Assembly (NCBI GenBank): GCA_036382875.1
Contig: DASVPJ010000042.1
Coordinates: 51,859-115,858, forward strand
Reading direction: 5' to 3'
Length of the DNA stretch: 64,000 nt
Source: Mycobacteriales bacterium
GTDB lineage: Bacteria; Actinomycetota; Actinomycetes; BP-191
The notes beneath the pieces are model-generated. The model did no database searches. It saw nothing but the letters and a program-made list of their open reading frames with translations, and was not told where the DNA came from. Shown here piece by piece: positions 1-64,000 of this stretch; position 1 is the stretch's first letter, and each line of letters opens with the position of its first letter. Made by a program: the position numbers and the translations under genes.

Positions 1-340
1 CGGCGAGCTCGAGGACGCTGTGGCAGAGCACGATGTCGACGCTGCCGGGCGCCACGACGTCGAGGAGCGTCGCGAGGTCGCCCTGGACGCCGGTGATCGC
101 GGCGCCGGCGCCCTCCTCGGCGGCGCGCTGGGCGAGCGCCGCGAGCGAGTCGGGCGAGGGGTCGACGACGGTGACGCGGTGGCCGAGCCCGGCGAGCGGC
201 ACCGCGAAGCCGCCCGTACCGCCGCCGGCGTCGAGGACCGACAGCGGCCCGTCCCCGAGACCGGCGAGTGCGGCCGTGAGGGCCTCCCAGACGACCGCGT
301 TGCGGACGCGTCCCCAGTGCGTGAGGTACGGCGCGGCCAC
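1..340 (-). CDS. Class I SAM-dependent methyltransferase, 5' part only; the gene continues beyond the window start
   Basis: Minus-strand translation gives VAAPYLTHWGRVRNAVVWEALTAALAGLGDGPLSVLDAGGGTGGFAVPLAGLGHRVTVVDPS..., with the SAM-binding motif LDxGxGxG. A GTG start has GGAGGA 6 nt upstream. Confidence 0.6.
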   Translation of the reverse strand, partial: MAAPYLTHWGRVRNAVVWEALTAALAGLGDGPLSVLDAGGGTGGFAVPLAGLGHRVTVVDPSPDSLAALAQRAAEEGAGAAITGVQGDLATLLDVVAPGSVDIVLCHSVLELA

Positions 341-520
341 GAAGGTCCTCCGGGGACGGGGGCGGCGGGGCGCGAGCGCGCGGGACGGCGTTCGCGTGGT
401 GGGAAGCGTAGTGCGTGGGGGTCGTGGGGCGCCGGGGCGGCGGCGGGTGCCGGGGGTGCGGGTGGGGCGGCGGTGCGGCAGGCGCGGGTCGTGAGGCGGC
501 GGGGGGCGCGGGCGGCGGCG

Positions 521-583
521 CGGGGGCGGGCGGCGCGGGCGGCGCGGGCGGCGCGGGCGGCGCGGGCGGCGACGAGGGTGAGG
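521..583. repeat. GC-rich 9-nt minisatellite (ggcgcgggc, about 7 tandem units) in the intergenic region
   Basis: Direct tandem repetition is visible at 521-583, between the methyltransferase start and the HEPN gene stop. Confidence 0.5.
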
Positions 584-644
584 TAGACCGCCGGCGCCGC
601 GAGCAGCAGCAGCGTCGCGGCGCCGGCGGCGTCCGGGGCGGCCG

Positions 645-1340
645 TCATCCGACCCCGCGGTCGAGCAGGGTGGGGCGGGCGGCGCCGCCGAGCTTGGTCT
701 CCACGACGGCGAGGAACGTCTCGGCGTCGCGCAGCAGGTCGTCGGCCTCGCGGGCGGTGACCGCGCCGGGGAGGTGCGCCTCGGCGGCGGCCCGCTTGCG
801 GGCGCCGGAGGCGAAGAACGCGGCCCACTCGCCGAGCTCGGGCGCGACCGTGGCGAGCAGGACCCACGCGCTGAGCGGCCGGGTGCGGCGGGGCGCGGGC
901 GCGGCGGCGGGGCGGGCGCGGGCGGCGATGACCGCCGCCGCCGCGCGCAGGGCGCTGAGGTGGGCGGCGGCGTAGCGGTCGGCGGGGGTGGTGGCGAGCG
1001 CGGCTTCGGCGAGGCCGTGGCGGGCCAGGTCGAGCAGGTCGGACGCCGAGGTGGACAGGCGCGGGATGTCGGCGGCCTTCGCGGTCGGGAGTGGGGTGGG
1101 GCGGGGCGAGGTGGCAGGCGCCGAGGGCGGGGTGGGCGGCGCGGGGGCGGGCGGCGCGGGGGCGGGCGGCGCGGGTGCGGGCGCGGGGGGCGCGGCGGTG
1201 GGCGCGGGCGCGGCGGTGGGCGCGGGGGCGGCCGGCGCGAGGAGGGCGGGTGCGGGTGCCGCGCGGGTGGGCACGGGGGTGGCCGCGTGGGCGCCGCGGC
1301 GGGCGGGCGTGCGGAACGGCAGCGTCGCGGGGGTGGGCAC
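645..1340 (-). CDS. SAV_6107-family HEPN domain protein with a proline/alanine-rich N-terminal repeat region
   Basis: C-terminal region ...ADRYAAAHLSALRAAAAVIAARARP...LSAWVLLATVAPELGEWAAFFASGARKRAAAEAHLPGAVTAREADDLLRDAETFLAVVETKLG matches the conserved pattern of the actinobacterial SAV_6107 HEPN family (recalled from memory). The N-terminus carries PAPAPP repeats. A GTG start has GGAGG 5 nt upstream. Confidence 0.55.
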   Translation of the reverse strand: MPTPATLPFRTPARRGAHAATPVPTRAAPAPALLAPAAPAPTAAPAPTAAPPAPAPAPPAPAPPAPAPPTPPSAPATSPRPTPLPTAKAADIPRLSTSASDLLDLARHGLAEAALATTPADRYAAAHLSALRAAAAVIAARARPAAAPAPRRTRPLSAWVLLATVAPELGEWAAFFASGARKRAAAEAHLPGAVTAREADDLLRDAETFLAVVETKLGGAARPTLLDRGVG

Positions 1341-1543
1341 GGTCGCTCCTTCCTCGTCGGCGTACGGCACGTACGCGGCCGGGGGAAGGCGGCCGTGGCG
1401 GGCCGGTCCGGCGGGGCGCTTCCCCGCACCCTGCCGGACCGGCGGCCGGTCCGGCCCCGCCGAGGGTCGAGGCTCGGCGCGGGCGCGGACCGGGGTCCTC
1501 CGCCAGCGGGTCGGCGTTCGCGAGTGGCGCCGGCCCGGGTGTT

Positions 1544-1559
1544 CGAACGTGTGTTCGAA
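1544..1559. promoter_or_regulatory. Putative LexA SOS box TCGAACGTGTGTTCGA
   Basis: Exact match to the actinobacterial LexA operator consensus TCGAAC-N4-GTTCGA. It sits about 200 bp upstream of the HEPN gene start in a 350-bp intergenic region. Confidence 0.55.
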
Positions 1560-1693
1560 CGAGAGAAAGGTAACGCGGCGGGGCGGGGAGCGCAAGGGGG
1601 TGGTGTTCGCCGTCGGCGAACGCGCCCCGGGGCGGCCCGGGGCGGCCCGGGGCGGCCCGGGGGGCCGCGGGCCGCCCCGCGCGAGGACGTGCC

Positions 1694-3031
1694 TCAGGAG
1701 GGGCGGACGGTCCGGCGCAGGAGGTAGGCGCCGGCGCCGACGTTCAGCAGCGACCCCAACGGCGTCACGGTGACGACGGCGACCGACGCGGACCGGGTGG
1801 CCAGGTCGGACAGCCCGACCAGCGCGAGGCCGAGGACGCCGGACGCGACGAGCAGCACGCCGGCGACCGCGGCGGCCTGCGAGGCCACCGGCGTCCGCGA
1901 CGGCGACGGGGCGAACGCCACCGGCGCCGGCCGCTCCAGCCGCCCGAAGACCGCGACGAGCCCGGCCAGGAGGGCCAGCAGCACCGCGAACCACAGCGGC
2001 CGGGTCAGCCACCACGCACCGGAGCCGACGGCCGGCTGCGGGAACCACCCGCGCGGCAGCAGCACGAACACGGCCAGCAGCAGCGCGGTCAGGTGCCACA
2101 GGAAGACGGTCATGATGACGCCGTTCAGCGCGACGACGGCGGTCCAGACGCGCGGCCGGGCCAGCCAGCGGGTGACGAGCGGCCGGGCGAGGACTACGAG
2201 CCCGACGAGCCACGCGGTCAGCGCGACGATGCAGACGGTCGGCGGGGCCATGTTCGAGACCTTCTCCCCCGGCATCCCGACCATCGACGTCGGGTACGGC
2301 CCCCACGCGGTCAGCGCGACGAGCGCGCCGAGGCCGGTCGCGGACAGCGCCAGCGCGGCGCGGCGCGAGATGGCGCCGTAGAAGTAGCCGAGCTGGTGCG
2401 CGAGCAGCCAGACGGGGACGACGTTCACCCAGCGCAGCCCGGCCATGCCGAGGCCGAACGACGCGACGTCGACCAGCGCGGCGACGAGCGCGAGCGCCGC
2501 GGGCACCCGCCAGCCGTACCGGCGGTGCAGCCGGATCGTCAACGGCGCCAGCGCGACCATGACGACGTACACGCCGAGGAACCACAGGAGCTGCACGACG
2601 AGCTTCGTGACCCGCGCCGACGGCGAGAGCAGCACCGTCAACGGCACCCAGACGCCGAGCAGCACCGACACCGGGCGGAGCAGCCGGGACAGCCGGCCCT
2701 GCACGAAGTGCACGTACCGGCCGCCGCGCCGCCGCACGCCGTCGTAGGTGACGAGGTGCGCGAACCCGCCCACGAAGAAGAACACCGGCATGACCTGGAG
2801 CACCCAGGTCAGCGGCTGGAGCCACGGCATCGCGGCCAGCGCGTTGCCGGCGTGGAACCCCGACGAGTCGAACGTCACCGCCGCCATCAGCCAGTGGCCG
2901 AGGACGACGACGGAGATCGAGAACGCCCGGAGGAAGTCGACGTAGCGGTCCCGCGTCGCGGGCGTCGCGGCGGCAAGGGTGGCGGCACGGCTCATACCGA
3001 CAAGGTTCGGCGCGAACGAAGGCCGGGCCAT
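1694..3031 (-). CDS. Acyltransferase family 3 (OafA/NolL-like) integral membrane acyltransferase
   Basis: 445-aa polytopic membrane protein with the N-terminal motif FLRAFSISVVVLGHW typical of the AT3 family. Confidence 0.75.
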   Translation of the reverse strand: MARPSFAPNLVGMSRAATLAAATPATRDRYVDFLRAFSISVVVLGHWLMAAVTFDSSGFHAGNALAAMPWLQPLTWVLQVMPVFFFVGGFAHLVTYDGVRRRGGRYVHFVQGRLSRLLRPVSVLLGVWVPLTVLLSPSARVTKLVVQLLWFLGVYVVMVALAPLTIRLHRRYGWRVPAALALVAALVDVASFGLGMAGLRWVNVVPVWLLAHQLGYFYGAISRRAALALSATGLGALVALTAWGPYPTSMVGMPGEKVSNMAPPTVCIVALTAWLVGLVVLARPLVTRWLARPRVWTAVVALNGVIMTVFLWHLTALLLAVFVLLPRGWFPQPAVGSGAWWLTRPLWFAVLLALLAGLVAVFGRLERPAPVAFAPSPSRTPVASQAAAVAGVLLVASGVLGLALVGLSDLATRSASVAVVTVTPLGSLLNVGAGAYLLRRTVRPS

Positions 3032-3073
3032 CCGTCCAGGTACTCAGACGCGACACCCGCGATACTCGACTTC

Positions 3074-4138
3074 GTGCACCCACTCGACGTCGCCGACCTG
3101 CGCGACCGCGTCGACAAGGCGCTCGAGGCGTTCCTCGCGCGGCAGGCGGCGACGCTCGACGCGGTCTCCGACGACCTCGGCCCGGTCGCCGACACGGTCA
3201 CGGAGTTCGTCCTCGACGGCGGCAAGCGGCTGCGCCCGGCGTTCTGCTACTGGGGCTGGCGCGGCGCGGGCGGCGCGGACACCGACGACATCGTGACCGC
3301 GGCGGCGTGCCTGGAGCTGGTGCACGCGTGCGCCCTCATCCACGACGACGTGATGGACGGCTCGGACACCCGGCGCGGGAAGCCGGCGGTGCACCGGCGG
3401 TTCGCGAGCCTGCACCGCGGCGAGCAGTGGCTCGGCGACGCGGAGACGTTCGGGCGCAACGCCGCGATCCTGCTCGGCGACATCTGCCTGGTCTGGGCCG
3501 ACGAGCTCTACGACTCCAGCGGGCTGCCGGCCGAGGCGCTGCACCGCGCGGCGCACACGTACGGCGTGATGCGCGCGGAGGTGATGGCCGGCCAGTACCT
3601 CGACGTGCTGGAGCAGGTCCGCGGCGGTGGCGACGTCGAGCGGGCGCTGCGCGTCGCGCGCTTCAAGAGCGCGAAGTACACGATCGAACGCCCGCTGCAC
3701 CTCGGCGGCGTCCTGGCCGGCGCGGACCAGCGGGTGCTCGACGCGTACAGCGCGTACGGCCTCCCGCTCGGCGAGGCGTTCCAGCTCCGCGACGACGTGC
3801 TCGGCGTGTTCGGCGACCCGCGGCAGACCGGCAAGCCGGCCGGAGACGACCTGCGCGAGGGCAAGCGCACGGTGCTCATCGCCAAGGCCAGCGAGCGCGC
3901 GACGCCGGGCCAGGCCGCGGTGCTGCGCCGCCTGCTCGGCGACCCCAAGCTGGAGCACGCCGGCGTCGAACGCCTCCGCGAGGTCATCGCCGAGACCGGC
4001 GCGCTCGACTACGCCGAGGCCCTGGTCCGCCAGCGCGCGGCCGAGGCGATCGAGGCGATCGAGAACGCCCCCATCGACGGCGAGGCCACGAAGGTCCTGC
4101 GCGCGCTCGCCACCATCGCGACCCAACGCGTGCATTGA
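3074..4138 (+). CDS. crtE: Polyprenyl synthetase, geranylgeranyl diphosphate synthase
   Basis: Polyprenyl synthetase Asp-rich motifs (ALIHDDVMDGSDTRRGKP, FQLRDDVLGVFGD). Lies in a carotenoid context next to crtI. Confidence 0.8.
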   Translation: MHPLDVADLRDRVDKALEAFLARQAATLDAVSDDLGPVADTVTEFVLDGGKRLRPAFCYWGWRGAGGADTDDIVTAAACLELVHACALIHDDVMDGSDTRRGKPAVHRRFASLHRGEQWLGDAETFGRNAAILLGDICLVWADELYDSSGLPAEALHRAAHTYGVMRAEVMAGQYLDVLEQVRGGGDVERALRVARFKSAKYTIERPLHLGGVLAGADQRVLDAYSAYGLPLGEAFQLRDDVLGVFGDPRQTGKPAGDDLREGKRTVLIAKASERATPGQAAVLRRLLGDPKLEHAGVERLREVIAETGALDYAEALVRQRAAEAIEAIENAPIDGEATKVLRALATIATQRVH

Positions 4139-5604
4139 CCCGCGTCGTCGTCGTCGGCGCGGGGCTCGGCGGCCTCGCCTGCGCGCTGCGCCTCGCGGCG
4201 GCCGGCTACGACGTCACGGTCGTGGAGCGCGCGGACGTCCCCGGCGGGCGCGCCGGGCTGCTCGAACGCGACGGCTACCGGTTCGACACCGGGCCCACCG
4301 TGCTGACGATGCCCGACCTGATCCGCGACACGTTCGCGGCGGCCGGCGAGGACATGGCCGACTGGCTGACGCTGGAGCCGCTCGACCCGCTGTACCGGGC
4401 GTTCTTCCCCGACGGCTCGACGCTGGACGTGAAGCCGGGCGTCGACGCGATGGCCGCGGAGGTCGAACGCATCTGCGGAGCGCGCGAGGCGGACGGCTAC
4501 CGCCGCTGGGCCGCGTGGGTGACGCGGCTGTACCGCCTCGAGATGACCGCGTTCATCGACCGCAACGTCGACTCGCCGCTCGACCTGCTCACGCCGAACC
4601 TCGCCCGGCTCGCCGCGCTCGGCGCGTTCCGCCGGCTGGCCCCGAAGGTCGGCGAGTTCCTCGAGGACCCGCGCACCCGGCGGGTGCTGAGCTTCCAGAG
4701 CATGTACGCCGGGCTGTCGCCCTACGACGCGCTCGCCGTCTACGCGGTCATCGCGTACATGGACTCCGTCGCCGGCGTCTACGTCCCGCGGGGCGGGATG
4801 CACGCGGTGTCGCGCGCGCTGGCCGGCGCGGCGGAGAAGCACGGCGCGGCGTTCCGCTACGGCACCTCGGTCACGGCGGTCACGACCCGCGGCGGCCGCG
4901 CGACCGGCGTCGAGACCGACGACGGCGAGCACCTGCCGGCCGACGTCGTGGTCCTCAACCCCGACCTGCCGGTCGCGTACCGGGAGCTGCTGCCGCCGGA
5001 CGCGACGCCGCGCCGGGTCAGGAGCCTGCGGTACTCGCCGAGCTGCTTCCTGCTGCTGGCCGGCTCGACCGCGCGCTACGACCGGATCGCGCACCACAAC
5101 CTGCACTTCGGCCGGGCGTGGCGGCGGACGTTCGACGAGCTGATCGACCGGCGCGTGCTGATGTCCGACCCGAGCGTCCTCGTCACCTGCCCGACGGCGA
5201 GCGACCCGGGGCTCGCGCCGCCCGGCCGGCAGGCGTACTACGTGCTCGTCCCGGTCCCGAACCTCGACGGCCGCGTGGACTGGACGGCGACGCGGGACCG
5301 CTACCGCGACGAGGTCGTCCGGCACCTGGAACGCCTGGGCTACACGGGGTTCGGCGACGCGGTCGAGACCGAGCACGTGACGACGCCGCACGACTGGCGG
5401 GCCCGCGGGATGGAGCGCGGGACGCCGTTCGCGGCGGCGCACACGTTCTTCCAGACCGGCCCGTTCCGGCCGGCCAACGTCGCGCCGAAGGTCGGCAACG
5501 TGGTCTTCACCGGCTCGGGCACGGTGCCCGGCGTGGGCGTCCCGATGGTGCTCGTGTCGGGACGCCTCGCCGCCGAACGGGTGCTGCGGCTACGCCGCCC
5601 CTGA
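4135..5604 (+). CDS. crtI: Phytoene desaturase
   Basis: N-terminal FAD fold VVVVGAGLGGLACALRLAAAGYDVTVVER. Full-length CrtI-like protein (about 489 aa). The TTG start overlaps the crtE stop. Confidence 0.85.
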   Translation: MTRVVVVGAGLGGLACALRLAAAGYDVTVVERADVPGGRAGLLERDGYRFDTGPTVLTMPDLIRDTFAAAGEDMADWLTLEPLDPLYRAFFPDGSTLDVKPGVDAMAAEVERICGAREADGYRRWAAWVTRLYRLEMTAFIDRNVDSPLDLLTPNLARLAALGAFRRLAPKVGEFLEDPRTRRVLSFQSMYAGLSPYDALAVYAVIAYMDSVAGVYVPRGGMHAVSRALAGAAEKHGAAFRYGTSVTAVTTRGGRATGVETDDGEHLPADVVVLNPDLPVAYRELLPPDATPRRVRSLRYSPSCFLLLAGSTARYDRIAHHNLHFGRAWRRTFDELIDRRVLMSDPSVLVTCPTASDPGLAPPGRQAYYVLVPVPNLDGRVDWTATRDRYRDEVVRHLERLGYTGFGDAVETEHVTTPHDWRARGMERGTPFAAAHTFFQTGPFRPANVAPKVGNVVFTGSGTVPGVGVPMVLVSGRLAAERVLRLRRP

Positions 5605-7818
5605 CGACCCCGCGTAGAACGTGTCGCCGGCGAACCGCGCCTCGTAGACCTTGGCGCTCTTCGGCGCGAACGACGCGCGGCCCGTCGCGTCGGTCAGCGA
5701 GGAGCCGACCTGCACGCCGTCCGCCCAGAACGTCACCGGCACGCCCGCCACCGGGCGGGTCGCGTCGTCGGCCTCCCGCAGCGTCGCGGTGAGGGTGCGC
5801 TTGGAGCCGGTGCCGGTGAGCGCCAGCGACAGCGCGCTGTCCTCGCGGACCACCGCGATGGGCTGCGACGCGGCGCTGCTGTCGTACGCGCCGGCCTTGC
5901 CGGAGTAGCCGACGGCCACCCGGTAGTCGCCGGGCACCGCGTCCGCGGCGAGCGTCTGGGTGGCGACGCCGTTCGGGCCGGTGAGCGCGTTGACCTCGCG
6001 GTAGCCCTGCGGCCCGACGAGCTGGAACGTCACCTGCTCGCCGGCCAGCGGCGCGCCGGACGCGTCGGTGAGCCGCGCGGACAGCGGGAGCGCGTCGCCG
6101 TACTGCACCGTCGCGGGGACCTCGTTGGCGATCGACACCGACGTCTTCTGCACGGTCGGCGGCGGGGTCGTGGTGGACGTGCCGGAGCCGCTGGAGTTGG
6201 TCAGCGGCGCGGCCGGCCAGTACTGCACGGCGCCGAGGACGTCGAGGCGGCCGTAGCCCGAGGCGGGGTCGTAGCCGGGCGCGTAGAGGTCCACGGCCGA
6301 GCCGAGCAGCGCCTCGACGACCTTGTCGCGGTTGGCCGGCGAGCGGACGCCGCCGAGGCGGTCGTAGACGAGCGCCGCCGCGCCGGAGACGAGCGGCGTC
6401 GCCATCGACGTGCCGAAGATGGTGGCGTAGCCCGGCAGGCCGTCGCAGTCGCCCTCGCTCGCGTCGACCGAGCGCGAGTACGTCGAGAGGATCTCCGACG
6501 ACGCCCACGCGCAGTCCGGGATGCCCCGGCCGCCGGGCGCGAGCAGCGCCGCGCCGACGTCGCCGAAGCCGTCGAGCTTGACCGGGAAGTTGCCGTACCA
6601 GGAGTTCAGGTCCATCGGGTCGGACGCGCCGACGCAGACGACCTTCGCCGCGATCGCCGGGTAGCCGCAGAGCGGGAACGACTCGTTGCCCGCCGCCGCC
6701 ACGACGACGACGCCCTTGGAGACGGCGTAGTCGATCGCGTCGTCCACGTCGCGGAAGAACGCCGCGAGCGCGACCGCCGAGCCGCTGCCCGGGAGCTGCG
6801 CGATGCCGCCCGGCGCGAGGCCGCCGCCGATGCTCATGTTCACGACGTGCGCGCCGTTGTCGGCCGCGGTGCGCAGGCCCGTGGCGAGGGTGCCGAAGTC
6901 ACTCGTCGCGGAGAGGATCTGGATGGGCAGCAGGGTCGCGTCCGGCGCGACGCCGACGACGCCGGTGTTGTTGTCCGTGCAGGCGCCGATGATGCCGGCG
7001 ACATGCGTGCCGTGGCCCTCGACGTCGTCCTGCGGAACGGTGCTGCCGTCGTTGTCGGGGTCGGCGCCGTTGACGACCTCGACCTTGTCGGCGCAGGCGA
7101 ACTCCGGGTGCCCGAGGTCGAGGCCCGAGTCGAGCACGCCGACGCGGATGCCGGCGCCGGTCGCCCGCTGCTCGGTCCACGCTTGCGGCGCGCGCACCTT
7201 GCGCATGCCCCACTGCCCGCCGAAGAACAGGCTGGTCGTGCCGTCCTGGAGGAACAGCGGGTCGTTCGGCGTGCCGTCGTAGGTGCGGCGGGTGCCGCTG
7301 GTGTTGACGCCCGTGGTCGTGGGGTTGGTGACGTTGGGGTTCGAGGCGACGAGGCTCACCGACACCTGGGCGCCGAGCACGGTGTAGACGGAGAGGAACG
7401 TGTCGCCGGCCAGCAGCGTCAGGGAGAGGTCGTCGGACGCGGTGTCGGAGACGACGCGGTCGTACGTGCAGTCGGCCTTGTAGACGTACGCCGCGAGGTC
7501 GTGCAGCCCGAGGCCGGACGAGCCGGTCACCGAGACGGTCGTGCCGGCGACGGCGTAGTCGCTGGGGAGGCGGAACACCCACGCGTCCAGGCCCTGCTGC
7601 GTCGGCGTCGCCGGGCAGCGCAGCGAGAACTCCGCGTCGGTGGCCGGGTTCCCGCCGGGCGCGGGCTTCTGGATGGTGCCGGACGCGGTGTACGACGCGG
7701 CACTGGCCGGCGTGGCGAGCATCGGCGCGATGACGACGGCGCCGGACAGGCCGACGGCCGCGACGGCGACCGAGGCGAGGAGGTGGCGGTGACGCACGGG
7801 GCTCCCTTTCCGGCCCAC
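5590..7818 (-). CDS. Secreted S8 family serine peptidase (subtilisin-like) with C-terminal Ig-like repeats
   Basis: Signal peptide, then the Asp/His/Ser catalytic motifs VGVLDSGLD, HGTHVAGII and GTSMATPLVSGAAAL. The alternative GTG start at 7797 has an RBS GGAAAGGGAG. Confidence 0.8.
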   Translation of the reverse strand: MGRKGSPVRHRHLLASVAVAAVGLSGAVVIAPMLATPASAASYTASGTIQKPAPGGNPATDAEFSLRCPATPTQQGLDAWVFRLPSDYAVAGTTVSVTGSSGLGLHDLAAYVYKADCTYDRVVSDTASDDLSLTLLAGDTFLSVYTVLGAQVSVSLVASNPNVTNPTTTGVNTSGTRRTYDGTPNDPLFLQDGTTSLFFGGQWGMRKVRAPQAWTEQRATGAGIRVGVLDSGLDLGHPEFACADKVEVVNGADPDNDGSTVPQDDVEGHGTHVAGIIGACTDNNTGVVGVAPDATLLPIQILSATSDFGTLATGLRTAADNGAHVVNMSIGGGLAPGGIAQLPGSGSAVALAAFFRDVDDAIDYAVSKGVVVVAAAGNESFPLCGYPAIAAKVVCVGASDPMDLNSWYGNFPVKLDGFGDVGAALLAPGGRGIPDCAWASSEILSTYSRSVDASEGDCDGLPGYATIFGTSMATPLVSGAAALVYDRLGGVRSPANRDKVVEALLGSAVDLYAPGYDPASGYGRLDVLGAVQYWPAAPLTNSSGSGTSTTTPPPTVQKTSVSIANEVPATVQYGDALPLSARLTDASGAPLAGEQVTFQLVGPQGYREVNALTGPNGVATQTLAADAVPGDYRVAVGYSGKAGAYDSSAASQPIAVVREDSALSLALTGTGSKRTLTATLREADDATRPVAGVPVTFWADGVQVGSSLTDATGRASFAPKSAKVYEARFAGDTFYAGSSGAA

Positions 7819-7973
7819 GCGCGGCGGCCCGTGACCATGGAGGCGCGGGCTCGGAGGGGCGCTGGGACCGCTCCCTGGCCGCCGGTCGGCGGCTCGGCGA
7901 GGGGAATTCGCCGGGTTCGTCCCGGTACCTGCTCACGCAGCGTGATGCGGCCGTTCGGCGGATCATCGCGGTC

Positions 7974-8843
7974 ATGCTCCTGGACGAGGCCCTGGACCGG
8001 GCCTACGCGGCGTGCCGCCGCGTCAACGCGCGGACCGGGCGGACGTTCTACCTCGCCACGCTGCTGCTCCCGCCGGAACGCCGCCGCCACGTGCACGCGC
8101 TCTACGCGTTCGCCCGCTGCGCCGACGAGATCGTCGACGCGCCGGGGGTCCCGGACCGCGCGGAGCGGCTCGCGCGGTGGGGCGCGACGCGCGGCGGCGA
8201 GACGCCGGTGGGCGTGGCGTTCCGCGACACCGTCGCCCGCTGGTCGATCGCGGAGGCGGACGTGGACGCGTTCCTCGCGTCGATGGCGATGGACCTGACG
8301 GTCACGTCCTACCCGACGTACGCCGACCTGCTCCGCTACGCGCACGGCTCGGCCGCCGTCGTCGGCCGCTGGACGGTGCCGGTGCTCGGCGCGCTGGACG
8401 ACGGCGCGTACGCGTACGCCGAGGACCTCGGCGTCGGCTTCCAGCTCGCGAACTTCGTCCGCGACGTCGGCGAGGACCTGCGCCGCGGCCGGCTCTACCT
8501 GCCCGAGGAGGACCTGGCGCACTTCGGCGTCACGCGCGCCGACCTCGCGTCCGGCGTCGTGGACGGGCGGGTGCGCCGGCTCCTCGCGTACCAGGTCGCC
8601 CGGGCCCGCGAGGTGCTGCGCGCCGCCGAGCCCGGCATCCGGCTGCTGCACCCGGCCAGCCGGGACTGCGTGCGCACCGCGCTCGTCCTCTACGGCGGCA
8701 TCCTCGACGCCGTCGAACGCGCCGACTACCGCGTGCTGGACCGGCGGGTCTCGGTCGGGCTCCCCCGCCGCGCGGCCGTGGCGGCGCCCGCGCTGGTGCG
8801 CGCGGGTTTCGCGCGGCGGGCGGGGGCAAGACAACCGGTATGA
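7974..8843 (+). CDS. crtB: Phytoene synthase
   Basis: Squalene/phytoene synthase motifs (YAFARCADEIVD, ANFVRDVGEDLRRGRLYLP). Confidence 0.85.
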   Translation: MLLDEALDRAYAACRRVNARTGRTFYLATLLLPPERRRHVHALYAFARCADEIVDAPGVPDRAERLARWGATRGGETPVGVAFRDTVARWSIAEADVDAFLASMAMDLTVTSYPTYADLLRYAHGSAAVVGRWTVPVLGALDDGAYAYAEDLGVGFQLANFVRDVGEDLRRGRLYLPEEDLAHFGVTRADLASGVVDGRVRRLLAYQVARAREVLRAAEPGIRLLHPASRDCVRTALVLYGGILDAVERADYRVLDRRVSVGLPRRAAVAAPALVRAGFARRAGARQPV

Positions 8844-9034
8844 CGCAGCCGACCGAGACGCCGCCCGCCGAGGGCTCGACCGAGATGGTCCGGCACGAGC
8901 ACAGCAACGACGCGAACTCCGGGCCGGTCGCGGGCAACCGCACGCCGATGGTCGTGGCGTTCGTCGCGCTCGGGCTGCTCCTGCTGCTGATCGTGCTCGC
9001 GATCGTCAGCGGCCTCATCGAGATCTCGCGGTAG
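8840..9034 (+). CDS. Small single-pass membrane protein (64 aa)
   Basis: The ATG overlaps the crtB stop (ATGA). One clear TM helix, MVVAFVALGLLLLLIVLAIVSGLI. Confidence 0.4.
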   Translation: MTQPTETPPAEGSTEMVRHEHSNDANSGPVAGNRTPMVVAFVALGLLLLLIVLAIVSGLIEISR

Positions 9035-9045
9035 CGTCGGCGGCC

Positions 9046-9813
9046 GTGCGGGCCGCGCTGCTCACCCCCCGCCGCGTCGCGGCCGCGCTGGCGCTCGTCC
9101 TGGCCGGCGACGCGTTCCTGCTGTTCGGCGACACCGCGCGGCCGGTGTCCGTGGCGGCCGCCGTCGCGGCGTACCGGCACGGCGAGTACGCGACGTTCGC
9201 GCCGCTGCCCGCGTCCGGCGTGTACGTCTACGACACCACGGGCTACGAGCGGGTGGACCGGCTGTCGATCCGCCGCACGTACCCGGCGGTCACCACGCGG
9301 ACGATCCGCGCGGCGGCGTGCGGGATGCGAGAGACGGTCACCATCTTCCGCGAGCACGTCGAGCAGTACGGCGTCTGCCACGACGGGACCGACATCCGCG
9401 AGTGGGCGTTCGGGACGCGGCTGACGTACTACCGCGTCACGTCGGCCATGTGGCTCGAGTGCGGGCACGGGGGGACGCGGGTCGCGGGCGGCGCGCCGGC
9501 CGGGACGGTGGCGACGTACGAGTGCGCGGGCGACGGGACGTCCGCGACGGTGACCGTGACGGTGCTGGGCGACGGGCTGGTGCCGGTCGGCGACCTGGGC
9601 GAGGTGCCGTGCCGGCGGCTGGCCGTGCAGACCGTGCTGCGCGGCGCGAACGCCGGCGGCGCGACGCGCACGCTGTGCACCGACCCGCGGACCGGGCTGG
9701 TGCTGACGGAGGAACGCTCGGTCGGCGTGACGACGCGGAGCGCGTTCGTGGGCCGGGTGACCTACACCGAGCGGGCGGCGTTCCGGCTGCGGTCGCTGGT
9801 GCCGGAGACGTAG
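9046..9813 (+). CDS. Hypothetical secreted protein (signal peptide; Cys-containing)
   Basis: GTG start. N-terminal signal-like segment AAALALVLAGDAFLL. No recognised domain. Confidence 0.45.
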   Translation: MRAALLTPRRVAAALALVLAGDAFLLFGDTARPVSVAAAVAAYRHGEYATFAPLPASGVYVYDTTGYERVDRLSIRRTYPAVTTRTIRAAACGMRETVTIFREHVEQYGVCHDGTDIREWAFGTRLTYYRVTSAMWLECGHGGTRVAGGAPAGTVATYECAGDGTSATVTVTVLGDGLVPVGDLGEVPCRRLAVQTVLRGANAGGATRTLCTDPRTGLVLTEERSVGVTTRSAFVGRVTYTERAAFRLRSLVPET

Positions 9814-9817
9814 GGCG

Positions 9818-10717
9818 TCACCGCGGGCCGACCGGACGGCCCTTCCAGGTAGCGCGGCCGGGCCACCGCCGGACCGCGACCAGCAGCGCCTCGGCGAACG
9901 GCGCCGCCACCGCCGGCCACACCGGCGCCCGCGCGACGGCGCGGGCGGCGGCGCTCACCGCGACCTGCGCGGCGTAGCCGGCCGGCGTGCAGGCCGCCGC
10001 CAGCCACAGCGCCTCGCGCCACCCCGGGGGCACGGCGCCGCGCGAGCGGTGCAGCCCGCGCAGCGCGGCCGGCAGCGAGCCGTACATCGCCACCGTGAAC
10101 AGGTCCGGCCCGAGCACCGCGCTCGTCGCGTGCCGCGCCGCGACGGCGCGGGCCAGCGCGACGTCCTCGACGACGGCGTACGGCTCGTGGCCGGGGTACG
10201 CGTCGCGGCGGACGAGCAGGCACTGCCCGTTCGCGAACGGCGCCGGGTCGCGCCGCGCCAGCGACAGCCCGACCTCCGGCAGCAGCCACGCGGTCCCGGC
10301 CGTGGGGGTGGCGACGCGGCCGTACGCCGTCACCAGCGCCGCACCCGTGTCGTCGGCCTCGGCGAGCAGCCGGGACAGCGCGTCGGGCGCCACCGTCACG
10401 TCGGCGTCCACGAACCACAGCCACGCCGGCTTCCCGGCGGCCGCCGCGCCCGCCCGGCAGGCCGCCGCCTTCCCCACCTGACCCGGGCGCAACGGCGGCG
10501 CCGCCACCACCCGCGCCCCCGCCTCGCGCGCGACCCGGGCCGTCGCGTCCGACGACACGTCGTCCACCACGACGACCTCGCGCACGCCGGCCGCGAGGAG
10601 CGAACGGACGCAGCCGCCCACGTGGCGTTCCTCGTCCCGCGCCGGCACGACCGCGACGACGCCGGCGGTCACGAAACCGAGGGTGCGCGGCGCCCGCCGC
10701 CGCGCGAACCGCGCCAT
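9818..10717 (-). CDS. Glycosyltransferase family 2
   Basis: GT2 signature VVAVVPARDEERHVGGCVRSLL...VVVVDDVSSD...DADV. Start taken at the internal Met (MARFARRR...) rather than the ORF's upstream Met. Confidence 0.65.
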   Translation of the reverse strand: MARFARRRAPRTLGFVTAGVVAVVPARDEERHVGGCVRSLLAAGVREVVVVDDVSSDATARVAREAGARVVAAPPLRPGQVGKAAACRAGAAAAGKPAWLWFVDADVTVAPDALSRLLAEADDTGAALVTAYGRVATPTAGTAWLLPEVGLSLARRDPAPFANGQCLLVRRDAYPGHEPYAVVEDVALARAVAARHATSAVLGPDLFTVAMYGSLPAALRGLHRSRGAVPPGWREALWLAAACTPAGYAAQVAVSAAARAVARAPVWPAVAAPFAEALLVAVRRWPGRATWKGRPVGPR

Positions 10718-10780
10718 CCGCGACACGCCCCACGCGGTGACGGCGAGGGCGGCGACGTCGCGGCGCTGCACACTCGCAGC

Positions 10781-11392
10781 ATGGACGACCTCGACCGGTG
10801 GTGCGCGCTGCACGCGTTCGAACGCCACCGCGCCGGCCCGATCCTCCGCACGTACGTGCGCGCCACGTACGCGCTCGCCCGCCGGTTGCCGCCGTGGCCC
10901 GCGCTGGTCACCGCGGCGGGCGTCGCGCTCGCCGCTGCCTCCGTCTCCCTCTACGGCTCCGCGCCGGCGGCGGTCGCGATCCTGCTGTCCGGCGCCGCCG
11001 ACGGGCTCGACGGCGCGGTCGCGGCGGTGCGCGGCCGGGCGACGACGTTCGGCGCCGTCCTCGACTCCACCGCCGACCGGGTCGCCGACCTCGCGCTGCT
11101 GCTCGGCCCGGCGCTGCGCGTGCGGGACGCCCGGGCGGCGCTCGTCGCGGCCGGAGCGGGGACGTTCCTGCTGGAGTACGTCCGCGCCCGCTGCCAGGCG
11201 GTCGGCCTCACCACCCGCCAGCCGGTCACGCCCGCCGAGCGGCCGGTCCGCGTCGTCGCGGCGGCGGCGCTCGCGCTCAGCCCGGGGGCCTGGACGTGGG
11301 GCGGCTGGGCGCTCGCGGCGCTCACCGTCCTCAGCGCCGGGTGGCTCCTGACCGACGCCCGAGCCAGGTCCACCACAGCAGCGTCTGGGTGA
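10781..11392 (+). CDS. CDP-alcohol phosphatidyltransferase family membrane protein
   Basis: Motif DGLDGAVAAVRGRATTFGAVLDSTADRVAD fits D-x2-DG-x2-A(R)-x8-G-x3-D-x3-D. Multi-TM. Confidence 0.55.
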   Translation: MDDLDRWCALHAFERHRAGPILRTYVRATYALARRLPPWPALVTAAGVALAAASVSLYGSAPAAVAILLSGAADGLDGAVAAVRGRATTFGAVLDSTADRVADLALLLGPALRVRDARAALVAAGAGTFLLEYVRARCQAVGLTTRQPVTPAERPVRVVAAAALALSPGAWTWGGWALAALTVLSAGWLLTDARARSTTAASG

Positions 11393-11633
11393 CCATCGCC
11401 CACCCGAACGCCAGGTCCTCGACCGGCGCGCACGCGACCCGCGGCCCGAGCGTGGTCCGGTAGTCCGTCACGATGCCGCGGCAGGTCAGCACGCCGTTGA
11501 CGAGGAGCTGGAACGCCACCACGACGGCGTAGGCGACCCAGTACGCCCGCCGGCGCAGCAGGCCGGTCCGCAGCACCGCCTCGAGGCCGACGGTCGCGAG
11601 CAGGCCGAGGGCGGCGAGTGCGGGGTAGCTCAC
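11331..11633 (-). CDS. crtYd: Lycopene cyclase domain protein (heterodimeric lycopene beta-cyclase subunit)
   Basis: About 100-aa membrane protein adjacent to crtYc. Its GTG start overlaps the crtYc stop. Confidence 0.65.
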   Translation of the reverse strand: MSYPALAALGLLATVGLEAVLRTGLLRRRAYWVAYAVVVAFQLLVNGVLTCRGIVTDYRTTLGPRVACAPVEDLAFGWAMVTQTLLWWTWLGRRSGATRR

Positions 11634-11941
11634 TCGCCGTCCCCCAGCACCCGGCGCACCGCCTCGTACGTCAGCAGCGCGCACGTCGGGACCACGACGA
11701 AGAACGCCACCTCCTCCAGCGGCAGGTTCGCGACCGCGACGCCGAGCGTCTGCGCGGGGTCGTAGCGCCAGTGCCGCCGCGCGACGGCGTAGACGTCCCA
11801 GGCGCCGAACGCCACCACCACCGGCAGCAGCGACAGCAGCCACCGCCGCGGCCGCCGGTACACCCGCGCGCGGAACACGAGCTCCAGCGGCAGCGTCACC
11901 GCGACGCAGGCCGCGAGCAGCAGGGCGTAGGACGCTCGCAC
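11630..11941 (-). CDS. crtYc: Lycopene cyclase domain protein (heterodimeric lycopene beta-cyclase subunit)
   Basis: 103-aa membrane protein, MRASYALLLAACVAVTLPLELVFRARVYRR..., typical of actinobacterial CrtYc. Confidence 0.7.
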   Translation of the reverse strand: MRASYALLLAACVAVTLPLELVFRARVYRRPRRWLLSLLPVVVAFGAWDVYAVARRHWRYDPAQTLGVAVANLPLEEVAFFVVVPTCALLTYEAVRRVLGDGE

Positions 11942-11976
11942 GGCCGGTCACGCTAGCCGTAGGTAGAGTCGGCCGC

Positions 11977-12882
11977 GTGACGCCCACCCGCCGCGCCCTG
12001 CTCCGCGCCGCCCTCGCCACGCCGCTGCTCGCCGCCTGCGCCGGCAAGGACAAGCCGAAGGCCGAGCCCACGTCCTCGGCCAACCTGGCGCTCGAGAACG
12101 TCGGCCAGCACGCCGCCCCGGGCCTGCAGATCGGCGAGGCCGAGGCGGAGGTCGTGGCGGGCCAGGCGCGGTACGCGTTCGGGCTCATCGGCCCGGACGG
12201 ACCGCTCGCCGGCGCCACGGTCAAGGTCTACCTGGGCCGCGAGGCGACCGCGCCGCCGGAGGCCACCGTCGACGCGCGCGAGCTGGAGGACGAGGGGCTC
12301 GCCGACCGCGGGCTGTACGCGGCGACGCTGCCGTTCCCGGCGCCCGGCAAGTACCTGCTGGCCATCGTCGCGGAGACGCCGAACGGCGCGTTCAAGGGCG
12401 GCATCGCGGTCGACGTGCTCGCGACGTCGAAGTCGCCGATCCCCGGCCAGAAGGCGGTGTCGGTCAAGACGCCGACGACGAAGGACCCGGCGGGCGCGAG
12501 CCCGCTCTGCTCCCGCCGCCCGAACGCCTGCTCCATGCACGCGATCTCGCTCGACGCGGCCATCGCATCGGGGAAGCCGACGGTCGTGGTGTTCGCGGCG
12601 CCGGCGTTCTGCCAGACCGAGCTGTGCGGGCCGGACGTGGACATCCTGGAGAAGGTCGCGCGGCGGCACGCCGGGAAGGCGAACTTCGTCCACGTCGAGG
12701 CCTACGTCGGCGCCACCACGCCGACCAACGGCAAGCTCGCGCCGGCGCTCAAGGCGTACCGGTTCGACTCCGAGCCGTGGCTGTACTTCATCGACGCGAA
12801 GGGCATCGTGAGCGACCGCATCTCGGCGGCGTTCGTGACCTCAGAGGTCGAGGAGCGGCTCGCGAAGCTCGGCGTCGCGTAG
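11977..12882 (+). CDS. Tat-signal lipoprotein with a thioredoxin-like/TlpA-like domain
   Basis: N-terminus [20 protein letters not shown] has a twin-arginine motif plus a lipobox Cys. A FCQTELC motif is present. Confidence 0.5.
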
Positions 12883-13500
12883 CCGCTCCGACAGCGCGCG
12901 CGCGGCCGCGGCCGGGTCGGCCGCCTCGGTCAGCGCGCGCACCACGACGACCCGCCGGGCGCCGCGGCGCAGCACCTCGTCGAGGTTCGTCGCGTCGATG
13001 CCGCCGATCGCGAACCACGGCCGCGGCGTCCGCAACGACGCCACGTGGTCCACCAGCTCGGGCCCGGCGGCCGGGCGGCCCGGCTTGGTCGGCGTCGCCC
13101 ACATCGGCCCCGCGCAGAAGTAGTCCACGCCCTCCGCCGTCGCCGCGGCGGCGACCTGCGCCGGCGAGTGCGACGACAGCCCGACCAGCGTCTCGTCGCC
13201 GACCACGTCGCGCGCCACGCCCACCGGCAGGTCGCCCTGGCCGAGGTGCAGCACGTCGGCGCCGACCGCGCGCGCGACGTCGGCGCGGTCGTTGACGGCG
13301 AACAGCTTCCCGTGCGCCCGCGCCCGCTCGCGCATGACGGTCAGCAGCTCGATCTCCTCGCGCGCCTCGATGCCCTTCTCGCGGAGCTGCACGACGTCGA
13401 CGCCGTTCGGCAGCACCGCGTCGAGGAACTCGGCGAGGTCCGGCCGCCGGCCGACGCACAGGTACAGCCGGGCGTCCGCCAGCGCCGCCCGCCTATCCAC
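12841..13500 (-). CDS. thiE: Thiamine-phosphate synthase
   Basis: 219-aa protein with typical ThiE sequence ([35 protein letters not shown]). Confidence 0.8.
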
Positions 13501-13693
13501 CCGCCACCGCCCGGACGATCTCCAGCACGTCGCCGTCGGCGAGCGTGGTCCGCTCGGTCTCCGACCGCAGCAGCGCGACGCCGTTGCGCTCGACCACGAC
13601 CCACCCGGCGCCGAGGCCGAGGTCGGCGAGCAGCGCCGGCAACGTCGTGCCGTCGGGCAGGTCGCGGTCGGCGCCGTTCACGCGGACCCGCAT
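13493..13693 (-). CDS. thiS: Sulfur carrier protein ThiS
   Basis: 66 aa, MRVRVNG...[12 protein letters not shown] with a C-terminal Gly-Gly. Overlaps the thiE start. Confidence 0.75.
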
Positions 13694-14142
13694 CAGTACC
13701 GGCCGCCGAGCTTCGCGTGGTCCCACGACACGACCCGCTCCGGCACGAACCGCAGGCCGACGAAGCCCGCCACGCCCCGCGCGCGCGCCGCCTCGCGCCC
13801 GGCGGGCACGTCCTCCGGTCGCACGCCCAGGTACTTCACGGCGAGCGCCGCGCCGAGGTCGAGCAGCTCCTCCACGCCGTCGAACGTCTCCACCCGGCCG
13901 GTGAGCTGCACGCCGCGCATGTCGGCGTACGCCTCGCCGCCCTCCACGAGCACGGCGGCGCGCGGGTCGCGGCGCAGGTTCACCGCCTTCTGCGACTTGG
14001 CGAACGTCCGCATGAGCAGCTCGCCGCCGTCGGCGACGACGTACCACATGGGCAGCGGGTCGGGGACGCCGTCCGGCCCGCTCGTGGCCAGCACCGCGAC
14101 GCGGCCGTTCGCGAGGAACTCCCGGACCTCGGCGTCCGTCAT
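13693..14142 (-). CDS. PPOX-class (pyridoxamine 5'-phosphate oxidase-like) probable F420-dependent oxidoreductase
   Basis: 149 aa, MTDAEVREFLANGRVAVLATSGPDGVPDPLPMWYV..., a hallmark PPOX split-barrel N-terminus. Confidence 0.6.
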   Translation of the reverse strand: MTDAEVREFLANGRVAVLATSGPDGVPDPLPMWYVVADGGELLMRTFAKSQKAVNLRRDPRAAVLVEGGEAYADMRGVQLTGRVETFDGVEELLDLGAALAVKYLGVRPEDVPAGREAARARGVAGFVGLRFVPERVVSWDHAKLGGRY

Positions 14143-14171
14143 CACGATCTCGGGTCGGCGGTTCGGCACGG

Positions 14172-14522
14172 TCAGAAGCCCAGCGCCTGCGCCCGGCGCT
14201 TCACCTCGGTGCCGCGGTTCTCTCGCAGCGCCTCGATCGGCGAGCCCGGCAGGTCGTCGTCGGTGAACAGCCAGCCGATCGCCTCGGCGTCGCCGTAGCC
14301 GTTGTCGCGCAGCAGCGTGATGACGCCCGGCAGGTGCTTCACGATCGCGCCGTCCTGCACGAACGCCGCCGGGATCGTCAGCGGCGCGTCGTCGCCCCGC
14401 CGGATCGCGAGCAGCTTCCCCTCGCGCAGGTGCTGGCGCACCTTCGTCACCTCGACGCCGAGCGCCTCGGCGACGTCGGGCACGGTCGCCCACTCGATCG
14501 CCAGCGCCGTGATGTCGGCCAC
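14172..14522 (-). CDS. Rv2175c-family DNA-binding protein
   Basis: VADITALAIEWATVPDVAEALGVEVTKVRQHLREGKLLAIRRGD... resembles M. tuberculosis Rv2175c. GTG start with a GAGGAG RBS. Confidence 0.6.
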   Translation of the reverse strand: MADITALAIEWATVPDVAEALGVEVTKVRQHLREGKLLAIRRGDDAPLTIPAAFVQDGAIVKHLPGVITLLRDNGYGDAEAIGWLFTDDDLPGSPIEALRENRGTEVKRRAQALGF

Positions 14523-14561
14523 GTCCGCCCTCCTCGTTCCTCCCCTACTAGTCTGCCGCGC

Positions 14562-15089
14562 ATGTACTCCGGCTCGCTCGTCCGGCTGCGCGCGCCGGAG
14601 CCGCGCGACGTGCCGGACCTGCACCGCTGGTCGAACGACCCGGCCGTCGCCTCGCTCGCCGGCGTCCGCTACCCGGTGCCGCTCGGGGCGGAGAGCGACT
14701 GGGTCGAGCGGGCGGGCGTGGGCTCGTACGCCAACTGCCAGTTCGCCGTGGAGACCCTCGACGGCGGCGTGCTGCTCGGCACCTGCTGGCTGTCGGAGAC
14801 GGCGTTGCCGGAGAACCGCTGCGCGCAGCTCGGCATCTTCCTCGGCGACCCCGCGCGGCACGGCCGCGGCTACGGCACCGACACGGTGCGGACGCTGTGC
14901 CGCTTCGGGTTCGACGAGATGAACCTGCACCGCATCGAGCTGCTGGTGTTCGCCCACCACGCCGCCGCGCGGCGGGTGTACGAGAAGGCCGGCTTCGTCG
15001 AGGAGGCGTACTCGCGCGAGGCGCACTGGGGCGACGGCGCGTGGTGGGACGACGTGCTGATGTCCCTGCTCGAGGGCGAGCTGCGGTGA
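14562..15089 (+). CDS. GNAT family N-acetyltransferase (RimJ/RimL-like), paralog 1 of 4
   Basis: Acetyl-CoA-binding motif RHGRGYGT. The N-terminal motif RLRAPEPRDVPDLHRWSNDP is conserved among the four paralogs. Confidence 0.75.
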   Translation: MYSGSLVRLRAPEPRDVPDLHRWSNDPAVASLAGVRYPVPLGAESDWVERAGVGSYANCQFAVETLDGGVLLGTCWLSETALPENRCAQLGIFLGDPARHGRGYGTDTVRTLCRFGFDEMNLHRIELLVFAHHAAARRVYEKAGFVEEAYSREAHWGDGAWWDDVLMSLLEGELR

Positions 15090-15604
15090 ACGGCGCCCTC
15101 GTCCGGCTGCGCCCGATGGAGCCGGCCGACGCCGAGGCGCAGCACCGCTGGCGCAACGACCCGGACGTGACGGTGTGGACCGGCTGGCGCTACCCGATCG
15201 CGCGGGCGGCGATCGCGCAGCGGATCGTCGGGCCGATGTCGTTCGCGAACCCGCGGTTCTCCGTCGAGCGCCTCGACACCGGCGAGCTGGTCGGCTACAC
15301 CGCGCTGCGCGACGTCACGCCCGAGTCGCGCAACGGCGAGCTCGACCTGGTGATCGGCGAGCGTTCGGCGTGGGGGCAGGGCTTCGGCACGGACACGGCG
15401 CGGACGATCTGCGCGTACGCGTTCGAGCGGATCGGGCTGCACCGCGTGCAGCTCTGGGTCGTCGCGTCGCACGCGCCGGCGATCCGGGCGTACGAGAAGG
15501 CCGGCTTCGTGCCCGAGGGCGTGGCGCGGCAGCGGTTCTACAAGCGCGGCGCCTGGCACGACGCGCTGCTGATGGCCCGGCTGGCGCCGGGACCGCGCCC
15601 GTGA
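15086..15604 (+). CDS. GNAT family N-acetyltransferase, paralog 2 of 4
   Basis: GTGA overlap with the previous gene. RLRPMEPADAEAQHRWRNDP...WGQGFGT. Confidence 0.75.
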   Translation: MNGALVRLRPMEPADAEAQHRWRNDPDVTVWTGWRYPIARAAIAQRIVGPMSFANPRFSVERLDTGELVGYTALRDVTPESRNGELDLVIGERSAWGQGFGTDTARTICAYAFERIGLHRVQLWVVASHAPAIRAYEKAGFVPEGVARQRFYKRGAWHDALLMARLAPGPRP

Positions 15605-16110
15605 TCGCCGGGTCGCTCGTCGCGCTGCGCGAGCGCCGCCCGGCGGACGTGCCGGTCGCGCGCGCGTGGTTCGCCGACCCCGAGGCGATGCGCTGGACGC
15701 TGCGGACCTACCCCGGCGGCGAGTACGACGTGCCGCGCGAGCCGCTCGGCTGGGGCACCGTCCCGCTGACCGTCGTGGACCTCGCGTCGGGCACGCCGAT
15801 CGGGCACTGCGGGCTCGGCGAGATGTCCGCCGAGCACCGCCGGGCGCTGGCCTGGCTCACCATCGGCGAGGCGGCGTACCGCGGCCGCGGCTACGGCACC
15901 GACGCGATGCGCACCCTGTGCCGGTGGGCGTTCGACAGCGTGAACCTCGCCAAGGTGGAGCTCGAGGTGATCGCCGACAACGCCGCCGCCGTCGCGGTCT
16001 ACGAGCGCGTCGGCTTCGTCCGCGAGGTCGTGCGGCGGCGGGCGCTGTGGGTGGACGGCGCGTGGCGCGACGAGTACCTCATGGGCCTGTTCCCCGAGGA
16101 GCTGCGGTGA
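15601..16110 (+). CDS. GNAT family N-acetyltransferase, paralog 3 of 4
   Basis: GTGA overlap. ALRERRPADVPVARAWFADP...RGRGYGT. Confidence 0.75.
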   Translation: MIAGSLVALRERRPADVPVARAWFADPEAMRWTLRTYPGGEYDVPREPLGWGTVPLTVVDLASGTPIGHCGLGEMSAEHRRALAWLTIGEAAYRGRGYGTDAMRTLCRWAFDSVNLAKVELEVIADNAAAVAVYERVGFVREVVRRRALWVDGAWRDEYLMGLFPEELR

Positions 16111-16613
16111 CCGTCGTGCTGCGGGCGCGCGAGCCCGCCGACGCGGCGCTGCTGGCGTCGTGGTTCGGCGACGCGGAGACGATGCGCTGGTGGGACCGCG
16201 TGTACCCGCCGCTGCCCGCCGAGGTCATGGCGGAGCGCATCGCGGCGGAGCCGCCGGTGGGGTTCGGCTCGCTGTCGTTCATGGTCGACGCGGGCCGCGA
16301 GACGGTCGGCTGGGGCGGGCTGCACCACCCGTCGCCGGAGCACCGGCACTGCGGGCTCGGCGTGCTGGTCGGGCCGGGGCACCGCGGCCGCGGCCACGGC
16401 GAGGCGGCGACGCGGGCGCTGTGCCGGTTCGCGTTCGACCGGATGAACCTGGTCCGGGTGTCGCTCACGGTCTTCCCCGGCAACGACGTCGCGCGGCGGG
16501 TCTACGAACGCGTCGGCTTCGTCGAGGAGGGCGTGCAGCGGCGGGCGTTCTGGAAGCGCGGCGAGTGGCACGACCTCGTGCACATGGCGGCGTTCCCGGA
16601 CACGCTGCGCTAG
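16107..16613 (+). CDS. GNAT family N-acetyltransferase, paralog 4 of 4
   Basis: GTGA overlap. [22 protein letters not shown]...RGRGHGE. Confidence 0.75.
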
Positions 16614-17593
16614 ATCGCCACCGGGGTGCCGGTGGCCGCCGACTCGAACGCCGCGTCCAGCACCTGCGCGGTGGCCCGCGACTCGGCAAGCGGCAGCACC
16701 CAGGCGTCGCGCCCCTCGGCGGCGGCGGAGACGTTCTCGACCATCAGCCGGTACGCGTTCGCCGGCGCGATCCGCTCCGTGCCGCGCGAGACGGCCAGCT
16801 CGGTCTCCTCGCCGTCCCACGCGGTGAACGGGTGCCCGCGCAGCTCCAGCTCGCCGCGGGCGCCGACCACGACGAGCCACTGCCGCGGCTCCTCGGCGAT
16901 CGACGCGCGGACGTCGGCCGCGCCCCCGTCGAACGCGATCGTCACCGTCGCGGTGCGGTCGACGCCGGTGGGCCCGAGCTCGCACGTCGCGGTGACCTCG
17001 CGCGGCGGCGTGCCGAACGCCCACAGGGCGGCCGACACGGCGTAGCAGCCGACGTCGTAGAGCGCGCCGCCGCCCTTCGCCGGGTCGAGGCGGTAGTTGC
17101 CGTCCGCGACGCCGGCGAACGTGAAGCCGGCCGAGACGTAGCGCGCCGCGCCGACCGCGTCGACCTCGTGCAGCAGCCGGTGCGCGAGCCGGACCCGCGG
17201 GTGCCAGCGGTACCACGACGCCTCCACCAGCAGCCGGTCGTTGGCGACCGCGGCCTTCGCCATCTCGTCGACCTCCGCGACGGACAGCGCGAGCGGCTTC
17301 TCGCAGAGCACGTGCTTGCCGGCCTCCAGCGCGGCGATGGCGTACGGCGCGTGGGCGTCGTTGGCGAGCGCGACGTAGACCGCGTCGACGTCGTCGTCGG
17401 CGAGCAGCGCCTCGTAGTTCGGGTGCGCGACCGCGGCGCCGAAGTCGTCGCGGGCCGCGCGGGTGCGCGACGGGTCGCGGCTCGCGACGGCGTGCAGCGC
17501 CGCGCCGTCCGCCGTCGCGATCGCGTGCAGCATCGCGTTGCGCGCGATCATCCCGGCGCCGAGGACGCCCCACCGTACGGTCACGGGCGTCAC
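16610..17593 (-). CDS. Gfo/Idh/MocA family oxidoreductase
   Basis: N-terminal Rossmann fold [12 protein letters not shown]...EKPLALS. Confidence 0.75.
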
Positions 17594-17650
17594 CCTAGGC
17601 GGGCGCGGCGACGCGCCGCGGCGCGCGACGCTGGCGCACGCGCGCCAGGG

Positions 17651-18178
17651 TCACGTCTGGGTCCGCAGCCACTCCTCGTACGCCGCCTCGTTGTCCCGCT
17701 CCTCGTCCAGCCGGCGGTGCACCACGTCCCACAGCGCGACGGTCCGCCACTCGCGGAACGCCCGCCGCGCGGCCAGCAGCATGATCGCCGCGCCCGCGAC
17801 GACGAGCAGCGCGACCGGCCCGAGGTACGCCGCCTGCGCCGCGTTCGACGGCGCGCCCAGCGCGAGCAGCGGCAGCACGACGCCGACGCCGAACACCAGC
17901 CCGACCAGCGCGAACACCGCCGGGATCTCGCGCGGGAACCGCTCGGCCTGCCGGCGGTCGTCCAGCACGCGCAGCTCCCACAGCGCCTCGTACGCCCGCT
18001 CGTGCAGCCCGGACGTGTGGGCGATCGACCACGAGCGTTGCAGCCGGTCGAGCGCGCTCGCGGCGTCGCGCCAGTCCGCGATGTAGGAGGAGAGGCGGAC
18101 CAGCAGGAACGCGCCGAGGAAGCCGACGAGGCTCGCGGTGACCTGCGCGAGGCTCGAGTAGAACCACTCCGGGCTCAT
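17651..18178 (-). CDS. Hypothetical membrane protein (175 aa)
   Basis: The ATG overlaps the thiH stop (ATGA). Two or three predicted TM segments. Confidence 0.45.
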   Translation of the reverse strand: MSPEWFYSSLAQVTASLVGFLGAFLLVRLSSYIADWRDAASALDRLQRSWSIAHTSGLHERAYEALWELRVLDDRRQAERFPREIPAVFALVGLVFGVGVVLPLLALGAPSNAAQAAYLGPVALLVVAGAAIMLLAARRAFREWRTVALWDVVHRRLDEERDNEAAYEEWLRTQT

Positions 18179-19287
18179 CGCGAGACCAGGGGGAACGCGT
18201 CCTTCCAGACCGGCTCGTAGCCGGCCTCCTCGAGCATCCGCGCGACGTCGGCCGGCGAGCGCTCGTCCGAGACGGCGAACTGCTCCTGCGCCTCGCCGGG
18301 GTGCGAGTAGCCGCCCGGCTCGGTCGAGGAGCCGGCGCTCAGGTGGGTGACCGCGATGCGGACGAGCCCGTCGCGCAGCGCGGCCGGCTCGCGGGTGGAC
18401 AGCACGATGCCGGCCTCGGGCTCGTAGAGGCGCAGCGCGGCGAGCGCCTGCACGTACTGCCGGTCGGTGACCGGCACCAGCGGCTGGTAGCCGGACGCGC
18501 TCGGCTTGATGCGCGGCAGCGCGACCGTCACCTCGGTGCGCCACCAGCGCCGGACGAGGAACGCCGCGTGCGCGCCGACCGCGAGGACGTCGGCGCGCCA
18601 GTCCTCGGCGAGGCCGAGCAGCGCGCCGAGGCCGAGCCGGCGGACGCCCGCGTCGGCGGCGCGTTCGGTGGAGGCGAGGCGGCGGTCGAAGTCGCGCTTC
18701 CAGCCCGCGACGTGGACCTCGCGGTAGCGCGCCCGGTCGTACGTCTCCTGGTAGTGCACGACGCCCTCGACGCCCGCCGCGACCAGGCGGGCGTAGGTGT
18801 CGTCGCTCCACGTCTGGGTCTCGATCGAGATGCTCGGGACGAACGCCGCCAGCCGCTCGACGACCTCCACGAGGTAGTCCTGGCTCACCTCCAGCCGGTG
18901 CTCGCCGGCGACGAGCAGCAGGTGCCGGAAGCCGCGTTCCGTGAGCAGCCGCGCCTCCGCCTCGACCTCGTCGGGCGTCAGCGTGCGGCGGGTCACGTCG
19001 AGGCCCTTGGCGAAGCCGCAGTACGTGCACGTGGACAGGCAGGCGTTGGAGACGTAGAGCGGCGCGAACAGCCGCACCGCCTTGCCGAACCGCGTCGTCG
19101 TCAACGCCGCCGCCGCCTGGGCCAGCTCCTCGACCCGCTCCTCCGCGCGCGGCGAGAGCAGCGCGGCGAGGTCGCGCAGGTCACGCCGCTCGCGGCGCAG
19201 CGCGGCGGTGACGTCGGCGTCGGTGGCGTCGAGCGCGGAGAGCGTGCCGAGGTCGAGGCCGGCCAGCTCGGCGGCGAACTCCGTCAC
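18175..19287 (-). CDS. thiH: 2-iminoacetate synthase (radical SAM tyrosine lyase)
   Basis: Radical-SAM motif [16 protein letters not shown], typical of ThiH. Adjacent to thiG. 370 aa. The GTG start overlaps the thiG stop. Confidence 0.7.
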
Positions 19288-20060
19288 GACAGGAACCCGG
19301 TCAGCGGGCTGCTCGCCTCCGCCTCGCCGCGTACCGCGGCGCGGCCGGCGTGCCAGGCGAGGCGGCCGGCCTCGACGCCCTGGGCGAACGCCCGCGCCAT
19401 CAGCACCGGGTCGCGCGCCACCGAGATCGCGGTGTTGACCAGGCACGCGTCGGCGCCGATCTCCATCGCGGCCGCCGCGTCGCTCGGCACGCCGAGCCCG
19501 GCGTCCACGACCACCGGCACGGTCGCCTGCGCGACGATGATCTCGATCGCGTCGCGGGTCCGCAGGCCGCGGTTCGAGCCGATCCACGAGCCGAGCGGCA
19601 TGACCGTGGCGCAGCCCGCCTCCTCCAGCCGCTTGCAGAGCACCGGGTCGGCGGAGCAGTACGGGAGGACGGTGAACCCGTCGTTCACCATCAGCTCGGC
19701 GGCCCGCAGCGTCTCGATCGGGTCGGGCGCGAGCCAGCGCGGGTCCGGGGTGACCTCCAGCTTCACGAAGTCCGGCATCCCGCCGGCCCGGGCGAGCCGG
19801 GCCAGCCGCAGCGCCTCCTCGGCGTTGACCGCGCCGGAGGTGTTCGGGAGGAGGAGCACGTGCTCCGGCAGGAAGTCGAGGATGTCGCCCTCGCCGGCCT
19901 TGGTGACGTCCACCCGGCGCAGCGCGACCGTGACGATCTCGGTGCCGCTCGCCTCGACCGCCGCGCGCATCACGGCGTGCGACGGGAACTTGCCCGTGCC
20001 GAGCAGCAGCCGCGACGCGAACGAGCGCGTGCCGATGACGAGCGGGTCGTCGGGGGTCAC
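19284..20060 (-). CDS. thiG: Thiazole synthase
   Basis: 257-aa protein with typical ThiG sequence ([28 protein letters not shown]). Confidence 0.85.
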
Positions 20061-20071
20061 GACTGACCAGC

Positions 20072-20185
20072 CTACGCGTCGGGTCCGCGGCCCCGGACGC
20101 GACGGAGCAGGACGGCCGCGACGACGAGGAGCACGGCGACGACGCCGACCGTCTGGGGCAGGCCGGTGCTCGCGAGGACGTCCAT
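20072..20185 (-). CDS. Possible small hydrophobic peptide (37 aa) upstream of thiG
   Basis: ATG-initiated [40 protein letters not shown]. No RBS or homology support. Confidence 0.2.
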
Positions 20186-20195
20186 GGCCGCCACG

Positions 20196-20531
20196 CTAGA
20201 TGCCCGGGTCGGCGAGCCGCAACGAGTTGAGCCGGGTCTCCGTCGCGTCGATCTGCGCGACGACCGACGCGACGCTCGGCGGGACGGCCACGTCGGCGTC
20301 GCTGTACAGGAAGATGTTGAGGACGTCGTTCGCGCCGACCTGCAGGCCGCGGGTCACGCAGTACTCCCCCAGCGCGAACTCCCACGAGAACACCCCGCCC
20401 GACTCGTCGTCGGCGACGTGGCAGTAGTACGTGAGGAACCGGTTGCCCTGCAGCGCGTAGTGGCGCACGCCGCCGCGGCCCTCCGACTGGAAGACGAACC
20501 CGATCGACTCCAGGTCGTCGACGAACGCCAC
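20196..20531 (-). CDS. Hypothetical protein (111 aa)
   Basis: GTG start with a strong RBS AGGAGGTA. Non-biased amino-acid composition, unlike the GC-frame artefacts. Confidence 0.5.
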   Translation of the reverse strand: MAFVDDLESIGFVFQSEGRGGVRHYALQGNRFLTYYCHVADDESGGVFSWEFALGEYCVTRGLQVGANDVLNIFLYSDADVAVPPSVASVVAQIDATETRLNSLRLADPGI

Positions 20532-20534
20532 GCG

Positions 20535-21485
20535 CTACCTCCTGCGGACGACCGGATCCACGCCGTTCACCACATCCTGCACGGGCTCGCCGGAGACCGC
20601 CCGGCGGAGGTTCGCCTGGACGGCGAGCGCGATCCGCAGCCGGGCCTGCGCCGTCGCGCCGGCCACGTGCGGCGACAGCAGCACCCGGTCGTGCGCGCGC
20701 AGCGGGGAGCCCTCCGACAGGGGCTCGCTGTCGTAGACGTCGAGCGCGGCGCCGAGCAGGTGCCCGTCGTCCAGCAGCCGGAGCAGCGCGTCCTCGGAGA
20801 CGATGCCGCCGCGCGCGGCGTTGACCACCACCGCGCCGGGCGGCAGCCGCCGCAACGCCTCCTCGCCGAGCAGCCCACGGGTCGTCTCGCCGAGCGCGAT
20901 GACGACGACGAGCACGTCGCTGCGCGCGAGCAGCTCGTCCAGCTCTGGCAGGCAGGCCGGGTCGCCCGGGCGCGGGGTGCGCGTCCAGTACGCGACGTCG
21001 CAGCCGAACGCGCGGAACCGTTCGGCGCACAGCGCGCCGATGGCGCCGTAGCCGACGATGCCGACCCGCCGCCCGGCCAGCTCCAGGCAGCCGCGGGCGG
21101 CCAGGTCGAGCTGCGGCCACCGCCCGGCGCGCACCTCGGCGTCGGCCCACAGCAGGCTGCGGCTCGCGGCGAGCGCGGCCATGACGCACCACTCGGCGAC
21201 GGCGACGGCGTTGACGCCCGCGGTGTTGGCGACGGGGATGCCGGCCGCCGCGCACGCGGCGAGGTCGAGGTGCTCGACGCCGACCGTCGGCTGCTGCACG
21301 AACGCCAGCCGCGGCGCCGCGGCCACCAGCGCCGCGTCCACCTTCAGCAGGCCGGTGAAGTCGCCCAGCAGCAGGTCGGCGTCGGCGACGGCCGCGCGGG
21401 CGGCCTCGGAGGTCCGTTCCTCGGGCACGACGACCGAGACGGGCAGGTCCGGGGCGAAGCCGCGCACCGCCTCGGCGGGCATCGG
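20535..21485 (-). CDS. D-isomer-specific 2-hydroxyacid dehydrogenase
   Basis: NAD-binding motif GIVGYGAIG plus a catalytic His region. About 316 aa from the internal Met. Confidence 0.7.
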   Translation of the reverse strand, partial: PMPAEAVRGFAPDLPVSVVVPEERTSEAARAAVADADLLLGDFTGLLKVDAALVAAAPRLAFVQQPTVGVEHLDLAACAAAGIPVANTAGVNAVAVAEWCVMAALAASRSLLWADAEVRAGRWPQLDLAARGCLELAGRRVGIVGYGAIGALCAERFRAFGCDVAYWTRTPRPGDPACLPELDELLARSDVLVVVIALGETTRGLLGEEALRRLPPGAVVVNAARGGIVSEDALLRLLDDGHLLGAALDVYDSEPLSEGSPLRAHDRVLLSPHVAGATAQARLRIALAVQANLRRAVSGEPVQDVVNGVDPVVRRR

Positions 21486-21709
21486 GACCAACGCGGCCAG
21501 CCGCCACTCGCGGTCGGGGTCGGGGTCGGGCTGCACGCCCGCACCGTACGACGCGCGCGGCCCTGCCCGGAGCGGTTGCCGTCCCAGGAGCACCACTTGT
21601 CACATCTGTCCCACGTCGCGTACCGTCCTCGGGTGCGGCAGGGGAAGGCCGCCTCGCGTCCGCGCGCGATCAGTCCGGGTCGCGCCGCTGCCCAGAGGCA
21701 CTACCGCTG

Positions 21710-22636
21710 ATGACCGAGCCGACCGACACCACGACCGTCCACGCGCCCGCCCCGTCGCGGGGCGCCGCGCGGCCGACCGCGCCGCGCCGCCGCGCGCTGC
21801 GCGTCCTCCTCGTGCCGCTCCTCCTCGCGCTCGTCGCGGGCGCGTCGGCGAGCGGGTGGGTCCGGGTGCGCCGCGGCGACACGCTGAGCGAGCTCGCCCG
21901 CGAGCACGGCACGACGGTCGAGGCGCTGCGCACGCTCAACAAGCTGCCCGGCAACAACCTCATCTACGAGGGCCAGCTCCTGCGCGTCGGCACCGTCCCG
22001 ACCGTCGCGACGAGCGCCCCGAAGGCGCGGCCGACGAGCAGGCGGGTGGACGTGACGTACGTCGTCCGCCCGGGCGACGGCGTGTACCGCATCGCCAGCC
22101 GCTACCGCGCCGACCCGAAGTGGATCGCGCGGATCAACCACCTCCCGAGGTCGTGGATGGTCCACCCCGGGCAGCGCCTCGTCGTGGGCTTCGCGTACGT
22201 ACGGATCGCCGCGCCCGCGACGCGGCAGGCGGGCCGGCGGGTGCCGAAGCCGTACGTTCGCGACCTCGTCGTGCGCAACGCCCGCCGCTACGGCGTCGAC
22301 CCGGCGCTCGCGCTGGCGCTGGCGTACAACGAGTCGGGCTGGCAGCAGCACGTGGTGTCCAGCGTCGGCGCGCTCGGCGTCATGCAGGTGATGCCCGGCA
22401 CCGGCGAGTGGGTGTCGCGCTACCTCGCCGGGCGGCGGCTCGACCTGCGCGACGTGGAGGACAACGTCGAGGCGGGCGTGCGGTACTTCGCGCTGCTGCG
22501 GCGGGTGGCCGGGCGCGACGACCTCGCGCTGGCCGGCTACTACCAGGGCCTGGCGAGCGTCCGGAAGCGCGGGATGTACGACGACACCAAGGCGTACGTC
22601 CGCAACATCCTCGCGCTGCGCGGGCGCTTCGCCTGA
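21710..22636 (+). CDS. LysM-domain lytic transglycosylase (two LysM plus an SLT domain)
   Basis: LysM repeats (RRGDTLSELAREHGTTVEALRTLN; VRPGDGVYRIASRY) and the SLT motif AYNESGWQ...GALGVMQVMP. Confidence 0.75.
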   Translation: MTEPTDTTTVHAPAPSRGAARPTAPRRRALRVLLVPLLLALVAGASASGWVRVRRGDTLSELAREHGTTVEALRTLNKLPGNNLIYEGQLLRVGTVPTVATSAPKARPTSRRVDVTYVVRPGDGVYRIASRYRADPKWIARINHLPRSWMVHPGQRLVVGFAYVRIAAPATRQAGRRVPKPYVRDLVVRNARRYGVDPALALALAYNESGWQQHVVSSVGALGVMQVMPGTGEWVSRYLAGRRLDLRDVEDNVEAGVRYFALLRRVAGRDDLALAGYYQGLASVRKRGMYDDTKAYVRNILALRGRFA

Positions 22637-22666
22637 GCCGTACACACGGAAGCGGCACCTAGACTC

Positions 22667-24553
22667 GTGAGCGTGGACACCTCGACCGCCGACCCGTTGA
22701 TCGGGACGGTGCTCGACGGCCGTTACCGGCTCGACGCGCGCATCGCGCGGGGCGGCATGGCCACCGTCTACGCGGGCTTCGACCTGCGGCTGGACCGCGC
22801 GGTCGCGGTGAAGGTGATGCACGCGTCGCTGGCCGAGGACGAGGCGTTCGTCGAACGGTTCCGCAGCGAGGCGAAGTCGGCCGCCCGGCTCAGCCACCCC
22901 GGCGTCGTCGCGATCTACGACCAGGGCGAGGACGCCGGGCGGGTGTACCTCGTCATGGAGCACGTCACCGGCACGACGCTCCGCGCGCTGCTGCGCGAGC
23001 ACGGCCGGCTCTCCCCCGCGCAGGCGCTGGAGATCGCCGAAGGCGTGCTGCTCGCGCTCGCCGCCGCGCACGAGGCCGGCCTGGTGCACCGCGACGTGAA
23101 GCCGGAGAACGTCCTGGTGACCACCGGCGGCGCGGTCAAGGTCGCCGACTTCGGGCTGGCCCGGGCGATCGAGGCGACGCACCACACGGTCGCCGACGGC
23201 ACGCTGCTCGGCACCGTGGCGTACCTCGCGCCCGAGCAGGTCGCGACCGGCGCGGCCGACCCGCGCGCGGACCTGTACGCGCTGGGCGTCGTGCTGTTCG
23301 AGATGCTGACCGGGCGGGTGCCGTTCGAGGGCGGCACGCCGCTCGCGGTGGCGTACCGGCACGTCAACGAGGACGTTCCCGACGCGATCGAGGTCGAGCC
23401 CACCGTGCCGCGCGTCGCGGCCAACGTCGTGCGCGCCGCGACCCGCCGCGACGTGGACGAGCGCTACCCCGACGCGCAGGCGATGCTCTCCGCCGTCCGC
23501 CGCGCGCGCGGCGCGCTCGGCAACGCCGACACCGCGGTCGTCGACCTGACCGAGGCGCCGACGCTCGTCACCCGGCTGCCCGCGACGCCGCCGCCGGCGC
23601 CGCCCAAGGCGGCCAAGTCCGCCACGGCGAAGCCGCCGCCGAAGCCGGAGGGCCAGCCCGAACGCGCCCGGCGCCGCCTGCTCGTCTTCGCGGCGATCGC
23701 GGCCGTCGTGCTGCTGGTCTCCGGCGTCACCGGCTGGGTGCTCGCCCGGTCGGCCGCCGACGGACCGGTCGGCGCGCCGCGCCTGGTCGGCCTGAGCCAG
23801 GCCGACGCGATGCGGGTGGCCGGCGAGGCCGGGCTCACCGTCAAGGTCGGCCAGCCGGTGAACAGCGACACGGTCAAGGCCGGCGACGTCGTCTCGCAGG
23901 ACCCGCCGCCCGGCACCGAGCTCGGCAAGGGCGGGGTCGTCACGATCCGCGTCTCCGCGGGCGTGCGGATGGTCACCGTGCCCGGCGTGCTCGGCAAGAC
24001 CGAGGCGCAGGCGCGGTCGCTGCTGGAGAAGGCCGACCTGAAGGTGGCGGTGACCAGGCAGCACTCGGAGCAGGTCGCCAAGGGGATCGTCGTCTCGTCG
24101 TCGCAGCCGGCCAACGCCCGCCTCCCGCACGGCACGACGGTGACGCTCGTCGTCAGCGACGGCCCGCCGCCGGTCAGCGTGCCGAACGTCGTCGGCAAGA
24201 ACGTCGAGGACGCGCGCGCGGCGCTGCGCAAGGCCGGGCTCGACCCCAAGGTGACGCTGGAGTTCAGCGAGACCGTGCCGAAGGACCAGGTCATCGCGCA
24301 GACGCCGACCGGCGGGCAGCTCCCCAAGGGCTCGACGGTGACGTTGCGGGTCTCCAAGGGCCCGCCGGTCGTGACGGTCCCGGACGTGCGCGGCGAGCGC
24401 GAGGCCGAGGCGCGGCGCAAGCTGGAGGCGCTGGGCCTGGTGGTGCAGGTGCAGCACGTCCGCAACGGCCAGGGCCAGATCGTGCTCGACCAGGACCCGC
24501 GCGGCGGCACCGTCGTCCGGGTCGGCAGCACGGTCACGCTCGCGCTGTTCTGA
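22667..24553 (+). CDS. Ser/Thr protein kinase with four C-terminal PASTA domains (PknB-like)
   Basis: Kinase motifs (VAVKVM, HRDVKPEN, DFGLA), a TM segment, then four PASTA repeats. Confidence 0.85.
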   Translation: MSVDTSTADPLIGTVLDGRYRLDARIARGGMATVYAGFDLRLDRAVAVKVMHASLAEDEAFVERFRSEAKSAARLSHPGVVAIYDQGEDAGRVYLVMEHVTGTTLRALLREHGRLSPAQALEIAEGVLLALAAAHEAGLVHRDVKPENVLVTTGGAVKVADFGLARAIEATHHTVADGTLLGTVAYLAPEQVATGAADPRADLYALGVVLFEMLTGRVPFEGGTPLAVAYRHVNEDVPDAIEVEPTVPRVAANVVRAATRRDVDERYPDAQAMLSAVRRARGALGNADTAVVDLTEAPTLVTRLPATPPPAPPKAAKSATAKPPPKPEGQPERARRRLLVFAAIAAVVLLVSGVTGWVLARSAADGPVGAPRLVGLSQADAMRVAGEAGLTVKVGQPVNSDTVKAGDVVSQDPPPGTELGKGGVVTIRVSAGVRMVTVPGVLGKTEAQARSLLEKADLKVAVTRQHSEQVAKGIVVSSSQPANARLPHGTTVTLVVSDGPPPVSVPNVVGKNVEDARAALRKAGLDPKVTLEFSETVPKDQVIAQTPTGGQLPKGSTVTLRVSKGPPVVTVPDVRGEREAEARRKLEALGLVVQVQHVRNGQGQIVLDQDPRGGTVVRVGSTVTLALF

Positions 24554-24586
24554 ACGCTCCCCCGGCGGCTTGCTAGCCTGCCGGAC

Positions 24587-25462
24587 GTGCCGCCCCGCAA
24601 GCCTTCCCCGGTCGGGGCCCACATCTTCGTCGGCGGGGGACTCGCGAAGGTCGGGCTGCCGTACGCGCGCGACATCGGCGCCGAGGTCGTCCAGGTGTTC
24701 GTCTCGAACCCGCGCGGCTGGGCGCTGGGCCCCGGCGACCCCGCGCAGGACCGCGCGTTCCGCGACGGCTGCGACGCCGGTGGCATCGGCGTCTACGTCC
24801 ACGCGCCGTACCTCATCAACTTCGGCTCCCCCACCCCGGCGACGCTGGAGAAGTCCGCGGAGTGCTTGCGGCACTCGATCCGCCGCGGCCGCGAGATCGG
24901 CGCGCTCGGCGTCGTCGTGCACGCCGGCTGCGAGGTCGTCGGCAACGGCTACGACGCCGCGATGGCGCAGGTCCGCGAGCACCTGCGCCCCATCGCCGAG
25001 GAGCTGCGCGACGGCGACCCCGACCTGCTGGTCGAGCTCACCGCCGGCGCGCGCGGCAGCCTCTGCGCGTCGCCGGAGTCGATCCCGGCGTACCTCGACG
25101 CGCTCGACCACCACCCGCGCGTCGGCCTCTGCATCGACACCTGCCACGCGATGGCGGCGGGGCACGACGTGGCCAAGCCCGGCGGCCTGCGGACGTTCCT
25201 CTCCGCGGTCGCCAAGCACGGCGGGCGCGGCCGGCTGCGACTCGTGCACGCGAACGACTCCAAGGACCCGGTGGGCTCCGGCCGCGACCGGCACGAGGTG
25301 CTCGGCAAGGGCACGATCGGGCTGGACGCGTTCCGCGAGCTGTTCGTGCACCCGGCCATGAAGGGCGTCCCGGTCCTCATGGAGACGCCCGGCGTCGTCG
25401 CCGAGCACCGGCGCGACGTGCGCGCGCTGAAGCGGCTGCGTTCCGAGGCGCTCGCCCGGTGA
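24587..25462 (+). CDS. nfo: Deoxyribonuclease IV (endonuclease IV)
   Basis: AP endonuclease family 2 / TIM-barrel motifs (VHAPYLINFGSP, CIDTCHAMAAGHD). Confidence 0.8.
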   Translation: MPPRKPSPVGAHIFVGGGLAKVGLPYARDIGAEVVQVFVSNPRGWALGPGDPAQDRAFRDGCDAGGIGVYVHAPYLINFGSPTPATLEKSAECLRHSIRRGREIGALGVVVHAGCEVVGNGYDAAMAQVREHLRPIAEELRDGDPDLLVELTAGARGSLCASPESIPAYLDALDHHPRVGLCIDTCHAMAAGHDVAKPGGLRTFLSAVAKHGGRGRLRLVHANDSKDPVGSGRDRHEVLGKGTIGLDAFRELFVHPAMKGVPVLMETPGVVAEHRRDVRALKRLRSEALAR

Positions 25463-25878
25463 CGGTCTGGAAGCGCTTCGCGGACCTGACGCCGTACGAG
25501 GTCTACGCGATCCTCCGGCTGCGGATCGACGTGTTCGCGGTCGAGCAGTGGTGCGTCTACCAGGACCTCGACGGCCGCGACCTCGAGCCCTCGACCTGGC
25601 ACGGGTGGGCCGAGGAGGGCGGCGAGATCGTGTCGTACCTGCGCGTCCTCAACGACCCGCCGCGCGAGGTGATCGGCCGGGTCGTCACGACTCCGGCCGC
25701 GCGCGGCCGCGGGCTGGGCGCGGCGCTGATGCGCGAGGCGCTGGACCGCACGTCGCGGCCGGTGCGGATCGAGGCGCAGTCGTACCTGCGGGACTGGTAC
25801 GGGGCGTTCGGGTTCGTGCCCTGCGGGCCGGAGTACCTGGAGGACGGGATCCCGCACACGCCGATGGTGGTTGAGTAG
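25459..25878 (+). CDS. GNAT family N-acetyltransferase (ElaA-like)
   Basis: GTGA overlap with nfo. RGRGLGAALM motif. Confidence 0.7.
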   Translation: MTVWKRFADLTPYEVYAILRLRIDVFAVEQWCVYQDLDGRDLEPSTWHGWAEEGGEIVSYLRVLNDPPREVIGRVVTTPAARGRGLGAALMREALDRTSRPVRIEAQSYLRDWYGAFGFVPCGPEYLEDGIPHTPMVVE

Positions 25879-25883
25879 GGCTC

Positions 25884-26900
25884 ATGGTCGTGGTGATGAA
25901 GGGCGACGCCGCGCCCGAGCACATCCAGGCGGTCGTCGACGTCGTGAGCGAGGCGGGCGGCTCGGCGTTCGTGTCGCGCGGCGTGACGCGAACGATCGTC
26001 GGGCTCGTCGGCGACGTGGCGCTGTTCCAGACGCTGAACCTCGGCGCGCTCCCCGGCGTGCAGGACGTCATCCGCATCTCGCAGCCGTACAAGCTCGTCT
26101 CCCGCGAGTCGCACCCGACGCCGTCCACCGTGCTCGTCGGCGGCGTCCCGATCGGTCCGGAGACCGCGACGCTGATCGCCGGGCCGTGCGCGGTCGAGAC
26201 GCCGGAGCAGACGCTGGCCGCGGCCGAGATGGCCAAGCGGGCCGGCGCGGCGCTGCTGCGCGGCGGGGCGTACAAGCCGCGGACGTCGCCGTACGCGTTC
26301 CAGGGGCTCGGCGAGAAGGGGCTGCGGATCCTCGCCGAGGTACGCGACGAGGTCGGCCTCCCCGTCGTGACCGAGGTGGTCGAGGCGGCCGACGTGGACC
26401 TGGTGGCGACGTACGCCGACATGCTCCAGATCGGCACCCGCAACATGCAGAACTTCTCGCTGCTCCAGGCCGTCGGGACCGCCGGCAAGCCGGTGCTGCT
26501 CAAGCGCGGCCTCAACGCCACCATCGAGGAGTGGCTGATGGCGGCGGAGTACGTCGCCCAGCGCGGCAACCTGCACATCGTGCTGTGCGAGCGCGGCATC
26601 AGGACGTTCGAGCCGGCCACCCGCAACACGCTCGACGTGAGCGCCGTGCCGCTCGTGCACTCGCTCTCGCACCTGCCGGTGATCGTCGACCCGTCGCACG
26701 CGGCCGGCCGCCGCGACCTCGTCGTGCCGCTCGCCCGCGCGGCGCTCGCCATCGGCGCGGACGGCGTGATCGTGGACGTGCACCCGCACCCCGAGCAGGC
26801 GCTGTGCGACGGGCCGCAGGCGCTGGTCGACACCGACCTCGCCGAGCTCGCGGAGGCGATGCGTACGCTGCCGCCGCTGCTCGGCCGCCGTACGTCCTAG
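25884..26900 (+). CDS. 3-deoxy-7-phosphoheptulonate synthase, type I-beta (with an N-terminal regulatory extension)
   Basis: DAHP/KDO8P synthase family core (GPCAVE, KPRTSPYAFQGLGEKGL, VDPSH). Confidence 0.8.
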   Translation: MVVVMKGDAAPEHIQAVVDVVSEAGGSAFVSRGVTRTIVGLVGDVALFQTLNLGALPGVQDVIRISQPYKLVSRESHPTPSTVLVGGVPIGPETATLIAGPCAVETPEQTLAAAEMAKRAGAALLRGGAYKPRTSPYAFQGLGEKGLRILAEVRDEVGLPVVTEVVEAADVDLVATYADMLQIGTRNMQNFSLLQAVGTAGKPVLLKRGLNATIEEWLMAAEYVAQRGNLHIVLCERGIRTFEPATRNTLDVSAVPLVHSLSHLPVIVDPSHAAGRRDLVVPLARAALAIGADGVIVDVHPHPEQALCDGPQALVDTDLAELAEAMRTLPPLLGRRTS

Positions 26901-26910
26901 CGCGGCCGGC

Positions 26911-27299
26911 TCACGGCGCGGCCCAGGTCACCTGGACCGTCGTCTCCGCGGTCTCCCCGCCCGGCGTCCGCGCGGTCACCCGGACGGCCATCGTGTCGCC
27001 GGGCTGGAGCGGCACCGCGGGGCCGTTGCCGACCTTGACGACGGGATGCGTCGCCGGACCCGCGGGCACGGTCGCGGGCGGTGGCTGCACCCGCGCGGTG
27101 TCCGCCTCCACGTTGAGGGTGATGCCGGTCGCCGACAGCCGCTGCTCGCCGGCCAGCCGGGGCAGGAGGGCGCCGGCCAGCAGGAGACCCGCCCCGACGA
27201 CCATCGCGGCCACCGAGAACGCGCCGTCGCGGTGCAGCACGACGGCGACGACGACCAGGCCGGCGCCGGCCACCCTGATCGGCCACGCCGCGGCCTGCA

Positions 27300-27300
<1 letters not shown>
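26911..27300 (-). CDS. Hypothetical membrane-anchored protein (about 130 aa)
   Basis: The GTG start abuts the ltaE stop. One TM segment, then a Pro-rich extracytoplasmic region. Confidence 0.4.
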
Positions 27301-28328
<1,028 letters not shown>

Positions 28329-28372
28329 CGATCTAAGGTAGTACGCGTTCCTCGAAGGGGGGCTCCCGGCCC

Positions 28373-31025
<2,653 letters not shown>

Positions 31026-31094
31026 CTACGGGTGTGCGCCCGCCCCGGCCGGGTATCGCGACCTGAGGACACCGAACGTTCGGAAGGAGCCGAG

Positions 31095-31418
31095 ATGGCG
31101 CAGGGCCAGAGCGAGGTCACCAGCAACCTGTTCTACGACCTGGTGAGCATCCAGTACCACGCCCTCAAGGGGCAGGAGCTGTACCAGCGCTTCGCCAAGG
31201 ACGCGCAGGGCAACACGGAGGTCACGCAGTTCTTCGACGAGATCCGCCAGCAGGACATCCAGCGCGCGCAGCGCTGCCACCAGCTCCTCGCGACGCTGAG
31301 CGGCACCGGCACGGGCGGCACCGGCGGCACGGGCGGCGGCACGGCGGAGCCGTACCCGGCCGACGGCCAGACGACGGGCCAGACCACCGGCCAGACGTCG
31401 GGCGCCGGCATCGGCTAG
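31095..31418 (+). CDS. Hypothetical small protein (107 aa) with a Gly/Thr-rich C-terminal tail
   Basis: ATG with a strong RBS GGAAGGAG. Non-biased N-terminal 70 aa, then GTGTGGTGGTGGGT...TTGQTTGQTSG. Confidence 0.5.
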   Translation: MAQGQSEVTSNLFYDLVSIQYHALKGQELYQRFAKDAQGNTEVTQFFDEIRQQDIQRAQRCHQLLATLSGTGTGGTGGTGGGTAEPYPADGQTTGQTTGQTSGAGIG

Positions 31419-31433
31419 CTCGCCTGTCACCTC

Positions 31434-31465
31434 GACGGCCGGGTCCCTCGCGGGCCCGGCCGTCG
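31434..31465 (+). terminator. GC-rich hairpin (gacggccgggtccc-tcgc-gggcccggccgtc) downstream of the small gene; possible intrinsic terminator without a U-tract
   Basis: Near-perfect 13-14-bp inverted repeat seen directly, 16 nt after the stop codon. Confidence 0.3.
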
Positions 31466-31617
31466 TCGCGTTCCGGGGACCCGCCGCGCCGCCGCCGCGC
31501 CGCCGCGCCCCGCCGTCGCTCCACCGCCGCGCCGCCGCCGCCTCCCTCCCCTCCCCTCCGTCCACAGATTCGCCGTCGGCCCGTTCTCCACAGCCCGCGG
31601 CCGGTTTCCTGTGACGG

Positions 31618-31995
31618 GTGAGACACCTACGACTGCTCGTCTTCGGCGCCGGAGCCGCGCTGCTGCCGTTCGCGGTGGTGGCGTTCTTCACCTGGGCGCG
31701 CGACGGCGTGGCCGCCGGCCTCCCGGTCCTGCTCGGCCACGGCGAGCTCGCCCCGGCCACCACCCTCATGGCGGCCCAGGCCATCGCCACCTCCTATGGC
31801 GCGCCCATGCCACTCCGCACCCCTCACTGGGTTTTCGCGGTAGCCATCTCGTGGGGCCTGCTCGCCCTGACGTCCCTCTCGCTGGTCGTCCCGTACGCGG
31901 GTCGCGGTGGCTACGAGCGGCGGCTGGCGGCGGCCTCCGGGGTGCTGTTCGCGGCGAGCGTCGGCGCCCGCGGTTGGGCGATCCGGTTCGAGTGA
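31618..31995 (+). CDS. Hypothetical membrane protein (125 aa)
   Basis: GTG start. Three or four hydrophobic segments. Weak support. Confidence 0.35.
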   Translation: MRHLRLLVFGAGAALLPFAVVAFFTWARDGVAAGLPVLLGHGELAPATTLMAAQAIATSYGAPMPLRTPHWVFAVAISWGLLALTSLSLVVPYAGRGGYERRLAAASGVLFAASVGARGWAIRFE

Positions 31996-32011
31996 AGGAG
32001 GTGCGGCGACG

Positions 32012-32200
32012 ATGGTGGGCGAGGTCCTGCTCGACTTCATCTGGTACGTCGGCCTGCCCGTGATCCTGCTGCTGTTCCTGGGGCTGTGCATCACGGGCTG
32101 GCGCGAGGAGCGCGCGTACAAGCGGCTCTGCGACGAGGCCCGCGCGCGGGGAGAGGAGGTGCCCGACTTCTACCCGAAGAAGACCTCGGCCTCGGCGTAG
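32012..32200 (+). CDS. Small membrane protein (62 aa)
   Basis: ATG with an RBS GAAGGAGG. One TM helix, LPVILLLFLGLCITGW. Confidence 0.45.
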   Translation: MVGEVLLDFIWYVGLPVILLLFLGLCITGWREERAYKRLCDEARARGEEVPDFYPKKTSASA

Positions 32201-33195
32201 AGGTCCGGCGTCACGAGCTTCAGCTCCTTCGTCGCCTCCTCCAACGGCACCTGGACGATCCGCGTCCCCTGCAGCGCGGTCATCGTCCCCCACTCGCCGT
32301 GGTGGGCGGCGTCGATGGCGTGCAGCCCGAAGCGCGTGGCCAGGACCCGGTCGTACGCCGTGGGCGTGCCGCCGCGCTGGATGTGCCCCAGCACGGTCGC
32401 GCGCGCCTCGCGGCCGGTCCGGGCGCGGATCTCCTCCTCGAGCCGCTGCCCGATGCCGGCCAGGCGGACGTGCCCGAACGCGTCGAGCTCGCCCTCCTTG
32501 ACGGCCATCGTGCCCTCGACCGGCGTGGCGCCCTCCGCCACGACGACGATCGGCGCGTAGTGCGTCTGGTAGCGGTGCTCGATGTACGCGCACACCTGCT
32601 CGACGTCGAACGGCCGCTCCGGGATGAGGATCACGTTCGCGCCGCCCGCGAGACCGGCGTGCAACGCGATCCACCCGGCGTGCCGGCCCATGACCTCGAC
32701 GATGAGCACCCGGTGGTGCGACTCGGCCGTGGTGTGCAGCCGGTCGATCGCCTCCATCGCGATGTTCACGGCGGTGTCGAAGCCGAACGTGTAGTCGGTC
32801 GCGTTGAGGTCGTTGTCGATCGTCTTCGGCACGCCGACCACCTGCACGCCCTCGTCGTGCAGGCGCTTCGCCACGCCCAGCGTGTCCTCGCCGCCGATCG
32901 CGATCAGCGCGTCGATGCCCTCGCCGGCCAGCGTCTCCTTGATGCGCTCGACGCCGTTGTCGACCTTGAACGGGTTCGTGCGCGACGAGCCGAGGATGGT
33001 CCCGCCGCGCGGCAGGATGCCGCGCACGTCGGCGACGCCGAGCGGCGCGGAGTCGTTCTCCAGCGGCCCGCGCCACCCGTCGCGGAAGCCGACGAACTCG
33101 TGCCCGTACGTCTCCACGCCCTTGCGGACGACGGCGCGGATGACGGCGTTGAGACCGGGGCAGTCACCGCCGCCGGTGAGGACTCCGATGCGCAT
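32170..33195 (-). CDS. pfkA: ATP-dependent 6-phosphofructokinase
   Basis: MRIGVLTGGGDCPGLNAVIRAVV...GGDGS-like and MGR motifs. 341 aa. Confidence 0.85.
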   Translation of the reverse strand: MRIGVLTGGGDCPGLNAVIRAVVRKGVETYGHEFVGFRDGWRGPLENDSAPLGVADVRGILPRGGTILGSSRTNPFKVDNGVERIKETLAGEGIDALIAIGGEDTLGVAKRLHDEGVQVVGVPKTIDNDLNATDYTFGFDTAVNIAMEAIDRLHTTAESHHRVLIVEVMGRHAGWIALHAGLAGGANVILIPERPFDVEQVCAYIEHRYQTHYAPIVVVAEGATPVEGTMAVKEGELDAFGHVRLAGIGQRLEEEIRARTGREARATVLGHIQRGGTPTAYDRVLATRFGLHAIDAAHHGEWGTMTALQGTRIVQVPLEEATKELKLVTPDLYAEAEVFFG

Positions 33196-33352
33196 GGGGC
33201 CGACCCTACCCACGCCGCCGCCACTGACGCGGCGGGCCGGCGCGCGGCCGGCCGCCCCCGGCCGCGGCCCCGCGCCCCACCACGAGCCCGGCCCGGCGGC
33301 CGGCCTGCACCCGGCCCCACGCGCGGCGCCGGGTGCGTCGTAGGGTCCGGCC

Positions 33353-34177
33353 ATGACGTTCTCGATCGTGGCCAGGGACGGCGCGCAGTGGGGCGTCGCC
33401 GTGGCGTCGAAGTTCCTCGCCGTCGGCGCGTACGTCCCCGCCGCCCGGGCCGCCGCCGGTGCGCTCGCCACCCAGGCGATGGCCAACCTCGCCTACAAGG
33501 CCGACGGCCTCGCGCTGCTCGCCGAGGGCCGCGAGGCGGCGGCGGTCGTGGCCGCGCTGACCGCGCCCGACGACGAGCGCGACCACCGCCAGGTCGGCGT
33601 CGTCGCGAGTGGCACGGCGGCGAGCTTCACCGGCGCGAAGTGCATCCCGTGGGCGGGGCACCGCACCGGGGACGACTACGCGATCCAGGGCAACTGCCTG
33701 ACCGGGCCGGAGGTCGTCGAGGCGGCGGAGAAGGCGCTCAACGCCGCCACCGGACCGCTCGCGCGGCGGCTGTTCGCCGCGCTGGAGGCGGCGGACGAGG
33801 CGGGCGGCGACAAGCGCGGGCGGCAGAGCGCGGCGCTGCTCGTCGTGGAGGCGGCCGGGGGCTACGGCGGCGGCAGCGACGTGCTGCTCGACCTGCGGGT
33901 GGACGACGCCGCGCGCCCGGTGCCCGAGCTGGCCCGGCTGCTCGACCTGCACGACCTGTACTTCGGCAAGCCCGACCCGGCGACGCTGATCCCGCTGGAC
34001 GAGGTGCGCGACGAGATCGCCGCGCTGCTGGGGACGCTGGGCTACGACGGCGCGGACGCCTGGCGCGAGTGGGTCGGCACCGAGAACTACGAGGAGCGCG
34101 ACGTCCCCGGCGCGGTCGACCCGCTGGTGCTCGGCAAGCTCCGCGAGCAGGCGGGCGCGGCCCGGACCGGCGCGTGA
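33353..34177 (+). CDS. DUF1028 (Ntn-hydrolase-like) family protein
   Basis: MTFSIVARDGAQWGVAVASKFLAVGAYVP..., a typical DUF1028 N-terminus. Confidence 0.55.
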   Translation: MTFSIVARDGAQWGVAVASKFLAVGAYVPAARAAAGALATQAMANLAYKADGLALLAEGREAAAVVAALTAPDDERDHRQVGVVASGTAASFTGAKCIPWAGHRTGDDYAIQGNCLTGPEVVEAAEKALNAATGPLARRLFAALEAADEAGGDKRGRQSAALLVVEAAGGYGGGSDVLLDLRVDDAARPVPELARLLDLHDLYFGKPDPATLIPLDEVRDEIAALLGTLGYDGADAWREWVGTENYEERDVPGAVDPLVLGKLREQAGAARTGA

Positions 34178-35631
34178 GCGCTGTCCTCGCGATCGACGCC
34201 GGGACCACCGGCGTCACCGCGCTGGTCGTGGACCGCGGGGCGAACGTCGTCGCGCGCGGCTACCGCGAGTTCGCGCAGCACTTCCCCGAGCCGGGCTGGG
34301 TCGAGCACGACCCAGACGACATCTGGCACGCCGTGCTCGCCGCCTGCCGCCAGGCACTGGCCGCCAGCCCGGTCGAGCCGGTCGCGGTCGGCGTCACCGA
34401 CCAGCGCGAGACGGCGGTGCTGTGGGACCGGGAGACGCTGACGGCGCCGCGCACCGCGATCGTCTGGCAGGACCGGCGCACCGCCGCGATCTGCGACCGC
34501 CTGCGGCCGCACGAGGACCGGGTTCGCGAGCTGACCGGCCTGCGGCTCGACCCGTACTTCACCGGGACGAAGCTGACCTGGCTGGCCGAGCACGACCTCG
34601 CCGCCTGGGCCGGCGTCACCCGCGGCGAGACGGCGGTCGGCACGGTCGACTCGTACGTCCTCGCCCGGCTCACCGCCGGCGCCGCCCACGCGACCGAGCC
34701 GAGCAACGCCTCTCGCACGCTGCTCTACGACCTCGCCGCCGGCGCCTGGTCGCCGGAGCTGTGCGACCTGCTCGGCGTGCCGGTCGGGGCGCTGCCGGAG
34801 ATCCGGCCGTCCAGCGGGGAGTTCGGGCGGACCGACCCGGCGGCGTTCCTCGGCCTGGACCTGCCCGTCACCGGGATCGCGGGCGACCAGCAGGCGGCGC
34901 TGTTCGGGCAGGCCTGCTTCGAGCCGGGCGAGAGCAAGTGCACGTACGGCACCGGCTCGTTCGTGCTCGTCAACACCGGACGCACGATCGTCCGCTCGGA
35001 CGCCGGCCTGCTCACGACCGTCGCCTGGGACCTCGGCGACGGGCTCGTGTACGCGCTGGAGGGGGCGGTGTTCGTCACCGGGGCGGCGGTCCAGTGGCTG
35101 CGCGACGGCCTCGGCGTCGTCGCCACCGCCGCCGAGTCGGAGGCGCTCGCGCAGAGCGTGCCGGACACCGGCGACGTCTACTTCGTCCCCGCCCTGACCG
35201 GCCTCGGCGCACCGGACTGGGATCCGGGCGCGCGCGGCGCGATCGTCGGCATCACCCGCGGCACGACGGCGGCGCACCTGGCACGGGCGACGCTGGAGGC
35301 GATCGCGTTCCAGGTGCGCGACGTCGTGGACACCCTCGATGTGCCGCTGACCGAGCTGTCCGCGGACGGCGGCGCGAGCGCGAACGCGCTGCTCATGCAG
35401 CTCCAGGCCGACCAGCTCGGCGTCCCGGTCCGGCGCCCGCAGGTGCTGGAGACGACGGCACTCGGCGCGGCGTTCCTCGCCGGGCTCGGCGCGGGTGTCT
35501 GGGAGTCGACCGCCGAGCTGCGCGACACGTGGCGGCTGGACGCGCGGTTCCACCCCACCGAGGGCGCGCGCGAGGACGGCCGGCACGCCCGGTGGCGCGC
35601 GGCGGTGGACCGCGCGCGCGGGTGGGCGTAG
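34174..35631 (+). CDS. glpK: Glycerol kinase
   Basis: FGGY kinase motifs (AIDAGTTGV, DQRETAV, YGTGSF). The GTGA start overlaps the upstream stop. Confidence 0.9.
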   Translation: MSAVLAIDAGTTGVTALVVDRGANVVARGYREFAQHFPEPGWVEHDPDDIWHAVLAACRQALAASPVEPVAVGVTDQRETAVLWDRETLTAPRTAIVWQDRRTAAICDRLRPHEDRVRELTGLRLDPYFTGTKLTWLAEHDLAAWAGVTRGETAVGTVDSYVLARLTAGAAHATEPSNASRTLLYDLAAGAWSPELCDLLGVPVGALPEIRPSSGEFGRTDPAAFLGLDLPVTGIAGDQQAALFGQACFEPGESKCTYGTGSFVLVNTGRTIVRSDAGLLTTVAWDLGDGLVYALEGAVFVTGAAVQWLRDGLGVVATAAESEALAQSVPDTGDVYFVPALTGLGAPDWDPGARGAIVGITRGTTAAHLARATLEAIAFQVRDVVDTLDVPLTELSADGGASANALLMQLQADQLGVPVRRPQVLETTALGAAFLAGLGAGVWESTAELRDTWRLDARFHPTEGAREDGRHARWRAAVDRARGWA

Positions 35632-35633
35632 CC

Positions 35634-36323
35634 GTGCCGAACGCCGCCGTGCGCCTGCTGCGCCAGACCGAGGTCTTCTCCGCCGTGGACCCGGACACCG
35701 CCGCGCAGGTCGCGCAGCGGATGGTGCGCCGGACCTACCGGCGCGGCGAGGCGCTGTTCCACCAGGGCGACCCCGGCGACGCCCTCTACGTCGTCGCCGA
35801 CGGCACGGTTGCGGTCGTCGTGACGAGCGAGAACGGCGACCGCATGGTCCTCACCACGCTCGCCCCGCCCGACGTGCTCGGCGAGATCGCGCTGCTCGAC
35901 GGCGGCCCCCGCTCGGCGAGCGCCGAGGCGGTCGAGGACACCGCCGCGCTGATGCTGTCGCGGGCGGCGTTCGTGGAGCTGCTGCGCGACCACCCGCCGT
36001 TCGCCGAGCAGCTCCTCCGCTCGCTCGGCGGCCTGGTCCGGCGGCTGTCGGAGCAGGCGAGCGACTTCGTGTTCCTTGACCTGCCCGGCCGCGTCGCGAA
36101 GGCCGTCGTGCGGCTCGCGGACGACACCGGGCGGTCGGTCGCCGGCATCCCGGTCGAGGTGGCGGTGACCCAGCAACGCCTCGCCGAGATGGTCGGCGGG
36201 TCGCGGCAGTCGGTGAACCAGATCCTGCACGCGTTCGCCGCGCGCGGGCTGATCGAGCTGCACGGCCGCCGGCTGCTCGTCTCCAACCCCGACCAGCTCC
36301 GCCGCCGCGCCGGCCTCGGCTAG
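35634..36323 (+). CDS. Crp/Fnr family transcriptional regulator
   Basis: cNMP-binding domain (LGEIALLDGGPRSASAEAV) and a C-terminal HTH (RQSVNQILHAFAARGLI). Confidence 0.75.
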   Translation: MPNAAVRLLRQTEVFSAVDPDTAAQVAQRMVRRTYRRGEALFHQGDPGDALYVVADGTVAVVVTSENGDRMVLTTLAPPDVLGEIALLDGGPRSASAEAVEDTAALMLSRAAFVELLRDHPPFAEQLLRSLGGLVRRLSEQASDFVFLDLPGRVAKAVVRLADDTGRSVAGIPVEVAVTQQRLAEMVGGSRQSVNQILHAFAARGLIELHGRRLLVSNPDQLRRRAGLG

Positions 36324-36351
36324 CCGGCGGGGCCGGGTCGCGCCCCAACTG

Positions 36352-36397
36352 TGAAGATCGCCACGCGGGGCGGCGCGCTCCGGGCTTCACAGTTGGG
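36352..36397. repeat. REP-like palindromic element, family B copy 1 (ccccaactgtgaag ... cttcacagttgggg)
   Basis: 14-bp perfect inverted repeat with an 18-nt spacer in a convergent intergenic region. A near-identical copy is at 48044-48100. Confidence 0.6.
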
Positions 36398-36415
36398 GGG
36401 AAGCCTCGCCGCGGC

Positions 36416-37049
36416 CTACGACGGCTCCGCGTCGAGGCCCTTCTTCACCGCGTAGCGGACCAGCTCGTAGCGGGTGTGGAGCTGGAGCTTGTTGAGGACG
36501 TTCTGCACATGGTTCTGCACGGTGCGGTGCGAGAGCACGAGGCGTTCGGCGATCTGCTTGTACGTCAGCCCCTTGGCGACGAGCCGCAACACCTCGGTCT
36601 CCCGGTCGGTGAGCCGCACCTCCGGCTCCCCCGTCGTCATGGCCCGGAACGCCCCCAGCACCAGCCCGGCGAGCCCCGGCGTGAACACCGGGTCACCCGC
36701 CGCGGTCCGTTCCACGGCGGAACGCAGCTCCTCCGCGCTCGCCGACTTGACCAGGTAGCCGCTCGCGCCGGCCTTGACCGCGTCGAGCACGTCGGCGTGC
36801 TCGCCGGACGCGGAGAGCACGAGCACCCGCGCGGCCGGCACCGCCTCGGCGATCAGCCGGGTCGCGTCCACGCCGCCCATGACCGGGAGCTGGAGGTCCA
36901 TCACGACGACGTCGGGCCGGGTGGCCTTCACGACGTCGACGGCAGCCCGGCCGTCGCCGGCCGTCCCGACGACGGAGAGCCCCGCCTCGGACAGGTCGCG
37001 GGCCACCCCGTCGCGCCACATCGGGTGGTCGTCGACCACCACGACGCGG
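36416..37049 (-). CDS. LuxR/NarL-family response regulator
   Basis: Receiver domain (VVVVDDHPM...VMDLQLP) plus a LuxR HTH (LTDRETEVLRLVAKGLTYKQIAERLVLSHRTVQNHV). Confidence 0.75.
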
Positions 37050-37068
37050 ATCGGCGCGTCGGGCGAGC

Positions 37069-37461
37069 TCAGCGGGCGGGCACCAGGTCGAGCACGGCGG
37101 CGACGACGTCGCGCTGCGGCACGGTCTTCTCCAGCACGAGCGAGGCACCGGCCTCCAGCGCCTGCTGGACGATCGGGACCGTCGCGTACGCGCTGAACAC
37201 GATGATCTTCGAGTCCGGGCTCACCTCGCGGATGCGCGGCAGCGCCTCCAGGCCGTCGGTGCCCGGCATCATCACGTCGAGGATCACGGCGTGCGGCTGG
37301 TGCTCCTCGGCGGCGATCACGGCGTCGGAGCCGTTCGCCGCCTCGGCCAGCACCTCGAACTCCGGGTGCAGCTCGAACGTCAGCCGGAGCAGGTCGCGCA
37401 TCGACGCGTCGTCGTCGACGATCAGCAGGCCGACCCGCCGCTCGCCGGACTCCGTGGTCAT
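37069..37461 (-). CDS. Single-domain CheY-like response regulator (receiver only)
   Basis: 130 aa, LLIVDDDASMRDLL...ILDVMMPGTDG...KIIVFSAY. No output domain. Confidence 0.7.
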   Translation of the reverse strand: MTTESGERRVGLLIVDDDASMRDLLRLTFELHPEFEVLAEAANGSDAVIAAEEHQPHAVILDVMMPGTDGLEALPRIREVSPDSKIIVFSAYATVPIVQQALEAGASLVLEKTVPQRDVVAAVLDLVPAR

Positions 37462-37518
37462 GCGCCCTCCCTTGCGTGCTGGGACCGTCAGCGTAGCGAC
37501 AAGCGGGCCCCAACGTGG

Positions 37519-38616
37519 TCACTTCGGGCGAGGCACCCGGAGCTCGACCTCCGTGCCGCCCGGGCCGCTGTCGATCCGGGCGTCCCCGCCGAGCGCGGCG
37601 GCCCGCCCGCGGATCGACTGCGCCACCCCCAGCCGCCCGGCCGAGGCGGCGGCGCCGAGCGTGCCGACGTCGAACCCCCGGCCGTCGTCGCGCACCGACA
37701 CGGTCACCGCGTCCGGCTCGTCCTCGACCAGCACCCAGGCCCGCGCGCCGTCGCCGGCGTGCCGGGCGACGTTGTCCAGCGCCGCGGCCACCGCGGCGGC
37801 CAGCTCCTCGGCGTCCCCGGCCGGGAGCAGCACCGGCTCGTTCGGCGTCGCCACCTCGGCCGGCACGGCGGCCGAGCGGACGGCGGCCTCCACCGCCTCC
37901 CGCACGTCGGCCATCCCGGCCGGCGAGGCCGAACGCGGCCGCGCCACCAGCTCCCGCAGCGCCGCCTCCTGCTCCGCGGCGAGCGCGGCCAGCTCCGCGG
38001 CCTCGCCACCGAGCGCCGCGCCGCGGCGGTGGATCAGCGCGAGGGCCTGGAGCACGCCGTCGTGGATCTGCCGCGCGAGGCGTTCGCGCTCGGTCGTCGC
38101 GCCGCGCAACGCCACCGCCTCGGCCAGCCGCGCCTGCGCGTCGAGCGCGAGGCGGACGACGTAGCCGGCGACCGCGCCGGTCAGCACGAGCAGCACGAGG
38201 CTGCCGCCGGTGGACTGGCCGAGGTAGCCCTTCGTCAGGATCGTGGCGGCGCCGAGCACCCCGCCCGCCGCGACCCCGCCCCAGACACCCCAGACGATCG
38301 CCCACGCGATGACGGGCGCCGACGACCACGTCACGGTCAACGTCGGCGTGTCCGGCAGCCGGGCCCCCGTCTCGACGAACCTCGTCAGCACCAGCAACGC
38401 CGTGCACACCGCGAGGTCCGAGACGAGCCAGCGCTTCCGCGACGGGCGCCGCGTGGTGACCGCGACGGTCCACGCGCCCATGAACGCGAGCCCCGCCCAG
38501 GCGAGCAGCGGGCGGCGGTAGTGCGAGTCGTTCGCGACGACGAGCACGACCGCGTACGGCAGCGACAGCCACCGCAACGCCGCGACGGCCCGCCAGAGCG
38601 AGCCCTCGACCCCCAC
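37519..38616 (-). CDS. Sensor histidine kinase (HisKA_3/NarL-type) with an N-terminal membrane domain
   Basis: H-box RERLARQIHDGVLQAL. An ATPase domain. Four or five N-terminal TM segments. Confidence 0.7.
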   Translation of the reverse strand: MGVEGSLWRAVAALRWLSLPYAVVLVVANDSHYRRPLLAWAGLAFMGAWTVAVTTRRPSRKRWLVSDLAVCTALLVLTRFVETGARLPDTPTLTVTWSSAPVIAWAIVWGVWGGVAAGGVLGAATILTKGYLGQSTGGSLVLLVLTGAVAGYVVRLALDAQARLAEAVALRGATTERERLARQIHDGVLQALALIHRRGAALGGEAAELAALAAEQEAALRELVARPRSASPAGMADVREAVEAAVRSAAVPAEVATPNEPVLLPAGDAEELAAAVAAALDNVARHAGDGARAWVLVEDEPDAVTVSVRDDGRGFDVGTLGAAASAGRLGVAQSIRGRAAALGGDARIDSGPGGTEVELRVPRPK

Positions 38617-38644
38617 GGCGGCGCCGCCCCGCGTCAGCCCGGCG

Positions 38645-39445
38645 TCAGCCGGCGCGGCGGGTCGGCGCGGCCGAGACGAGCGACTCGTCGGCGGCGGCGC
38701 GCGCCTCCTCGATGTCGGCCTTCGCCTTGGTGGCGTACGTGTCCACGTACTCCTGGCCGGACAGCAGCATCAGCTCGTACATGATCTCGTCGGTCATCGA
38801 CCGCAGCACGAACCGGTCGTCCGCGAGCCCCTGGTAGCGCGAGAAGTCGAGCGGCCGGCCGATCCGGATGACCACCGGCATGATCTTGGGAACGACCTGG
38901 CCGGGCGGCTGGATCTCGTACGTGTTGACCATCGCGCAGGGGATGACCGGCACCCCGGCCTCCAGCGCCATCCGCGCGACGCCGGTCTTGCCGCGGTAGA
39001 GGCGGCCGTCAGGCGAGCGGGTGCCCTCCGGGTAGATGCCGAGCAGCTTGCCCTCGGAGAGCACGCGCAGGCCGGTCTCCAGCGCCGCCTGCGACGCGCG
39101 GCCGCCGGAACGGTCGACCGGGAGCTGCCCGACGCCCTTGAAGAACCCGGCCTTGAGCCGGCCCTTGAGCCCGCGGCCCTTGAAGTAGTCGCTCTTGGCC
39201 AGGAACGTGATCCGCCGGCTGACCACCAGCGGCAGGAAGATCGAGTCGGAGAACGACAGGTGGTTGCTCGCGAGGATCGCGGCGCCCTCCTCGGGGATGT
39301 TCTCCAGCCCCTCGACCCTGGGCCGGAACAGCAGTCGCAGGATGGGGCTCAGGATCGCCTTGACAATCCAGTACCACACCCGGCGTGCCCCGCTTTCGCT
39401 CGCGTCAGCGACGAACCCTACGGAACGACCACCCGTCGCGTCCAC
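38645..39445 (-). CDS. plsC: 1-acyl-sn-glycerol-3-phosphate acyltransferase
   Basis: HxxxxD motif (ASNHLSFSDS) and IYPEGTRS motif. Confidence 0.8.
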   Translation of the reverse strand: MDATGGRSVGFVADASESGARRVWYWIVKAILSPILRLLFRPRVEGLENIPEEGAAILASNHLSFSDSIFLPLVVSRRITFLAKSDYFKGRGLKGRLKAGFFKGVGQLPVDRSGGRASQAALETGLRVLSEGKLLGIYPEGTRSPDGRLYRGKTGVARMALEAGVPVIPCAMVNTYEIQPPGQVVPKIMPVVIRIGRPLDFSRYQGLADDRFVLRSMTDEIMYELMLLSGQEYVDTYATKAKADIEEARAAADESLVSAAPTRRAG

Positions 39446-39504
39446 ACCGCCCCCATGCGACGATGGGGTTGCTTCGAGGTGACGCCGCAGGCGAGGAGGT
39501 ACCG

Positions 39505-40260
39505 GTGCCGGTCCAGCCCGGGTGCGAGGCGTTCTCGTTCGACGGCGGTGCCGTCGGCGCGCTGATGGTGCACGGGTTCACCGGGTCGCCGTTCTCGATG
39601 CGCCCCTGGGGCGAGTACCTCGCCCAGCACGGCCTCACCGTCGCGGGGCCGCGGCTGCCCGGCCACGGCACCCGCTGGCAGGAGATGAACCTCACCCGCT
39701 GGCAGGACTGGTACGGCGAGGTCGAGCGGGCGTTCGACGCGCTGCGCGGCCGCTGCGACCAGGTGTTCGTCATGGGCCTGTCGATGGGCGGGACGCTGAC
39801 GTTGCGGCTCGGCGAGGAGCGCGGCGACGACGTCGCGGGCCTGGTGACCGTCAACGCGTCGCTGCTGACCGAGCGCAAGGACGCGAAGCTGCTCCCCTAC
39901 GTCTCCAAGGTCGTGCCGTCGCTCAAGGCGATCGGCGACGACATCAAGCTGCCCGGCGTCACCGAGCGCGCGTACGACCGCACGCCGCTGCGCGCCGCGG
40001 CGTCGCTCGCGCAGCTCTGGCGCGTCGTCCGCGAGGACCTGTCCAAGATCACTCAGCCGCTGCTGGTCTTCCGCTCGGCCGAGGACCACGTGGTCGAGCC
40101 GGCGTCGGGCGCGTTGCTGATGCGCTCGGTGTCGTCGACGGACGTGCGCGAGATCGTGCTGACGGACTCGTACCACGTGGCCACGCTGGACAACGACGCG
40201 CCGCTGATCTTCGCGGAGAGCCTGGCGTTCGTGCGGGCGCACGCGGAGGCGAAGGCGTGA
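39505..40260 (+). CDS. Alpha/beta hydrolase (carboxylesterase/lysophospholipase-like)
   Basis: GxSxG nucleophile elbow GLSMGG. GTG start with a GAGGAGG RBS. Confidence 0.7.
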   Translation: MPVQPGCEAFSFDGGAVGALMVHGFTGSPFSMRPWGEYLAQHGLTVAGPRLPGHGTRWQEMNLTRWQDWYGEVERAFDALRGRCDQVFVMGLSMGGTLTLRLGEERGDDVAGLVTVNASLLTERKDAKLLPYVSKVVPSLKAIGDDIKLPGVTERAYDRTPLRAAASLAQLWRVVREDLSKITQPLLVFRSAEDHVVEPASGALLMRSVSSTDVREIVLTDSYHVATLDNDAPLIFAESLAFVRAHAEAKA

Positions 40261-40910
40261 CCGGCGACACGGCTCCCGAGGGGGCGCGGTCCAACGCCGT
40301 GCCCCCCGCCGCCACCTGGAGCGACCTGCTGGACGTGGATCCGCGGGTGACCGCGGCGCTGCTCGACTCGCTGGAGGACGCCGGCGTCGCCGCGTACGCG
40401 ACCCGGTCCGACGGCGGCGACCGGGTCGCCGTCGACGCGTCGCTGCGCGACGTGGCCGAGGCGGTCGTCGCGGCCGAGCTGCCCGGGCTGCTCGCCGAGC
40501 TGGGCGAGCCCGAGCCCGAGGTGGACCCGTTCGAGGCGATCGTCGCGGCGTGGGACGAGGTGCCGGCGGAGCGTTCGTGGCCCGCCGAGGAGGACGTCGT
40601 ACGTCCCGCGCGGCGCGACGAGGAGTCGTGGAAGCCGCGGCCGGCGAAGATCGTGCCGCCGGAGGACCACTTCGTGCCGCCGCCGGCGCCGATCCCGCCG
40701 GCGCCGCAGACGGTGACGCGGTTCGCGATCGCGGCGATCGCGGGCGGGCTGTTCGTGATCCTGGGCCTCCCGCTGCTCGGCACCGAGCCGTCGCAGGCGG
40801 CGCTGGTGCTCGCCACGATGGCGATCGTGGGCGGCGTCGGGACGCTGGTGTGGCGGATGCGCGATGCTCCGTCCGTGGACGACGGCCCCGACGACGGAGC
40901 GGTGGTGTGA
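40257..40910 (+). CDS. Hypothetical acidic/Pro-rich protein with two C-terminal TM segments
   Basis: GTGA overlap with the upstream gene. No recognised domain. Confidence 0.4.
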   Translation: MTGDTAPEGARSNAVPPAATWSDLLDVDPRVTAALLDSLEDAGVAAYATRSDGGDRVAVDASLRDVAEAVVAAELPGLLAELGEPEPEVDPFEAIVAAWDEVPAERSWPAEEDVVRPARRDEESWKPRPAKIVPPEDHFVPPPAPIPPAPQTVTRFAIAAIAGGLFVILGLPLLGTEPSQAALVLATMAIVGGVGTLVWRMRDAPSVDDGPDDGAVV

Positions 40911-42157
40911 GCCAGCAGCACAGCGAGACGGTGGAGATCAGCGGTCACCTGATGGACTCCGGCGTGCTCGCCCGCGTGCTCGACGACGTGCTCGACTACG
41001 GCGGCGACTACGTCATCGACCGGCTCGACCTCGGGCGTACGCACGACGACGAGTCGCACGCGCGGATCCGCGTCGGCGCCGACTCGGAGGACGTCCTCCA
41101 GCGCATCCTCATGCGCATCCAGATCCACGGCGTCAACCAGGTCGACCCGGGCGAGGCGACGCTGCGCCCGGCGGACCGCGACGGCGTGTTCCCCGAGGAC
41201 TTCTACTCGACCACCAACCTGGAGACGCTCGTCCGCGTCGACGGGAAGTGGCTGCGGGTCGAGCAGCCGGAGATGGACTGCGGCCTCGTCGTCGCCGACG
41301 GGCGGGTGCGCACCGTTCCGGTGTCCGACGTGAAGGCCGGCGACCTCGTCGTGTGCGGGGCGAACGGCGTCCGCGTCGTGCTCCCGCACCAGGAGCACTC
41401 GGCGAAGACGTCGGGGCACTTCGAGTTCATGGCGTCGACCGTGTCGAGCGAGAAGCCGCAGGCCTTGCTGGTCCGCCAGATCGCCGCGCACCTGCGCGAG
41501 GTCAAGGCCGCGGGCAAGCGCATCCTCTGGGTCGCCGGGCCGGCCGTCGTGCACACCGGCGCGTCGCCCGCCATGGTGGCGCTGGTCAACGCCGGCTACG
41601 TCGACGTGCTGTTCGCCGGCAACGCGCTGGCGACGCACGACATCGAGTCCGCGCTGTTCGGCACGTCGCTCGGCGTCGACCTCACGATCGGCTCCGGCGT
41701 CGAGCACGGCCACGAGCACCACATCCGCGCGATCAACACGATCCGCCGCGCCGGGTCGATCGCCGACGCGGTGAAGCAGGGCGTGCTCAACGGCGGCGTC
41801 ATGCACGCGCTGGTGGAGGCCGGGAAGCCGTTCGTGCTCGTCGGGTCGGTGCGCGACGACGGGCCGTTGCCCGACGTGTACACCGACGTCATCGAGGGGC
41901 AGCGGGCGATGCGCGCCGAGCTCCACGACGTCGGCTACGCGATCATGGTCGCGACGATGCTGCACTCGATCGCGACCGGGAACATCCTTCCCGCCTCGAT
42001 CCCGCTGGTGTCGGTCGACATCAACCCCGCGACGGTGACGAAGCTCGCCGACCGCGGGTCCGCGCAGGCGGTCGGCATCGTGACCGACATCGGGCTGTTC
42101 CTGGAGCAGCTCGCCGGGGAGCTCTGCCCCGGCTACCGCCGCCCCGGCCCCGAGTAG
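40906..42157 (+). CDS. TIGR00300-family protein (archaeal-type ornithine cyclodeaminase-like; LOR/SDH N-terminal-domain homolog)
   Basis: N-terminus VEISGHLMDSGVLARVLDDVLDYGGDYVIDRLDLG matches the conserved start of TIGR00300 proteins (recalled from memory). Confidence 0.55.
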
Positions 42158-42193
42158 CCCGACGCCCGCCCCACCCGCGCCCCCGCCGTGGTG

Positions 42194-42245
42194 AGCGTTT
42201 CCTGCAGCGAACGTTCTCCCGTGACGCTTCGCTGCAGGAAACGCT
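42194..42245. repeat. REP-like palindromic element, family A copy 1 (agcgtttcctgcagcgaa - 16 nt - ttcgctgcaggaaacgct)
   Basis: Perfect 18-bp inverted repeat in a convergent intergenic region. A second copy is at 61088-61138. Confidence 0.6.
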
Positions 42246-42288
42246 CGCGGCACGGGCGGCCGGGGGGCGGCGGGCGGGGCGGCGGGGG

Positions 42289-45200
42289 CTAGGCGGGCAG
42301 CATCGAACGCAGCCTCACGTCGAGGCCCGGGGGCGCGTCGAGGTCGGCCAGCAACGCCGCCACCGGCTCCTCCACCCGCGCCGCGGCCGGCTCCTCCCCC
42401 GCGCGGCGCAGCGACTCGGCCTGCCACACCAGCGCCCGCGCCAGCCAGACGGTGGCGCCGAGCTCCGCCCAGGCCGTCGCCGCGCGCTCGAACGCCGCCG
42501 CCGCGTCGGCCGGCGACGACGCGCGCAGCAGGCGCAGGCCGTCGTTCTCGGCGGCCGTCGCGTGCGTCTCGGCCAGGTCGCCCGACGTGGGCGCCAGCGT
42601 CGCGGAGCCGGCGACGCCACCGAGCAGCGAGAGCTGCTCCAGGCAGGCCGCGGCCAGCGCGCCGTACCGCGCGGTGTCGTGCCGGCGCGCGGCGTCCATC
42701 GCCTCGGCGACGAGCGACTCGGCGCGGTCCGAGCCGTCGGCGACCGCGCAGCGCGCCTGCACGATCCGCATGCCGGTAGCCGAGAGCGACCAGCCGCTCG
42801 ACTCGGCGCGGTCGACGGCGCGGTCGGCGAGCGCCGCGCCCTCGGCCCAGCGGCCCGAGTCCATGAGCAGCTCGGCCTCGTAGAAGAGCACGGTGAGCTC
42901 GGCGGTGCGCTCCCCGATCCGGGCCAGCGCGGCGCGGCCGTCGCCGAGCTGCTGGCGGGCCAGCGCGGCCCGCCGCGAACGCAGCGCGGCGCGCGAGGCG
43001 TTGACCAGCGCGACCGCGCGCAGCCGCGCCGAGCCGAGCGAGTCGGCCCGCGCGAGCAGCTCGCCGAGCACCCGGTCGCTCTCGTCCAGCCGGCCCAGCG
43101 CGGACAGGCACTCCTGCTGGATCAGCAGCCCGTCGATCTCCCGCCACCGCGCGCCCGACTCGGTGGCGTCGGCCTGCGCCAGCACGGCCGCCTCCAACGC
43201 GGCGCCGAGGTCGCCGCGGTACTGCAGGTGGAACGCCAGCGCGCAGCGCACCTCCGCCCGCCCCCGCAGCTCCGCCTCGCTGCGCGCGGAGGCCTCGGCG
43301 AGGCCGTACCAGCGGCGGAACTCCGCGCCACCGGCCGGCGACAGCAGGTACGCGAGGAACCGCGCGACCGCCGCCTGCCCCGCCTCGTCGCCGGCCTGCC
43401 GGTACAGGTCGTACGCCTCCCGCAGCAGCCTGGTCATCTGCGGCAGGTCGTCGAAGCGGAGGTTCTCCGCCGCCTGGAACGTCGCCGCCGCCAGCAGCCC
43501 CACGTCGCCCGCCCGCTGGAGCAGCGCCACCGCCTCCGCGTGCAGCTCGCGCGCCCGGTCCAGCCGCGACACGTGCGACAGCGACACCGAGTGCGCGAGC
43601 AGCGCGCGGGCGCGCAGCACGCCGTCGCCGACCGCGTCGGCCAGCGCCTCGGCGGCCTGCAGGTCCTCGATGGCGTCGCCGAAGCGGAGCAGCTCGTTCA
43701 ACGCCGTCGCCCGCTCCACGAGCAGCGTCGCGTAGACGTCGTCGGAGATGCACTGCCGCGACGACTGCGCGACGTCCACCGCCTGCGACAGCGCCGCCTC
43801 GGCCGCGCGCGCCTGGTGCCGGTAGAGCGAGCGCCCCCAGGCGAGCAGGTGCCGCACCGCGAGCCGGGCGAGGTCGCAGGACGGCTGCACGCCGGCCGTG
43901 TCCGAGCGGGCCAGCGAGTACGCCTGGTGGTAGTGGTACGCGAGCAGCGCGACCGGCGGGCTCGCCCCGGCCGACAGCCACTCGGCGACCACCGTGTGCA
44001 GCGCGGACCGGTCGCGGCGGGACAGCGACTCGTACGCCACGTCGCGGATGAGCACGTGCTTGAAGACGTACTCGTCGCCGGACACCCGGCGCAGCAGGCC
44101 GCGGTCGACCAGCGCGTCGAGCGCGTCGCCGAGGTGCGGCTCGTCCGACATCGCCGCGAGCACCCCGGCGGCGAACGTGTCGCCGGCCACGGAGGCGCGT
44201 TGCAGCAGGCGCTTCTCGGCCGGCGAGAGGCTGTCGAGGCGCGCGGCGATGAACATGCGCATGGAGTTCGGGACGCGGCGGACCTGCGTCGCGTCGGCGT
44301 CGACCCCGCCGACGCCGCGCGAGATGCCGCCGGTCTCCAGCAGCATCCGGGTGCACTCCTCGAGGAACAGCGGGTTGCCGCCGGCCCGGTTCAGCAACGC
44401 CGCGGCGAGCCAGTCCGGCGGCTCCACGCCGAGCAGGTCGGCGAGCAGCGTCCGCATGTCCTCGTCCGGCAGCGCGCCAAGCTCGCGGGACGGCAGCGGC
44501 CGCGGCGGCTCGAGCTCGGGCCGGGCCAGCGCGAGGACGAGCACGGGCGCGTCGAGCGGCGCGGCGTCGAGCGCGCAGACCGCGTCGACCAGCTCCTGGT
44601 CGGCCCACTGCAGGTCGTCCACCAGCAGGATCACCGGCTGCGCCGCGGCGGCCGCGACGAGCACCGCGCGCAGCGCCGCGACCTCCGCCTCGGCGGAACG
44701 TTCGCCGGCCGAGCCGAGCAGGTACGCCACCCGGGCGGCGAGCGCCGGCGAGTCGCCGAACACCCGCCGGACCGCCGCCGTGACCTCGGGCTCCGGCGCG
44801 TCCGGCGGCACGCCGAGGTGCGTCGCGACCGCGTCCACGACCGCCTGCAACGGCCGCCGCCGCCCGTACGGCGTGCACCGCCCGCGCAGCGCGGTGACGC
44901 CCGCCCGCCGGGACAGGAACTCCGCGGCGAGCCGGCTCTTCCCCTGCCCCGCCTCGCCGCTGACGACGAGCACCCGCGAACGCCGCGCGGCCACCATGTC
45001 GTCCAGTGCCGCGTGCAGGTGACCGAGCGCGTCGCGGCGGCCGACGAACACCCCGGTCGGCGGCCGCGCGACGGCGCGGGCGTCCAGGCCGAGCAGCTCG
45101 TGCACCACGACCTTGTCCGCGAGCCCGCGCAGCCGGACCGCCCGGCCGGGCCCGAACCGCAGCCCCGGCCCGGCCAGCTCCACCGTCCGCTCGCCGACGA

Positions 45201-45735
45201 GCGTCTGCCCGGGCTCGGCCTCGGAGCACAGCCGCGAGGCGGTGTTCACGGTCTCGCCCGCGACCGAGAACCCGCCCACCTCGCGCGACGCGGCGACGAG
45301 CACCTCGCCGGTGTTCACGCCGACGTGCAGCGCGGGGACGCGGAGGCGGTCGTTCGACCGGTTCACCGCGGCGACCTCGGCGTGCAGCGCCACGGCCGCG
45401 TGCAGCGCGCGCGCCGCGTCGTCCTCGTGGCCGACCGGCGCGCCGAACACCGCCATGAACCCGTCGCCGAGCATCTGCGGGACCGACCCGCCGAACGACT
45501 CCACGACCCGGCGCAGCGCGGTCATCGCCGGCCGCAGGAAGTCGTGCACGTCCTCCGGGTCGAGCCGGCTCACCAGCTCGGCGTAGCCGGTCATGTCCGT
45601 GAACAGCACCGTCACGAGCTTGCGCTCCGGCGGCGCCGTCGGCTCGCCGCAGTCGCCGCACACCGCCGCGCCGCCGGGCACGCCCGCCCCGCAGCTCCGG
45701 CACCGCGCCGTCTCGTCCGCCCCCCGCACGTCCAT
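42289..45735 (-). CDS. Adenylate/guanylate cyclase (CHD) - AAA/STAND ATPase - TPR multidomain protein with an N-terminal zinc ribbon
   Basis: CRSCGAGV...CGDCG, then a class III cyclase domain (LVTVLFTDMTGYAEL...GVNTGEV), a Walker A motif GEAGQGKS and long TPR-like helical repeats. The architecture is like mycobacterial Rv0386/Rv1358 but lacks a C-terminal LuxR HTH. Confidence 0.8.
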   Translation of the reverse strand: MDVRGADETARCRSCGAGVPGGAAVCGDCGEPTAPPERKLVTVLFTDMTGYAELVSRLDPEDVHDFLRPAMTALRRVVESFGGSVPQMLGDGFMAVFGAPVGHEDDAARALHAAVALHAEVAAVNRSNDRLRVPALHVGVNTGEVLVAASREVGGFSVAGETVNTASRLCSEAEPGQTLVGERTVELAGPGLRFGPGRAVRLRGLADKVVVHELLGLDARAVARPPTGVFVGRRDALGHLHAALDDMVAARRSRVLVVSGEAGQGKSRLAAEFLSRRAGVTALRGRCTPYGRRRPLQAVVDAVATHLGVPPDAPEPEVTAAVRRVFGDSPALAARVAYLLGSAGERSAEAEVAALRAVLVAAAAAQPVILLVDDLQWADQELVDAVCALDAAPLDAPVLVLALARPELEPPRPLPSRELGALPDEDMRTLLADLLGVEPPDWLAAALLNRAGGNPLFLEECTRMLLETGGISRGVGGVDADATQVRRVPNSMRMFIAARLDSLSPAEKRLLQRASVAGDTFAAGVLAAMSDEPHLGDALDALVDRGLLRRVSGDEYVFKHVLIRDVAYESLSRRDRSALHTVVAEWLSAGASPPVALLAYHYHQAYSLARSDTAGVQPSCDLARLAVRHLLAWGRSLYRHQARAAEAALSQAVDVAQSSRQCISDDVYATLLVERATALNELLRFGDAIEDLQAAEALADAVGDGVLRARALLAHSVSLSHVSRLDRARELHAEAVALLQRAGDVGLLAAATFQAAENLRFDDLPQMTRLLREAYDLYRQAGDEAGQAAVARFLAYLLSPAGGAEFRRWYGLAEASARSEAELRGRAEVRCALAFHLQYRGDLGAALEAAVLAQADATESGARWREIDGLLIQQECLSALGRLDESDRVLGELLARADSLGSARLRAVALVNASRAALRSRRAALARQQLGDGRAALARIGERTAELTVLFYEAELLMDSGRWAEGAALADRAVDRAESSGWSLSATGMRIVQARCAVADGSDRAESLVAEAMDAARRHDTARYGALAAACLEQLSLLGGVAGSATLAPTSGDLAETHATAAENDGLRLLRASSPADAAAAFERAATAWAELGATVWLARALVWQAESLRRAGEEPAAARVEEPVAALLADLDAPPGLDVRLRSMLPA

Positions 45736-45739
45736 GGCG

Positions 45740-46268
45740 CTACGACGTCGTGAACCCGGCGCCGCCGGACACCGGCCCGGAGCCGCGGGCGACCTCGGAG
45801 GCGTTCGTCAGGCCGGCGACCGTGTCGAGGATCCCGGTGAGCGTGGTGGAGCTGTCGGAGGTCGCCTCCACCACGATCGTCACCGTCCCCGTTCCGGACA
45901 CCATCGCCGCGCCGACGACGCCCGTGACCTCGAGCGCCGCCTCGTAGACCGACACGGTGTTCGCGGCCGCCGTGGCCAGCAGCACGAACCCGACGTAGTC
46001 GGCGACGACACCGTAGGTCGGGAACGGCGCCTCCGTCGACGTGGAACCGTACGCGAGGTACGACACCGGCGACGTGAGGCCGCTGATCGTGAGGGTCGTC
46101 ACGATCTTGCTCATCAGGCCGATCGCGCTGCTGTCCGAGAGCGCGACGTAGAGCTCGCGCCCGCCGGTCATCGGCAGGACGGCGCGCGCCGTCGCGGGCA
46201 CGAGCTCGAGCGCGTCGTCCGTCGCGGACTGGGTGGCGTCGGAGGCGAAGACGTAGGCGTCCAAGGCA
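45740..46268 (-). CDS. Hypothetical Thr/Ser/Val-rich protein (175 aa)
   Basis: TTG start with a GAAGGA RBS. Non-biased composition. Sits immediately upstream of the cyclase-STAND gene. Confidence 0.4.
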
Positions 46269-46392
46269 GGGGTCCTTCGGGGGTCGGCGGCTCGGCGCCG
46301 CACAGGGGGGTGAGTGCTGCGCCCCGATCCTGCTGGCGTGAACGCGCCGCGCGGCGGGAGTGTCGGAAACCCGACTGTTGCGGCGGCACCCG

Positions 46393-47076
46393 CTACGGCA
46401 GGCGCAGAACGGCCACCAGCGGCCGGTGGTCGCTCGCCTCGGCCAGCCCGGGGACGTCGTCGGGGACGCCGCAGCGCACCACCTCCAGCCGCCGGTCGGC
46501 GAACACCGCGTCGATCCGCCGCCGCGGGCGCGCCGCCGTGCTGGTCAGCCCGTCGCCGACGGGCGCGGCGGCGTAGGCGTCCTGGAACACCCCCGCGAGG
46601 TGGGCGAACGCCGGGCCGTCCGGGTCCTCGTTGACGTCGCCGGCGAGCACCGCGGGGGCGGCGTACGCGGTGAGCAGCGCGGCGATCTCGCGGGCCTGGC
46701 CGGGGCGTTCGTCGTCGTCCAGCGACAGGTGCGTGGACGCGACGACGACCGGCGTGCCGGCGACGTCGAACACCCCGATCGCGACGCCGCGCCGGTGCAG
46801 CGGCGGCTGCCAGCGCAGCCGTACCGACCGCCCCTCGACCACGCGCAGGTCGGGGCGGGCGAGCAGCAGGTTCGCGGCGGCCGGGCGGCCGCCGGTGACG
46901 ATGCGCAGCCCGGCGGCGAGCGCCAGGTCGGCGCAGCGCGCCCGCCAGCCCCAGAACCGCGGCGCCTCCTGCACGCACACGACGTCGGGCGCGCAGGCCC
47001 GGATCACCGCCGCGACCCGGTCGAGCCCCAGCCGCAGCGAGAGGACGTTGTACGACAGCACGCGCAGGTCGGTCAC
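46393..47076 (-). CDS. Endonuclease/exonuclease/phosphatase (EEP) family protein
   Basis: LRVLSYNVLS...VVCVQE...SDHRPLVAVLRL, the EEP signatures. The GTG start overlaps the arcC stop. Confidence 0.7.
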   Translation of the reverse strand: MTDLRVLSYNVLSLRLGLDRVAAVIRACAPDVVCVQEAPRFWGWRARCADLALAAGLRIVTGGRPAAANLLLARPDLRVVEGRSVRLRWQPPLHRRGVAIGVFDVAGTPVVVASTHLSLDDDERPGQAREIAALLTAYAAPAVLAGDVNEDPDGPAFAHLAGVFQDAYAAAPVGDGLTSTAARPRRRIDAVFADRRLEVVRCGVPDDVPGLAEASDHRPLVAVLRLP

Positions 47077-48008
47077 GCCGGCACCACCTCGGTGCCGGCG
47101 TCGCCGTCCAGCGCCGCGCGGGCGGCGGCGAGCGACGTGATGACCGCGCGCGGGCCGCCGTTCTCCACGAACGTGCACGCCGCGTCGACCTTCGGGCCCA
47201 TGCTGCCCTCGGGGAACTCCCCCGCCCGCAACAGCTCCCGCGCCTCGGCCGTCGTCAGCCGCGGCAGCGGCGCCGCGTCGGGCGTGCCGAAGCCGCGCTG
47301 CACGACGTCGACCTCGGTGAGGATCAGCAGCAGGTCGGCGCCGACGATCTTCGCCAGCAACGCCGCGCTGCGGTCCTTGTCGACGACCGCGTCGACGCCG
47401 CGCAGGTCGCCGTCCACGTCCACGACCGGAACGCCCCCGCCGCCGGCCGCGACGACGCAGTGCCCCGAGTCGACGATCTGCAGCAGCGGCCCCTCCTCCA
47501 CGAACCGCACCGGGCTCGGCGACGCGACCACGCGGCGCCACCGCTTGTCCGGCTGGATCGTGAACACCTGGCCGGTCTCGTGCGCGATGCGCTGCGCGGT
47601 GGGGCGGTCGTAGAACGGCCCCACGGGCTTCGTCGGCCGCCGGAACGCCGGGTCGCGGCCGTCCACGACGACCTGCGTCACGAGGCAGAGCGCGCGGACG
47701 TCGGAGCCGCGGGCGCGCAGGGCGTTGTCGAGGGCCTGGGCGAGCAGGTAGCCGATCTGGCCCTGCGACTCCGCGCCGCAGACGTCCATCGGCATCGCCG
47801 GGATGTCCGGTGCCGCCGCCTCCTGCTGGAGCAGGATGCGGCCGACCTGCGGGCCGTTGCCGTGGGTGATGACGACCTCGACGCCGGTGGTGACGAGGTC
47901 GGCGAGGTGCCGGCAGGCGACCGCGAGCGCGCCGCGCATCTCGTCGGCGGTGCCCGTGCCGCGCGGCGGCGAGAGGGCGTTGCCCCCCAGCGCGACGACG
48001 GCTCTCAC
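47073..48008 (-). CDS. arcC: Carbamate kinase
   Basis: MRAVVALGGNAL...ITHGNGPQVG... and GGGGVPVV motifs. Confidence 0.8.
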   Translation of the reverse strand: MRAVVALGGNALSPPRGTGTADEMRGALAVACRHLADLVTTGVEVVITHGNGPQVGRILLQQEAAAPDIPAMPMDVCGAESQGQIGYLLAQALDNALRARGSDVRALCLVTQVVVDGRDPAFRRPTKPVGPFYDRPTAQRIAHETGQVFTIQPDKRWRRVVASPSPVRFVEEGPLLQIVDSGHCVVAAGGGGVPVVDVDGDLRGVDAVVDKDRSAALLAKIVGADLLLILTEVDVVQRGFGTPDAAPLPRLTTAEARELLRAGEFPEGSMGPKVDAACTFVENGGPRAVITSLAAARAALDGDAGTEVVPA

Positions 48009-48043
48009 ACGCCGACCCTAGAGTTGCGAGGCCACCGGCCGCT

Positions 48044-48100
48044 CCCCAACTGTGAAGATCACCACGCGGGAACGGCGCGGCCCGGGCTTCACGGTTGGGG
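48044..48100. repeat. REP-like palindromic element, family B copy 2
   Basis: ccccaactgtgaagatcaccacgcggg...ggcttcacggttgggg. Its right arm encodes the last codons and stop of the upstream LLM oxidoreductase gene. Confidence 0.6.
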
Positions 48101-48898
48101 CTCGGCCCGCACCAGCGGCAGCACCTCGCGGGCGAACACCCGCCGCTGCCCGTCCGCGTCCCCGCCCACGAACGCCACGATCGCCTCCGCCACCCCCGCC
48201 GCCGCCAGCCCGCGCAGCCGCTCCGCCACCTCGGCCGGCGTCCCGGTCAGGGCCCGCTCGCGTTCGGCCGGGTCGCGCCCGGGCGACCACGACGCGAGCC
48301 GCGCGGCCGCCTCCTCCGCCGAGCCGCCGAGGACCACCTGCCCGCCCCACGTCACCTCGACCCCGAGCCGCGGCACCTCGCCGGCGAGCAGCGCCCAGCC
48401 GTTCCAGCCGTCCGCGACGTCCTCGGCCAGCGCCTGCGTCAGCCGGCCGTTCCCGCCGACCCACACCCGCAGGTCCGGAACGACCTCCCGCAGCACGCCG
48501 ACGGTCGTGCGCACCGCGTCGCGCCGCGCGGGGCCGGGCAGGTGCGGCAGGCCGAGCAGCGCGTCCTCGCGCGCGCTGCTCGCGTCGCCGGTGCCGAGCC
48601 CGAGCACGAACCGGTCGCCGGCCACCGCCCGCACCGTCCGCGCCAGGTGCGCGGTGAGGAACGCCGGCCGCATCGGCGCGCGCACGACGAGCGTCCGCAG
48701 CCCGATCCGCGACGTCGCGGCGGCGACCGCGGCCAGCGCCGTGAACGCCTCCAGCACCGGCGTGCCGTCCGGCGCGCCGAGCGGCACCAGGTGGTCGTAG
48801 ACGGACAGCGAGTCGTAGCCCAGGTCCTCGGCCTCGCGCGCGACGTCGAGGAACGTCCGGTCGAGGCGGCGTTGCGGCAGCGCGGTGCCGACCCTCAC
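48089..48898 (-). CDS. LLM-class (luciferase-like monooxygenase) probable F420-dependent oxidoreductase
   Basis: VRVGTALPQRRLDRTFLDVAREAEDLGYDSLSVYDH..., a typical LLM N-terminus. GTG start. Confidence 0.7.
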   Translation of the reverse strand: MRVGTALPQRRLDRTFLDVAREAEDLGYDSLSVYDHLVPLGAPDGTPVLEAFTALAAVAAATSRIGLRTLVVRAPMRPAFLTAHLARTVRAVAGDRFVLGLGTGDASSAREDALLGLPHLPGPARRDAVRTTVGVLREVVPDLRVWVGGNGRLTQALAEDVADGWNGWALLAGEVPRLGVEVTWGGQVVLGGSAEEAAARLASWSPGRDPAERERALTGTPAEVAERLRGLAAAGVAEAIVAFVGGDADGQRRVFAREVLPLVRAEPQP

Positions 48899-49782
48899 GA
48901 GCGGGCCAGGTCCGCGGCGCCGACGACGCCGGCCACGTTGCCGAGCCGGGCGAGGCGGACGTCGGCGAGCGGCCGGTGCCCGCGCCCCGACAGGTGCGCC
49001 TCGAACGACTCCCGGGCCGGCGCCAGCAGCAGGTCGCCCGCGTCCGCGACCCCGCCGCCGAGCACGAACACCCCCGGGTCCAGCAACGACGCCATGTCGG
49101 CGAGCCCGCGCCCGAGCCACCGCCCGACGAGCCCGAACGCCTCCAGCGCCACCTCGTCACCGGCCCGCGCCAGGTCGGTGATCTCGGCGCCGGTCGCGGT
49201 GCCGCCGCGCTCCTTCACGTAGCGGGCGAGCGCGGTGCCGGACGCGTACTGCTCCAGGCACCCGGCGTTGCCGCAGCCGCACGGCTCGCCGTCGCACACC
49301 ACGCACACGTGTCCGGGCTCGCCGGCGATGCCGAACCGGCCGCGGTACAGCCGGCCGTCCAGCACGATGCCCGCGCCGATGCCGGTGCCGACGGTGAGGC
49401 AGACGAGGTCCGGCTCCCCCGCGCCGGCGCCGAAGCGGTACTCGGCCCACGCGGCGGCGTTGGCGTCGTTCTCCACGACGACCGGCAGGCCGACGCGCGC
49501 GGCGACCTCGTCGCGGACCGCGACGTCGCGCCAGGGCAGGTTCGGGGCGAACAGCATCCGCGTGCGGTCGGCGCTGACGTAGCCGGCCGCGGCGATGCCG
49601 ACCGCGCGCACGTCGTGCGCCCCGCGCAGCTCCTCGACGACCGCGACCACCGCGTCGAGCGCGGCGTCCCCGTCGCCCGCCGGGGTGTCGCGCCGGGTCT
49701 CGGCGAGGACCGTGCCGTCCGCGTCGACCACGCCACCGGCGACCTTCGTGCCGCCGATGTCGACGCCGACCGCGAGCGCCAT
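48895..49782 (-). CDS. ROK family glucokinase
   Basis: MALAVGVDIGGTKV... and the zinc motif CGCGNAGCLE. Confidence 0.8.
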   Translation of the reverse strand: MALAVGVDIGGTKVAGGVVDADGTVLAETRRDTPAGDGDAALDAVVAVVEELRGAHDVRAVGIAAAGYVSADRTRMLFAPNLPWRDVAVRDEVAARVGLPVVVENDANAAAWAEYRFGAGAGEPDLVCLTVGTGIGAGIVLDGRLYRGRFGIAGEPGHVCVVCDGEPCGCGNAGCLEQYASGTALARYVKERGGTATGAEITDLARAGDEVALEAFGLVGRWLGRGLADMASLLDPGVFVLGGGVADAGDLLLAPARESFEAHLSGRGHRPLADVRLARLGNVAGVVGAADLARS

Positions 49783-50091
49783 CAGGTGATGTCGATCCGC
49801 TCGACCGGCACGCCGGACCGCCGCGGCGCCGCCCACGTCTCGGCCGCCACCCGCACCGCCTGCGCGAACGCGTCCGCCGCCACCACGAGGTGCTCGAACA
49901 CCTCGGGCTGCGCGGTCCGCACCACCGCGAGCACCTGGCACAGCGGGCAGACGCGGCACTCCGGCCCCTGGTGCGCGGCCGCCGCGGCCGCCGCGGCCGG
50001 CGCGTGCGTGCGCCACCACTCCTCGGCCGCGCCGAACAGCTTCGCGGCCTCCTCGGCCAGCGAGCCGACGGCCTCCGTCACGCGTCCCTCC
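49782..50091 (-). CDS. Small conserved hypothetical protein with a CxxCxxC motif (102 aa)
   Basis: GTG with a GGAGGGA RBS. CRVCPLCQ motif. Overlaps the 3' end of the ArsA-like ATPase gene by 14 nt. Confidence 0.45.
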
Positions 50092-51250
50092 AGAGGTCGG
50101 GGTCGGGCACGAACGACACCACGAGCCGCCCGTCCGCGAGCGACGCGCCGCCGACGGTGCAGCGGCGCAGCGCGCCCGGCAGCGCGAGCACCCGGCGGCG
50201 CGAGCCGACGGTCACGACCAGCTCGTCGCCGCGGCGGACCAGGTCGAGGTCGGTCCTCTCGGCGAACGGCAGGTCCAGCGCGAGGTCGTAGCCGCTGTCG
50301 GTACGGGTCACGGTCAGCGCCTCGCGCGGCGGCGGCAGCGCCAGCGGGTCGTCGGCGCCGTACGCCGACGCGCCGAACGCCGCCAGCTCGCCGAGCCCGA
50401 CCGGCTCGCCCGCGCGGTAGGCCGAGCGCCACACCGGCAGCGGCGCGAACGACTGCTCCACCTCCGCGAGCTGGATGGCCTGCGCCGCCACCCACCCGGC
50501 GCGCCAGGCGTCGTCGCCCTTCGGGAACACGCGGTTCGCCACGACGCCGTCGACGCGGTAGCCGTAGAGGCTCAGCGACGTGAGGGTGCGGCGCGCCTCC
50601 GCGACGACGACCGCCTCCGGCGTCAGCACCAGCCGCACGCTGGCCTCCGGCGCGGTCAGCAGCGCGCGGACGTCGCCGAGGTCGGCGTGCAGACGTTCGA
50701 CCGCGTCGAAGACCCGGTCGTGCGGCAGCGGCGCCGAGCGGACGAACGGCCGCATCGCCCGGGCCACCCGCCGCGACGCCGGGAACACCCGGTCCATGTA
50801 CCAGGACAGCGCCTCGGGCAGCGCGAGCAGCCGCAACGTCTCCGCCGTCGGCGCGCAGTCCACGACGACGAGGTCCCACGTGCCGGAGGTGACCTGGCGG
50901 CGTACCTCCAGCAGCGCCAGCACCTCCTCGGCGCCGGGCAGCACGGTCAGCTCCTCGGCCGCCATCGGGTCCACGCCCGAGCGGTCGAGCAGCGCCATCA
51001 GGTAGTCCTGCACCTCGCGCCACGAGCGTTCGAACTCCCGCTGCGCGTCGATCTGCTGGCCGAACAGGTTCGCGTCGACCTCGGTCGGCTCCGGGCCGAG
51101 GGGGGTGTCGAGCGTGTCGGAGAGCGAGTGCGCGGGGTCCGTGGAGACGACGAGCGTCTTCAGCCCGCGCCCGGCGGCGAGGGTCGCGGTCGCGGCCGAC
51201 GCGGTGGTCTTGCCGACGCCGCCCTTGCCGGTGAACAGGAGGACGCGCAC
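50078..51250 (-). CDS. ArsA/Get3-family anion-transporting ATPase homolog
   Basis: P-loop FTGKGGVGKTT. About 390 aa. Comparable to M. tuberculosis Rv2184c / Rv3679-3680. Confidence 0.8.
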   Translation of the reverse strand: MRVLLFTGKGGVGKTTASAATATLAAGRGLKTLVVSTDPAHSLSDTLDTPLGPEPTEVDANLFGQQIDAQREFERSWREVQDYLMALLDRSGVDPMAAEELTVLPGAEEVLALLEVRRQVTSGTWDLVVVDCAPTAETLRLLALPEALSWYMDRVFPASRRVARAMRPFVRSAPLPHDRVFDAVERLHADLGDVRALLTAPEASVRLVLTPEAVVVAEARRTLTSLSLYGYRVDGVVANRVFPKGDDAWRAGWVAAQAIQLAEVEQSFAPLPVWRSAYRAGEPVGLGELAAFGASAYGADDPLALPPPREALTVTRTDSGYDLALDLPFAERTDLDLVRRGDELVVTVGSRRRVLALPGALRRCTVGGASLADGRLVVSFVPDPDLWRDA

Positions 51251-51260
51251 CAGGCAGAGG

Positions 51261-51956
51261 CTAGTGCGGCGGCGACGGCGGGCCCAAACGAGCGCGTACG
51301 GCGGGCCACCCCGGGTGCGCGCGCAGCGGCGCCAGGGCGTCGTCGGCGTCCAGCGCGGCCGGGTCGTCCCAGCCGCGGTCGATCGCCGTCGCGACCCAGC
51401 GCAGCGCGCGGTCGAGGTCTCCGGCCCGTGCCCAGCAGCCCGCCGCGTCGAACGCGGCCACCCGACCGGTGCCGCGCTCGGCGAACGCCGCCGCCTCGGC
51501 GAACGCGCCCTCGAAGTGCAGCCCCGACGCGAGGCCGACGAGCACGTGGTCGGTCAGCACGTCCCCGAACGCCTCGCGCACCACCGCGCCGACGTCGGCC
51601 CCGTGCCGGTGCAGCACGGCGGCCAGGGTCATCGCGCCGAGCACGTCGACCTCCTCCTGCCTGGCCCGGGCGAGCAGGTGGCGCGCGTGGCGCTCCTGAC
51701 CCGACGCCCACCACACCGCGGCCGCGACGCCCGGGTTGACCCAGCCGCGCACGCCGCGCAGCGCGAACCGCGCGCCCCGCACGTCGCCCTTGCGGACGAG
51801 CGCCGCCGCGACGGTGACGCCGGTGTACGGCCCGCGCCGCGTGCCGACCAGCGCGAGCGCCGCGTCCATGTCGCCCTTCGCCGCCATGACGCCCATGGCG
51901 TCGTGGACGTAGTCCGGCATCGCGGTGGGGTCCCCCTCGCGCCACCGCCGGAACAT
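51261..51956 (-). CDS. TPR-like repeat protein (231 aa), paralogous to the C-terminal domain of the adjacent M50 protease
   Basis: Ends ...LAPLRAHPGWPAVRARLG, while the upstream gene ends ...LAALRAHPGWAAVRTRIG. The ATG overlaps the upstream stop (TGATG). Confidence 0.5.
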   Translation of the reverse strand: MFRRWREGDPTAMPDYVHDAMGVMAAKGDMDAALALVGTRRGPYTGVTVAAALVRKGDVRGARFALRGVRGWVNPGVAAAVWWASGQERHARHLLARARQEEVDVLGAMTLAAVLHRHGADVGAVVREAFGDVLTDHVLVGLASGLHFEGAFAEAAAFAERGTGRVAAFDAAGCWARAGDLDRALRWVATAIDRGWDDPAALDADDALAPLRAHPGWPAVRARLGPPSPPH

Positions 51957-53284
51957 CAGCCGATCCTCGTTCGCACCGCCGCCCAGCCGGGGTGCGCGCG
52001 CAGCGCGGCGAGGTCGTCGTCGGTGTCGGCGACCGCGCCGTCGCGGAAGCCGAGCAGCACCGCGTGGTCGAGCATGCGCAGCCCCCGGTCGGCGTCGCCG
52101 GCGCGCGCGTAGGAGCACGCCGCGTTGTACGCGTGGTGCCAGTCGTCGAGCCCCGCGCCGAGGCCGCGTTCGTACCAGCGCGCCGCGTCGGCGTAGCGGC
52201 CGGAGTGGAACAGCGCGGTCGCCGCGCCCACGGCGCCGCGCGGCCCGACCGGCGCGAGCAGCGCGTCCACGTCGTCGCCACGCGCGATCAGCAACGCGGC
52301 CAGCTCGCGCACCGCCCACGTCTGCGGGTCCGCCGGCAACGACGTGGCGAGGATGTCGCGGGCGAGCGCCTCCTGGCCGTTGGCCAGCAGCACCGCGGCC
52401 TCGAACGTCCGGTCGATGCGGACGTTCCGCGGCAGGTCCAGCAGCCGCTCCTGCGCCTCGCGCGGGCGGCCGAGCCGCAGCAGCGCGGCGGCCGAGACGA
52501 TCCGCGCGACCGGGTCGTCGGCGCCGCGGGCGAGGGCGTACGCCTCCTCGGCGCGACCCTCGCCGAGCGCGGTGTCGGCGCGTTCCAGCAGCGGCCGGGT
52601 CCGCGCGTCGTGCCGGGTCAGGCGGCGGACCGACAGCACGGTGCGGACGTTGCCGACGCCGAAGAACAGCACGAACGCCGCCGCGATCACGTACCCCGCG
52701 CGCGCCGCGGCGACCGCGACCGCGGCGCCGACCACGACCGAGACCCACGACGTGCGGACGACGCGGACGACGTCGTCGCGGCCGGGCATCACCGCCAGCA
52801 CGACCTGGCCGCCGTCGAGCGGCAGCATCGGCAGCAGGTTGAGCAGCCCCCAGCCGAGGTTCGCGAAGAAGGCCGCCCGGAACGCGTACTCCAGGAGCGT
52901 GCCGCGCCCGGGGTCCACCGCGTGGTACAGCGGCACGAGCGCGAGGCCGAGCGCCACGCCGCCGGCCACCCCGGAGAGGCTCACCATCACGCGCCGGGCG
53001 CGGCTCGCGCGGGCCGCGTCCCACCGGGTCAGCCCGGCCATCGCGAACAGGTCGATCCGCGGGTCCCCGCCGACCGGCCGCGCCACGAGCGCGTGACCGA
53101 GCTCGTGCGCGACGACCGACACCGTGACGACGACGACCCAGACGAGCGCCGCGTCGATCCCCTGGCCGCTGGCGCCGATGAGGAACGCGATGACGAGGAA
53201 GCTCGCGTGGATGTCGACCGGGATGCCGAGGAGCCGGAACGACACCAGCCCCCGGCTGCCCGCGCCGGGGACCGGAAGAGCCAC
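51956..53284 (-). CDS. Site-2 protease (M50) family membrane metalloprotease with a C-terminal TPR domain
   Basis: HExxH in a TM context (VVAHELGHALV), multiple TM segments, and a C-terminal TPR. Confidence 0.75.
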   Translation of the reverse strand: MALPVPGAGSRGLVSFRLLGIPVDIHASFLVIAFLIGASGQGIDAALVWVVVVTVSVVAHELGHALVARPVGGDPRIDLFAMAGLTRWDAARASRARRVMVSLSGVAGGVALGLALVPLYHAVDPGRGTLLEYAFRAAFFANLGWGLLNLLPMLPLDGGQVVLAVMPGRDDVVRVVRTSWVSVVVGAAVAVAAARAGYVIAAAFVLFFGVGNVRTVLSVRRLTRHDARTRPLLERADTALGEGRAEEAYALARGADDPVARIVSAAALLRLGRPREAQERLLDLPRNVRIDRTFEAAVLLANGQEALARDILATSLPADPQTWAVRELAALLIARGDDVDALLAPVGPRGAVGAATALFHSGRYADAARWYERGLGAGLDDWHHAYNAACSYARAGDADRGLRMLDHAVLLGFRDGAVADTDDDLAALRAHPGWAAVRTRIG

Positions 53285-53287
53285 GCC

Positions 53288-53719
53288 CTACCTACCCTCG
53301 ACGCGCTTCTTGAGGTCCTTCAGCGCGGTGTCCATGACGACCTTCTCGGCCTTGCGCTTGAACATGCCGAGCATCGGGATGCCCGCGTCGATCGTGAGCT
53401 CGTACGTCACGTGCGTGCCGCCGTCCTGGGGCTTCAGCGTGTACGAGCCGCGGTTCTCCTTCAGCGTCCCGGACTCGAGGTCCCACGAGATCCTCTGGTC
53501 GCCGTCGTAGGTGTAGCGCAGCGTGTAGTCGGCCTTCATGACGCCCGCGTCGACCACGAACCGCGCCTTGTCCGCCCGGCCGTCCGCGCCGGTCGACAGC
53601 ACCTCGGCGGTCTTGATGAACCCGGCCCACTCGGGGTACGCCGCGAAGTCCGAGATGACCGCCATCACGTCGGCCGGCGCCGCGTCGATGACGATGGAGC
53701 TGCTCGCCTGGTCCGCCAT
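53288..53719 (-). CDS. SRPBCC (polyketide cyclase/dehydrase-like) family protein
   Basis: 143 aa with an SRPBCC fold pattern. Comparable to M. tuberculosis Rv2185c (TB16.3). Confidence 0.7.
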   Translation of the reverse strand: MADQASSSIVIDAAPADVMAVISDFAAYPEWAGFIKTAEVLSTGADGRADKARFVVDAGVMKADYTLRYTYDGDQRISWDLESGTLKENRGSYTLKPQDGGTHVTYELTIDAGIPMLGMFKRKAEKVVMDTALKDLKKRVEGR

Positions 53720-53728
53720 GCGCCGAGC

Positions 53729-54496
53729 CTACGGGAGGTCGAGGACGTACGGCTCGCCGCGCCCGCGGAAGTGGCCGACGTTGACGCACTGCGTCCGCCC
53801 GAGCCGGACCGCCGGCAGCAGCGGGCTGTGCACGTGGCCGAACAGGCAGTACGCCGGCTGCGTCGTGCGGATCGCGTCGAGCACCGCCTCGCTGCCGCGT
53901 TCGAAGCGCCGCGCGGCGGTGTCGTAGACCAGCCACGGCAGGTGCGGCGGGATGTGGCAGCACAGCACGTCCACCGCGCCGACCGCCGCGACCTTGGCGG
54001 CGTACTCCTCGTCGGAGATCTCGAACGGCGTCCGCATCGGCGTGCGCAGCCCGCCCCCCACGAAGCCGAACGTCAGCCCGCCGATCTCGACCGTCTCGCC
54101 GTCCAGCAGCGTGATGCCGTCGCGCAGGTAGTCGGCGTAGAGGTGCGGCAGGTCGACGTTGCCGTACGTCAGGTACGTCGGCGTCGGGAACGCCGCGAAC
54201 AGCTCCGCGTACTGCGCGCGGATCGCCCGCTCCATGACCGCGAACCGGTCCTCCGCGATCGACGACCACAGCTCCTGCGACCACGCGCGCGCGTCGTCGA
54301 AGCGGCGCGCGGTGCGCAGCTCGACCAGCTTCGCGACCGCGGCCACGCCGAACAGGTCGGCCATGATCCCGGAGTAGTCGTCGTAGTCGATGAAGTGGAT
54401 GAGGTCGCCGAGGCAGACCAGCGCGTCGGCGCCGTCGCCGGCCCGGGCGAGCGCGTCGGCGCGGCCGTGGACGTCGCTCACCACGTGCACGCGCAT
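53729..54496 (-). CDS. Metallophosphoesterase
   Basis: MRVHVVSDVHG...LVCLGDLI...GNVD, the calcineurin-like phosphoesterase motifs. Confidence 0.75.
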   Translation of the reverse strand: MRVHVVSDVHGRADALARAGDGADALVCLGDLIHFIDYDDYSGIMADLFGVAAVAKLVELRTARRFDDARAWSQELWSSIAEDRFAVMERAIRAQYAELFAAFPTPTYLTYGNVDLPHLYADYLRDGITLLDGETVEIGGLTFGFVGGGLRTPMRTPFEISDEEYAAKVAAVGAVDVLCCHIPPHLPWLVYDTAARRFERGSEAVLDAIRTTQPAYCLFGHVHSPLLPAVRLGRTQCVNVGHFRGRGEPYVLDLP

Positions 54497-54562
54497 GGCC
54501 CGAGCGTAGACAACCTTCGCCGCGCCCCACACCGTTGGCACGGCAGAGGGGAGGCCGCGCCG

Positions 54563-55051
54563 ATGGAGTTCGCCGAGTTCGTCGCCGCCCGGCAGCGTGC
54601 CCTCCTGCGCGCCGGGTGGCTGCTCACCGGCGACTGGGCGTCGGCCGAGGACCTCGTGCAGACCGCGCTCGTGCGCACCTGGCCGCACTGGCACCGGCTG
54701 CCGGACGCCGACCGGGCCGAGGCGTACGTGCGGCGGGTGATGTTCACGACGTACGCGTCGTGGTGGCGCCGCCGCTGGCGCGGCGAGACGCCGACCGCCG
54801 ACCTGCCGGACCGGGCCGCGGGCGCCGCCGACACCGACCTGCGCGCCGCGCTCGTCGCCGCCGTGCTCCGGCTGCCGAGGCGGCAGCGCGCCGTCGTCGT
54901 GCTGCGCTTCCTCGACGACCTGACCGAGGCGCGCGCCGCCGAGGTGCTCGGCTGCTCTGTCGGCACCGTGAAGAGCCAGACCGCCAAGGCGCTGGCCACC
55001 CTGCGCCGGGACCCTCGCCTCGCCGGCCTCTCTCTGGTGGAGACCCGATGA
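54563..55051 (+). CDS. ECF (sigma-70 family) RNA polymerase sigma factor
   Basis: Region 2 (EDLVQTALVRTW) and region 4 (LTEARAAEVLGCSVGTVKSQ). RBS AGAGGGGAGG. Confidence 0.75.
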   Translation: MEFAEFVAARQRALLRAGWLLTGDWASAEDLVQTALVRTWPHWHRLPDADRAEAYVRRVMFTTYASWWRRRWRGETPTADLPDRAAGAADTDLRAALVAAVLRLPRRQRAVVVLRFLDDLTEARAAEVLGCSVGTVKSQTAKALATLRRDPRLAGLSLVETR

Positions 55052-55827
55052 ACGACCTCTCCCGGCTCCTCGACAGCGCGGTGCCCGAGCCGCCGCGCCC
55101 GCTCGCCGCCGCCGTGCTCGTCGCGCGCGCGCGCCGCCGCCGCGCGGCCCGCACCGCGGCGTTCGCGGGGGTCGTCGCCACGGCGGTGGTGGCGGGCGTC
55201 GCGGTCGCCGGCGGCACCGTCCGCGACCCCGGCCGTCCCGCCGCGCCCGTCGCCACCGTCTCCCCCGGTGTGGCCGGCGCGTGGCCGGTTCTGCCGGCGG
55301 CGGGGACCTGCGCGCGGACCTACCCGGACGTCATCGAGGGGTTCGACATCGCGGTCGACGCGACGGTGGTCGGCGTGCGGCACGGCGAGCGGACCGAGGT
55401 CGACCTCGCGGTGCACCACGTCTACCGCGGCCCCCAAGGCGGCACGCTGACGCTGACCGCGCGGCCCGGCGAGGTGCCCGACACCGCCGTGGGGCTGCGC
55501 GGGCTGTTCGCCGTCTACGCCGACCGCGCGCTGACGACGTGCGGCTACTCGCGGCCGTACTCCGTCTCGGACGCGGCGGCGTGGCACCACGTGTTCGAGG
55601 CGCCGGACACGTGCGGCCTGTGGCGCGACCGCGCGTTCGGCGTCGGCTACGACGAGCCGTCGTACGTCGGGCTCACCGTGGCCGACGCGACGGCGCGCGC
55701 GCGGCGGGAGGGGTGGTCGGTAAGGCTGGTGGGCGACGCGGCGCTCGGCCTGACGAAGGACTTCGACCCGGGCCGGCTGAACCTCTGCGACCGCGACGGC
55801 GTCGTGACATCCGCGCTGCGGGCCTAG
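55048..55827 (+). CDS. Putative anti-sigma factor / membrane-anchored protein
   Basis: ATGA overlap with the sigma gene. N-terminal cytoplasmic segment, one TM segment, then an extracytoplasmic domain with four Cys. Confidence 0.5.
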   Translation: MNDLSRLLDSAVPEPPRPLAAAVLVARARRRRAARTAAFAGVVATAVVAGVAVAGGTVRDPGRPAAPVATVSPGVAGAWPVLPAAGTCARTYPDVIEGFDIAVDATVVGVRHGERTEVDLAVHHVYRGPQGGTLTLTARPGEVPDTAVGLRGLFAVYADRALTTCGYSRPYSVSDAAAWHHVFEAPDTCGLWRDRAFGVGYDEPSYVGLTVADATARARREGWSVRLVGDAALGLTKDFDPGRLNLCDRDGVVTSALRA

Positions 55828-55830
55828 CCG

Positions 55831-56388
55831 CTACGGCACCATGATCGTGGGGCCCGGCGCCGGCTGCCCCTTCGGGGGCTCCTTGGTCGTCGCGAGCGTG
55901 AACGCGCCGAGCAGCACGAGGAACGCCGCCAGGCAGGCCACCGCGATGACCATCCGTCGCTGGCGCAGCGCGCGCACGTCGTCGAGCCGCGTGATCCGGC
56001 CGCCGAACGGCGTGCCGCACGTCGTGCACGCCGCCGCCTCGATCGGCGAACGGCCCCCGCAGTCGACGCACGGCCACGTCACGGTGGAGGGGGCGCCGGG
56101 GTCGGCGGCGAGCGGCTGCGCGAGCACCGCGGACAGCGGCGCGGTGAGCGGGTCGACGGGGGCGGCGGGCACCACCGGAGCCGGCGCCGCGACCGCGACC
56201 TCGGGAGCCGCGGCCGCGATCTCGGGAGCCGCGGCGGGCGCGGCCGCCACCAGCACGTCCAGCGGTGCCGTCAACGGGTCGACGGCCGGGGGCGCGGGCG
56301 GCTTCGGGCGCAGGTCCGCGTAGCACAACGTGCACCACGGGTCGCCGGCGCGCACGGTGGCGCCGCACGACGGGCAGGAGCCGGTCAC
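55831..56388 (-). CDS. Zinc-ribbon protein with two CxxC pairs and a C-terminal TM anchor
   Basis: CPSCG...CTLC and CVDCG...CTTCG motifs. A Pro/Ala-rich linker. A TM segment near the C-terminus. Confidence 0.5.
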   Translation of the reverse strand: MTGSCPSCGATVRAGDPWCTLCYADLRPKPPAPPAVDPLTAPLDVLVAAAPAAAPEIAAAAPEVAVAAPAPVVPAAPVDPLTAPLSAVLAQPLAADPGAPSTVTWPCVDCGGRSPIEAAACTTCGTPFGGRITRLDDVRALRQRRMVIAVACLAAFLVLLGAFTLATTKEPPKGQPAPGPTIMVP

Positions 56389-56411
56389 ACCCGGGCTATC
56401 GGCCGTTCGGC

Positions 56412-56844
56412 CTAACGGCTTGAGCCCTCCGGCGGCATCCCGACGACCCGCCCCGCCTCCAGCCGGTCCTTCAACGCGTTCAGCCCGGCCTTGACCCGGA
56501 CGCGGTGCCGCTCGCGGGCGCGGATCAGCCGCCTCGGCGACAGCTCCCGCGCCGGGTCGGCGCGCAGGTAGTAGTGCACGATCGCGCCGTCGCCCCACGG
56601 CTCGACCCAGAACTCGCTCGTCCCCACCAGCGCGCCGGAGACCCGCAGCCGCACGCCCTCGTCGCCGCGGTCCTCGTACGCCGCGCACTCCAGGTCCGGG
56701 AACAGCCGCCGCCACAGCTCCGGCGACTTCAGCTCGGCGGCGACGGCGGCGGGCGGCGCGACGAGGAACGTCTCGTCGATCACGTCGACCAGCGGCACCC
56801 GCGCAGTCTCACACGGCGTCTCGCGGCGCTGTTGCACATGCCTT
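56412..56844 (-). CDS. SRPBCC family protein
   Basis: About 140 aa. LVDVIDETFLVAPPAAVAAELKSPELWRRLFPDLE... Start uncertain. Confidence 0.5.
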
Positions 56845-56866
56845 GCAGTTACCAGAATTGCGAAAG

Positions 56867-56986
56867 ATGGACATGCCCAATTCGACCCCTTACCCTGCGG
56901 CCATGTCCTTCGCGGTCCTCTACGCACGGCTGCATGTCGACCTGCAGCGCGTGAGCACCGCCCTGTGTCTGCCCTGTCCCTGTTAG
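56867..56986 (+). CDS. Candidate leader peptide (39 aa) ending CLPCPC, in the lower-GC leader upstream of cysH
   Basis: The ATG ORF was translated by hand. Three Cys codons lie among the last six codons. Only a weak RBS-like GAAAG is present. Confidence 0.2.
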   Translation: MDMPNSTPYPAAMSFAVLYARLHVDLQRVSTALCLPCPC

Positions 56987-57099
56987 GACCGGCAGACCCC
57001 TTCGCACCTCCGCATCGGGACGCCGCGTCCGGCGTCCCCGGCCTGGAGCCGTAGGCAACGCCGTCGCGCGAGCGTCCCCCGTTCTCCAGGACGCCGCAC

Positions 57100-57774
57100 A
57101 TGACGATCTCCGCCGCAGAGGACCTCCGTGAGGTCGCGCTGCGCGCCGGGCGCGACCTCGAGGGCGCGCCGGCGGGCGAGATCCTGCGCTGGGCGCACGA
57201 GACGTTCGGCGACCGGTTCGCGCTCACGTCGTCGATGGAGACCGGCCTGCTCGCCCACCTGGCGAGCAGCGTGGCGCCGGGCGTGCGCGTGCTGTTCCTC
57301 GACACCGGCTACCACTTCGCCGAGACGATCGGCACCCGCGACGCGATCGCGAGCGTCTACGACGTCACGGTCCTGACGATCACCAACGACCTGCCCGACG
57401 ACCGCCTCTACGAGCGCGACGTCGACGCGTGCTGCCAGGCCCGCAAGGTGGACCCGCTCGACGCGGCGCTGGCGCCGTACCTCGCGTGGGGCAGCGGCGT
57501 CCGCCGCGACGAGAGCCCGTCCCGCGCGGCCACCCCGGTCGTCGGGTGGGACGCCAAGAGAAGCAAGGTCAAGGTCAACCCGATCGCGGCCTGGACGCAG
57601 GCCGACGTCGACGCGTACGTCGCCGAGCACGGCGTGCTCGTCAACCCCCTCCTCACCGACGGCTACCTCTCGATCGGGTGCGCGCCGTGCACCCGCCGCG
57701 TGGCCCCCGGCGAGGACCCCCGCAGCGGCCGCTGGGCGGGGACCGGCAAGACGGAGTGTGGTCTGCATGTCTGA
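57100..57774 (+). CDS. cysH: Phosphoadenosine phosphosulfate / adenylyl-sulfate reductase
   Basis: PAPS reductase fold. C-terminal CC...CxxC cluster (ACCQ...GCAPCTRR), typical of Fe-S APS reductases. Confidence 0.85.
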   Translation: MTISAAEDLREVALRAGRDLEGAPAGEILRWAHETFGDRFALTSSMETGLLAHLASSVAPGVRVLFLDTGYHFAETIGTRDAIASVYDVTVLTITNDLPDDRLYERDVDACCQARKVDPLDAALAPYLAWGSGVRRDESPSRAATPVVGWDAKRSKVKVNPIAAWTQADVDAYVAEHGVLVNPLLTDGYLSIGCAPCTRRVAPGEDPRSGRWAGTGKTECGLHV

Positions 57775-59584
57775 CGTACGTACGTTCGCGTCGTTCGGGG
57801 GCGCGGTGGACGCCGACACCTCGCCGCGGCTGCTCGCGGACGACGAGCTCGCGCCGAGCCTGCGCGACGCCCCGGCGTTCTCCGACCTGGACGAGCTCGA
57901 CCGCTTCGAGGTCGCGGTCAAGTCCTACCTCGCCGGGGAGATGGACCCGGAGGAGTTCCGCCGGATGCGGCTGTGGCACGGCGTGTACGGCCAGCGCCAC
58001 CTCGTCGACGTGCACATGGTCCGCACCAAGCTGCCCGGCGGCTCGCTGACCCCGCAGGCGCTCGACGCGATGGCCGACGTCGCCGAGCAGTACAGCCGCG
58101 GCTGGGGCCACATCACGACCCGGCAGAACGTGCAGTTCCACTTCGTCGCGCTCGCCGACGTGCCGGCCGCGCTCAAGCGGCTCGCGGAGGCCGGCGTCAC
58201 GAGCCGCGAGGCGTGCGGCGACACCGTCCGCAACGTCACCGCGTGCCACCTCGCGGGCGTCTGCCCGATGGAGGTGCTCGACGTCAACGCCGCCGCCGAG
58301 GCCGTCGCCCGGCACTTCCTGCGCAACCCGCTCGCGCAGAACCTCCCCCGCAAGTTCAAGGTCGCGGCGTCCGGCTGCGCCATCGACTGCGCCCTCACCG
58401 GCATCCACGACATCGGCATCATCGCGACCGAGGTCGACGGGGTGAAGGGCTTCCGGCTCGTCGTCGGCGGCGGCCTCGGCACCGACCCGCACGCCGCGCA
58501 GCCGCTCGAGCCGCTCACCGCGCCGGACGAGCTGATCGTCACGGCCGAGGCGATCCTGCGGGTCTGGGACCGCGAGATGCCGCGGCACCAGCGGGCGCGG
58601 GCGCGGATGAAGTTCCTCGTCGCCAAGATGGGCATCGAGACGTTCCGCGAGAAGGTCTTCGCCGAGCGCGAGAAGCTGCGCTGCTCCGCGGACTACCGCA
58701 AGCAGGACCCGGAGGCGTTCCTCCCGGCCCGGCAGCCGCGGCCCGCCGTCGTCGCCGCCGAGGACCCGTCGTACGAGTCGGCCGACCCGTTCGGCTACGC
58801 CCTGTGGCGCGAGACGAACGTCATCGAGCAGCGCCAGCGCGGCCGCTACGTCGCGTACGTCTCGGTGCGGATGGGCGACGTCACGACCGAGCAGTTCCGG
58901 ACGCTGGCGAAGGCCGCGCGCGAGCTCGGCATCGAGTGGCGCACGACGGTCCGGCAGAACCTCGTCGCCCGCGACCTGCGCCCGGGCGACGTGCCGCGCC
59001 TCTACGACGTCCTCGCCGCCGCGGGCCTGAACGACACCGGCGCCGAGCGCGCGTCGAACGTCGTGAGCTGCCCCGGCGCCGAGACGTGCAACCTCGCGCT
59101 CGTCGCCTCGCGCGGCGTCGCGTCCGCGACGATCGACGCGCTCAAGGTCGCCGGGCTCGGCGACGTGCCGCTGTCCATCAACGTGTCCGGCTGCCCGAAC
59201 TCCTGCGGCCAGCAGCAGATGGCCGACATCGGCCTGTCCGGCCAGGTCCGCCGGGTCGGCACCGACGAGGCGCCCGGCTACCGCATCCTGCTCGGCGGCC
59301 GGGTCACCGAGGGCGGCGCGCGGTTCGGCCAGTACGTCGCCAAGGCGCCGGCCAAGCTCACGCCCGCCGCAGTGGTCAACGTGGTCGGCCGCTTCAAGGA
59401 GGAGCGCCGCGACGGCGAGCGGTTCGGCGACTGGGTGGACCGCATCGGCGCCGAGGAGATCGGCGCGTCGCTGTCGGAGTTCGACGTCAAGCGCACCCGC
59501 GACGAGGCGCCCGAGGACTTCACCGACTGGGGCGACACGGCGCCGTTCCAGGTCATCTTGGGGCGTGGCGAATGCGCGGGCTGA
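57767..59584 (+). CDS. sir: Ferredoxin-dependent sulfite reductase (nitrite/sulfite reductase family)
   Basis: Two NiR/SiR ferredoxin-like half-domains and sirohaem/4Fe-4S Cys motifs (SCPGAETCNLA, SGCPNSCGQQ). Confidence 0.85.
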   Translation: MSDVRTFASFGGAVDADTSPRLLADDELAPSLRDAPAFSDLDELDRFEVAVKSYLAGEMDPEEFRRMRLWHGVYGQRHLVDVHMVRTKLPGGSLTPQALDAMADVAEQYSRGWGHITTRQNVQFHFVALADVPAALKRLAEAGVTSREACGDTVRNVTACHLAGVCPMEVLDVNAAAEAVARHFLRNPLAQNLPRKFKVAASGCAIDCALTGIHDIGIIATEVDGVKGFRLVVGGGLGTDPHAAQPLEPLTAPDELIVTAEAILRVWDREMPRHQRARARMKFLVAKMGIETFREKVFAEREKLRCSADYRKQDPEAFLPARQPRPAVVAAEDPSYESADPFGYALWRETNVIEQRQRGRYVAYVSVRMGDVTTEQFRTLAKAARELGIEWRTTVRQNLVARDLRPGDVPRLYDVLAAAGLNDTGAERASNVVSCPGAETCNLALVASRGVASATIDALKVAGLGDVPLSINVSGCPNSCGQQQMADIGLSGQVRRVGTDEAPGYRILLGGRVTEGGARFGQYVAKAPAKLTPAAVVNVVGRFKEERRDGERFGDWVDRIGAEEIGASLSEFDVKRTRDEAPEDFTDWGDTAPFQVILGRGECAG

Positions 59585-60090
59585 CCGTCTGGCTCACCGG
59601 CCTCCCCTGCGCCGGCAAGACCACGATCGCGCGCGCCGTCGCCGAGCGGCTCGACGGCCCCGTCGAGATCCTCGACGGCGACGAGGTGCGCGCGTACCTG
59701 TCGAACGACCTCGGCTTCTCGAAGGCCGACCGCGACACCCAGGTGCTGCGCGTCGGCTGGGTCGCCGCGACGCTCGCCAAGCACGGCGTCACCGTTCTCG
59801 TCTCGCTCGTGTCGCCGTACGCCGCCGCCCGCGACAAGGTGCGCGCGCTGCACGGTGAGCTCGGCGCCGAGTTCCGCGAGGTGCACGTCGCGACGCCGGT
59901 CGAGGTGACCCGCGAGCGCGACGTGAAGGGCATGTACGCCAAGGCGCTGGCCGGCGAGATCACCGGCTTCACCGGCGTCGACGACCCGTACGAGCCGCCG
60001 GCCGCCCCCGACCTCGTGATCCGCACCGAGACCGAGTCGGTCGCCGACTCCGCCGCCCGAGTGCTCGCCCTCCTGGAGGCCCGCGCATGA
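59572..60090 (+). CDS. cysC: Adenylyl-sulfate kinase
   Basis: P-loop GLPCAGKTT. APS kinase length and motifs. Confidence 0.85.
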   Translation: MRGLTVWLTGLPCAGKTTIARAVAERLDGPVEILDGDEVRAYLSNDLGFSKADRDTQVLRVGWVAATLAKHGVTVLVSLVSPYAAARDKVRALHGELGAEFREVHVATPVEVTRERDVKGMYAKALAGEITGFTGVDDPYEPPAAPDLVIRTETESVADSAARVLALLEARA

Positions 60091-61016
60091 CGCTCCTCGA
60101 CCCCGGCACCCGGCACACGCCGTACGCCCTCTCGCACCTCGACGTCCTCGAGTCCGAGGCCATCCACGTCATGCGCGAGGTCGCCGCGGAGCTGGAGCGC
60201 CCGGCGCTGCTGTTCTCCGGCGGCAAGGACTCGATCGTCATGCTGCGGATCGCCGAGAAGGCGTTCTGGCCGGCGCCGATCCCGTTCCCGCTCATGCACG
60301 TGGACACCGGCCACAACTTCGACGAGGTCATCGACTACCGCGACCGCCGGGTCGCCGAGCTCGGCGCGCGGCTCGTGGTCGCGAGCGTGCAGGAGTCGAT
60401 CGACACCGGCCGCGTCCGCGAGCGGCCCGGCCAGTCGCGCAACCCGCTGCAGACCGTGACGCTGCTCGACGCGATCGCCGCGAACAGGTTCTGCGCCGTC
60501 TTCGGCGGCGCCCGCCGCGACGAGGAGAAGGCGCGGGCCAAGGAGCGGGTGTTCTCGTTCCGCGACGAGTTCGGCCAGTGGGACCCGAAGAACCAGCGCC
60601 CCGAGCTGTGGAGCCTCTACAACGGCCGGCACAACCCCGGCGAGCACATCCGCGTCTTCCCGCTGTCCAACTGGACCGAGCTCGACATCTGGCAGTACAT
60701 CGAGCGCGAGGGGCTCGAGGTCCCGTCGATCTACTTCGCGCACGAGCGCGCGGTGTTCGAGCGCGACGGGATGCTGCTCGCCGTCTCGCCGTACGTGACG
60801 CTCCGGCCGGGCGAGACGCCGTCGGTGCGCACGGTGCGCTACCGGACCGTCGGTGACGCCTCCTGTACGGGAGCGGTCGAGTCGACCGCCGCCACCGTCC
60901 AGGACGTCATCGCCGAGATCGCGGCGACCCGCATCACCGAACGCGGCGCCACCCGCGCCGACGACAAGGTGAGCGAGGCCGCGATGGAGGACCGGAAGCG
61001 AGAGGGCTACTTCTAA
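60087..61016 (+). CDS. cysD: Sulfate adenylyltransferase subunit 2
   Basis: PAPS-reductase-like fold (LFSGGKDS). 309 aa. ATGA overlap with cysC. Confidence 0.9.
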   Translation: MTLLDPGTRHTPYALSHLDVLESEAIHVMREVAAELERPALLFSGGKDSIVMLRIAEKAFWPAPIPFPLMHVDTGHNFDEVIDYRDRRVAELGARLVVASVQESIDTGRVRERPGQSRNPLQTVTLLDAIAANRFCAVFGGARRDEEKARAKERVFSFRDEFGQWDPKNQRPELWSLYNGRHNPGEHIRVFPLSNWTELDIWQYIEREGLEVPSIYFAHERAVFERDGMLLAVSPYVTLRPGETPSVRTVRYRTVGDASCTGAVESTAATVQDVIAEIAATRITERGATRADDKVSEAAMEDRKREGYF

Positions 61017-61087
61017 GTGACCACCACCACCGCGCGCCCCCCGGCCCCCGCAGCCGCCGCCCCCCGCCCAGCCCCCCGGCCCGTGCG

Positions 61088-61138
61088 GCGTTTCCTGCAG
61101 GGAACGTTCGCCGGCGCGACTTCGCTGCAGGAAACGCT
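61088..61138. repeat. REP-like palindromic element, family A copy 2 (between cysD and cysN)
   Basis: gcgtttcctgcagggaa-16 nt-ttcgctgcaggaaacgc, with one mismatch relative to a perfect 17-bp inverted repeat. Confidence 0.6.
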
Positions 61139-61156
61139 CACCGCCGGGGGCGCCGC

Positions 61157-62374
61157 GTGACCACGGAACTCCTCCGGCTGGCGACCGCGGGGTCGGTCGA
61201 CGACGGCAAGAGCACGCTCATCGGGCGGCTGCTCTGGGACTCGAAGAGCGTCTTCGAGGACCAGGCCGCGGCCGTCGAGGACGCGTCCGCGCGGCGCGGC
61301 GAGGCGACCAACCTCGCGCTGCTCACCGACGGCCTCCGCGCCGAGCGCGAGCAGGGCATCACGATCGACGTCGCGTACCGGTACTTCGCCACGCCGAAGC
61401 GGAAGTTCATCGTGGCCGACACCCCCGGCCACATGCAGTACACCCGCAACATGGTCACCGGAGCCTCGACTGCCGACCTCGCGGTGATCCTGGTGGACGC
61501 GCGGAAGGGCCTCGTCGAGCAGTCGTTCCGGCACGCGTTCCTGTCCACCCTGCTGCGTGTCCCGCACCTCGTCCTCGCGGTCAACAAGATGGACCTGGTC
61601 GGCTGGGACGAGGGCGTGTTCCGGGCCATCGCGGAGGCGTTCCCGTTCCCCGCGACGGCCATCCCGATCTCCGCGCTGCACGGCGACAACGTCGTCACGC
61701 GGTCGGCGAACGCGCCCTGGTACGCCGGCCCCTCGCTGCTGGAGCACCTGGAGTCGGTGGACGTCGCGACGAGCCACCACCTGGGCGACGCGCGGTTCCC
61801 CGTCCAGTACGTCGTCCGCGACCACCGCAGCGACTACCGCGGCTACGCCGGCCAGGTCGCGAGCGGCGTGCTGCACGCCGGCGACGAGGTCGAGATCCTG
61901 CCGAGCGGCGTGCGGACGACGATCGCGTCGATCGACACGTACGACGGCCCGGTGGACGAGGCGTTCGCGCCGATGTCGGTGACGATCCGCCTCGCCGACG
62001 ACGTCGACGTGTCGCGCGGCGACATGATCGTCGGCCTCGGCGGCCGCCCGAACGTCACGCAGGACGTCGAGGCGACGGTCTGCTGGATGACCGACGAGCC
62101 GCTGCGGGCGGGCAGCCGCTACCTGGTCAAGCACACGACCCGCACCGCGAAGGCGGTCGTGAAGACCGCCGACGAGCGGCTGGACGTGACGACGTTGACG
62201 CCGGTGCCGGCGGACGGCCTCGGCCTCAACGACATCGGCCGCGTCACGCTGCGGACCGCGCAGCCGCTGTTCGCCGACGACTACGCGGAGAACCGCGCGA
62301 CCGGGTCGTTCATCCTCGTGGACGAGCTGACCGGCGCGACCGCCGGCGCCGGGCTGATCGGGGCGCGCGCGTGA
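61157..62374 (+). CDS. cysN: Sulfate adenylyltransferase subunit 1 (GTPase)
   Basis: GTP-binding motifs GSVDDGKST, DTPGH and NKMD. 405 aa. Not fused to cysC. Confidence 0.9.
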   Translation: MTTELLRLATAGSVDDGKSTLIGRLLWDSKSVFEDQAAAVEDASARRGEATNLALLTDGLRAEREQGITIDVAYRYFATPKRKFIVADTPGHMQYTRNMVTGASTADLAVILVDARKGLVEQSFRHAFLSTLLRVPHLVLAVNKMDLVGWDEGVFRAIAEAFPFPATAIPISALHGDNVVTRSANAPWYAGPSLLEHLESVDVATSHHLGDARFPVQYVVRDHRSDYRGYAGQVASGVLHAGDEVEILPSGVRTTIASIDTYDGPVDEAFAPMSVTIRLADDVDVSRGDMIVGLGGRPNVTQDVEATVCWMTDEPLRAGSRYLVKHTTRTAKAVVKTADERLDVTTLTPVPADGLGLNDIGRVTLRTAQPLFADDYAENRATGSFILVDELTGATAGAGLIGARA

Positions 62375-63411
62375 AGCGCCTTCTCGCCGCCGCGCTGTCG
62401 GTCGTCGCGCTCGCGACGGCGGCCGGCTGCGCGACCAAGCCGTCCGCGTCCGCGCTGGGCGGCGACGCCGTCCGGCTCGGCTACTTCGCCAACGTCACCC
62501 ACGCGACCGCCCTGGTCGGCGTCCAGCGCGGGACGTTCGCGGCGCGGATCGGCCGGGTCGAGACGCAGGTGTTCAACGCTGGCCCCGCCGCCGTCGAGGC
62601 CATCTTCGCGGGCGCGATCGACGCGGCGTACGTAGGCCCGAACCCCGCGATCAACGCGTACGTGAAGAGCAAGGGCGACGCGATCCGCATCGTCGCGGGC
62701 GCGACCAGCGGCGGCGCGCAGCTCGTCGTCAAGCCGGGCATCACGAGCGCCGCGGACCTGCGCGGCAAGACGCTTGCGACGCCGCAGCTCGGCAACACGC
62801 AGGACGTCGCGCTGCGTGCCTGGCTGAAGGCCAACGGCCTCAAGACCGACCCGCAGAAGGGCGGCGACGTCACGATCGCGCCGCAGGAGAACGCCACCTC
62901 GCTCGACCTGTTCAAGAAGGGCGAGATCGCGGGCGCCTGGCTGCCGGAGCCGTGGGCGAGCCGGCTCGTCCTCGACGGCGGCGGCCAGGTGCTCGTGGAC
63001 GAGGCGACGCTGTGGCCGCGGGGCACGTTCGTCACGACGCACCTGATCGTGGCGACGCCGTTCCTCGAGGACCACCCCGACGTCGTGCGGAAGCTGCTCG
63101 AGGCGCACGTCGAGACCACCGACTGGATCGTCAAGAACCCGGCCGAGGCGAAGACCGTCGTCAACGCCGCGCTGGAGCGGCTGACCACCAAGAAGCTCGC
63201 CGCGGCCGTCCTCGACCGCGCGTTCTCGCACCTCACCGTCACCTACGACCCGGTCGCGACGTCCCTCGTCGCGTCCGCCACGCACGCCGCCGAGGCGGGG
63301 CTGCTCGCGAAGCCGGACCTCGCCGGCATCTACGACCTGCGCCCGCTCAACGCCGTGCTCGCCGCGCAAGGCCGACCCGCCGTCTCCGACGCCGGGCTAG
63401 GGAGGAAGTAG
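62371..63411 (+). CDS. ABC transporter substrate-binding lipoprotein (SsuA/NrtA/TauA-like)
   Basis: Lipobox LATAAGC. Fold pattern of a sulfonate/nitrate/taurine-type SBP. GTGA overlap with cysN. Confidence 0.7.
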   Translation: MKRLLAAALSVVALATAAGCATKPSASALGGDAVRLGYFANVTHATALVGVQRGTFAARIGRVETQVFNAGPAAVEAIFAGAIDAAYVGPNPAINAYVKSKGDAIRIVAGATSGGAQLVVKPGITSAADLRGKTLATPQLGNTQDVALRAWLKANGLKTDPQKGGDVTIAPQENATSLDLFKKGEIAGAWLPEPWASRLVLDGGGQVLVDEATLWPRGTFVTTHLIVATPFLEDHPDVVRKLLEAHVETTDWIVKNPAEAKTVVNAALERLTTKKLAAAVLDRAFSHLTVTYDPVATSLVASATHAAEAGLLAKPDLAGIYDLRPLNAVLAAQGRPAVSDAGLGRK

Positions 63412-63413
63412 CC

Positions 63414-64000
63414 ATGGCCGTCCAGGACATCGCCTACGGCGCGCTCGCCACGACGCCCCACGTCCGCGCGTCGCACGCCGTGTCGCTGCGCGACGTCAGC
63501 AAGTCGTTCGACAACGGGCCGGCCGTGCTCGACCGCATCGACCTGGAGGTGCGCCCCGGCGAGTTCGTCTGCCTCGTCGGCGCGAGCGGCTGCGGCAAGT
63601 CGACGCTGCTCTCCCTGGTGGCCGGCCTGGACGAGCCGACCGCCGGGCGGGTGCACCACCACGGCAACGGCGCCGCGCTGATGTTCCAGGAGCCCGCGCT
63701 GTTCCCGTGGCTCACCGCCGGCCAGAACGTCGAGCTCGCGCTGCGCCTGCGCGGCGTCCCGCGCGGGGCGCGCAAGGCCGAGGTCGAGCGGCTGCTCGCG
63801 GTCGTGCGCCTGGAGGGCCAGGCGAAGAAGCGCGTGCACGAGCTCTCCGGCGGCATGCGCCAGCGCGTCGCGCTGGCCCGCGCGCTCGCGCAGGACTGCT
63901 CCGTGCTGCTGATGGACGAGCCGTTCGCGGCCCTCGACGCGATCACCCGCGACGCGCTGCACGAGGAGCTGACCCGCGTCTGGACCGAGGTCGGGTTGAC
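63414..64000 (+). CDS. ABC transporter ATP-binding protein (SsuB/NrtD-like), 3'-truncated by the window end
   Basis: Walker A GASGCGKST, signature LSGGMRQR and Walker B LLMDEP. RBS GGAGGAAG. Confidence 0.8.
   Translation, partial: MAVQDIAYGALATTPHVRASHAVSLRDVSKSFDNGPAVLDRIDLEVRPGEFVCLVGASGCGKSTLLSLVAGLDEPTAGRVHHHGNGAALMFQEPALFPWLTAGQNVELALRLRGVPRGARKAEVERLLAVVRLEGQAKKRVHELSGGMRQRVALARALAQDCSVLLMDEPFAALDAITRDALHEELTRVWTEVGL

Follow-up and report, generated by a model that had tools for sequence, protein, structure and literature searches.

A short ORF (sORF) upstream of cysH is, judging from its sequence and with high confidence, a new and unannotated member of a known, annotated family of actinobacterial leader peptides. 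The region that carries it, the 259 nt that separate the cysH ATG at 57100 from a divergent ORF (56412-56840, minus strand) in the 64,000-nt stretch of DNA analysed here (the window), is probably a promoter and 5' leader in which a cysteine-responsive peptide of the NF042934 type acts by ribosome pausing and alternative RNA folds. By analogy with its homologues, a cis-regulatory role can be assigned to the sORF with high confidence, and homology likewise suggests that the leader responds to cysteine with ribosome stalling as the signal. The structural mechanism that may operate in the clade of the window is proposed from modelled folds with low confidence. An earlier note on this DNA had proposed a cysteine-sensing translational attenuator at this place; the general idea is upheld by homology to the Ms5788A and Ms4527A attenuators and by conservation, but the specifics of the proposal are not.

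The locus and its operon

The gene following the leader opens an operon of the order cysH-sir-cysC-cysD-cysN-binding-protein. Pfam assigns the downstream genes as cysH, sulfite reductase, APS kinase, cysD, cysN and a binding protein of the NMT1 type, which bears out the earlier reading of this cluster as one of sulfate assimilation. The label of 'SRPBCC' given at the same time to the divergent gene finds no such backing, its sole match being a sub-threshold one to Polyketide_cyc2 (17.1 bits versus a cutoff of 27.4). The window CysH has an exact match, at 100% identity, in a metagenome-assembled genome labelled 'Mycobacteriales bacterium'. The source lineage is uncultured, resembles the Mycobacteriales/Frankiaceae and is known from a metagenome-assembled genome.

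The GC content of 56845-57099 is 0.675, compared with 0.73-0.75 in the flanking genes, so the leader is indeed lower in GC overall, as had been remarked, but the dip is limited to 56841-56902 (0.55) and the sORF (0.64), and the 3' leader stands at 0.76. The features of the DNA and of the sORF are as follows.

56831-56850, no strand assigned: dyad-like motif TTGC-N9-GCA, upstream of the promoter and overlapping the putative start of the divergent ORF (56840)
56868-56873, plus strand: putative -35 box TGGACA; A.AT.GACA is invariant in eight relatives, and the box holds most of ATG 56867-69
56891-56896, plus strand: putative -10 box TACCCT, 17 nt past the -35 box and 6 nt ahead of ATG 56903
56903-56986, plus strand: leader sORF MSFAVLYARLHVDLQRVSTALCLPCPC and stop, 27 codons plus the stop codon; start kept in 8/8 relatives
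56915-56968, plus strand: conserved peptide core VLYARLHVDLQRVSTALC, matching NF042934 positions 2-19 and ending at the invariant Cys codon
56966-56968, plus strand: invariant Cys codon UGU (Cys1), the proposed sensor; TGT in 75/75 unique family cores
56975-56977 and 56981-56983, plus strand: extra UGU codons (Cys2 and Cys3), lineage-specific and missing from most relatives
57100-57774, plus strand: cysH (PAPS/APS reductase), gene 1 of the operon; PF01507, E = 8.9e-38

A leader sORF of a known family

The sORF at 56903-56986 lies on the same strand as cysH and 113 nt upstream of it. Against the NCBIfam model NF042934 ('cis_reg_atten', putative leader peptide), for which the curated cutoff is 27 bits, the window core AVLYARLHVDLQRVSTALC scores 34.8 bits (E = 8.4e-9), with residues 5-22 of the peptide aligned to model positions 2-19. 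The peptides of close relatives score 30-36 bits on the same model. The leader sORF is the only match in the 64-kb window, and no further members of the family that would make up a local 'ribulon' were found there. On a second model, NF042936 ('Ms4527A family Cys-rich leader peptide'), the window peptide reaches 22.5 bits, under the cutoff of 45, and the Ms4527A sequence as published scores 41.7 bits, which is also under that cutoff; Ms4527A matches only NF042936 and not NF042934.

Conservation of the mini-ORF was looked for in relatives, as the earlier note had suggested, and it was present: among the CysH matches listed, a short ORF heads the sulfate-assimilation operon at 79 of 80 genome loci, and all eight close leaders carry it. 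At the genome loci the sORF typically ends in ...LVSRRHVDLGRMSSAIC followed by about three residues and the stop, and the window shares this core. The sORF is also present at about 35 of 80 metagenome loci, which are more diverse and again come from the CysH matches listed. It precedes whichever gene opens the operon, be it sir or cysH. The close leaders come from relatives with 77-92% CysH identity, the broader CysH matches listed lying mostly at 55-69%, and comprise seven further loci with the sORF, six of the leader sequences being distinct. In two other pairs of relatives (L169/L170 and L171/L172) cysH stands in other contexts, without the sORF. Streptomyces homologues are annotated as 'putative leader peptide', each on hundreds to at least 1000 contigs; the window's own peptide is absent from the protein collection. 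A full-text literature search for the peptide strings, or for a Streptomyces study of the sORF, found no paper.

The NCBIfam E value, together with the same operon position across genera, argues that the sORF is not a chance ORF. Selection appears to act on the translated product, and this is suggested by several properties of the core. Its codon-position entropy is 0.69/0.60/1.05, the third position varying most; leaders of the window's clade use AGC, TCC or TCG for one and the same Ser; and over the H-V-D codons the peptide stays the same although the hairpins of that clade are not those of Streptomyces. Residues L-4, R-1, H1, D3 and C12 are invariant across the family (78 unique cores).

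Start codon and putative promoter

The ORF had been described in the earlier note as one of 39 codons from ATG 56867 to 56986. This frame is present in the sequence, but its start is not the conserved one. Only in the window, one of the eight leaders, does ATG 56867 share the frame of the conserved ORF; it is out of frame in 7/8 relatives, whereas an ATG-TCC start, at 56903 in the window, is common to all eight. Starts giving 39 codons (ATG 56867) or 47 codons (TTG 56843) were both rejected, being out of frame or absent in 7/8 relatives. The bases surrounding ATG 56867 are conserved instead as a -35-like DNA box, in which A.AT.GACA is invariant.

It is its spacing to the -10 box that suggests TGGACA as the -35 element. 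One of TACCCT, TACTCT or TAACCT stands 6-7 nt ahead of the sORF ATG in all eight relatives, and TANNNT is the actinobacterial type of -10 box. A promoter scan that used the E. coli consensus gave no match. Since the -10 box is only 6 nt from ATG 56903, the mRNA is probably leaderless and starts at the sORF; no SD-like purine run is found in the sequence ahead of 56903. Further upstream, the dyad-like motif TTGC-N9-GCA is a possible binding site for a regulator, and in the alignment of the eight related leaders its columns T6 G7 C8 / G18 C19 A20 / T23 are invariant.

The cysteine codons

The last six codons of the 39-codon frame read C-L-P-C-P-C, and all three of the Cys codons are TGT. This Cys-rich end had been taken as the sensing feature. 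The three codons are there, but Cys1 alone is conserved and the CLPCPC tail is specific to the lineage. The tails of relatives read CLPCPC, CLPCPR, CLPSCTDR, CR, CRPSRSDG and CQPSRSDG, so that the check on Cys-codon conservation returns an invariant Cys1, always TGT, and a Cys2 and Cys3 that are mostly absent. There is a single Cys after the core in 114/127 family members and an extra Cys in 13/127.

The choice of codon at Cys1 runs against the usage around it. Non-conserved Cys codons in sORFs of the family are TGC in 13/17 cases, and the Cys codons of long ORFs in the window are TGC and TGT in a ratio of 20 : 2. The two-fold His and Asp codons of the core are not fixed in their third base. 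A reasonable explanation of the invariant UGU is that wobble decoding slows the sensor codon. Base pairing was rejected as a universal cause; it fits hairpin P1 in the clade of the window, whereas the consensus fold for Streptomyces leaves this codon unpaired. The 2020 paper on Ms5788A (bioRxiv 10.1101/834739) was not found to bring up UGU or UGC anywhere in its main text.

Structure of the leader RNA

The minimum-energy fold of the leader from 56903 consists of three hairpins, P1, P2 and P3. The elements of the RNA are given below.

56967-56997, plus strand: hairpin P1, GUCUGCC..GUCC / GGAC.GGCAGAC; -17.5 kcal/mol, z = -4.2
56998-57016, plus strand: spacer CCCUUCGCACCUCCGCAUC, C-rich and G-poor by its sequence; C-rich in relatives also
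57017-57038, plus strand: hairpin P2, GGGACGCCG-CGUC-CGGCGUCCC, perfect over 9 bp; the hairpin of the earlier note
57062-57078, plus strand: anti-SD segment CGUCGCGCGAGCGUCCC, predicted partner of either the cysH initiation region (in P3) or the P2 left arm (in Conf B)
57086-57105, plus strand: cysH initiation region, with SD AGGAC at 57088-92, GGACGCCGC at 57089-97 and AUG at 57100

The 5' arm of P1 is the Cys-codon tract itself, its foot is the G of Cys1, and the stop codon UAG lies partly in the loop and partly in the 3' arm. An equivalent of P1 occurs in 8/8 relatives, with different paired sequences; it begins inside the Cys codon in 7/8 (at the second base in six) and 4 nt later in L081. 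P2 is formed by an inverted repeat, GGGACGCCG / CGGCGTCCC at 57017-57025 / 57030-57038, and is followed by GGCCUGGAG. A perfect stem had been reported here, and there is one, of 9 bp with a 4-nt loop at 57017-57038 rather than of 8 bp at about 57015-57036. P2 is conserved mainly as sequence in the eight relatives, and in all eight the duplex is worth -15 to -23 kcal/mol. The recurrence of its left arm before cysH is also real, but at 57089-57097 and not at 57086-57093: GGACGCCGC is a direct repeat at 57018-57026 and 57089-57097, the second copy ending 2 nt before the cysH ATG. In general, the features described earlier are present and their positions had been put 2-3 nt too low.

In P3, 57062-57077 pairs with 57089-57097 and with 57101-57105, and both the cysH SD AGGAC and the AUG are buried. 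Opening the initiation region is computed to cost 9.4 kcal/mol when the whole leader is folded and 6.3 kcal/mol when the element is taken alone. The same anti-SD segment has a second partner. In Conf B, as modelled for the element 57014-57105, 57017-28 is paired with 57066-78 and the SD is free. The duplex of the anti-SD with the initiation region is worth -22.4 kcal/mol, and that of the P2 left arm with the anti-SD -24.0 kcal/mol. All 8/8 relatives can form Conf B, and in 5/8 the isolated element has it as its minimum-energy fold; in the window it lies ~6 kcal/mol above P2+P3. According to these models, mutually exclusive leader structures do exist, but they are another pair than the one proposed earlier.

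The hairpins alone are not beyond chance, and what support they have comes only from conservation in relatives. The folding z-score of the 3' leader is -1.67, no better than its composition predicts, and for the 9-mer GGACGCCGC the window has 15 copies, where 11.9 would be expected. When hairpin conservation was checked, P1 was found in 8/8 relatives and the P2 duplex in all eight, and both pairings of the anti-SD are possible; true covariation in P2 and P3 is slight among the eight sequences. A known structured RNA was considered and rejected, as no Rfam family matches the window leader or five related loci: at E <= 10 no meaningful match was obtained with the window leader, and none of the five loci gave one at gathering score. 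A search for intrinsic terminators gave no site in 56700-57200, and no U-tract follows P2.

A proposed route from paused ribosome to cysH

In the scheme we propose, ribosomes would translate the sORF constitutively. When charged tRNA-Cys is scarce, they would come to a halt once the invariant UGU, or in the window one of the two further UGU codons, occupies the A site, and a paused ribosome would keep the RNA just 3' of the UGU, that is hairpin P1, open. Pausing would favour the fold in which the P2 left arm pairs with the anti-SD, with the cysH initiation region exposed as a result; cysH would then be translated more and, by polarity, the operon would be expressed more. When cysteine is plentiful, ribosomes would finish the sORF and leave, and the leader would fold into P1, P2 and P3 with the cysH SD and AUG buried.

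Candidate physical links between the pause and the SD fared poorly in the calculations. A ribosome on the sORF protects the RNA to about 57000 and cannot reach P2. With footprints masked at Cys1, Cys2, Cys3 or the stop, the probability that the SD is unpaired is 0.20 throughout, and opening costs 9.4 vs 9.8 kcal/mol. A thermodynamic relay from stalled ribosome to SD was rejected on these grounds: accessibility does not change in the window and has no consistent sign in relatives. A 'domino' relay was also discarded. In it the 3' arm of P1, once freed, would invade P2 and leave the left arm of P2 to capture the anti-SD. The invading duplex is worth -15 kcal/mol in the window, but when compared with shuffled arms it does no better (z about 0) in all eight relatives, so that this arm shows no specific pairing with the segments of the switch. 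The arrangement of Ms5788A, with the Cys tract bound to the SD, was likewise rejected for cysH, that duplex giving -11.8 kcal/mol versus -22.4 kcal/mol for the local anti-SD. As a matter of speculation, the link may be kinetic, with an uncoupled and slower RNA polymerase letting the helix of Conf B, which is the more stable, form before the initiation region is made.

Other explanations of the leader

The mechanism as it was first written combined the 39-codon ORF, three Cys sensors and a middle arm (57030-38) toggling between 57017-25 and 57089-96, and we regard it as very unlikely to be correct. Its three segments exist, and the P2 middle arm is complementary to the downstream copy at 10/11 positions, the duplex of middle arm and RBS being worth -20.8 kcal/mol. 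Yet its start codon is in frame in 1/8 relatives and sits inside the conserved -35 box, and two of its three sensors, Cys2 and Cys3, are missing from most relatives. The toggle itself is out of the reach of a ribosome, as the left arm begins 31 nt after the stop codon, past the ribosome footprint. It would also achieve little, because the separate anti-SD buries the RBS and the formation of P2 does not free it. Forcing the left arm open makes the fold 14 kcal/mol worse (-32.6 vs -46.8), and pairing of the middle arm with the RBS is weak (-8 to -11 kcal/mol) in L166, L167 and L081, which are among the more distant relatives. Attenuation at the level of transcription is also unlikely. It would be Rho-dependent via the spacer 56998-57016, as in E. 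coli tna, or would occur at P2, a GC hairpin lacking U residues. The spacer is C-rich and G-poor in the window and in relatives, and its sequence makes a Rho entry site only a possibility. Rho-dependent termination has been proposed for terminator-less mycobacterial cys leaders (PMC1262725), and for other mycobacterial Cys sORFs the choice between transcription and translation was left open (bioRxiv 10.1101/834739). Set against this are the lack of any intrinsic terminator in the scan and of a U-tract behind P2, and the experimental exclusion of transcription termination for Ms5788A (bioRxiv 10.1101/834739). Moreover, a ribosome at Cys1 stands upstream of the spacer and leaves it free for Rho loading, so stalling would be expected to raise polarity, which is the wrong direction.

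The conservation of the sORF might in principle have a cause other than regulation in cis, and it is highly improbable that the sORF encodes a trans-acting small protein (e.g. one binding thiols or metal) or marks an untranslated DNA or RNA motif. Codons TTG, AGT and TGT are rare in high-GC genomes. Their retention in Streptomyces hints at constraint at the nucleotide level, and the strong conservation of the non-Cys residues is another point in favour. Against these readings, codon periodicity and the Ser AGC/TCN switches favour translation, the hairpins over the HVD codons differ by clade with no change in the peptide, and Rfam has no match; whatever the gene order, the sulfate-assimilation operon invariably has the sORF as its first cistron, and the mycobacterial homologues act in cis. 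The reading preferred here remains that of a cis-acting, cysteine-responsive leader peptide.

Comparison with known leaders

The earlier note treated the mechanism as new for actinobacterial cys operons, and here it was mistaken: leaders of this kind were predicted in 2005 (PMC1262725), received experimental treatment in 2020, and are annotated as Rv2391A and in Streptomyces. The leader is thus a new example of a known device and not a new regulatory principle. The prediction of 2005 concerned leader peptides with runs of Cys for actinobacterial cys operons (PMC1262725). For Ms5788A, translation of the sORF and its Cys codons give cysteine-dependent control (Canestrari et al., bioRxiv 10.1101/834739; Mol Microbiol 2020), with stalled ribosomes blocking a duplex that hides the downstream SD, and the protein Ms4527 is increased under cysteine limitation (bioRxiv 10.1101/834739). 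Rv2391A, upstream of sirA in M. tuberculosis, is a Cys-response attenuator on which ribosomes stall at the Cys codons after depletion of tRNA-Cys (PMC13096801).

Ms5788A (VSTRLELSLTKRRAVDLCRVAGCCCCCCCC) belongs with the window peptide by its score of 38.9 bits on NF042934, to be compared with 34.8, and by a shared R-R-x-V-D-L-x-R-V...C core. In both leaders the SD of the downstream gene is predicted or known to be sequestered in the leader fold. The means differ. Ms5788A has eight consecutive Cys codons, and this tract itself pairs with the SD (bioRxiv 10.1101/834739), whereas in the modelled window leader the Cys tract pairs locally in P1 and an anti-SD buries the SD, competing with the second hairpin. 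Adjacent Cys codons, of which Canestrari et al. 2020 ask for two or more near the 3' end, do not occur in the window sORF. The operons differ also, Ms5788A controlling that of cysA2 and the window sORF heading that of cysH.

Ms4527A and Rv2391A are closer in setting, with the same type of operon (sulfite reductase plus APS/PAPS reductase), the same first-cistron position and Cys codons near the stop. Ms4527A (VTSARNSITGSLVARRHVDKRVCSCCCLP, upstream of sirA/MSMEG_4527) and the window peptide share LVARRHVD...C. The mRNAs of Ms4527A and Rv2391A have been mapped as leaderless, which is what is predicted for the window sORF. In place of their CSCCC run the window peptide has C-x-x-C-x-C, and the order of the first two operon genes is cysH-sir in the window and sir-cysH in the mycobacteria.

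The 27-aa 'putative leader peptide' of Streptomyces (NCBI PGAP; e.g. WP_324614365.1) is of the same family, heads a sir-cysH-cysCDN operon and has one invariant UGU Cys near the stop and an RRHVDLGR core. Its tail usually consists of three non-Cys residues, whereas that of the window bears Cys. In 25/25 Streptomyces leaders, 7 nt (GGCGNGCU) starting three bases past the Cys codon pair with the start region of sir; these 7 nt are just the stretch that a ribosome would occupy while pausing at the Cys codon. As modelled, this pairing of the 3' end of the sORF with the start of sir follows the same principle as Ms5788A; the window would use the local P1 and a two-state element instead.

Wider parallels can be drawn with E. 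coli trpL and with ermCL, where the leader is likewise refolded according to how fast a short upstream ORF is translated, that speed reporting a cellular signal. Unlike a trp-type attenuator, the window leader has no U-tract terminator. The family also departs from classical attenuators, which have a run of regulatory codons, in that these are single or dispersed, and from trpL in that the peptide upstream of the sensor codon is strongly conserved.

The window adds an uncalled leader peptide to the genome of an uncultured lineage and extends the mycobacterial family of cysteine attenuators to operons in which cysH comes first. What the family conserves is one UGU and a peptide motif, not a run of cysteines, while the RNA output varies with lineage. 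This sharpens two questions, how cysteine might be sensed with a single codon and what part the nascent peptide may play.

On the second question, the arrest peptides TnaC and SecM have conserved residues about 9-13 before the stall codon, and the family of the window has an invariant R-x-H-x-D at 9-13 residues before the invariant Cys codon. The fixed R-x-H-V-D...R motif as a whole lies 6-13 residues upstream of the UGU, and with the UGU in the A site it would plausibly be in the narrow part of the exit tunnel. One may tentatively imagine, by analogy and with less expectation of being right than wrong, that the family is, instead of a sensor built on a run of hungry codons, a module for nascent-peptide arrest or slow-down that turns one wobble-decoded UGU into a gauge of Cys-tRNA or of a sulfur metabolite, with RNA outputs specific to each lineage. 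If so, these outputs would be the Cys-codon hairpin and anti-SD switch in the window, pairing with the start codon in Streptomyces and pairing of the polycysteine tract with the SD in Ms5788A.

Codon choice and base pairing in the leader sORF

The single Cys that is conserved across the NF042934 leader-peptide family (codon 56966–56968 in the window) is encoded by TGT in all 75 unique cores of the family from the related cysH loci compared (L001–L173). Non-conserved Cys codons of the same sORFs are TGC in 13 of 17 cases, and the long ORFs of the window use TGC 20 times and TGT twice. Unlike the conserved Cys codon, the core His and Asp codons vary at their third position in the same family cores.

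The H-V-D codons sit within a hairpin both in the window’s clade and in Streptomyces (window 56929–56948; A2 columns 24–51), although the pairings differ, being GCTGCA/TGCAGC in the former and GTCGRCG/CGTCGAC in the latter. When the full leader is folded, codons 5–9 of cysH (57113–57125, …CCGCAGAGGA) are predicted to pair with the sORF's 5' end (56905–56917, UCCUUCGCGGUCC). This helix closes the whole leader, and a similar closing helix is found in the related locus L161.

Upstream region and divergent neighbour

Two features lie upstream of the putative -35 hexamer (56868–56873):

56831–56850, dyad-like motif TTGC-N9-GCA, conserved in eight related leaders
56412–56840, minus strand, divergent 142-aa ORF

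The motif, which reads GTTGC...GCAAC in some relatives, could be a binding site for a regulator. The window copy shares bases with the putative start codon of the divergent ORF (ATG, 56840). The earlier note had labelled this ORF SRPBCC, a label that is not confirmed: only a sub-threshold match to Polyketide_cyc2 was obtained (17.1 bits against 27.4); the ORF has no NCBIfam match. Most close relatives carry a different gene in this position, encoding a protein of 267–304 aa.

The Streptomyces leaders (L012, L004 and others) have in common a conserved block, GGATAACGGTGGACT, about 45–60 nt upstream of the sORF ATG, and GACACGCTTCCGTC directly before it. As their -10 position does not fit TANNNT, their promoter architecture may differ from that of the window’s clade.

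cysH loci without the leader and additional family sORFs

The leader sORF is absent from the related cysH loci L171 (1440–1510) and L172 (same place), with CysH 81% identical. GTACCCT lies 7 nt before cysH in both, so this cysH may be leaderless. No sir follows cysH, which adjoins a divergent 149-aa ORF; the 5' part of its coding sequence is closely similar in DNA to that of the window’s 142-aa neighbour.

Additional sORFs of the same family occur near cysH loci, on the opposite strand, in L097 (minus strand) and L089 (minus strand): in L097 at about 2848–3228 and in L089 at about 118–498, with peptides …LVARLHVDLLRVSSMVCRPV and …LLTSRRHVDLQRVISSACPTSR; in these genomes the family may head other operons too.
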